DNA from: Candidatus Hodarchaeota archaeon
Lineage (GTDB): Archaea; Asgardarchaeota; Heimdallarchaeia; Hodarchaeales; Hodarchaeaceae
Direction of reading: 5' to 3'
Length of the DNA stretch: 26,964 nt
NCBI GenBank assembly: GCA_016839785.1
Contig: JAEOTQ010000040.1
Location: 1-26,964, forward strand
Below are positions 1 through 26,964 of the stretch, in pieces. The notes below the pieces were generated by a model. That model made no database searches, had not been told where the DNA came from, and was given only the letters and a program-made list of their open reading frames with translations. The first letter of the stretch is position 1. Each line of letters starts with the position of its first letter. Both the position numbers and the translations under genes were made by a program.

Positions 1-1
1 T

Positions 2-2452
2 CAGGGAATTGCTAATGAATCGTGGATTTTAGATGCCGATGTTGATGAAGGCCCAGAAGATTATTTGGATATGACTCTATTAGGTGAGATTGCTGCGATT
101 AATTGGGCAATAGAAAATGGTGTAGATATCATCAATCGCAGTTATGGAGTTTCAGATGGAGAAGAGGCGTATTGGGATTTGATGTTATACCCTAGATATC
201 AACTAAGATTAGCCACAATTCGTCAGGCAGTAAAACAAGGAGTTATTTTTGTGCATTCTGCAGGTAATGAAGGGGGAACCATGTATACCATTTCTCCTGA
301 TAATTTTGCTAATGAAATTTCTGTCGGTGCAACGAATGAAGGAATGCACGCAATGGCAACATATAGCAGTCGTGGCCCAATCTGGAGAACTGACGCTGTT
401 TCTCCTGATGTAATTGCTCCAGGTACCGCTGTTCCAACTCCTGCTGTGCAAGGTGGATATGAAACTCCTCAAGGTACTTCGTTTGCTGCCCCTCATGTCG
501 CAGGTGTCTCTGCAATCCTTCTTGGAGCAATGAAAGAACATAATCTTGATGTAAATCCAGGAACGATAAAAGCTGCACTTATGGCAACTGCTACAGATAT
601 TGGAGTGGATCTAAACGCACAAGGTGCTGGTCAGGTTAATGCCTCAGCTGCATATGAGTATCTCTTGGCTGCTCCAAGAGTTGGTAATCATATAGTCGCA
701 GGAACAGTTAGTCCCAATGAATTAAATTTCATGAAATTTCCAAATGTGCTTCAAGGTTCTTACTATTCAGAATTATTTTCGTTCACATCTTCAGAGACAG
801 TGAATGTATCAATCCAGATGACTGGAAATCTATCTTCAATCCTCACGTTGAAAGAACAGCTTTGGATGAACAGTTCTGACTCCTTAATGAACAGTCGCAA
901 TGATTTAGTAGCTGGAAAATTATCTGAATTCTTTTCTCATGATATTGTTCTCGAGGTCAATGTTGCAGATGATGAACTCCTTGGGGAATATTCTGGAGAT
1001 TTTGTATTTCAAGTAAACTCAACAGAACTCCAACGGATTCCATTTGCCATAAATGTGGAACTTGCTAAACAAAAAGTATTATTCTATACTGGAAACAGAC
1101 CAGTTTATACATATAATACAAAGGGAGAATTTCTGGATCTAAAAGTAGATTTAAGTAAGCGAGGAATAGTTCTTAACGAAAATAACTCGGATATTACCCC
1201 TCAGGCTCTTGCTAATTATGATGTCCTTTGGTTTGCTGCTGATAATCGTACTATTCAAACATGGGAATATATATCAGCAATTGATTTAGTAAGATCCGAA
1301 GATACTTTAACAGTTCTTTCTATGTCTGAACAATCCGCGATCACTTCATTCGTTAGTAATGGAGGTGGATTAATCCTCACACCATTTACCACCCCGTTAG
1401 GGATGGAGAATATGATGAAAAAATGGGGGATTCAGACAAGTGAATTATCACCGTCTTTTGGTACGACTCCTGCACAATTAACCCATTTCAATTCTATTGG
1501 AACTTCAACAGAATATTTTGATGCCTCTGGTTCTTATTTTGAATTAACAAAGTCCGCAACCCCTCTTGCTTATCTGAACCAAAGGGAGAATGTTGTTATT
1601 GCTTCCTATGATTATCCCCTTGGAGGAAGAGTTGTTGTAGTCTCAGGAAGCAATTTCATCACTAATCGTGGATATAATAATGAGATAAATGAGGGTTTGG
1701 AATATCAAAGCACTTTATTCAATAATCTTTTAGTGTCAGATATTCTTACTTTCACTACAGCAGAATCCCAGTTATACGGGTCATATGAAGTGACAGGCGA
1801 CGTTGTGACTGTTTCACTCCACGCGTCGATCAATTTTGTGCCCGATAATTCGGTAATTATTGCTGGAACTTATCGTAACTCTGCATCCGAGGTGGAATCT
1901 GATATAACAGAAATTATACCACAAACTGGTTTAAATGGATGGTATAACTTTTCTTACCAACTTGTAGACGGAATTAATTTTTTGAACTTTACATTGAACT
2001 CAGAAGTCGTGTTTTTTGAAATCATTACCGATAAAACCGCACCTGTCATTGGTGTGAATGGAATGCAGAATGATTCCTACCTAATGGAAACTACTAAGGT
2101 TATTTTTTGGTTCCGAGATGATGGAGCAGGTATTGATCAATTTTCAGCGAAAATGACTCTTGATGGTAATATAGTTGGATATAATGGCCCAAAAATTAAA
2201 AGTACAGGTTCAGGATATTTTATAGAAAAAGATCTTAATCCAGATCATTATGAAACAGGTTCTCACTTTATTTTTCTAACAGTTTCTGATCTTGCTGGAA
2301 ACTCGGCATCAATCACATTTATATTTAACGTAGGAGTGGAAACAGAGGGTACTAAGAAAGGAACAGGTTTTCAATGGGATTTCATGATTTGGATGTTGTT
2401 TGTAAGCTTTGTGATTTTGAAAAGATCTAGAAATTTGAGAGAAAAGAAGTGA
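2..2452 (+). CDS. S8 (subtilisin-family) serine protease with C-terminal membrane anchor; 5'-truncated by the window edge
   Basis: The frame is open from base 2 (QGIANESWILDAD...), so the true start lies upstream. Oxyanion motif HSAGNEG, SSRGP, PDVIAPG and catalytic Ser in GTSFAAPHVAG are present; catalytic Asp/His would be outside the window. C-terminus is TGF + hydrophobic helix + basic tail (KRSRNLREKK). Confidence 0.92.
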   Translation, partial: QGIANESWILDADVDEGPEDYLDMTLLGEIAAINWAIENGVDIINRSYGVSDGEEAYWDLMLYPRYQLRLATIRQAVKQGVIFVHSAGNEGGTMYTISPDNFANEISVGATNEGMHAMATYSSRGPIWRTDAVSPDVIAPGTAVPTPAVQGGYETPQGTSFAAPHVAGVSAILLGAMKEHNLDVNPGTIKAALMATATDIGVDLNAQGAGQVNASAAYEYLLAAPRVGNHIVAGTVSPNELNFMKFPNVLQGSYYSELFSFTSSETVNVSIQMTGNLSSILTLKEQLWMNSSDSLMNSRNDLVAGKLSEFFSHDIVLEVNVADDELLGEYSGDFVFQVNSTELQRIPFAINVELAKQKVLFYTGNRPVYTYNTKGEFLDLKVDLSKRGIVLNENNSDITPQALANYDVLWFAADNRTIQTWEYISAIDLVRSEDTLTVLSMSEQSAITSFVSNGGGLILTPFTTPLGMENMMKKWGIQTSELSPSFGTTPAQLTHFNSIGTSTEYFDASGSYFELTKSATPLAYLNQRENVVIASYDYPLGGRVVVVSGSNFITNRGYNNEINEGLEYQSTLFNNLLVSDILTFTTAESQLYGSYEVTGDVVTVSLHASINFVPDNSVIIAGTYRNSASEVESDITEIIPQTGLNGWYNFSYQLVDGINFLNFTLNSEVVFFEIITDKTAPVIGVNGMQNDSYLMETTKVIFWFRDDGAGIDQFSAKMTLDGNIVGYNGPKIKSTGSGYFIEKDLNPDHYETGSHFIFLTVSDLAGNSASITFIFNVGVETEGTKKGTGFQWDFMIWMLFVSFVILKRSRNLREKK

Positions 2453-2478
2453 AATAGAGGACACAAAATTAGGGGTCC

Positions 2479-2495
2479 TTTTCTTTCCCTTTTTT
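2479..2495 (+). terminator. Probable oligo-T archaeal terminator of the protease gene
   Basis: TTTTCTTTCCCTTTTTT about 27 nt after the stop, in the convergent gap with hutI. Confidence 0.45.
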
Positions 2496-2523
2496 CATTA
2501 GATCAGGTATTCATTACAAAACC

Positions 2524-3798
2524 CTAGGAAACACGCCTTCCTCTCTCTACAACTAGTTTCCCCTTTTTGAAGACCATCTCAACTAGATTAATACCATAGT
2601 TGTAAGCAAAAAAACGATGGTTCGGAGCATTAAAAATAACAATATCTGCCTTTTTTCCTACCTCTAGTGAACCAATTTCATGAGCACGGTCAATTGAATG
2701 GGCTGCATTTATCGTAGAAGCAGTTAGAGCCTCTGCAGCAGTCATCTTCATACGAAGTACAGCTAGGGTCATCATCATTTGCATAGACTCACACATGTTA
2801 GCAGCACTCACGTCAGTTGCTAAAGCGACAGGCATACCTCGATCAATTATTTCACGTGCAGGAGCATATTTATTAACATAACAAAAGGGAGAAGTCGGTA
2901 AAAAGACGATTATCGTTTTTTGCCCTTGAAGAGCATCGACTTCTTCTAGAGGGGTCCAAATTAAATGGTCTACAGAAACAATATCCCCAATTTCAGCAGA
3001 TAGCCGAGTACCACCACTGTGCGATAACCAGTCACAATGATTACGTAACTTCAAACCGTGTTTTCGAGCAGAGAGGAGAATTTTACGCGTTTGGTCAAGG
3101 CTGTAATATCCTTTTTCACAAAAAACGTCAGCGAACTCTGCTAGTTTCCTTTTTGCGATCTCAGGAATCCATTTCTCGGTAATTTCGTCCACAAGATCGT
3201 CAACATTATCTTCATGATCTGGAGGGATACCTTGAGTAAGAAAAGTTGGAATTAAATCTAAAGGATGGGATTTATTGAGAGATTTAATAATTTCTAGTTG
3301 TTTGATCTCTCCATTGAAGGTCATTTCGTAACCACTTTTAGCTTCAATAGTCGTTGTCCCATAGATGAGCATTTTATCTAAGATTTTAGATGTAATTTCA
3401 ATCTGGTCCTCAAAACTGGTTTCTGATGTCAATTTGAGAGATTTATTCATTCCCCCTCCTTGTTCTTTTAATTCTAAGTATGTAACTCCTAATACAGCCA
3501 TTTTTTCTAATTCGTCTTCTCTTGTTCCTGAAAATACTAAATGAACATGAGGATCAATTAATCCTGGTGTTACCAGTTTATCTGTGGCATCAATTACTTC
3601 ATATCCTTCAGCAAGCTGCTTTAGTACATCATCTGTGCTTCCTACAGCTACAATTTTACCATTTTTTACTGCTACGGCTCCATTCTTCACAATACTCAAA
3701 TCTTTCATTCTTTCTTTGATACGAGGGTTTTCACTTGAACCTGCTAATGTCACTAATTCATTCGCATTAATTATAACAAAATCTGTTTGTATAGACAT
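2524..3798 (-). CDS. hutI: Imidazolonepropionase-family amidohydrolase, active-site divergent
   Basis: PGLIDPHVHLVFSGTRE (HxH), GTTTIEAKSGY, DVFCEKG, SVDH, ALATD, GSLEVGKKAD, YNYGIN. Clustered with hutH/hutU. SD-like AGGTGG before the ATG. Several HutI substrate residues are replaced (see findings). Confidence 0.82.
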   Translation of the reverse strand: MSIQTDFVIINANELVTLAGSSENPRIKERMKDLSIVKNGAVAVKNGKIVAVGSTDDVLKQLAEGYEVIDATDKLVTPGLIDPHVHLVFSGTREDELEKMAVLGVTYLELKEQGGGMNKSLKLTSETSFEDQIEITSKILDKMLIYGTTTIEAKSGYEMTFNGEIKQLEIIKSLNKSHPLDLIPTFLTQGIPPDHEDNVDDLVDEITEKWIPEIAKRKLAEFADVFCEKGYYSLDQTRKILLSARKHGLKLRNHCDWLSHSGGTRLSAEIGDIVSVDHLIWTPLEEVDALQGQKTIIVFLPTSPFCYVNKYAPAREIIDRGMPVALATDVSAANMCESMQMMMTLAVLRMKMTAAEALTASTINAAHSIDRAHEIGSLEVGKKADIVIFNAPNHRFFAYNYGINLVEMVFKKGKLVVERGRRVS

Positions 3799-3819
3799 TA
3801 TATTCCACCTATTAGCATC

Positions 3820-5163
3820 TTAAACATCGATGTATCTGTCTCTTTCCCATTTATGAACATAAACACTGAATTCCTTCCATTCTTCTGCTTTTAATGAGAT
3901 GTACTTCCGAAAAAAATCTGATCCAAGAGCTTCCTGAAAATAAGTGTCTTTTGAAAATTCAAGTACTGCTTCTCCTAAGTTACCTGGGAGCATCTTAATT
4001 CCTTTGTTTCTACGCTCACTTGCAGACATGTCATATATGTTCTCTTCGACAGGAGTAGATGGATCTAATTTTTGTTTAACTCCATCTAAACCAGATGAGA
4101 ATAATCCTGCGTACGCAAGATAGAAATTGCAGGACCCATCAGTTGGTCGATATTCTAATCTAGCAGCTTTTTTACTTCCAGGAGGTATTCTGATTAGCGT
4201 TGAACGATTGTAGTTCGCCCAAGATATGTATACAGGGGCTTCCCAACCAGGTACAAGTCGTTTATATGAATTAACTGACGGATTCGTTAATAAAGCAAGG
4301 CCTTTTGCATGCTTTAATATACCTGCCAAAAAATTTTGGGCTAAGGAACTAAGTTTAAGGTTTTCACTTGAACTGGAAAATAAATTCGTATCTTTTTCTT
4401 GGTCTCGAAGATTTATATGAGTATGGAGCCCAGCACCGTATTCTCCGTGAAAGGGTTTTGGCATAAATGACGCAGTGAATCCATAATCATGAGCCATAAG
4501 CTTAGTAATGAACTTAATCAAATATATTGTATCTACCATTTGTAGTGCTTCGGAATAAGGAATATTGAATTCACTTTTTCCCGCTGGAACCTCATGATGA
4601 TGTTTTTCAATCATTATCCCAATATTCCTTAATGCTTCAGTTATTTTGAGGCGTAATCTTGTTCCTCGATCCTTGGGAGGTGAAGCTAGGTATCCAGCAT
4701 TATCAATAAGCTTAAATGGTTGGTCCTCCCCTTTTTCAAATAGAAAAAATTCTATTTCGCTAGAAGCAATTCCTATCACCGATGAACCTATTTGTTCTTG
4801 TATAGATGTAAGAACTTTTTTTAATATATATCTTGGATCTAAACCAAAGGGAATATCTGAATCTGGTTTAAAAATGTCACATACGACACGTGCGATTTTA
4901 TATTCAAATAATTGGGGAGGTAATATAGCAAAACTGTTCAAATCTGGAACCAATTTCACGTCACTCTTACTAACATCAACCATCTTACTTAGTGAAGAAC
5001 CATCAGTATGAATTCCATCTTTCATTATCTGAGATAGAGCTTGAGAGGGCACCCAGAGTGTGTGTAGTATTCCTGATAAATCTGTGAATTGTAAAGCTAG
5101 TTCTTTTACTTCTTTCTCATCAATTAGTTCAAGAGCTTTTGTTAAATCCAAACTTCTGTCCAC
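3820..5163 (-). CDS. glnA: Glutamine synthetase type I family protein
   Basis: LQFTDLSG, DGSS, EIEFFLF, HHEV...SE, FMPKP, GLHTH, NSYKRLVPGWEAP, NRS..IRIP, RLEYR. GTG start; 21 bp upstream of hutI, so probably co-transcribed. Confidence 0.85.
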   Translation of the reverse strand: MDRSLDLTKALELIDEKEVKELALQFTDLSGILHTLWVPSQALSQIMKDGIHTDGSSLSKMVDVSKSDVKLVPDLNSFAILPPQLFEYKIARVVCDIFKPDSDIPFGLDPRYILKKVLTSIQEQIGSSVIGIASSEIEFFLFEKGEDQPFKLIDNAGYLASPPKDRGTRLRLKITEALRNIGIMIEKHHHEVPAGKSEFNIPYSEALQMVDTIYLIKFITKLMAHDYGFTASFMPKPFHGEYGAGLHTHINLRDQEKDTNLFSSSSENLKLSSLAQNFLAGILKHAKGLALLTNPSVNSYKRLVPGWEAPVYISWANYNRSTLIRIPPGSKKAARLEYRPTDGSCNFYLAYAGLFSSGLDGVKQKLDPSTPVEENIYDMSASERRNKGIKMLPGNLGEAVLEFSKDTYFQEALGSDFFRKYISLKAEEWKEFSVYVHKWERDRYIDV

Positions 5164-5392
5164 TCGCTTTTTTTCTTATTAGATAGTGGTTTTTTTTGAA
5201 TTGTTTAAATTTTGTGACATCTAAATCACTTAGACAAAATGTCTTGAGAAGGGGGATTTTCTGATTGTGGCCAATCCAAGTTTCAAAAACGCAATTACAG
5301 GAATTTTTAAAGAGAAAGCATCATTAAGATGTTAATTTCTTCTTTAAATGATAAGATAAGGCGTTACTGTAGAATCAGGATGAGTATGAAAT

Positions 5393-6574
5393 ATGGACAA
5401 GGAAGAATTAAAGAAAAAAATCATCATTATGGCAAAGGAGCTTGAATCATATATTATTAAAACTCGCCGACATATCCATATGTATCCAGAAACTTTGTAT
5501 GAAGAAGAAGAAACCGCAAAATTTATTGAAAACGAATTAAGAAAGATTGGATTACAACCAAGACGGATAATTGGAACAGGAGTTCTTGTTGTTATTGAAG
5601 GGGTGTCTAAAGGAAGTAATATTGCATTACGTGCTGATATTGATGCTCTGAATGTTATCGAAGACAATAATTTCGATTACAAAAGTCAAATCATAGGAAA
5701 AATGCACGCGTGTGGACATGATGCACATACCGCGATGTTGCTAGGGGCCGCTAAACTGATAAATAAATATCGTGAGCATCTCTCTGGAACTGTTACACTC
5801 ATATTTCAACCTGCAGAGGAAGGAGGAGGAGGAGCAAAGAAAATTGTTGAGGAAAACCACCTACAAGATATTGATACGATTTTTGGAATACATGTATGGA
5901 GTCCCTTACCATCAGGTTACATTGGAATCCGCAAAGGAGCGATCTTTGCCTCTTCCGATCGATTCACGATCAAAATAACTGGAAAGGGTGGACATGCTGC
6001 AGCCCCTCACCAGACGATTGACCCTACAAGTGTTCTAGTAGATATCTACAATGCATTACAAAAACTCATTCCCAGAGAGGTTAATCCTTTTGAACATACG
6101 GTGTTATCTCTTCCAGTCCTAGAAGCTAGTGATGCTCACAACATAATCCCCAATAAGGCTAATATTCGTGGAACTCTTAGAACAATGAATCCTGAAGTAA
6201 GGAAATTTTTAATAGAAAGAATAAAACAGGTTGTGTATGGTTATTGCAATGCATGGAGGTGTAACGGTTTAGTAGAGTTCGATCCCATGGCTTATCCTGG
6301 AGTAGTAAATGATGATGGAATAGTTGATAATATTAGATCCATTCTTGGTGATGTTAGCCAAATCGTTAATATGGATCAGACAATGGTAGGAGAAGATTTT
6401 TCGTTTTATCTTCAAAAAGTTAAGGGTGCTTTTATCACATTAGGCATCCAGAATAAGCAGGAAGGAGTGATTTATCCACACCATCATCCAAAATTCGATG
6501 TAGATGAATCGGTTCTTTGGAAAGGAACGGCGATTTATGCCATTCTGGGTTTTTATCAATTATTTATTTCTTAA
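5393..6574 (+). CDS. M20D family metallo-amidohydrolase (N-acyl-amino acid amidohydrolase/carboxypeptidase type)
   Basis: HMYPE...EEEET, ALRADIDAL, MHACGHDAH, FQPAEEG, GKGGHAA, GEDFSF, HHHPKFDVDE. Confidence 0.92.
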   Translation: MDKEELKKKIIIMAKELESYIIKTRRHIHMYPETLYEEEETAKFIENELRKIGLQPRRIIGTGVLVVIEGVSKGSNIALRADIDALNVIEDNNFDYKSQIIGKMHACGHDAHTAMLLGAAKLINKYREHLSGTVTLIFQPAEEGGGGAKKIVEENHLQDIDTIFGIHVWSPLPSGYIGIRKGAIFASSDRFTIKITGKGGHAAAPHQTIDPTSVLVDIYNALQKLIPREVNPFEHTVLSLPVLEASDAHNIIPNKANIRGTLRTMNPEVRKFLIERIKQVVYGYCNAWRCNGLVEFDPMAYPGVVNDDGIVDNIRSILGDVSQIVNMDQTMVGEDFSFYLQKVKGAFITLGIQNKQEGVIYPHHHPKFDVDESVLWKGTAIYAILGFYQLFIS

Positions 6575-6575
6575 A

Positions 6576-8066
6576 CTATAGCATGAATTTTCTTACTAAA
6601 GAGGTACACTTCTCAATATCGGGAGTAAGTTCACGATCTTGATCCATCATAGAAACTTGGGACCTGACAGTTTTGTAAACATCCTTACATTGACGTGAGA
6701 GTTTATCTTCAATCTCAGCGATATCTATTGCCTGACTTGCGCATAATAATTCGATAGCTAAAATATATTGTAGATTATTTATTACTTTAAGGATCTTATT
6801 TGCAGCGTTCATACCCATGCTAACATGATCTTCTTGATCTGCTGATACTGGTATAGTATCAATAGAAGCTGGTGTAGATAATTGTCTATTCTCAGAGGTT
6901 AATGCAGCAGCAGTATATTGTGCAATCATAAGTCCAGAATTAAGCCCAGTATTGGGGGTTAAAAAAGCAGGAAGATTGCTAAGCATCGGATTTAACATCC
7001 TCTCGATTCTTCTTTCAGAAATATTTCCTAATTCAGTCAACGCAATAGCTAGGAAATCTAAAATAAAAGCTATTGGTTCTCCATGGAAATTTCCGCCACT
7101 ATAAACTTGATCGACTGAGAAAAGTAAAGGATTGTCAGTAGAAGCATTCATTTCAACTTCAGTTACTTTCTTCGCATGATCAATGGTATCATATACTGCT
7201 CCATGGACCGCTGGAGCGCAACGAAGTGAATAGGCGTCTTGTCTGCCGATTAACCGCTGTGTACGTTGGCTACCCTCTAAAAAATCTAAAATCATTTTTG
7301 CAGCCTTCTTTTGGCCACAATGCGGTCGAGCTTCATGAATTAAAGGATGTAAACTATCTAGATTACCCTCATGTATCTCCATACTCAGTGCTGTAGCAAT
7401 ATTTGCTACTTTAACTAAATAAAAAGCATTTTTTATTGCCAAAGCAGCAATTGAAGTCATTGCTTGAGTTCCATTTAATAGGGCCAATCCCTCTTTAGCA
7501 ATGAGTTTAAGAGGCTTCAAATTAACACTTTTTAATGCATTTATACCAGTCATCCTTTGTCCATTAAAATAAGCGTAACCCTTTCCTAATAAAACCAATG
7601 ATAGGTGAGCTAAAGGCGCCAAATCACCACTTGCGCCCAAGCTACCTTTGGAAGGGATTGAGGGAACAATATTCATATTTAAAAATTTTATTAGATAATT
7701 CACTACTTCTAAACGTATTCCTGAATGTCCTCGGGCAAATTTATTAATTTTTAGTGCTATCATTCCTCTAACTATATCGTGAGAAAGTTCAGGTCCGACT
7801 CCCGCTGAATGACTTATTATTAAATTTTCCTGTAATCTTTGTGTGTCATTTAAGGAAATATTGACCTTCTGAAGATAGCCAAATCCAGTTGTAATTCCGT
7901 ATATCCTCTTATCATCATCCAAAATAGATTGAACAATTTGAGCAGATCGATTAATTCTGTTTTGAGCACTTTCTGATAATTTAACATCATTTTCTAGGTT
8001 TATTATTTTATATAAGTCATCAATCGAAAGATTTTCACCCACTAACTCAATACTCTCTTTATTCAT
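6576..8066 (-). CDS. hutH: Histidine ammonia-lyase
   Basis: YGITTGFG, HAL-type specificity pair SH in LIISHSAGVG, MIO-forming GASGDLAPL, KEGLALLNGTQ, QDAYSLRC, GGNFHG, QEDHVSMG. Confidence 0.95.
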   Translation of the reverse strand: MNKESIELVGENLSIDDLYKIINLENDVKLSESAQNRINRSAQIVQSILDDDKRIYGITTGFGYLQKVNISLNDTQRLQENLIISHSAGVGPELSHDIVRGMIALKINKFARGHSGIRLEVVNYLIKFLNMNIVPSIPSKGSLGASGDLAPLAHLSLVLLGKGYAYFNGQRMTGINALKSVNLKPLKLIAKEGLALLNGTQAMTSIAALAIKNAFYLVKVANIATALSMEIHEGNLDSLHPLIHEARPHCGQKKAAKMILDFLEGSQRTQRLIGRQDAYSLRCAPAVHGAVYDTIDHAKKVTEVEMNASTDNPLLFSVDQVYSGGNFHGEPIAFILDFLAIALTELGNISERRIERMLNPMLSNLPAFLTPNTGLNSGLMIAQYTAAALTSENRQLSTPASIDTIPVSADQEDHVSMGMNAANKILKVINNLQYILAIELLCASQAIDIAEIEDKLSRQCKDVYKTVRSQVSMMDQDRELTPDIEKCTSLVRKFML

Positions 8067-8186
8067 TCTCGATCACTAATAAGATTCTTTTGTTTTGTAT
8101 ATAGCAATTGAATTTCTCTTACTTACAGAATGGATTAGTATTCTGATCCCATCTATATGGCAATGTTCTGAAATATAATTCACTTT

Positions 8187-8405
8187 TCAATGTATCTCTG
8201 GAGAGTAAAATCCAATTTTTGGAACACAGATTAAGTTATAATCATTAATATTAGCATCTATCAGAAGTTTTTTTATACAGTGCCGATTTTCTTGAGAGTG
8301 ACATTCGATGAATAATACAGATAAGTTTATTCTTCCCTTTTCAGCACTAATCGGTTTATCCGATTCTAAATTAGCATTAATTCTCACAATTCGATAGGTA
8401 ACCAT
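8187..8405 (-). CDS. Possible small hypothetical protein (72 aa) between hutU and hutH
   Basis: ATG-started ORF on the same strand as hutU/hutH, 27 bp after the hutU stop, filling most of a 366-bp gap. No recognisable motif. Confidence 0.25.
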   Translation of the reverse strand: MVTYRIVRINANLESDKPISAEKGRINLSVLFIECHSQENRHCIKKLLIDANINDYNLICVPKIGFYSPEIH

Positions 8406-8432
8406 TAATTAATTATTTGCTTTAATGTAAAC

Positions 8433-10319
8433 TTAGAGAAGTCTAATATTTTCACTACTAGAGGGAGAAAATAAGTTTATTCCAGTCCGTTCTTTAACTA
8501 GTGAACACAATTCCTCGTATAGATCAAGGTAGTTCACTTTTTTATCTTCTGTTATTCCAGGTACAAAAATTTTGTTCTTTACTGCGAATTTTACTGATTT
8601 TTCGTATCCCGCTGCAGCGTGTCGTAAGACTGCTGACATCGGATCCCAAGTTAATACCCTAAACAGGCGTTCTTGAGTAAGAGGTGTTCCATCAGCAACG
8701 CACACTTGTCCAGCATGAAGAGAATATCCAACTCCCACACCTCCACCTCCGTGATAGCTAACCCACGTTGCTCCAGAAAGCGAATTTCCTAAAAGATTTA
8801 GAACGGGGTAATCTCCGATTGCATCGGATCCATCTCTCATCCCTTCAGTTTCACGATATGGACTAGCAACTGATCCGCCATCTAAATGATCTCGACCAAT
8901 GATAACTGGTGCATCTAGCAATCCATCGGCATATAACTTGTTTAATAACATTCCAAATGCTGCCCTTCCTTTATATCCCGCCCAAAACACTCTAGCAGGA
9001 AGTCCTTTCTCAAAAGGTATGTACCTTGAGGCTAATTCTACCCAATTGATTAGCATTGGATCGTCATGAAACAATTTTTTGGCATACTCATCGGTAGTTA
9101 AGATATCTTTTGGGTTATTAGATAAAGCTGCCCATCTGAATGGTCCTTTTCCTTCGCAAAACAATGGTCTGACATAATTAGGAACAAATCCAGAGAAATT
9201 ATAAGCATCTTCACAGCCCTCTTTAAATGCTTGGGTACGAATGTTGTTCCCATAATCAAAGGTTTCAGCACCTTTCTTCTGTAATTCCACCATTAGTTCA
9301 ATATGATTTTTTACTGTTTTAAAGGCGAGATCTTTATATTTTTTTGGATTAGACGTTCTTAATTCTATTGCCTCATCATAAGTCATTTTATCAGGAATAT
9401 ATCCATTCAACATGTCATGTGCTGAAGTCTGATCTGTAAGAACATGAGGAGTTATCTTATTTCTTATTAAATATTCAAGCAAATTAACCGCATTACATAA
9501 AACTCCAATAGACGTGGGTTGATTTTTTAGTGCATATTCACGTGCAAGTTTTACTCCTTCTCCAATAGAATCGACCTGTATATCTAAATAGGGAGTACCT
9601 GTATCTCGCCCCTCATTATACATACGATCAAGATTATTTGGATCAATTTCGGCTATAAGGGCAATTTTTCCCGCCATTTTTATAGCGAGAGCTTGAGCCC
9701 CACCCATCAATCCAAGACCTGCCGTAACAATTAGATTTTGTTCAAAAGAATTAAGTTTATTGTAGTTAGGAGAATTTTCGGCAGATTTTATGGCTGCGAT
9801 CATTGTTTCGTAAGTACCTTGGATTATCCCCTGTAACCCTATAAAAATCCAGCTTCCTGCGGTCATTTGGCCATACACAGTCAATCCTGCATCAACCATT
9901 TCCTGAAAAGACTGTGTCCAATTAGGAACAATTACTGAATTCGTCACAACACACCGAGGTGCTAACTGATGAGTTATGGTTTTTCCATAGGGGACTCCTG
10001 ATTGCATGAAAAGTGTTTCATTTGGCTCTAAAGATTGTAACATATCTATGGTTTCATAATACGCCTCCCAATTCCGCATCGCTTTTCCACTACCCCCATA
10101 AATAAAGAATTTTTCCCAGTTTTTCCCATTATGGAGGTTTGAGATAATAGCTCGAATGATTCCTTCGGTTTGCCAGCCAGCTTTTGTAGTGGGAGATAAG
10201 GCTGCCTCTCCTTTCGGTAAAGGGGGAATTCTAGTTGGCTTAAGATCATACCTCAATCTCTTTTCTTCTTCAACTTTATGATGACCCTCAACAATTTCTT
10301 GCAGCTTAGTTTTTTTCAT
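8433..10319 (-). CDS. hutU: Urocanate hydratase
   Basis: YGGSGKAMRNW, YGQMTAGSW, QGTYET, TAGLGLMGGAQ (NAD binding), TDQTSAHD, FDYGNNIR, GPFRW, GRDHLD, SPYRETE, GGGVG. SD GAGGA. Confidence 0.93.
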   Translation of the reverse strand: MKKTKLQEIVEGHHKVEEEKRLRYDLKPTRIPPLPKGEAALSPTTKAGWQTEGIIRAIISNLHNGKNWEKFFIYGGSGKAMRNWEAYYETIDMLQSLEPNETLFMQSGVPYGKTITHQLAPRCVVTNSVIVPNWTQSFQEMVDAGLTVYGQMTAGSWIFIGLQGIIQGTYETMIAAIKSAENSPNYNKLNSFEQNLIVTAGLGLMGGAQALAIKMAGKIALIAEIDPNNLDRMYNEGRDTGTPYLDIQVDSIGEGVKLAREYALKNQPTSIGVLCNAVNLLEYLIRNKITPHVLTDQTSAHDMLNGYIPDKMTYDEAIELRTSNPKKYKDLAFKTVKNHIELMVELQKKGAETFDYGNNIRTQAFKEGCEDAYNFSGFVPNYVRPLFCEGKGPFRWAALSNNPKDILTTDEYAKKLFHDDPMLINWVELASRYIPFEKGLPARVFWAGYKGRAAFGMLLNKLYADGLLDAPVIIGRDHLDGGSVASPYRETEGMRDGSDAIGDYPVLNLLGNSLSGATWVSYHGGGGVGVGYSLHAGQVCVADGTPLTQERLFRVLTWDPMSAVLRHAAAGYEKSVKFAVKNKIFVPGITEDKKVNYLDLYEELCSLVKERTGINLFSPSSSENIRLL

Positions 10320-10516
10320 TATTAATCCTCAAGCAATATATCATTACCATAGAAGAGTAAATTGGAATTTTTGAATCATCACTGTATTTTAAAACAGATA
10401 TCTTTGATACAAAACAAGAATGCAATGATATACTTTGAGAAAGAGGAGATAAAAGGTTTTTTCCACCTTCCCCCGTCATAAATTTAGCTCTTGGACAGGA
10501 CGTTACAAAGAATATC

Positions 10517-11221
10517 TTAACGTTTTTGGAGTTCTGAAATTAAAATATCCCGAATGACCATTTGAATCGGTTGAATTATTCTTTGAACTGCTTGAGGGCG
10601 CTGTTTTGGATTCCATTCTCCTTTGCTCCATGCCTCACGCAGTGCACTCAATGCATCAAGGCAACTAACCTCAAAAGTGCTTGCAAAAGTATCTCGTAAC
10701 TTATCAGAGACACCAGCCTCAATCATCAATCTCCCAACATCGGCAGCGCTAATACGGGATTCTACAGGTAAATCCATTTTATTAAGCATGATGGCGATTT
10801 TGATGTCTCCCGTATATATTTTATCTCCAGAGACCTCAAAGAGTTCTTTCAGGCTATCCTTATTTTCTTCCCAACGAGCTTTTTCAGAATCAATTACAAC
10901 TATCAGGCCATGAAGTCCGTTAATAACAATTTTTCTCATGGATTTGAATCTATCTTGCCCAGGGGTTGTAAAAAGATGGTATTTAAAGCCCTTCCCTGGA
11001 CCTCCTCCCAAACCAAAGGTGGCTTGATCAAAACCAATAGTTCTCTCCGTAGCTTTATCTTCGAGTTTTAAAAAGTTATAAACACTCTCAGGATCTTCTT
11101 TTTTCTTTATTGCATGGAATAAACTTAAAGCTGTTGTTTTTCCTGCTAATGTTGGTCCCCAGATAACAATTTTTATCCCTTGTTGCGACTCTTCAAACAC
11201 CAGCTCTTCTTCTTGACTCAA
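10517..11221 (-). CDS. MglA-like small Ras-superfamily GTPase
   Basis: G1 GPTLAGKTT, G2 ERTIGFD (MglA RTLFFD-like, with intrinsic Arg), G3 TTPGQ lacking the DxxG Asp as in MglA, G4 NKMD. TTG start at 11221 preferred (GAGGA 7 nt upstream) over the track's GTG at 11269. Confidence 0.85.
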   Translation of the reverse strand: MSQEEELVFEESQQGIKIVIWGPTLAGKTTALSLFHAIKKKEDPESVYNFLKLEDKATERTIGFDQATFGLGGGPGKGFKYHLFTTPGQDRFKSMRKIVINGLHGLIVVIDSEKARWEENKDSLKELFEVSGDKIYTGDIKIAIMLNKMDLPVESRISAADVGRLMIEAGVSDKLRDTFASTFEVSCLDALSALREAWSKGEWNPKQRPQAVQRIIQPIQMVIRDILISELQKR

Positions 11222-11611
11222 TGAATGTTCCTCGAAAAGTTTTACTTTGAAATAAAGCCTAAGAATCACTTAGAACGATAAATTGTAAGGAAAGGTACCA
11301 AATTCCTAACACTTATCTCACTTGTCAGTCTATTTCCTTATTATTCTTCTACTTAAAAAGGAATGCTAAATTCCAGAGGGATTTAATCCTTCTATATATT
11401 ATCAGATTCAGATTTCATTTTAACCTATGGTATTTGCTATCAATTTATGTGCTAATACAATAAGTGTTGTAGGTTAGCTTTTTGCTTTGCTCTATTAACT
11501 AATAATAAGTAAATTTGAAGAATCTATATAATTCTTAAATTGATAGATAGTTTAAAATTGGTAAAAAAGCATATTCGCCATCTTATTGTCTTTTAAGGAT
11601 AGAATGGTCCT

Positions 11612-12331
11612 ATGAGTGAAAATTTTGATCTAATTGCCGTTTCACCTCATCCTGATGATGCAGAAATCGGTTGTGGAGGAACTCTTGCTTTACTTTCAGA
11701 AATGGGGTACCGAATTGCTATTGTAGATTTGACAAATGGAGAACCTACTCCCTTTAATGATGATCCGCAAGTACGCCTTAATGAAGCTTCAAAAGCCGCA
11801 AAAATTCTTGGAATTGAGAGAGTGACTCTTGATTTACCAAATAGGAAACTTCTTGACAGTATTGAGGCAAGAATGATCTTAGCAAAAGAGCTAAGGAGAA
11901 TGAGACCAAAAATCGTCATAGGAATGCAGGGGATGACTCCTCGGGCTTCCCCAGATCATTATCAAAGTCAGCTGATATTCGATGCCGCCGTTTTCTATAG
12001 TAGATTATCAAAGTGGGAAGATATTTTCGACGGACTGGAACCATGGCGAATTGAAAATGTATTTTATTATTATACAGCTCGTGAATTACTAACTCAATCT
12101 CAACCTTTACAATTTACTGTCGATATTAGTACCCATTTTGAAACTAAAAAATCTGCATTATTAGCATACAAATCTCAATTTAGAGCTCATCCATCATATA
12201 ATCCTCCCATTATTGACTGGATCGAAGGTATGGGCAGATATTTTGGTTCCCTCACAGGATGCAAATATGCAGAAATCTTCTACGGGTCAAATATTATGAC
12301 AATGAATTTATTCAAACATATTCTTGATTAA
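11612..12331 (+). CDS. PIG-L/LmbE family N-acetylglucosaminyl deacetylase (BshB1-like)
   Basis: AVSPHPDDAEIGCGGTL, DLTNGE, R..EA..AA.ILG, PDH, VDIS..FETK..ALLAYKSQF, YAE.F. Confidence 0.9.
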   Translation: MSENFDLIAVSPHPDDAEIGCGGTLALLSEMGYRIAIVDLTNGEPTPFNDDPQVRLNEASKAAKILGIERVTLDLPNRKLLDSIEARMILAKELRRMRPKIVIGMQGMTPRASPDHYQSQLIFDAAVFYSRLSKWEDIFDGLEPWRIENVFYYYTARELLTQSQPLQFTVDISTHFETKKSALLAYKSQFRAHPSYNPPIIDWIEGMGRYFGSLTGCKYAEIFYGSNIMTMNLFKHILD

Positions 12332-12355
12332 ATTTTCCGCTCATTAATCGCAAAA

Positions 12356-13300
12356 CTACTTTTCTTCATGTCCACGAGCAACTCTAGCAGCAAATAACGC
12401 ATATTCTAGAAATTCTTGCGGTTCTAACTGTTCTATTGAAGATTTTAAAGCCGCTAATATTTTATTCCTAACTTCTTCTTCCTTATTTTCATAATTTGAA
12501 TGCGATAAACATTTTGAATAAAACACAGCAGAATCTTGAAATTCTCCCAATTGATACAAACCATCAGCAAGTTCTAAATATTCATCAGAATATTCTATTT
12601 TCGATTCAGATGTCATACTATCGAGTAAATCAGCATAGTGCTTGAGTGCAATGATTGCACACCGGAGACTCTCGATTACTGCATGTTTTGCTAATCGATC
12701 ACATATAGCAGTACGGAGGTAGTTAATTCGAGAGCTATTTCTAGAATCATCTCTTGCTAGAGCTTCTAGGCTTTTATTTACGCGCCAATATTGTGGAACT
12801 TCATATCCCTGAATTGGATCAGATATCTGCAGCAAAATTCTTGATTTTACTCCATATTTCGCCAAATCTTGCACTGGAGTGTCTCCTAAAATTTCCAATA
12901 CTCCGAATTCTCTCAATTTCGGCAAAAAATATGGTTGTAAGTAACTGAAAAAATGAAAATTCTCATTATAAATCGTTTCTACAGATGACAATACTACCTG
13001 TTTAAATTCGGAAATCTGTGCAGGCTCTAGTAACTGATAAAGTCGAATCTCAGTCGAATGAGCTATTGAGAAAGAAATAACATCCCCTTGAGTTCCATCA
13101 GATTCTATCTTGAATATTGCCGTCCCCGAAGGAAGGGAGATAGGCATCGTTACACGCCGTTCATATATTGAAATATCAAGATCCTTTTCGTTTATCCATT
13201 TTTCAGCTAATAAGTTGCTAAATATCCACAATTCAGGTTGGTTGGAAATTTCCAACAAGTTTTTCCTTCTCGTTCGTTGGGGCACAGATCTTTCCTCCAT
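12356..13300 (-). CDS. Hypothetical protein with C-terminal TPR-like helices
   Basis: 314-aa ORF filling the gap between neighbours; YLELADGLYQLGEFQDSAVFYSKCL fits a TPR pattern. Confidence 0.7.
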   Translation of the reverse strand: MEERSVPQRTRRKNLLEISNQPELWIFSNLLAEKWINEKDLDISIYERRVTMPISLPSGTAIFKIESDGTQGDVISFSIAHSTEIRLYQLLEPAQISEFKQVVLSSVETIYNENFHFFSYLQPYFLPKLREFGVLEILGDTPVQDLAKYGVKSRILLQISDPIQGYEVPQYWRVNKSLEALARDDSRNSSRINYLRTAICDRLAKHAVIESLRCAIIALKHYADLLDSMTSESKIEYSDEYLELADGLYQLGEFQDSAVFYSKCLSHSNYENKEEEVRNKILAALKSSIEQLEPQEFLEYALFAARVARGHEEK

Positions 13301-13420
13301 TTAACACTAAATTTGCTGGAAATTTAAAAGCTAACTTTTAGACAATTAACCTGAACCTATTTGGAAATATTCAGTCAAACTATCTCGAATGGAGATTGAG
13401 TGAATATGAAACTGAAGAGA

Positions 13421-15346
13421 TTATCTGCGTACTCTTACCGCTATTCCATGGTTAAACTGAATCATTTCAGCAGCAGAGAGATGCGCACTTCCAGAATTTA
13501 TGAAATTATTAGCAACATCAACTATAAACACCTCTTCACCACATTTAACATCTGGATCCACATTCTCAACAAATTTAGCAAGAAGATCTTTATTTTTAGA
13601 AACGAATGGAATAGTATCATTAGAAGCGACAACACGAAGTCTTGGAGAAGGGATAAAATCACATAATTCTTTGGCAAAAGATTTTGAAGGGATAATAGAA
13701 AAGTCGGTGGGTCTCAGTGTTCCCAAGATGTTATCTTGAAAAGTAAAATTTCTTAAAATTCCAGTTTTAGGAGAACGATGGATAGACACAGGCATATTGT
13801 CAAAAATTCTATGGGTTCCAGATCCAAATTGATAATCTAAAATTGCATGAAGTTTGAATTTATCAGATGACCTACTACCTTTCTTATTTTTATCCATAAC
13901 CTTAAATTCATCAAGGATTTCGCTCTTTATTCCCAGATTTGAATGTAGTTCAATAGATTCAAATTTATCTCTATAGTTGTTCACAAAACGCTCAATAAAT
14001 GCAATATCTTTGTCAGTAAAACTCATAGGTATCCTTTCATGTTGAACAAGGGGATAAACTCCTTGTAACTCATCTGGTATAACACCAAAAAGTGGGGATA
14101 TCTTCAATACTTGAAAATCATCAGTTGATCGGATTTTACGATAATCACGGGCAAGTACCAATTTTGAATTCCACGGATAGAATCTGTCGAAGATACGTTC
14201 TTTATATCGTAAAATTTGTGGATGTGACTTTAACACGGGATGGGAAAATAAGGTGGCTCTTTTAGAAGAGATTGGGGTAAACTTTTCAATGAATTTTGAT
14301 GTAGAAGTTTCAAATAATAACGGAATTAAACGTGCAAGCGATGGATGAGTCATTGTCCGCGATAATACCAGTTCATATAATCTTCCTTCAATAATAGCCT
14401 GCTTGATTCTTCGAATTTCTTCAAAGCTAACATTTAGATTGTGTTTTGCTAATAATTGAGTCCGAGTTTTATGGTCAAGACGTTGTAACTCTTTAACACT
14501 ATGTGCAAGACAAATATCACAGGAACAGGGAAAATACTGAAGATCATCAAGATATTGAGTCCCAAATTCGGTTAAATATCGATTTTTCCTCGCATATAAA
14601 AAATAGGCGGCAGAATCGAACATATCAATCCCAAGAAAGACTGAGATGGCAAAAAACATTGGATGACCAGCCCCAAATAGATGAATAGGTCGATTCAAGG
14701 GTAGAATTTTTTTTGCCGTTAGAATCATATTTATTACAATTTCATAGTTGTACTTTTCAAGATATGGCACAACAGAACCAATTGGATGGATATCAAAGGC
14801 TTTTTGTGCCATCTCCATACTTGATTGCTCAACTAAATTCAAATATTCTCCCCCTTGAATGGGACCAGCCCATAATGTTTTACTCGACGGATCTCGATGC
14901 TGAATGTGCTCATCAGCTCTAATTAATGTCCTTTTTAATGCATCTTGAACACCAGGGAGATCAACTTGCTTAGTAGGAATGTCTAAAAATACTCCTATGT
15001 CACTCTGGATCTGTTCCTGAAAAGAAGTAATCAAAGAATTTGTAATAGATACTTCTCCATATTCCATAAGCTGAAATGCCCCAGAATCAGTCATTAAAGG
15101 GCCATCAAAACCAATAAATTTGTGTAAACCTTGTTTTAACGCTTTTTCTCGATTAGGAGTATCACGATACAGTAAATACGCGTTTGTAATAAACGCTTCA
15201 GCCCCACACTTAACCATATCAGCTGGAGGTATTTCTTGTCTGTTAGGATTAATAACAGGCAACAGAACTGGGGTCGATATTTTGCCATGAGATGTTAGTA
15301 TCGTGCCTATACGTCCTAAGCCATCTTTCTTCTGAATTGAGAACAT
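13421..15346 (-). CDS. tgtA: Archaeosine tRNA-guanine(15) transglycosylase with C-terminal PUA domain
   Basis: GRIG.I.T.HG.ISTP, MTDSGAFQL, PIQGG, HPIGSVVP, HLFGAGHP, DMFDSAAY, Zn site CSCDIC...H, DYQFG, PUA-like C-terminus ending GIAVRVRR. Confidence 0.95.
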   Translation of the reverse strand: MFSIQKKDGLGRIGTILTSHGKISTPVLLPVINPNRQEIPPADMVKCGAEAFITNAYLLYRDTPNREKALKQGLHKFIGFDGPLMTDSGAFQLMEYGEVSITNSLITSFQEQIQSDIGVFLDIPTKQVDLPGVQDALKRTLIRADEHIQHRDPSSKTLWAGPIQGGEYLNLVEQSSMEMAQKAFDIHPIGSVVPYLEKYNYEIVINMILTAKKILPLNRPIHLFGAGHPMFFAISVFLGIDMFDSAAYFLYARKNRYLTEFGTQYLDDLQYFPCSCDICLAHSVKELQRLDHKTRTQLLAKHNLNVSFEEIRRIKQAIIEGRLYELVLSRTMTHPSLARLIPLLFETSTSKFIEKFTPISSKRATLFSHPVLKSHPQILRYKERIFDRFYPWNSKLVLARDYRKIRSTDDFQVLKISPLFGVIPDELQGVYPLVQHERIPMSFTDKDIAFIERFVNNYRDKFESIELHSNLGIKSEILDEFKVMDKNKKGSRSSDKFKLHAILDYQFGSGTHRIFDNMPVSIHRSPKTGILRNFTFQDNILGTLRPTDFSIIPSKSFAKELCDFIPSPRLRVVASNDTIPFVSKNKDLLAKFVENVDPDVKCGEEVFIVDVANNFINSGSAHLSAAEMIQFNHGIAVRVRR

Positions 15347-15526
15347 AATTGTCAGATCTCGTCTTCTGTTATCGCAGCTATCTGTATATACCTTATTCCT
15401 TTATCCATATGAAATTCTCGATGCAAAATTATCGATTCCAGAAATTTATCTAGAGAAAGATGTAGAAATAGCACTCGGTTGATTACTATTTCTTATAAGA
15501 AAATAAATGGAAAATTGAATCAGACT

Positions 15527-16438
15527 TCATGATTTTCTAATATCAGATTCTTTGCTTTTTTCAATAGAGATATTATCTACCTGGAGGGCTTGTTCATCTT
15601 GTTTTGCAGTGAGTGATTCACTTTCATCTATATCCACCACTTTATCAACAGTTCTGAAAATTAAATGAAGATCTTTGACTTTAAAATCGGATCCCTCTTC
15701 TTCAAAGTCTGAGGGCAAGTTTATTTCCGCCCAGATTTCATCTCCAGAAAAACCAGTGAAAGCGGTCGATTGTTCTAGCTCAATTTCCACAGTTCCAGGG
15801 TCTCGAATCACTAAATTCTGAAATTTCAGTTCGACAAAATTTCCCTCAATCAACACTTCAACATCGAGACCATAGGATTCGGAAAGGGTATCAACGATTG
15901 AACGGAGCATTTTTAAACTGTGAATACTTGTTTCTTGTGCATTCACGAGACATAAATCTAATTTTGGCCAGAGACAAAAGATTTGGCCTCGGACAAAGTG
16001 AGTTTCAATAAGTTGATCCACATTGCCCATTGGTAGAACTTCTTTTCCTTTAATAATGGTTCGTTTTAATAAATCAGACGCGGTTTTTCGAGCTTTTGTC
16101 TGTTTTTCGTGAATGATTTTCCAATAATCATCTAAATAAATATAGACATCAGGTAATAAGAATTCTCCTTCTTGAAAAGAGCGTGAAAGACCCTTAATTC
16201 TCTGGGAATAACAAAACATAGGCATTTTTTTCTTGGATTCTCGTTTCAGTAATAAAACATCCAAATACCTACGATCAGTGCATTTTGGCCTTAGCATATT
16301 GACGACTTTGTTGTTTTGACATTTCGATAAGCAGAAATCACGCCGATCCCTTACCATCTCTTCCCATAGAGTAATCCCCGAAACACGATTCAACGTGGCC
16401 ATGGCAGCTTTCGGGGCTTCAAGATCGATCCATTTCAT
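15527..16438 (-). CDS. Hypothetical protein (Cys-containing basic N-terminal half, acidic C-terminal half)
   Basis: 303-aa ATG-started ORF with no competing long ORF; no family recognised. Confidence 0.75.
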   Translation of the reverse strand: MKWIDLEAPKAAMATLNRVSGITLWEEMVRDRRDFCLSKCQNNKVVNMLRPKCTDRRYLDVLLLKRESKKKMPMFCYSQRIKGLSRSFQEGEFLLPDVYIYLDDYWKIIHEKQTKARKTASDLLKRTIIKGKEVLPMGNVDQLIETHFVRGQIFCLWPKLDLCLVNAQETSIHSLKMLRSIVDTLSESYGLDVEVLIEGNFVELKFQNLVIRDPGTVEIELEQSTAFTGFSGDEIWAEINLPSDFEEEGSDFKVKDLHLIFRTVDKVVDIDESESLTAKQDEQALQVDNISIEKSKESDIRKS

Positions 16439-16986
16439 TTTATCACATACTTCATATTGTTGGAAAAGTGGTTACGCATTTCCTCGAAGTTTTTTTATTA
16501 TTTATGCTCCAAGAGCTTCTGGAAACAGTGGTTTAACGTGTAATTGAACCTTTAACAGATTAAATTTCAGGTGTAAATTCTGTTACGAGAGTAAGCACTA
16601 TCATATAAGCAATTAATAATTATCATTAATTTAAGTATGCATATTGTTACATTAGAAACAGACAAAACTCTTTAATGACCAATCTTCATGATTAAAAGTA
16701 AAGAAGCTGAATTTATTTCCCTTAGTGATTGGTAGAATTATTATGGGTTATAAAGAATGCTTAGGTATTCCAGAGTATGTGGTCGAGGAAGAGTTATGAG
16801 ATAAAAATAGATTTTTTTTTTACGCTCAGTGTGATTAATATTTTATAACGAGATTATCGAATTTTAGTGGTAGTATTCAGAATTGGAAGCAAAGGGAAAT
16901 GAGCGTGTAAGCTTATGTTCCCTCATTCTAATTATATGGAAAAAGTCACATTTGCGGAAAGCTTCAATTAATGAATACGTATCACA

Positions 16987-17025
16987 CTATCCACAATTTG
17001 AGTATCCACAAACCTGGCAAAGAAT
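16987..17025 (-). pseudogene. nrdJ: Relic 3' end of a second, diverged nrdJ allele (ILCQVCGYSNCG*)
   Basis: Matches the nrdJ C-terminus ILCRVCGYSKCG* (17308-17346): 10/12 aa plus the stop, 29/39 nt, with differences mostly at third codon positions. In-frame TAA two codons upstream. Confidence 0.75.
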
Positions 17026-17307
17026 ACTTTATGGAAAAAATTACCATCCACCTTGTCCAGGGGGATCAATCATCTTTGAAGTGCTGAAAGCTACAAGGAG
17101 ATCATGATCATTTTTCTTCTTCTTTTTTTTTCAAATAGTCTAAACTCTTCTCTTTATCTTTTTTCTTTTTATTCAAGATCAAGATTTCTCCTATATAGTG
17201 GAAATATGTCGTCTCCCAGGGCAATCATTGCGTCACTCAGTGTAATTTTATAGTAAAAGTCACAAGTTAATAATCCCTGAAATTAATAACTATATACTAC
17301 TAATCTT

Positions 17308-20300
17308 CTAACCACACTTAGAATAACCACAGACCCTACAGAGAATGCAACCTTCACTATGTTCTACAATATTCCCACATTCTGGACATTCTGGCCGTAA
17401 TCCTGAAGTGGTGTGACTTAAATATAACGTTTCTGACTCGTAATGTTCCTCATTACTGGGTATTTCATTTGAGGGAGCATTTTTTCCGTTTCCGTTCTGA
17501 CTATACCGTTCAATAAATCGTTCGACTGATTTTGCAACTGCATCTGCACAGGAGAGTACTGGACCATCTGGACCGAAGGTTGGAGAGGGGCATCTAATTG
17601 CCTTTAATTGCAAAATAATTTCTTCAGGTTCGATCCTGCTTCTTAGAGTGAGGGAGATAAGTCTTCCCATGGCTTCAATATGAGAAGCTACACAACCTCC
17701 AGATTTTCCTAAAGATAGAAAAAGTTCTGTTAGACCCTCTTCATCCTCATTGATAGTAATAAATAAATTTGTTCCACATCCGACTCGAACACGCTCGGTA
17801 ATTCCTTGAGTAACACTAGGTCTATGACGTGGTTTTTTAGTCTCAAACTGTTCAACGACAGTGTCCGATGTTTCACTAGTTCCTTTTTTTGATAAAACGT
17901 CATAAGTGCGTGATCCAGAGCGATATACAGTAATTCCTTTACATCCCAATTCATAGGCGAGTAAATAAGCTTTCTCTATATCTTCTAAAGAGGCGGTATT
18001 TGGAAAATTTATCGTTTTCGAGACTGCATTATCAACGCCGGCACCTTGAAAGGCTGCCTGCATCCGAACATGCGCATCTGGTGAGATATCATGGGCGGTA
18101 ACAAAAATCTTCCGGATTTCATCTGGAATCCCTTCGATGTCTGTTATAGCGCCTGTTTTAGCAACCTGTTCCATCAGCGAGGGAGAATAAAAGTCTAGTT
18201 GCTTTGCAGTTTCCACAAAGAACGGATATCCTTCTACAAGAATATCATCATCAAGAACTCGTCTTTCATATGTTAACATAAATAACGGTTCAATTCCACT
18301 AGAGCACCCAGCAATAATTGAAATTGTCCCTGTGGGAGCTAAGGTAGTTAAAGTAGCATTTCTCATCATAGAATAATTTTGTGCTAAAGTACTTCCTGGA
18401 AAATTTGGGAAGGAACCTCGCTCTTGAGCTAAATCCTGAGAGGTTTGAAGAGCTTTATCATAAATAAAATTCATCACTTCTTTCGCAAGATTGATACCCT
18501 CGATTGAATCATAAGGAATTCCCAATTTTATCAAGAGGTCAGCAAATCCCATGACTCCAAGGCCAATTTTCCGATTCGCTTTTGTCATTTGTTCAATTTC
18601 AGGTAAAGGAAACGTAGATAGATCAATTACGTTATCTAAAAATCTTACGGATAACCTAGTAATACTTTCCAACTTTTCGAAATCAAGTTTATAGCCAAAT
18701 TTTTCACTAGAATCGATTTTAACCATTTTTCCAAGGTTAATTGAGCCTAAATTGCACGATTCATAGGGTAATAAGGGTTGTTCTCCACAATTATGGACTA
18801 TAATCCCATTTGCAATAAATCCTCCCAGAGGAGTTCCCACGATGTCATATACGTCATCTTCTTTAATGTAGGTTAATTTCTTGATACGTGCAGTAAATTT
18901 TTCTTTATAAGGGCCTCTAGAAGTCAACGTTTTTAGGGAATTAATCATCTTTGTTTGTTTATTGATGAGAATAAACCCAATTTCGTCCTTATAACGTAAA
19001 AGATTAGCTTTTGAGATTATTAGTACATGCTGAGCTTTGATGGGGAAGTACTTTTTTTGACCTTTACCATCAGGTAAAAGTGATCTACCCTTAGGTCTTC
19101 GGTTTTGATATAGTTTCGAAGCGATTCCAAAATTAAGGAGCATTACCTGTACTTTTTGGAGTAAACTAAGATTACTTTGAGCTAATCGAACACTAAAACC
19201 TTTTTCCAGAGAGCCTTGAAAGGATCCATCAGCAGAAAAAATGGCCTGTAAAAATCCTCTTTGACAACTCTCCGATGATTCAAGGAGCTTCCCAGAAATC
19301 TTCTTTTTCTCAACTTCCCACTGTTCGAGTAGTGAAAGTATCTTACTTGATTTTACTTCTTCTCTTTGAGGAATTTTAATTACAGATACATGAGCATTTA
19401 GCTGCTCGTTAACAATATTCGCAAAGTACTCAGAGAGTTCTCCTTTATCTTTATCATAGAATGCTAGAACCGCTCTACCATCATTTCCAGTCGTCCAGCC
19501 ATCTCCTACGAACCACCCTAATATGTGCCCTATCTTCTGGTTGCCTTCTGATCCAAAACCTCCTTTACTTCGTTGGAGGCAAATTTCTTCATTAAACTGT
19601 AATTTCTTTGCTTCTTTCCATCCACTTGGGGTTAAAACTCTATGATCAGAAGTGAGCTTAATGGAAAATCCTTCTTTAGTCTCTAAATAGTATATCTCTT
19701 TTCTAGCAGTCTTAATAACATTAGGGACATCTAAGATATTTAATAAACCTTTTTCTGTTGAAATTAATGAATCTTCAGCCACACAAGGATTAGTTGCTTC
19801 AATGTTCCCTATATGTGGGGTAGGATTGGTTGAATTTATGCGATCTAAGAAGAGTATTCCTGGTTCTCCCGTGTTATGCGCCATTTTAACAATTTTCTCA
19901 AAGACAGTCCGTGCATTTAGTTTTTCGACCGTTTCACGATTTCTGGGGTTAATTAAAGGATAATCGGTATCCGAAAGAACTGCTTGCATAAATGATTCAG
20001 TCAGACCTACAGAAATATTAAAATTATTTAACGTTTGAAGATCTTGTTTGCATTCAATAAATTCTAGTATATCAGGATGATCTACACGCAATACTCCCAT
20101 GTTTGCTCCGCGTCTACGTCCCCCTTGTTTTATTATTTCAGTAGCAGAGTTAAAAACGGTCATAAAAGAGATTGGCCCTGAAGCTACTCCACCAGTCGTT
20201 TGTACCTTATCATTTGTGGGTCTAAGACGTGAAAAAGCAAATCCTGTCCCTCCTCCTGATTTATGAATAACTGCAGCATTTTTTATGGCTTGAAAAATTG

Positions 20301-20637
20301 ATGTCATATCATCTTCTACAGGTAATACAAAGCAGGCGGACAACTGGTTTATTTTTGTTCCTGCGTTCATTAAGGTAGGACTATTAGGTAGGAATTCGAA
20401 GTTCACCATCATATCATAGAATTTCTTTTCCATTACAGCAGGATCAAGACCATACCGTGACTCATTGGCCGCAATTGCTTTTACCACTCGTGAAAAGAGT
20501 TGAGCTGGAGTTTCTATTATCTCCCCTCTATCATTCTGTAATAAATACCTCTTCTCGAGTACAGTCATTGCATTTGGGGTAAGTACAGGTTGTTTTCGAT
20601 CCATCTCATCTTTATGAACGTTAGAAACTAATGTCAT
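17308..20637 (-). CDS. nrdJ: Class II (adenosylcobalamin-dependent) ribonucleotide reductase, intein-containing, with C-terminal TSCPD-type domain and Zn ribbon
   Basis: PNSPTLMNAG, LSACFV, SGGGTG, GGRRRGANM, ATNP/CGEQPL split by an intein, ESCNLGSINL, RKIGLGVMG, APTGTIS, AVSKTIN, CKGITVYR, LSCADA, CPECG...EGCILCRVCGYSKC. No N-terminal ATP-cone. Confidence 0.95.
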   Translation of the reverse strand: MTLVSNVHKDEMDRKQPVLTPNAMTVLEKRYLLQNDRGEIIETPAQLFSRVVKAIAANESRYGLDPAVMEKKFYDMMVNFEFLPNSPTLMNAGTKINQLSACFVLPVEDDMTSIFQAIKNAAVIHKSGGGTGFAFSRLRPTNDKVQTTGGVASGPISFMTVFNSATEIIKQGGRRRGANMGVLRVDHPDILEFIECKQDLQTLNNFNISVGLTESFMQAVLSDTDYPLINPRNRETVEKLNARTVFEKIVKMAHNTGEPGILFLDRINSTNPTPHIGNIEATNPCVAEDSLISTEKGLLNILDVPNVIKTARKEIYYLETKEGFSIKLTSDHRVLTPSGWKEAKKLQFNEEICLQRSKGGFGSEGNQKIGHILGWFVGDGWTTGNDGRAVLAFYDKDKGELSEYFANIVNEQLNAHVSVIKIPQREEVKSSKILSLLEQWEVEKKKISGKLLESSESCQRGFLQAIFSADGSFQGSLEKGFSVRLAQSNLSLLQKVQVMLLNFGIASKLYQNRRPKGRSLLPDGKGQKKYFPIKAQHVLIISKANLLRYKDEIGFILINKQTKMINSLKTLTSRGPYKEKFTARIKKLTYIKEDDVYDIVGTPLGGFIANGIIVHNCGEQPLLPYESCNLGSINLGKMVKIDSSEKFGYKLDFEKLESITRLSVRFLDNVIDLSTFPLPEIEQMTKANRKIGLGVMGFADLLIKLGIPYDSIEGINLAKEVMNFIYDKALQTSQDLAQERGSFPNFPGSTLAQNYSMMRNATLTTLAPTGTISIIAGCSSGIEPLFMLTYERRVLDDDILVEGYPFFVETAKQLDFYSPSLMEQVAKTGAITDIEGIPDEIRKIFVTAHDISPDAHVRMQAAFQGAGVDNAVSKTINFPNTASLEDIEKAYLLAYELGCKGITVYRSGSRTYDVLSKKGTSETSDTVVEQFETKKPRHRPSVTQGITERVRVGCGTNLFITINEDEEGLTELFLSLGKSGGCVASHIEAMGRLISLTLRSRIEPEEIILQLKAIRCPSPTFGPDGPVLSCADAVAKSVERFIERYSQNGNGKNAPSNEIPSNEEHYESETLYLSHTTSGLRPECPECGNIVEHSEGCILCRVCGYSKCG
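18790..19785 (-). mobile_element. Intein with LAGLIDADG homing endonuclease (332 aa, residues 285-616 of NrdJ)
   Basis: Starts CVAEDSLI after ATNP; block B LTSDHRV; LAGLIDADG motifs LGWFVGDG and LQAIFSADG; ends VYDI...FIANGIIVHN, followed by the extein Cys of CGEQ. Confidence 0.95.
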
Positions 20638-21071
20638 AAAATATCACACAGTATAACATTTTTAATAATAATTTGGGGCGCGAACAATTAGTTGAGCGAA
20701 AATGGAATACTTTTCTCTAAACAAGAATATGTATTTCATTTCCACTAGGGGAATTGAGATTTTAATTTAACAACCTGAATATTATTCGAAGTCCCTTGAA
20801 ATTCTTCATGATTAACGATATAGTAGGAGCTGATACCACTTTCATAAAAGGATTCGGGAAAGTACTAATGAGTCGATACTGCTGAAGAATGAAAATTAAT
20901 ACTGGTTGGGAGAAATAATTACGTTAGCAATTTCTAGACTAGTTTGGTAAAAATAGAGCATTATTTGATCCGTACTACCCACGAATGACGGGGATAATAC
21001 CCCAGAATTATGCCTATTTTAAAGCGAGAGAACATGATTATAGGTATAACGCTGAAAGAGGTTGAAAAATT

Positions 21072-21257
21072 ATGATGAAATTAATCACAGTACATCTACC
21101 AAACGATCAGGTTAGTGGTCTGGATGAGCTTGTACGAACTGGAAGATATCCAAACAGAAGTGAAGCCATCCGATTTGCTATTCGTGACATGCTCAAAGAT
21201 GAACTCTGGAGTCTTCGTGGAAACACATTTATTGCCCAATCTCGTGATTCATATTGA
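21072..21257 (+). CDS. Ribbon-helix-helix (CopG/MetJ/Arc) transcription regulator, CdrS-like
   Basis: KLITVHLP beta-ribbon, GLDELV..GRYPNRSEAIRFAIRDML. SD GAGGT upstream. Confidence 0.88.
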   Translation: MMKLITVHLPNDQVSGLDELVRTGRYPNRSEAIRFAIRDMLKDELWSLRGNTFIAQSRDSY

Positions 21258-21289
21258 ATTTATCATGAATTGAGGTTGTTCGGTCGAAA

Positions 21290-21892
21290 GTGTTAAACTC
21301 TGTCCGACAATGGCGAAGTATTAAATCAAAAACCCCTATTATCGGTATCGATGATGGAGGATTTGATCGTTTCTCAGAAGAAAAAAAGAAGATCCCTATT
21401 TTTGGAGTAGTCATGAAGGGAGCATCTTACGTCGATGGTATCATTCAAAGCCAATTAGAAAGAGATGATATCCAAGCCACGAGAATTTTGACTGAGATGA
21501 TTCTCGCAAGTCCCCATAAAGCGCAAATCAGAGCCATTTTATTTCAAGGAATAACAATAGCTGGTTTTGGAATTATTGACATAAACGACCTATGGGAAAG
21601 AACAAAGATACCAGTTATTGTAGTTCTTCGAAAATACCCTAATTTTGAGAAAATTCATTCTGCATTAGTGAAAGTATTTACCGATAATCAGAAACGTTGG
21701 CAACTAATAGAAAAAGCAGGAAAACCTCAAAAAGTTCAAAAAAATCCCCAAATGTTCTTACAGATTGCTGGTATCACGCTTGAAAACGCGTTTCAGCTAA
21801 CCAAAAAATGTACTGCAGTCGGAACAATTCCAGAGGCAATTCGTATTGCTCATTTTATAGGTGCGAGTCGATATCACTTCCTCAACGATTAA
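21290..21892 (+). CDS. DUF99 family protein (endonuclease V-like RNase H fold)
   Basis: IIGIDDG, GITIAGFGIIDI, PVIVV....P, IPEAIRIAH. 32 bp after the RHH gene. Confidence 0.85.
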   Translation: MLNSVRQWRSIKSKTPIIGIDDGGFDRFSEEKKKIPIFGVVMKGASYVDGIIQSQLERDDIQATRILTEMILASPHKAQIRAILFQGITIAGFGIIDINDLWERTKIPVIVVLRKYPNFEKIHSALVKVFTDNQKRWQLIEKAGKPQKVQKNPQMFLQIAGITLENAFQLTKKCTAVGTIPEAIRIAHFIGASRYHFLND

Positions 21893-21905
21893 ATTCCTTA
21901 AATAG

Positions 21906-23435
21906 TCATATTTCTTCCTTAGGTGGAAAAAATTCTTCCCATATCAACATTAACGGTGCAAATACCCATGTAAGGGTTCCTCCTAAGATAAAATATGAAA
22001 GTTCATTCGGTAAAGCAAGTAAAGCTAAAATTATTACCACCCCTGTGTAAAATAACGCTAGTATTGAATTTCTAAGAACATTAAACTGCCTATCCCACAC
22101 CCGGGTCTTACTTCTAGGCGTATTATAAAGTAATAAACCTTCTAGCACACCAGAAATTAGAAATAAAAAGGATCCTAATGATAGAAGGTAAAAAGGGATT
22201 AAATGAAAAATCCGTTTGAGGTACGGATCCTCTCTTTCCTCCCATGAAATTGTTAATATGGCGATGGTTGAGTAAGATAAGCTCACAAGAAGGGGCATAA
22301 TGTATAAGGTATTAATTCCAAAAACAGAATATCTAAGGATTGCAGTATCGAAACTAATCATGAACGCTAACACACTAAAGAAAAAAACGATGCTTATTCC
22401 AGAGAAAAAAGCCATAGCATTCAATATAAGCTCAAATTTCTTAAACCAGCTTATCTGAGAACTGGTGATTAGTAAACGCAATCTGATACGAAGGATATTA
22501 CAGGCTCCATGTGTCCATCTCCATAATTGGGCTACTTGAGCCTTAGCTGTTGTCGGTACAAGTCCGTATGATCCAATAAAATTGAGGAATCTGCCCTTAT
22601 GTCCTCGTGCGATAATCTGCATGGAAGTATCAATATCTTCTATTAAAGTATCTTCAGAAAAGCCGCCTATCTCACGGAGTACTGATCGCCTAAAACAGCC
22701 GGTTGTCCCATTAAATAACACCATACCTCTCCGATCTTTTGCCGCCTCAATAACCTCATAAAATTGTGAATAAAGAATGGAGTTAGCCTTTTGGTACAGG
22801 CGATTAGCGTTTCGATAAGAAACTTTTGCTTGAATGAATCCGATACTCGGATCCTCAACGATGGGAATAAATTTCTCTAAGAGATTTGGAACGGGTATAT
22901 GATCTGAATCAAGAATGACAATGAAATCTCCTTTAATAAGGCTGAGGACTGCATTTATATTGCCAGCTTTAAACCCTCTATCATCCTTTTTGTGATAAAA
23001 CTCGATTCCATTTTTTTCGCAGAATTTCTGGAGCTGATCAGTCACAGATCTATTCCTTCCGTTGTCACTAACAATTAATTCATAGTTTTCATATGTTAGA
23101 TTTAGGGCTCCTTTGAGTGTTTGTTCTAATATCGAAAATGGAGTTCCATGAGAGGGAATTATTATACTGAAAAATGGCATCTTAGAAGGGATTGTTTCTG
23201 TGAATTTTTGCATACTTCTATAGAAAATAGATCCTCCAATCATATCCACGAGATAATACGAGAATATCAAACCAAATATTTCTATTACTAGAAGTAATAT
23301 ATTAAATATGAGAGTAAGCAGGTTAGGTGCCTTAAGTATGTAGAAAATGCTCATAATTGAATAAATTGGTATAAAGAATAGAACAGCAACTGCAAGGACG
23401 TCGATAATATTTGCTAGGACTTTATAACTTCTCAT
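21906..23435 (-). CDS. Multi-pass membrane GT2 glycosyltransferase, cellulose synthase (BcsA)-like processive type
   Basis: SIIIP, FKAGNIN, DSD (DxD), FNGT..CFRR, IED, QLWRW (QxxRW). Two N-terminal and several C-terminal TM helices. SD AGGAG. Confidence 0.9.
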   Translation of the reverse strand: MRSYKVLANIIDVLAVAVLFFIPIYSIMSIFYILKAPNLLTLIFNILLLVIEIFGLIFSYYLVDMIGGSIFYRSMQKFTETIPSKMPFFSIIIPSHGTPFSILEQTLKGALNLTYENYELIVSDNGRNRSVTDQLQKFCEKNGIEFYHKKDDRGFKAGNINAVLSLIKGDFIVILDSDHIPVPNLLEKFIPIVEDPSIGFIQAKVSYRNANRLYQKANSILYSQFYEVIEAAKDRRGMVLFNGTTGCFRRSVLREIGGFSEDTLIEDIDTSMQIIARGHKGRFLNFIGSYGLVPTTAKAQVAQLWRWTHGACNILRIRLRLLITSSQISWFKKFELILNAMAFFSGISIVFFFSVLAFMISFDTAILRYSVFGINTLYIMPLLVSLSYSTIAILTISWEEREDPYLKRIFHLIPFYLLSLGSFLFLISGVLEGLLLYNTPRSKTRVWDRQFNVLRNSILALFYTGVVIILALLALPNELSYFILGGTLTWVFAPLMLIWEEFFPPKEEI

Positions 23436-23486
23436 TTGTAAGTCTCCTGTACCTAGTAATGTCTAGAAATAGATCTATAAATAGCA

Positions 23487-24335
23487 TTAAAACTCTAATT
23501 TTCCCGAAAGAAAATCAGCCCATCCTTCTTTATACTTTTCTGGTGAATTAATATGATTCCAGTAGACTTGCGTTTCAGGGTGATAACCATATAACAATCC
23601 TTCCTTACTTAGTGTTGGAAAAATATCGTTCTCAAGTGATGATACTTGTTTATCGATGTAAGGAAAAATTTCGGGTTCAAATATATAAACACCAGCATTA
23701 ACAAAGTTGAATCCCTTTCTACTGGTATTTACAAAATTCGTTATCTGATTTATCGCCGGATTCAATTCCACTTGACTGTTATCTTGTTCTAAAATAAACA
23801 TGGTAGCTATTCCACCATCTTTCACGACATTTCGATGAAACTCAAGCAGTTTGTTTAAATCTAAGTTAGTGATTAAATCTCCATTCATTACAAGAAAGGT
23901 TGATTTGAATTGTTTTTTCGCATTTAAAACCGCACCAGCAGTATCTAGGGGGTTTTCTTCAGATATAAACCCAATATTAACACCAGGAAACTCTTTTTCA
24001 GAAAATAAATGTTGGATATGATCCTTCCTATAACCAACAGAAAGAAAAACTTCGGTTAATGCGTGTTTTCTTAGAAGGTCTATAGAATATTCAAGTATTG
24101 GTTTATAGCCAATAGGAAGCATTACCGCTGGTGTAGCAACAGATAAAGGACGGAAACCCGTACCTCTTCCTCCACATAGAATTAATGATTTGATTGTACG
24201 AGCTTCTAAGGCAACCTTCAAAGCTTGTATTATAAATTGCTTTACATTTCCATGTCCAGCTACTTCTAGCAAATTGATCCAGAAATTTTCTGTGAATTCA
24301 ATCGTGTATTTATGAATATCCTTCTGTTTGCTCAT
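23487..24335 (-). CDS. Sugar-phosphate nucleotidyltransferase-fold protein with N-terminal RHH-like extension; catalytic motif degenerate
   Basis: LILCGGRGT, LPIGYKPILEY, PLDTAGA, MNGDL, VNAGVYIF, SLE.DIFP. ATG at 24335 preferred over the track's TTG at 24386, which lies inside the upstream gene. Confidence 0.82.
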   Translation of the reverse strand: MSKQKDIHKYTIEFTENFWINLLEVAGHGNVKQFIIQALKVALEARTIKSLILCGGRGTGFRPLSVATPAVMLPIGYKPILEYSIDLLRKHALTEVFLSVGYRKDHIQHLFSEKEFPGVNIGFISEENPLDTAGAVLNAKKQFKSTFLVMNGDLITNLDLNKLLEFHRNVVKDGGIATMFILEQDNSQVELNPAINQITNFVNTSRKGFNFVNAGVYIFEPEIFPYIDKQVSSLENDIFPTLSKEGLLYGYHPETQVYWNHINSPEKYKEGWADFLSGKLEF

Positions 24336-24369
24336 TTGAGCCAATCCATTGGGTGGATAGTGATAATAA

Positions 24370-25437
24370 TCATTTAGTTCGTTCAACGAGATATTTTGTT
24401 AAGATTAACAGGAAATCGATCAATTCTTCAGCTTGATAATCATCTTTTTTTATGCTGGTCTGGATTGACTTCAATCCATCGATTGCAATTTTAGCATACT
24501 CATCACGAACTTCTTTGACTTTTTCTTGTATGGTCCGAAACGCTTCTAAGACAATTTTGATGTCTTCTTTATTTTTCTGTCCAATCTCTTTATTATAAAT
24601 TTCTCGGATTTTAGAAGCAAATGATGTTTGCATTGAAAAATAAAGGAAGAGATTTCGTTTCGATTCTTGAATATCCCAAAACTGCATCTTTCCGAATTCT
24701 TCAGGATTTCCGAGAATATCTAAGTAGTCATCTTGAATTTGAAACGCTATTCCAGCTGCGCAAATTGATCTATTCAATTCTTCAGTAAATAAGTCTACTC
24801 GATTAGCTGCTAAGCATCCCAATCTAACGCAACCTGCAAACACTACTGCGGTTTTATATTCCATAATTTTGATAATACGTGACATTTCAAAATCGAAGTT
24901 CTGATCAAGCCTGTCTTCTAGTTCTATTGCGTTACCCAAACCTACTTGATAGGCATAATCAAGTACTAATTCAAGACCTGCAGGATCATCTTTAATGAGA
25001 GTAAGAGCATATGCATGAAGAATATCACCATCATGTAATGCCCGATCCGCGCCATACCTGATATGAAAAGCATCTTTTCCACGGCGAATCGGTGCATTAT
25101 CTATCAAATCATCATGAATTAAGGTCATATTATGGAGAAGTTCAATCACAATTGCGAATCTATAGGCACGAGCTAATCGAGACTCCTGTGAGCCAGTATC
25201 TTGGATTAAAAGTGTCGTAGTAACTGCAATAAGTGCTGGTCGTAATTGTTTTCCTTTGGTAGAAAGAATGAATTCACGAATCCGATCTTTCGTTGGACTT
25301 TCAAGGCCCTCAATTGCTGAATTTAGCTGATTAGCTAAATTTTTCATTATTTCCTCGTCAATAAATTGTTGTAGCACTGAAATACCCTCTTCGTTCGAGT
25401 AATCCGAAGTCTCTGGACATGTAAAAGAATGAACCAT
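24370..25437 (-). CDS. Trans-isoprenyl (polyprenyl) diphosphate synthase family protein
   Basis: GKQLRP, first Asp-rich motif IHDDLID...RRG, YKTA, second Asp-rich motif FQIQDDYLD, GK...DI.E.K. Confidence 0.9.
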   Translation of the reverse strand: MVHSFTCPETSDYSNEEGISVLQQFIDEEIMKNLANQLNSAIEGLESPTKDRIREFILSTKGKQLRPALIAVTTTLLIQDTGSQESRLARAYRFAIVIELLHNMTLIHDDLIDNAPIRRGKDAFHIRYGADRALHDGDILHAYALTLIKDDPAGLELVLDYAYQVGLGNAIELEDRLDQNFDFEMSRIIKIMEYKTAVVFAGCVRLGCLAANRVDLFTEELNRSICAAGIAFQIQDDYLDILGNPEEFGKMQFWDIQESKRNLFLYFSMQTSFASKIREIYNKEIGQKNKEDIKIVLEAFRTIQEKVKEVRDEYAKIAIDGLKSIQTSIKKDDYQAEELIDFLLILTKYLVERTK

Positions 25438-25448
25438 TCAACATGAGT

Positions 25449-25558
25449 TTAAGGTTATTATATAATAAGCTTAAGGTTATTATATTTCTTTGGATGTATA
25501 AAGAAATTAAGCGTTAAGTTTAAGGTTATTATAATTGCTAAAGATATAGTCAATTATA
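25449..25558. repeat. Three exact copies of TTAAGGTTATTATA (minus strand TATAATAACCTTAA), each associated with an inverted repeat
   Basis: Copies at 25449-25462, 25471-25484 and 25520-25533. Palindrome TTATTATATAATAA at 25455-25468. Stems ATTTCTTT/AAAGAAAT (25484-25491/25500-25507) and TATAATTG/CAATTATA (25530-25537/25551-25558). Confidence 0.85.
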
Positions 25559-26830
25559 TTCGCATGAAGTCATCAACTAGCTCGTTACCAATGCTAGTTT
25601 CCATCGTGTCGGATGTAACCCTACATCCTCTATCCTGTCAGCTGCAAAAGCGTTCAGGAATGCTTTTTTAAGGATATTATAACCACCATTAACATCAGCA
25701 TTAATAATAATGCCTTTTTTAGATTTAAATAGTCCTCTATTTATCCTTTTTCCTTGGTATTTATCATGGTGTCTTACAGGTTCATTATCCAAGAAAGAGC
25801 ACTTACTAGAATGACTTTCTTCTTGTTTAATGATTAATATTCCATTTTCTTCAGCTTTGTATTCCAATTGTTTAATCAGTTTATGGTAGGGAATGGTGAC
25901 AAAATTCTGGTTATTTCTTTTGCCAAGGTGACAGCTTTGTTTCCAGTTAGGATTGTACCCGATTATAATTGTACCAATGTCATTAAAGACACAGTAGCCA
26001 ATAATATTTCTACTAGTCTTATGGAAATAGTCATGGATTTTTTGATTACGCTTATGAATCAATTGCTGCATTTTTTTACCTGTTTTTATTCCCTGATGGT
26101 CATAAACAGATTGAACTCTAGCTCTTTCTTTATTGTAATATTGATTAATGGCTTTAACAACCCCACCTTTAATAACAAACGGTATTAAACCATTATTATT
26201 AACAGTAGTTATGAGATTGCGTACCCCAAAATCAATAGCAATGAGATTGTCTTTGTTCAAAAGTTTAGGACTAATAGTTTTCTGGTAGACGATTTCTACC
26301 ACATAACCTACCCCTTTCGGAATAATTCGCGCTTCTCTGATGTCTGTTATGTCCGGTAGTCTTGTTTTTAGTTTCAAACCTACTTTTTTGGGAAAGGACA
26401 AGAAACAATCTATTATTTTCACCTGCTGGTTGGTAAAAACCAGTAAGGACTCTCCATTCTTTGGCTTGTATTTAGGTATTCTTGGCTCAGCCTTGAATTT
26501 TGATTTATCCCTTTTCCACTCTTTGATAGCATTAAAATAACTTTTCCAATTTCTATCAAGGATTTTCAATACCTGTTGGGCAGTCTGGGCGGGAAGTTGT
26601 TGATAATTGTTGGAGGTTTTCATTTCGTGGTACAGGGAATTATATTGAATCCATTTATTGGTGTTAAAGAACTCCTGACGAATTTGATAATTGCTTTCAT
26701 TGTAAAGGTTTTTTGATAGATGACACAACCGTGAAAGGGTTCTATTTGGTTTGATCCAGATTTGTTCAGTACGAGTAATTATCATAAATTAAACTTCATC
26801 TCGCACAAGCTTTATTGGAGGATTTTGGTT
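25520..26830 (-). mobile_element. Non-autonomous IS200/IS605-family element carrying only tnpB (ends approximate)
   Basis: tnpB with no recognisable tnpA in the 179 bp visible upstream. Hairpin 19 nt after the tnpB stop (candidate right end); GGATTTT/AAAATCC hairpin at 26820-26848. Boundaries are inferred. Confidence 0.55.
25577..26785 (-). CDS. tnpB: RNA-guided endonuclease TnpB (IS200/IS605 superfamily, IS1341-like)
   Basis: SKNLYN, LPAQTAQQVLK, PRIPKYK, RuvC-I AIDFG, DYFHKTSR, IGYN..WKQ, QLEYKAE..GI, EESHSSKCS, RuvC-III INADVNGGYNI. Confidence 0.95.
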   Translation of the reverse strand: MIITRTEQIWIKPNRTLSRLCHLSKNLYNESNYQIRQEFFNTNKWIQYNSLYHEMKTSNNYQQLPAQTAQQVLKILDRNWKSYFNAIKEWKRDKSKFKAEPRIPKYKPKNGESLLVFTNQQVKIIDCFLSFPKKVGLKLKTRLPDITDIREARIIPKGVGYVVEIVYQKTISPKLLNKDNLIAIDFGVRNLITTVNNNGLIPFVIKGGVVKAINQYYNKERARVQSVYDHQGIKTGKKMQQLIHKRNQKIHDYFHKTSRNIIGYCVFNDIGTIIIGYNPNWKQSCHLGKRNNQNFVTIPYHKLIKQLEYKAEENGILIIKQEESHSSKCSFLDNEPVRHHDKYQGKRINRGLFKSKKGIIINADVNGGYNILKKAFLNAFAADRIEDVGLHPTRWKLALVTS

Positions 26831-26853
26831 TTAAGGTCCTAAAAATCCAGTTT

Positions 26854-26964
26854 TCACGCATCACCTCCCTGAAAATGAAGCTGTGGCAGTATTTCTTGTC
26901 GTACAAATCGGAGAAACCAGCGAGCTATACATACTAATTCATCCATTTGTTTAACTGTCACTAA
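26854..26964 (-). CDS. Possible 3' end of an upstream gene, truncated by the window edge
   Basis: Frame open from the edge (LVTVKQMDELVCIARWFLRFVRQEILPQLHFQGGDA*). Ends with a strong SD GGAGGTGA and a GTGA start/stop overlap, typical of operon junctions. Confidence 0.35.
   Translation of the reverse strand, partial: LVTVKQMDELVCIARWFLRFVRQEILPQLHFQGGDA

What the first reader, a model, noticed from the sequence alone, without database searches (positions are those of the whole stretch)
2524..10319. Remodelled hut cluster: no HutG/HutF, but a GS-family ligase and an M20D hydrolase embedded between hutH and hutI
Seen: hutU(-), hutH(-), M20D(+), glnA-like(-), hutI-like(-) are contiguous, with no formiminoglutamase, formiminoglutamate deiminase or formiminotransferase in the window. 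Known: canonical Hut pathways need one of those after HutI, and variant imidazole catabolic routes (ergothioneine, N-methylhistidine) reuse HutH/U/I paralogues. Inference: an undescribed lower pathway in which the divergent HutI yields an N-acyl glutamate (formyl, formimino or carbamoyl). The M20D enzyme would remove the acyl group and the GS-like enzyme would recapture the released ammonia/amine, making the cluster nitrogen-conserving.
Basis: partly seen in the sequence, partly recalled or inferred. Interest (0 to 1): 0.7.

Follow-up and report, generated by a model that had tools for sequence, protein, structure and literature searches.

The report
Alternative histidine-breakdown branch in Asgard archaea
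This Asgard archaeon keeps the first two histidine-degrading enzymes but has swapped the usual later steps for a travelling gene pair, an unusual glutamine-synthetase relative plus an unusual ring-opening enzyme, helped here by a deacylase, which points to an undescribed way of finishing histidine breakdown.

Summary
The five genes are real and lie at the stated coordinates: hutU, hutH, an M20D amidohydrolase, a GS-family ligase (GS*) and a HutI homologue (HutI*). FtcD, HutG, HutF and FGase are missing from this genome and from the 11 other same-genus genomes that carry GS*. The 10 same-genus genomes without GS* all have FtcD, with a canonical hutI at the same syntenic spot. Across 400 Asgard genomes, 0 of 23 GS* carriers have FtcD, against 238 of the other 377.

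The invariant core is GS*-HutI*, adjacent in 21 of 21 evaluable genome loci and 23 of 23 evaluable metagenome loci. It never occurs beside canonical hutI-only loci (0 of 53). The third gene is exchangeable: an Ftr paralogue (11 of 11 loci outside this genus), M20D (recruited twice independently), an M20 plus HDAC-like pair, or a HutG-like gene.

Both core proteins keep their catalytic residues but carry clade-fixed active-site changes. GS* has Lys where 107 of 107 other GS have Gln. HutI* has Gln and Trp at two positions that I recall as substrate-analogue contacts.

Best reading: an undescribed FtcD-independent lower Hut branch ending in glutamine, with M20D removing the C1 group. The exact GS* substrate is unresolved. 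I found no published description.

The parts
8433..10319 (-). hutU, urocanate hydratase (628 aa)
   Evidence: TIGR01228 640.2 bits (cut-off 375) and three Urocanase Pfam domains. It is 74-77% identical to, and syntenic with, hutU of sister genomes that use canonical hutI plus FtcD.
6576..8066 (-). hutH, histidine ammonia-lyase (496 aa)
   Evidence: TIGR01225 649.8 bits (cut-off 539). ASGDL MIO motif at residue 145. It is 59-61% identical to and syntenic with sister-genome hutH.
5393..6574 (+). M20D (CpsA/ILR1/YxeP-type) N-acyl-amino-acid amidohydrolase. A hut-linked paralogue and the proposed remover of the N-linked C1 group.
   Evidence: TIGR01891 353 bits; CpsA model 459 bits, below 500. PDB 1xmb 278 bits with the HACGHD and QPAEEG metal motifs aligned. 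Adjacent to GS* in 11 of 12 same-genus GS* genomes. The 11 hut-linked copies form one clade (99/97 support) inside the class-wide M20D orthogroup; a second copy lies at G000:C199.
5164..5392 (.). 229-bp AT-rich divergent intergenic region between GS* and M20D. Presumed promoters for GS*-hutI* and for M20D.
   Evidence: Gene geometry. GC is 0.30 and no motif is convincingly shared with the hutU or hutH upstream regions. The promoter function is inferred.
3820..5163 (-). GS*: hut-linked glutamine-synthetase-family ATP-dependent carboxylate-amine ligase (447 aa, GTG start)
   Evidence: Gln-synt_C 356.7 bits and Gln-synt_N 62.8 bits; TIGR00653 433.8 against 429.15. About 349 bits to GS I-alpha structures. 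It is only 40% identical to the genome's other GS. Signature H52, K196, W307 and Y318 is present in 39 of 39 hut-linked GS and in 0 of 107 others, while all catalytic residues are kept.
2524..3798 (-). HutI*: divergent imidazolonepropionase-family amidohydrolase (424 aa), starting 21 bp after the GS* stop
   Evidence: TIGR01224 369.5 bits. PDB 2bb0 (B. subtilis HutI) 314.7 bits. It is the only HutI homologue in its genome. The signature Q189, W257 and S331-A332-A333 is present in 48 of 48 HutI* sequences. Among 74 canonical sequences these positions hold H (73 of 74), E or Q, and x-P-x.

Best explanation
The window encodes an FtcD-independent variant of histidine utilisation. Canonical HutH and HutU convert histidine to urocanate and then to 4-imidazolone-5-propionate (family assignment shown; chemistry inferred from the families). 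The canonical hutI and the distal ftcD of sister genomes have been replaced, at the same chromosomal spot, by a laterally shared two-gene module plus one exchangeable C1-removing enzyme. The module is GS* (an ATP-dependent glutamine-synthetase-family ligase) followed by HutI* (a HutI-subfamily metallo-amidohydrolase). In this genome the exchangeable enzyme is a duplicated M20D aminoacylase. Proposed flow (inferred): HutI* opens the imidazolone ring to an N-formimino- or N-formyl-glutamate-type product. M20D hydrolyses the N-linked one-carbon group. In other Asgard lineages an Ftr paralogue would instead pass that group to tetrahydromethanopterin. GS* spends ATP to put pathway-derived ammonia on the gamma-carboxyl, so the end product is glutamine rather than glutamate. 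The order of the GS* and M20D steps is not settled, that is, whether GS* acts on free glutamate or on the N-substituted intermediate.
For: (1) The known lower-pathway enzymes are absent. In the own genome: FtcD, FGase, HutF and HutG. In the genus (22 genomes): FGase 0 of 22 and HutF 0 of 22, and HutG above cut-off 0 of 22.
(2) Complementarity. In the genus, the 12 GS* genomes have FtcD in 0 of 12 and the other 10 have it in 10 of 10. In the phylum sample, 0 of 23 GS* genomes have FtcD against 238 of 377 others. A second within-family contrast exists: g25 has GS* in 4 of 4 and FtcD in 0 of 4, while g24 has FtcD in 15 of 15.
(3) Module swap. Sister genomes share the flank o314-PIG-L-GTPase-hutU-hutH but then carry a convergent canonical hutI, only 40-43% identical, with no GS or M20D (7 of 7 loci).
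(4) GS*-HutI* adjacency holds in 12 of 12 same-genus loci, 9 of 9 evaluable loci in other families, locus L018 and 23 of 23 evaluable metagenome loci. It holds in 0 of 53 canonical-HutI metagenome loci.
(5) HutI* is the only HutI homologue in the 12 same-genus GS* genomes and in 5 of 5 others tested, two of them single-contig genomes.
(6) The slot beside the pair holds C1- or acyl-removing enzymes. These are an Ftr paralogue in 11 of 11 non-genus genome loci and 7 metagenome loci; a CpsA-type M20D in 9 metagenome loci; an M20 plus HDAC-like pair (L175); and a HutG-like gene (L018). The Ftr copy is a divergent paralogue, not the genome's main Ftr.
(7) The M20D tree shows one hut-linked clade in this genus and a separate hut-linked metagenome clade, meaning two recruitments.
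(8) GS* keeps the D50', S53', Y179 and E327 equivalents. PMC8998196 (passages read) lists these as ammonium-site or active-site residues that are substituted in amine-specific GS-like enzymes.
Against: There is no biochemical or genetic evidence, and every chemical step after HutU is inferred.
A plain ammonia-trapping GS does not explain the clade-invariant changes K196 (Gln in 107 of 107 others), H52, W307 and Y318.
It also does not explain why HutI* needs Q189 and W257.
The hut-linked M20D differs from its paralogues at only two fixed, conservative positions.
M20D is not adjacent in 1 of 12 genomes (G063).
One metagenome locus (L171) carries a canonical hutI (461 bits) beside Ftr-GS*-HutI*, so HutI* may not simply duplicate the HutI reaction.
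Arginase-fold (amidine) and M20/Ftr/HDAC (amide) partners imply different leaving groups.
Genomes are MAGs (this one 84.5% complete) and relatives are not independent samples.
Contigs from the RNA library matched only hutH and hutU.
Confidence: 0.55

Rival explanations
1. GS* is neofunctionalised and acts on a pathway intermediate rather than on free glutamate. One option is that it amidates N-formimino- or N-formyl-glutamate to the corresponding N-substituted glutamine. Another is that it uses the amidine nitrogen of formiminoglutamate as the nitrogen donor, yielding glutamine plus N-formylglutamate. The third enzyme (M20D, Ftr paralogue, M20/HDAC-like) then removes a formyl group.
For: The invariant GS* signature lies within two residues of catalytic residues. 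K196 sits between the two metal ligands E191 and E198, W307 is next to the flap Glu308, H52 is two residues before Asp54, Y318 is two before Arg320, and Y/F242 and A/C244 flank Gly243. These are found in 39 of 39 GS* and K196, W307, H52 and Y318 in 0 of 107 other GS. GS* and HutI* are co-inherited as a pair. Most partner enzymes are formyl- or acyl-specific (Ftr, M20D, M20, HDAC-like) although no deiminase is present. An N-alpha-acyl-glutamine aminoacylase (6slf) is among the PDB relatives of M20D.
Against: The ammonium-site residues (D54, S56, Y158, E308) and the alpha-carboxylate Arg302 are fully kept, as expected for glutamate plus NH4+. The spatial role of K196 could not be checked because no coordinates were available. 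Position 242 varies among ordinary GS as well. L018 pairs the module with a HutG-like amidinohydrolase. No such reaction is known; searches for formylglutamine and formiminoglutamine found nothing relevant.
Confidence: 0.27
2. This is an ordinary Hut cluster with two bystanders. GS is a co-regulated nitrogen-assimilation paralogue, M20D is a general carboxypeptidase/aminoacylase, and formiminoglutamate is handled by an unrecognised or unassembled enzyme elsewhere.
For: GS* passes the GlnA equivalog cut-off. M20D has a near-identical-function paralogue elsewhere and only two fixed differences from it. The genome is 84.5% complete. Agmatinase-like arginase-fold genes exist.
Against: The pair is adjacent in every evaluable locus and never sits beside canonical hutI-only loci. 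FtcD is absent in 23 of 23 carriers, including two single-contig genomes at 96-97% completeness. The same arginase-fold paralogues occur in FtcD-bearing sisters. Both proteins have fixed active-site signatures. M20D-family genes were recruited independently twice.
Confidence: 0.1
3. The cluster degrades a histidine derivative (ergothioneine, N-methylhistidine, or hydantoin-propionate via an N-carbamoyl intermediate) rather than histidine.
For: From recalled literature, variant imidazole pathways reuse HutH/U/I paralogues and end with M20-type carbamoylases. HutI* has an altered pocket.
Against: hutU scores 640 bits on the hutU model against 484-499 bits on the thiourocanate models, which are far below their own cut-offs of 880-930. 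hutH and hutU are the syntenic orthologues of those serving the canonical hutI/FtcD pathway in sister genomes. M20D matches the aminoacylase subfamily, and a carbamoylase model appears only faintly, in a relative (hydantase 29.6 bits).
Confidence: 0.04

Closest known systems
Hut pathway with glutamate formimidoyltransferase (HutH-HutU-HutI-FtcD), as in sister Asgard genomes and the control genomes Bacteroides thetaiotaomicron and Thermotoga maritima
   Same: The first two enzymes are the same, a HutI-family enzyme does the ring opening, and the chromosomal context matches the sister genomes. FtcD was found in those two control genomes.
   Different: No FtcD (0 of 23 carriers). HutI is replaced by a distinct subfamily with Q189 and W257. 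An ATP-dependent GS-family ligase is obligatorily linked. C1 removal is by M20D or an Ftr paralogue.
Hydrolytic Hut routes: HutG formimidoylglutamase (arginase fold), or HutF deiminase plus N-formylglutamate amidohydrolase (FGase)
   Same: The net logic is hydrolytic removal of the C1 unit from an N-substituted glutamate. One related locus (L018) does carry a HutG-like gene (199.8 bits, below the 229 cut-off).
   Different: HutG, HutF and FGase are absent here and in the genus. The hydrolase is of the M20D family. A GS-family ligase is part of the unit.
GS-like gamma-glutamyl ligases of amine catabolism (PuuA; Streptomyces GlnA2/GlnA3; glutamate-methylamine ligase 9qur)
   Same: A GS-fold paralogue is embedded in a catabolic cluster beside a housekeeping GS. 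The GGputSyn model scores 277 bits and 9qur scores 241 bits.
   Different: Those enzymes have lost ammonium-site residues (S53, Y179, N264 or E327; PMC8998196 passages). GS* keeps D50', S53', Y179 and E327 and instead has its own K196, H52, W307 and Y318 signature. GS* scores best as GlnA.
Formylmethanofuran:tetrahydromethanopterin formyltransferase (Ftr/FhcD)
   Same: The partner gene in 11 of 11 non-genus loci has both FTR lobes, scores 235.8 bits against M. kandleri Ftr (1ftr; about 45% identity is my estimate from the printed alignment), and scores 282-294 bits against a cut-off of 297.
   Different: It is a divergent extra paralogue (127-130 bits against 183-196 for the main copy) placed in a hut cluster. 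It is absent from this window's genome, where M20D takes its place. A role as formyl or formimino acceptor system is inferred.
CpsA / ILR1 / YxeP M20D aminoacylases, including N-alpha-acyl-glutamine aminoacylase (6slf)
   Same: Same subfamily (TIGR01891), with metal motifs aligned to 1xmb.
   Different: It is below the CpsA equivalog cut-off. It is a hut-linked duplicate clade. The substrate is unknown.

Membership tests
Type I glutamine synthetase (GlnA, TIGR00653) | Score at or above the curated equivalog cut-off | tested here: met
   433.8 bits against 429.15, a bare pass.
Type I glutamine synthetase (GlnA, TIGR00653) | Metal ligands, flap Glu, Glu- and ATP-binding Arg residues, and the ammonium-site Asp, Ser and Tyr | tested here: met
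   D54, S56, E136, E138, Y158, E191, E198, H247, R302, E308, R320, R325, E337 and R339 are invariant in 39 of 39 GS*. The mapping to S. typhimurium numbering is partly recalled and partly from PMC8998196.
Type I glutamine synthetase (GlnA, TIGR00653) | Gln between the two n1 metal-ligand Glu residues (E-x4-Q-x-E), invariant in the comparators | tested here: not met
   Lys196 in 39 of 39 GS*; Gln in 107 of 107 other GS.
Type I glutamine synthetase (GlnA, TIGR00653) | Glutamate plus NH4+ plus ATP giving glutamine (activity) | not testable with these tools
   Needs an enzyme assay.
Imidazolonepropionase HutI (TIGR01224) | Score at or above the equivalog cut-off, and the metal-binding His/His/His/Asp plus the fourth His | tested here: met
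   369.5 bits against 298.15. H84, H86, H254, H278 and D329 are invariant.
Imidazolonepropionase HutI (TIGR01224) | Substrate-analogue contact residues of B. subtilis HutI (R89, Y102, Y152, H185, E252; the list is recalled from Yu et al. 2006, which I did not see) | tested here: not met
   The R, Y and Y positions are kept. H185 is Q in 48 of 48 HutI* and E252 is W in 48 of 48. Canonical sequences have H in 73 of 74 and E or Q in 74 of 74.
M20D amidohydrolase subfamily (TIGR01891) / CpsA equivalog (NF040868) | Subfamily cut-off, and equivalog cut-off | tested here: inconclusive
   TIGR01891 is met (353.4 bits against 153.75). CpsA is not met (459 bits against 500).
Canonical lower Hut pathway (FtcD, HutG, or HutF+FGase) | Presence of at least one of these enzymes in the genome | tested here: not met
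   Own genome: none. The 12 same-genus GS* genomes: FtcD 0 of 12, HutG above cut-off 0 of 12, HutF 0 of 12, FGase 0 of 12. HutG, HutF and FGase were not tested in the 11 GS* genomes of other families.
Histidine ammonia-lyase / urocanase (upper Hut pathway) | Equivalog scores; MIO-forming Ala-Ser-Gly in HutH | tested here: met
   hutH 649.8 bits against 539.15; hutU 640.2 bits against 375. ASGDL at residue 145.

The most novel reading that the evidence does not exclude
GS* is not a glutamine synthetase in the ordinary sense. It would be a new ligase specificity within the GS fold that processes the formimino- or formyl-glutamate made by its obligate partner HutI*. It either amidates that intermediate, or harvests its amidine nitrogen directly into glutamine and leaves N-formylglutamate. 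The formyl group is then handed to tetrahydromethanopterin by a dedicated Ftr paralogue, or hydrolysed by M20D as in this genome. That would be a cofactor-switched, nitrogen-conserving replacement for FtcD that has spread laterally among Asgard and other uncultured archaea.
Probability: 0.3. Interest if true: 0.85.

Novelty: new variant of a known kind. Interest (0 to 1): 0.68.

Why it matters
Histidine degradation is treated as a settled textbook pathway with three known endings (FtcD, HutG, HutF+FGase). It is also used as a marker of amino-acid fermentation in metabolic reconstructions of Asgard archaea, the closest prokaryotic relatives of eukaryotes. Here a fourth ending is defined by a sharply delimited GS subfamily and HutI subfamily that current models name as ordinary 'glutamine synthetase' and 'imidazolonepropionase'. 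Automated annotation therefore hides it, and genomes carrying it look as if they have an incomplete Hut pathway.

If confirmed, the finding would:
- add a new reaction, or at least a new dedicated role, to the GS fold;
- give a function to an orphan Ftr paralogue by linking histidine catabolism to methanopterin C1 metabolism;
- show modular replacement of a pathway segment by lateral transfer at a fixed chromosomal site.

All components are soluble enzymes that can be expressed and assayed directly.

Tried and rejected
Physical GS*-HutI* complex: one complex-prediction job with alignments A2 and A1 gave no verdict (score 0.00, mark 0.32). This is not evidence either way.

Shared regulatory motif: a k-mer comparison of the GS|M20D, hutU|hutH and hutU-upstream intergenic regions found only short AT-rich matches of 11 nt or less. 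I dropped this line.

Expression: one RNA-library run (X11) gave seven 151-nt contigs on hutH and hutU only, with 0-7 differences. Nothing was laid on GS*, hutI* or M20D. Contigs cannot show absence, and DNA carry-over is possible.

Arginase-fold genes as a hidden HutG: rejected. They are best matched by agmatinase models, and the same paralogues occur in FtcD-bearing sister genomes.

Ergothioneine or methyl-histidine reading: rejected on model scores and synteny.

M20D specialisation: I looked for fixed differences between hut-linked and other copies and found only A188S and F262L, so there is no clear signature.

GS tree: a FastTree run recovers the 39 GS* sequences as one clade on a long stem (0.81), but local support is only 0.68 and the sister is a single sequence. 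The origin of the clade is unresolved. The OTHER set was thinned to every third sequence for that tree.

Taxonomy of the GC 58-59% metagenome loci (L175, L180-L189) was not determined. An adjacent HMG-CoA reductase hints at archaea only.

Three-dimensional positions of the signature residues could not be checked, because the tools give no coordinates.

Literature: six searches found no description of a GS-linked hut cluster.
- For the Imachi et al. preprint (10.1101/726976) I saw one passage. Its Supplementary Figs S6/S7 on histidine genes could not be seen, since supplements are closed, and they may bear on Asgard hut genes.
- For the Methanoperedens ECE paper I saw two passages describing an ordinary four-gene hut operon.
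- For PMC8998196 I saw passages.
- For PMC13081902 I saw only reference-list and legend passages.
- Yu et al. 2006 and Tyagi et al. 2008 were not seen. The HutI contact-residue list and most S. typhimurium GS numbering are recalled.

Full report
THE OBSERVATION.
- HutI homologue, 2524-3798(-): TIGR01224 369.5 bits, cut-off 298.
- GS-family protein, 3820-5163(-): Gln-synt_N and Gln-synt_C domains; TIGR00653 433.8 bits against 429.15.
- M20D amidohydrolase, 5393-6574(+): TIGR01891 353 bits; CpsA model 459 bits, below 500.
- hutH, 6576-8066(-): TIGR01225 649.8 bits.
- hutU, 8433-10319(-): TIGR01228 640 bits, against 484-499 bits for the thiourocanate hydratase models.
HutH has the ASG MIO motif. 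The GS stop and the hutI start are 21 bp apart. GS and M20D diverge from a 229-bp AT-rich spacer, and M20D and hutH converge. The remaining ORFs of the window are unrelated: a subtilase, a small GTPase, a PIG-L deacetylase, an archaeosine TGT, an intein-bearing ribonucleotide reductase, endonuclease dU, sugar and isoprenoid enzymes, and a TnpB-like gene. Contigs of three public DNA runs bridge the hutI-GS-M20D junctions without differences, although these runs may include the sample of origin. The nearest named relatives are Heimdallarchaeota and Hodarchaeota MAGs.

IS A CANONICAL LOWER PATHWAY REALLY MISSING? In the own genome:
- FtcD (TIGR02024) and FGase (PF05013) give no match.
- HutF gives only weak amidohydrolase hits (83.7 bits or less against 413).
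- The two arginase-fold genes score best as agmatinase (194.8 and 163.7 bits, against 144.5 and 125.3 for HutG).
One incomplete MAG proves little, so I looked at relatives. In the class (83 genomes) a close homologue of the hut-linked GS (at least 64% identity) occurs only in the window's genus, in 12 of 22 genomes. Every other GS hit is 42% identical or less. FtcD is found in 0 of those 12 and in 10 of the other 10. HutG above cut-off is found in 0 of 22. The sub-threshold arginase paralogues are shared by both groups, so they are not a group-specific substitute. FGase is 0 of 22 and HutF is 0 of 22. In a 400-genome sample of the phylum, the GS clade occurs in 23 genomes of five families. None of the 23 has FtcD, against 238 of the other 377. 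A second within-family contrast exists: genus g25 has GS in 4 of 4 and FtcD in 0 of 4, while its sister genus g24 has FtcD in 15 of 15. Two carriers are single-contig genomes at 96-97% completeness. Kin are not independent, so this amounts to a handful of evolutionary contrasts, not 23. Even so, the pattern is clean.

A MODULE SWAP AT A FIXED SITE. Seven FtcD-bearing sister genomes share the flank o314 / PIG-L / small GTPase / hutU (74-77% identity) / hutH (59-61%). They then carry a convergent canonical hutI that is only 40-43% identical to the window's HutI, and they have no GS and no M20D. By contrast, the window's HutI is 61-77% identical to the GS-linked HutI of other Asgard families and of metagenome contigs. 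The hutH and hutU of those lineages are only 38-49% identical to the window's. I infer that GS plus HutI moved as a unit between lineages. No reconciliation analysis was done.

WHAT IS CONSERVED. The pair GS*-HutI* (GS upstream, same strand) is adjacent in:
- 12 of 12 same-genus genomes (coordinates);
- 9 of 9 evaluable loci of other families, with two more cut by contig ends;
- the extra locus L018;
- 23 of 23 metagenome loci that have enough upstream sequence, with four others too short to judge.
None of the 53 metagenome loci with a canonical HutI (49% identity or less) has a GS beside it. HutI* is the sole HutI homologue in the 12 same-genus carriers and in 5 of 5 other carriers tested.

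The third gene is not conserved, but its kind is.
- An Ftr homologue is divergently adjacent to GS* in 11 of 11 loci outside the genus and in 7 metagenome loci. It scores 235.8 bits against M. kandleri Ftr, and 282-294 bits against a cut-off of 297. About 45% identity is my own estimate from the printed alignment. It is an extra, more divergent paralogue next to a better-scoring Ftr in 5 of 5 genomes tested.
- The window's genome has no Ftr at all. It carries M20D in that slot, as do 11 of the 12 same-genus carriers.
- A different, CpsA-equivalog M20D (576.8 bits, above 500) sits convergently after hutI* in nine GC-rich metagenome loci.
- L175 has an ArgE/DapE-type M20 gene and an HDAC-family gene in the operon.
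- L018 has a HutG-like arginase-fold gene (199.8 bits, below 229).
In a maximum-likelihood tree, the 11 same-genus hut-linked M20Ds form one clade (99/97). It is nested in the class-wide M20D orthogroup (100/100), beside the copies found elsewhere in the same genomes. The metagenome hut-linked M20Ds form a distant clade (100/99). This gives one in-lineage duplication and one independent recruitment. The hut-linked copies differ from their paralogues at only two fixed positions.

THE TWO CORE PROTEINS ARE DISCRETE SUBFAMILIES. GS* has all residues I could map to catalysis: the Asp/Ser of the neighbouring-subunit loop, both E-x-E metal ligands, the Tyr179 equivalent, E191, E198, H247, R302, the flap E308, R320, R325, E337 and R339. 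These hold in 39 of 39 distinct sequences. PMC8998196 (passages) names D50, S53, Y179, N264 and E327 as active-site or ammonium-site residues. It shows that polyamine-specific GS-like enzymes have replaced several of them. GS* keeps all but the N264 position, which is variable among ordinary GS too. However, GS* has Lys196 where 107 of 107 other GS have Gln. Those comparators include the two other GS paralogues of the same genomes. Lys196 lies between the two metal-ligand glutamates. GS* also has Trp307 next to the flap Glu, His52 two residues before the loop Asp, and Tyr318 two before Arg320. Each is present in 39 of 39 GS* and 0 of 107 others. A FastTree places the 39 on one long stem.

HutI* keeps the metal ligands, the fourth His, and the R/Y/Y triad. 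It has Gln189 and Trp257 where canonical HutI has His (73 of 74) and Glu or Gln (74 of 74). It also has S-A-A instead of x-P-x after the metal Asp, in 48 of 48 sequences. By the alignment to B. subtilis HutI (2bb0), positions 189 and 257 correspond to H185 and E252. I recall these as two of the five contacts of the substrate analogue in Yu et al. 2006, but I did not see that paper.

HOW IT MOST LIKELY WORKS. Shown: the family assignments, the absence of the known endings, the complementarity with FtcD, the co-inheritance of GS* and HutI*, the interchangeable third enzyme, and the fixed signatures. Inferred: HutH and HutU deliver imidazolonepropionate, HutI* opens the ring, the third enzyme removes the N-linked one-carbon unit, and GS* uses ATP to amidate a gamma-carboxyl with pathway nitrogen. 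In this genome the third enzyme is M20D, acting by hydrolysis. In Ftr-bearing lineages the unit would be transferred to methanopterin. The route then ends in glutamine. Formate-tetrahydrofolate ligase is present in 4 of 10 FtcD-bearing and 0 of 12 GS*-bearing same-genus genomes. That fits a shift away from a folate-linked, ATP-yielding ending towards a nitrogen-salvaging one.

Several things remain open.
- Most partner enzymes (Ftr, M20D, M20, HDAC-like) act on formyl or acyl amides, yet no deiminase is present.
- One locus has an amidinohydrolase-type partner.
- One locus (L171) has a canonical hutI next to the full Ftr-GS*-HutI* module.
- A plain GS role does not predict the GS* signature.
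I therefore give 0.55 to the general scheme with GS* acting as an ammonia-dependent amidating enzyme of unspecified order. I give 0.27 to a neofunctionalised GS* that works on the N-substituted intermediate, or that uses its amidine nitrogen. I give 0.10 to a bystander reading and 0.04 to a histidine-derivative pathway.

COMPARISON WITH WHAT IS KNOWN. The upper pathway is canonical. The ending differs from all three textbook endings. GS* would be named 'type I glutamate--ammonia ligase' and HutI* 'imidazolonepropionase' by the curated models, so the variant is invisible to routine annotation. It resembles the GS-like gamma-glutamyl ligases in being a catabolic GS paralogue, but not in its residue pattern. 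Six full-text searches found no description of it. Subscription-journal papers and supplements were not searchable.

VERDICT. The assignment of M20D as the deacylase is plausible. The role given to GS is only one of two live options. The true conserved unit (GS*-HutI* plus an exchangeable C1 remover, usually an Ftr paralogue) is broader and more interesting than the five-gene set. I rate it a new variant of a known kind, with interest 0.68.

Noticed in passing
window 10517-11269 (-): A small Arf/Ras-like GTPase (Pfam Arf, Ras, Roc; 250 aa) sits immediately upstream of hutU. It is conserved at 84-87% identity in that position in sister genomes. It looks like an Asgard 'eukaryotic signature' GTPase, with no obvious link to hut.
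   Followed up: partly
window 17308-20637 (-): A ribonucleotide reductase large subunit (1109 aa) is interrupted by an intein with a LAGLIDADG homing-endonuclease domain (Intein_splicing, LAGLIDADG_3).
   Followed up: no
window 25577-26785 (-): A TnpB / Cas12f-like OrfB_IS605 protein (402 aa) lies at the window edge.
   Followed up: no
L171:5178-6542 (-) with L171:6589-10272: One metagenome contig carries a canonical hutI (TIGR01224 461 bits, but with Asn at the His185 position) directly beside Ftr-like, GS* and HutI*. Both HutI types therefore coexist in one locus.
   Followed up: partly
L175:6196-7443 (+) and L175:10411-11394 (+): In a GC-59% metagenome locus the GS*-HutI* pair is flanked in the same operon by an ArgE/DapE-type M20 hydrolase (NF010589, 490 bits) and an HDAC-family deacylase (PF00850, 268.7 bits), followed by hutH.
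   Followed up: partly
G050:C12:86414-87745 (-): The GS* gene of one same-genus genome contains one in-frame TAG. It may be a pseudogene, an assembly error or a read-through; I did not examine it.
   Followed up: no
L014:3192-6227 (+) and L016 equivalent: In two related genomes a roughly 1010-aa fusion protein (APH phosphotransferase + M23 peptidase + class-III aminotransferase) sits between hutU and hutH.
   Followed up: no
L014:12817-13536 (+): Downstream of hutI* in a related genome lies a 239-aa coiled-coil protein with weak, sub-threshold SNARE / V-SNARE_C Pfam hits (22 bits). It is a possible Asgard SNARE-like protein.
   Followed up: no
G058:C124:38055-40637 and equivalents (L145-L151): The two other GS paralogues of this genus are themselves adjacent and divergently or convergently arranged in several genomes. 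In the window's genome they lie on C140 and on C124, where the gene is cut by the contig end.
   Followed up: no
G057:C1:1779492-1783698: In FtcD-bearing sister genomes, ftcD lies within about 2 kb of formate-tetrahydrofolate ligase. Examples are G057 and G051:C75. This suggests an ATP-yielding folate ending there.
   Followed up: partly
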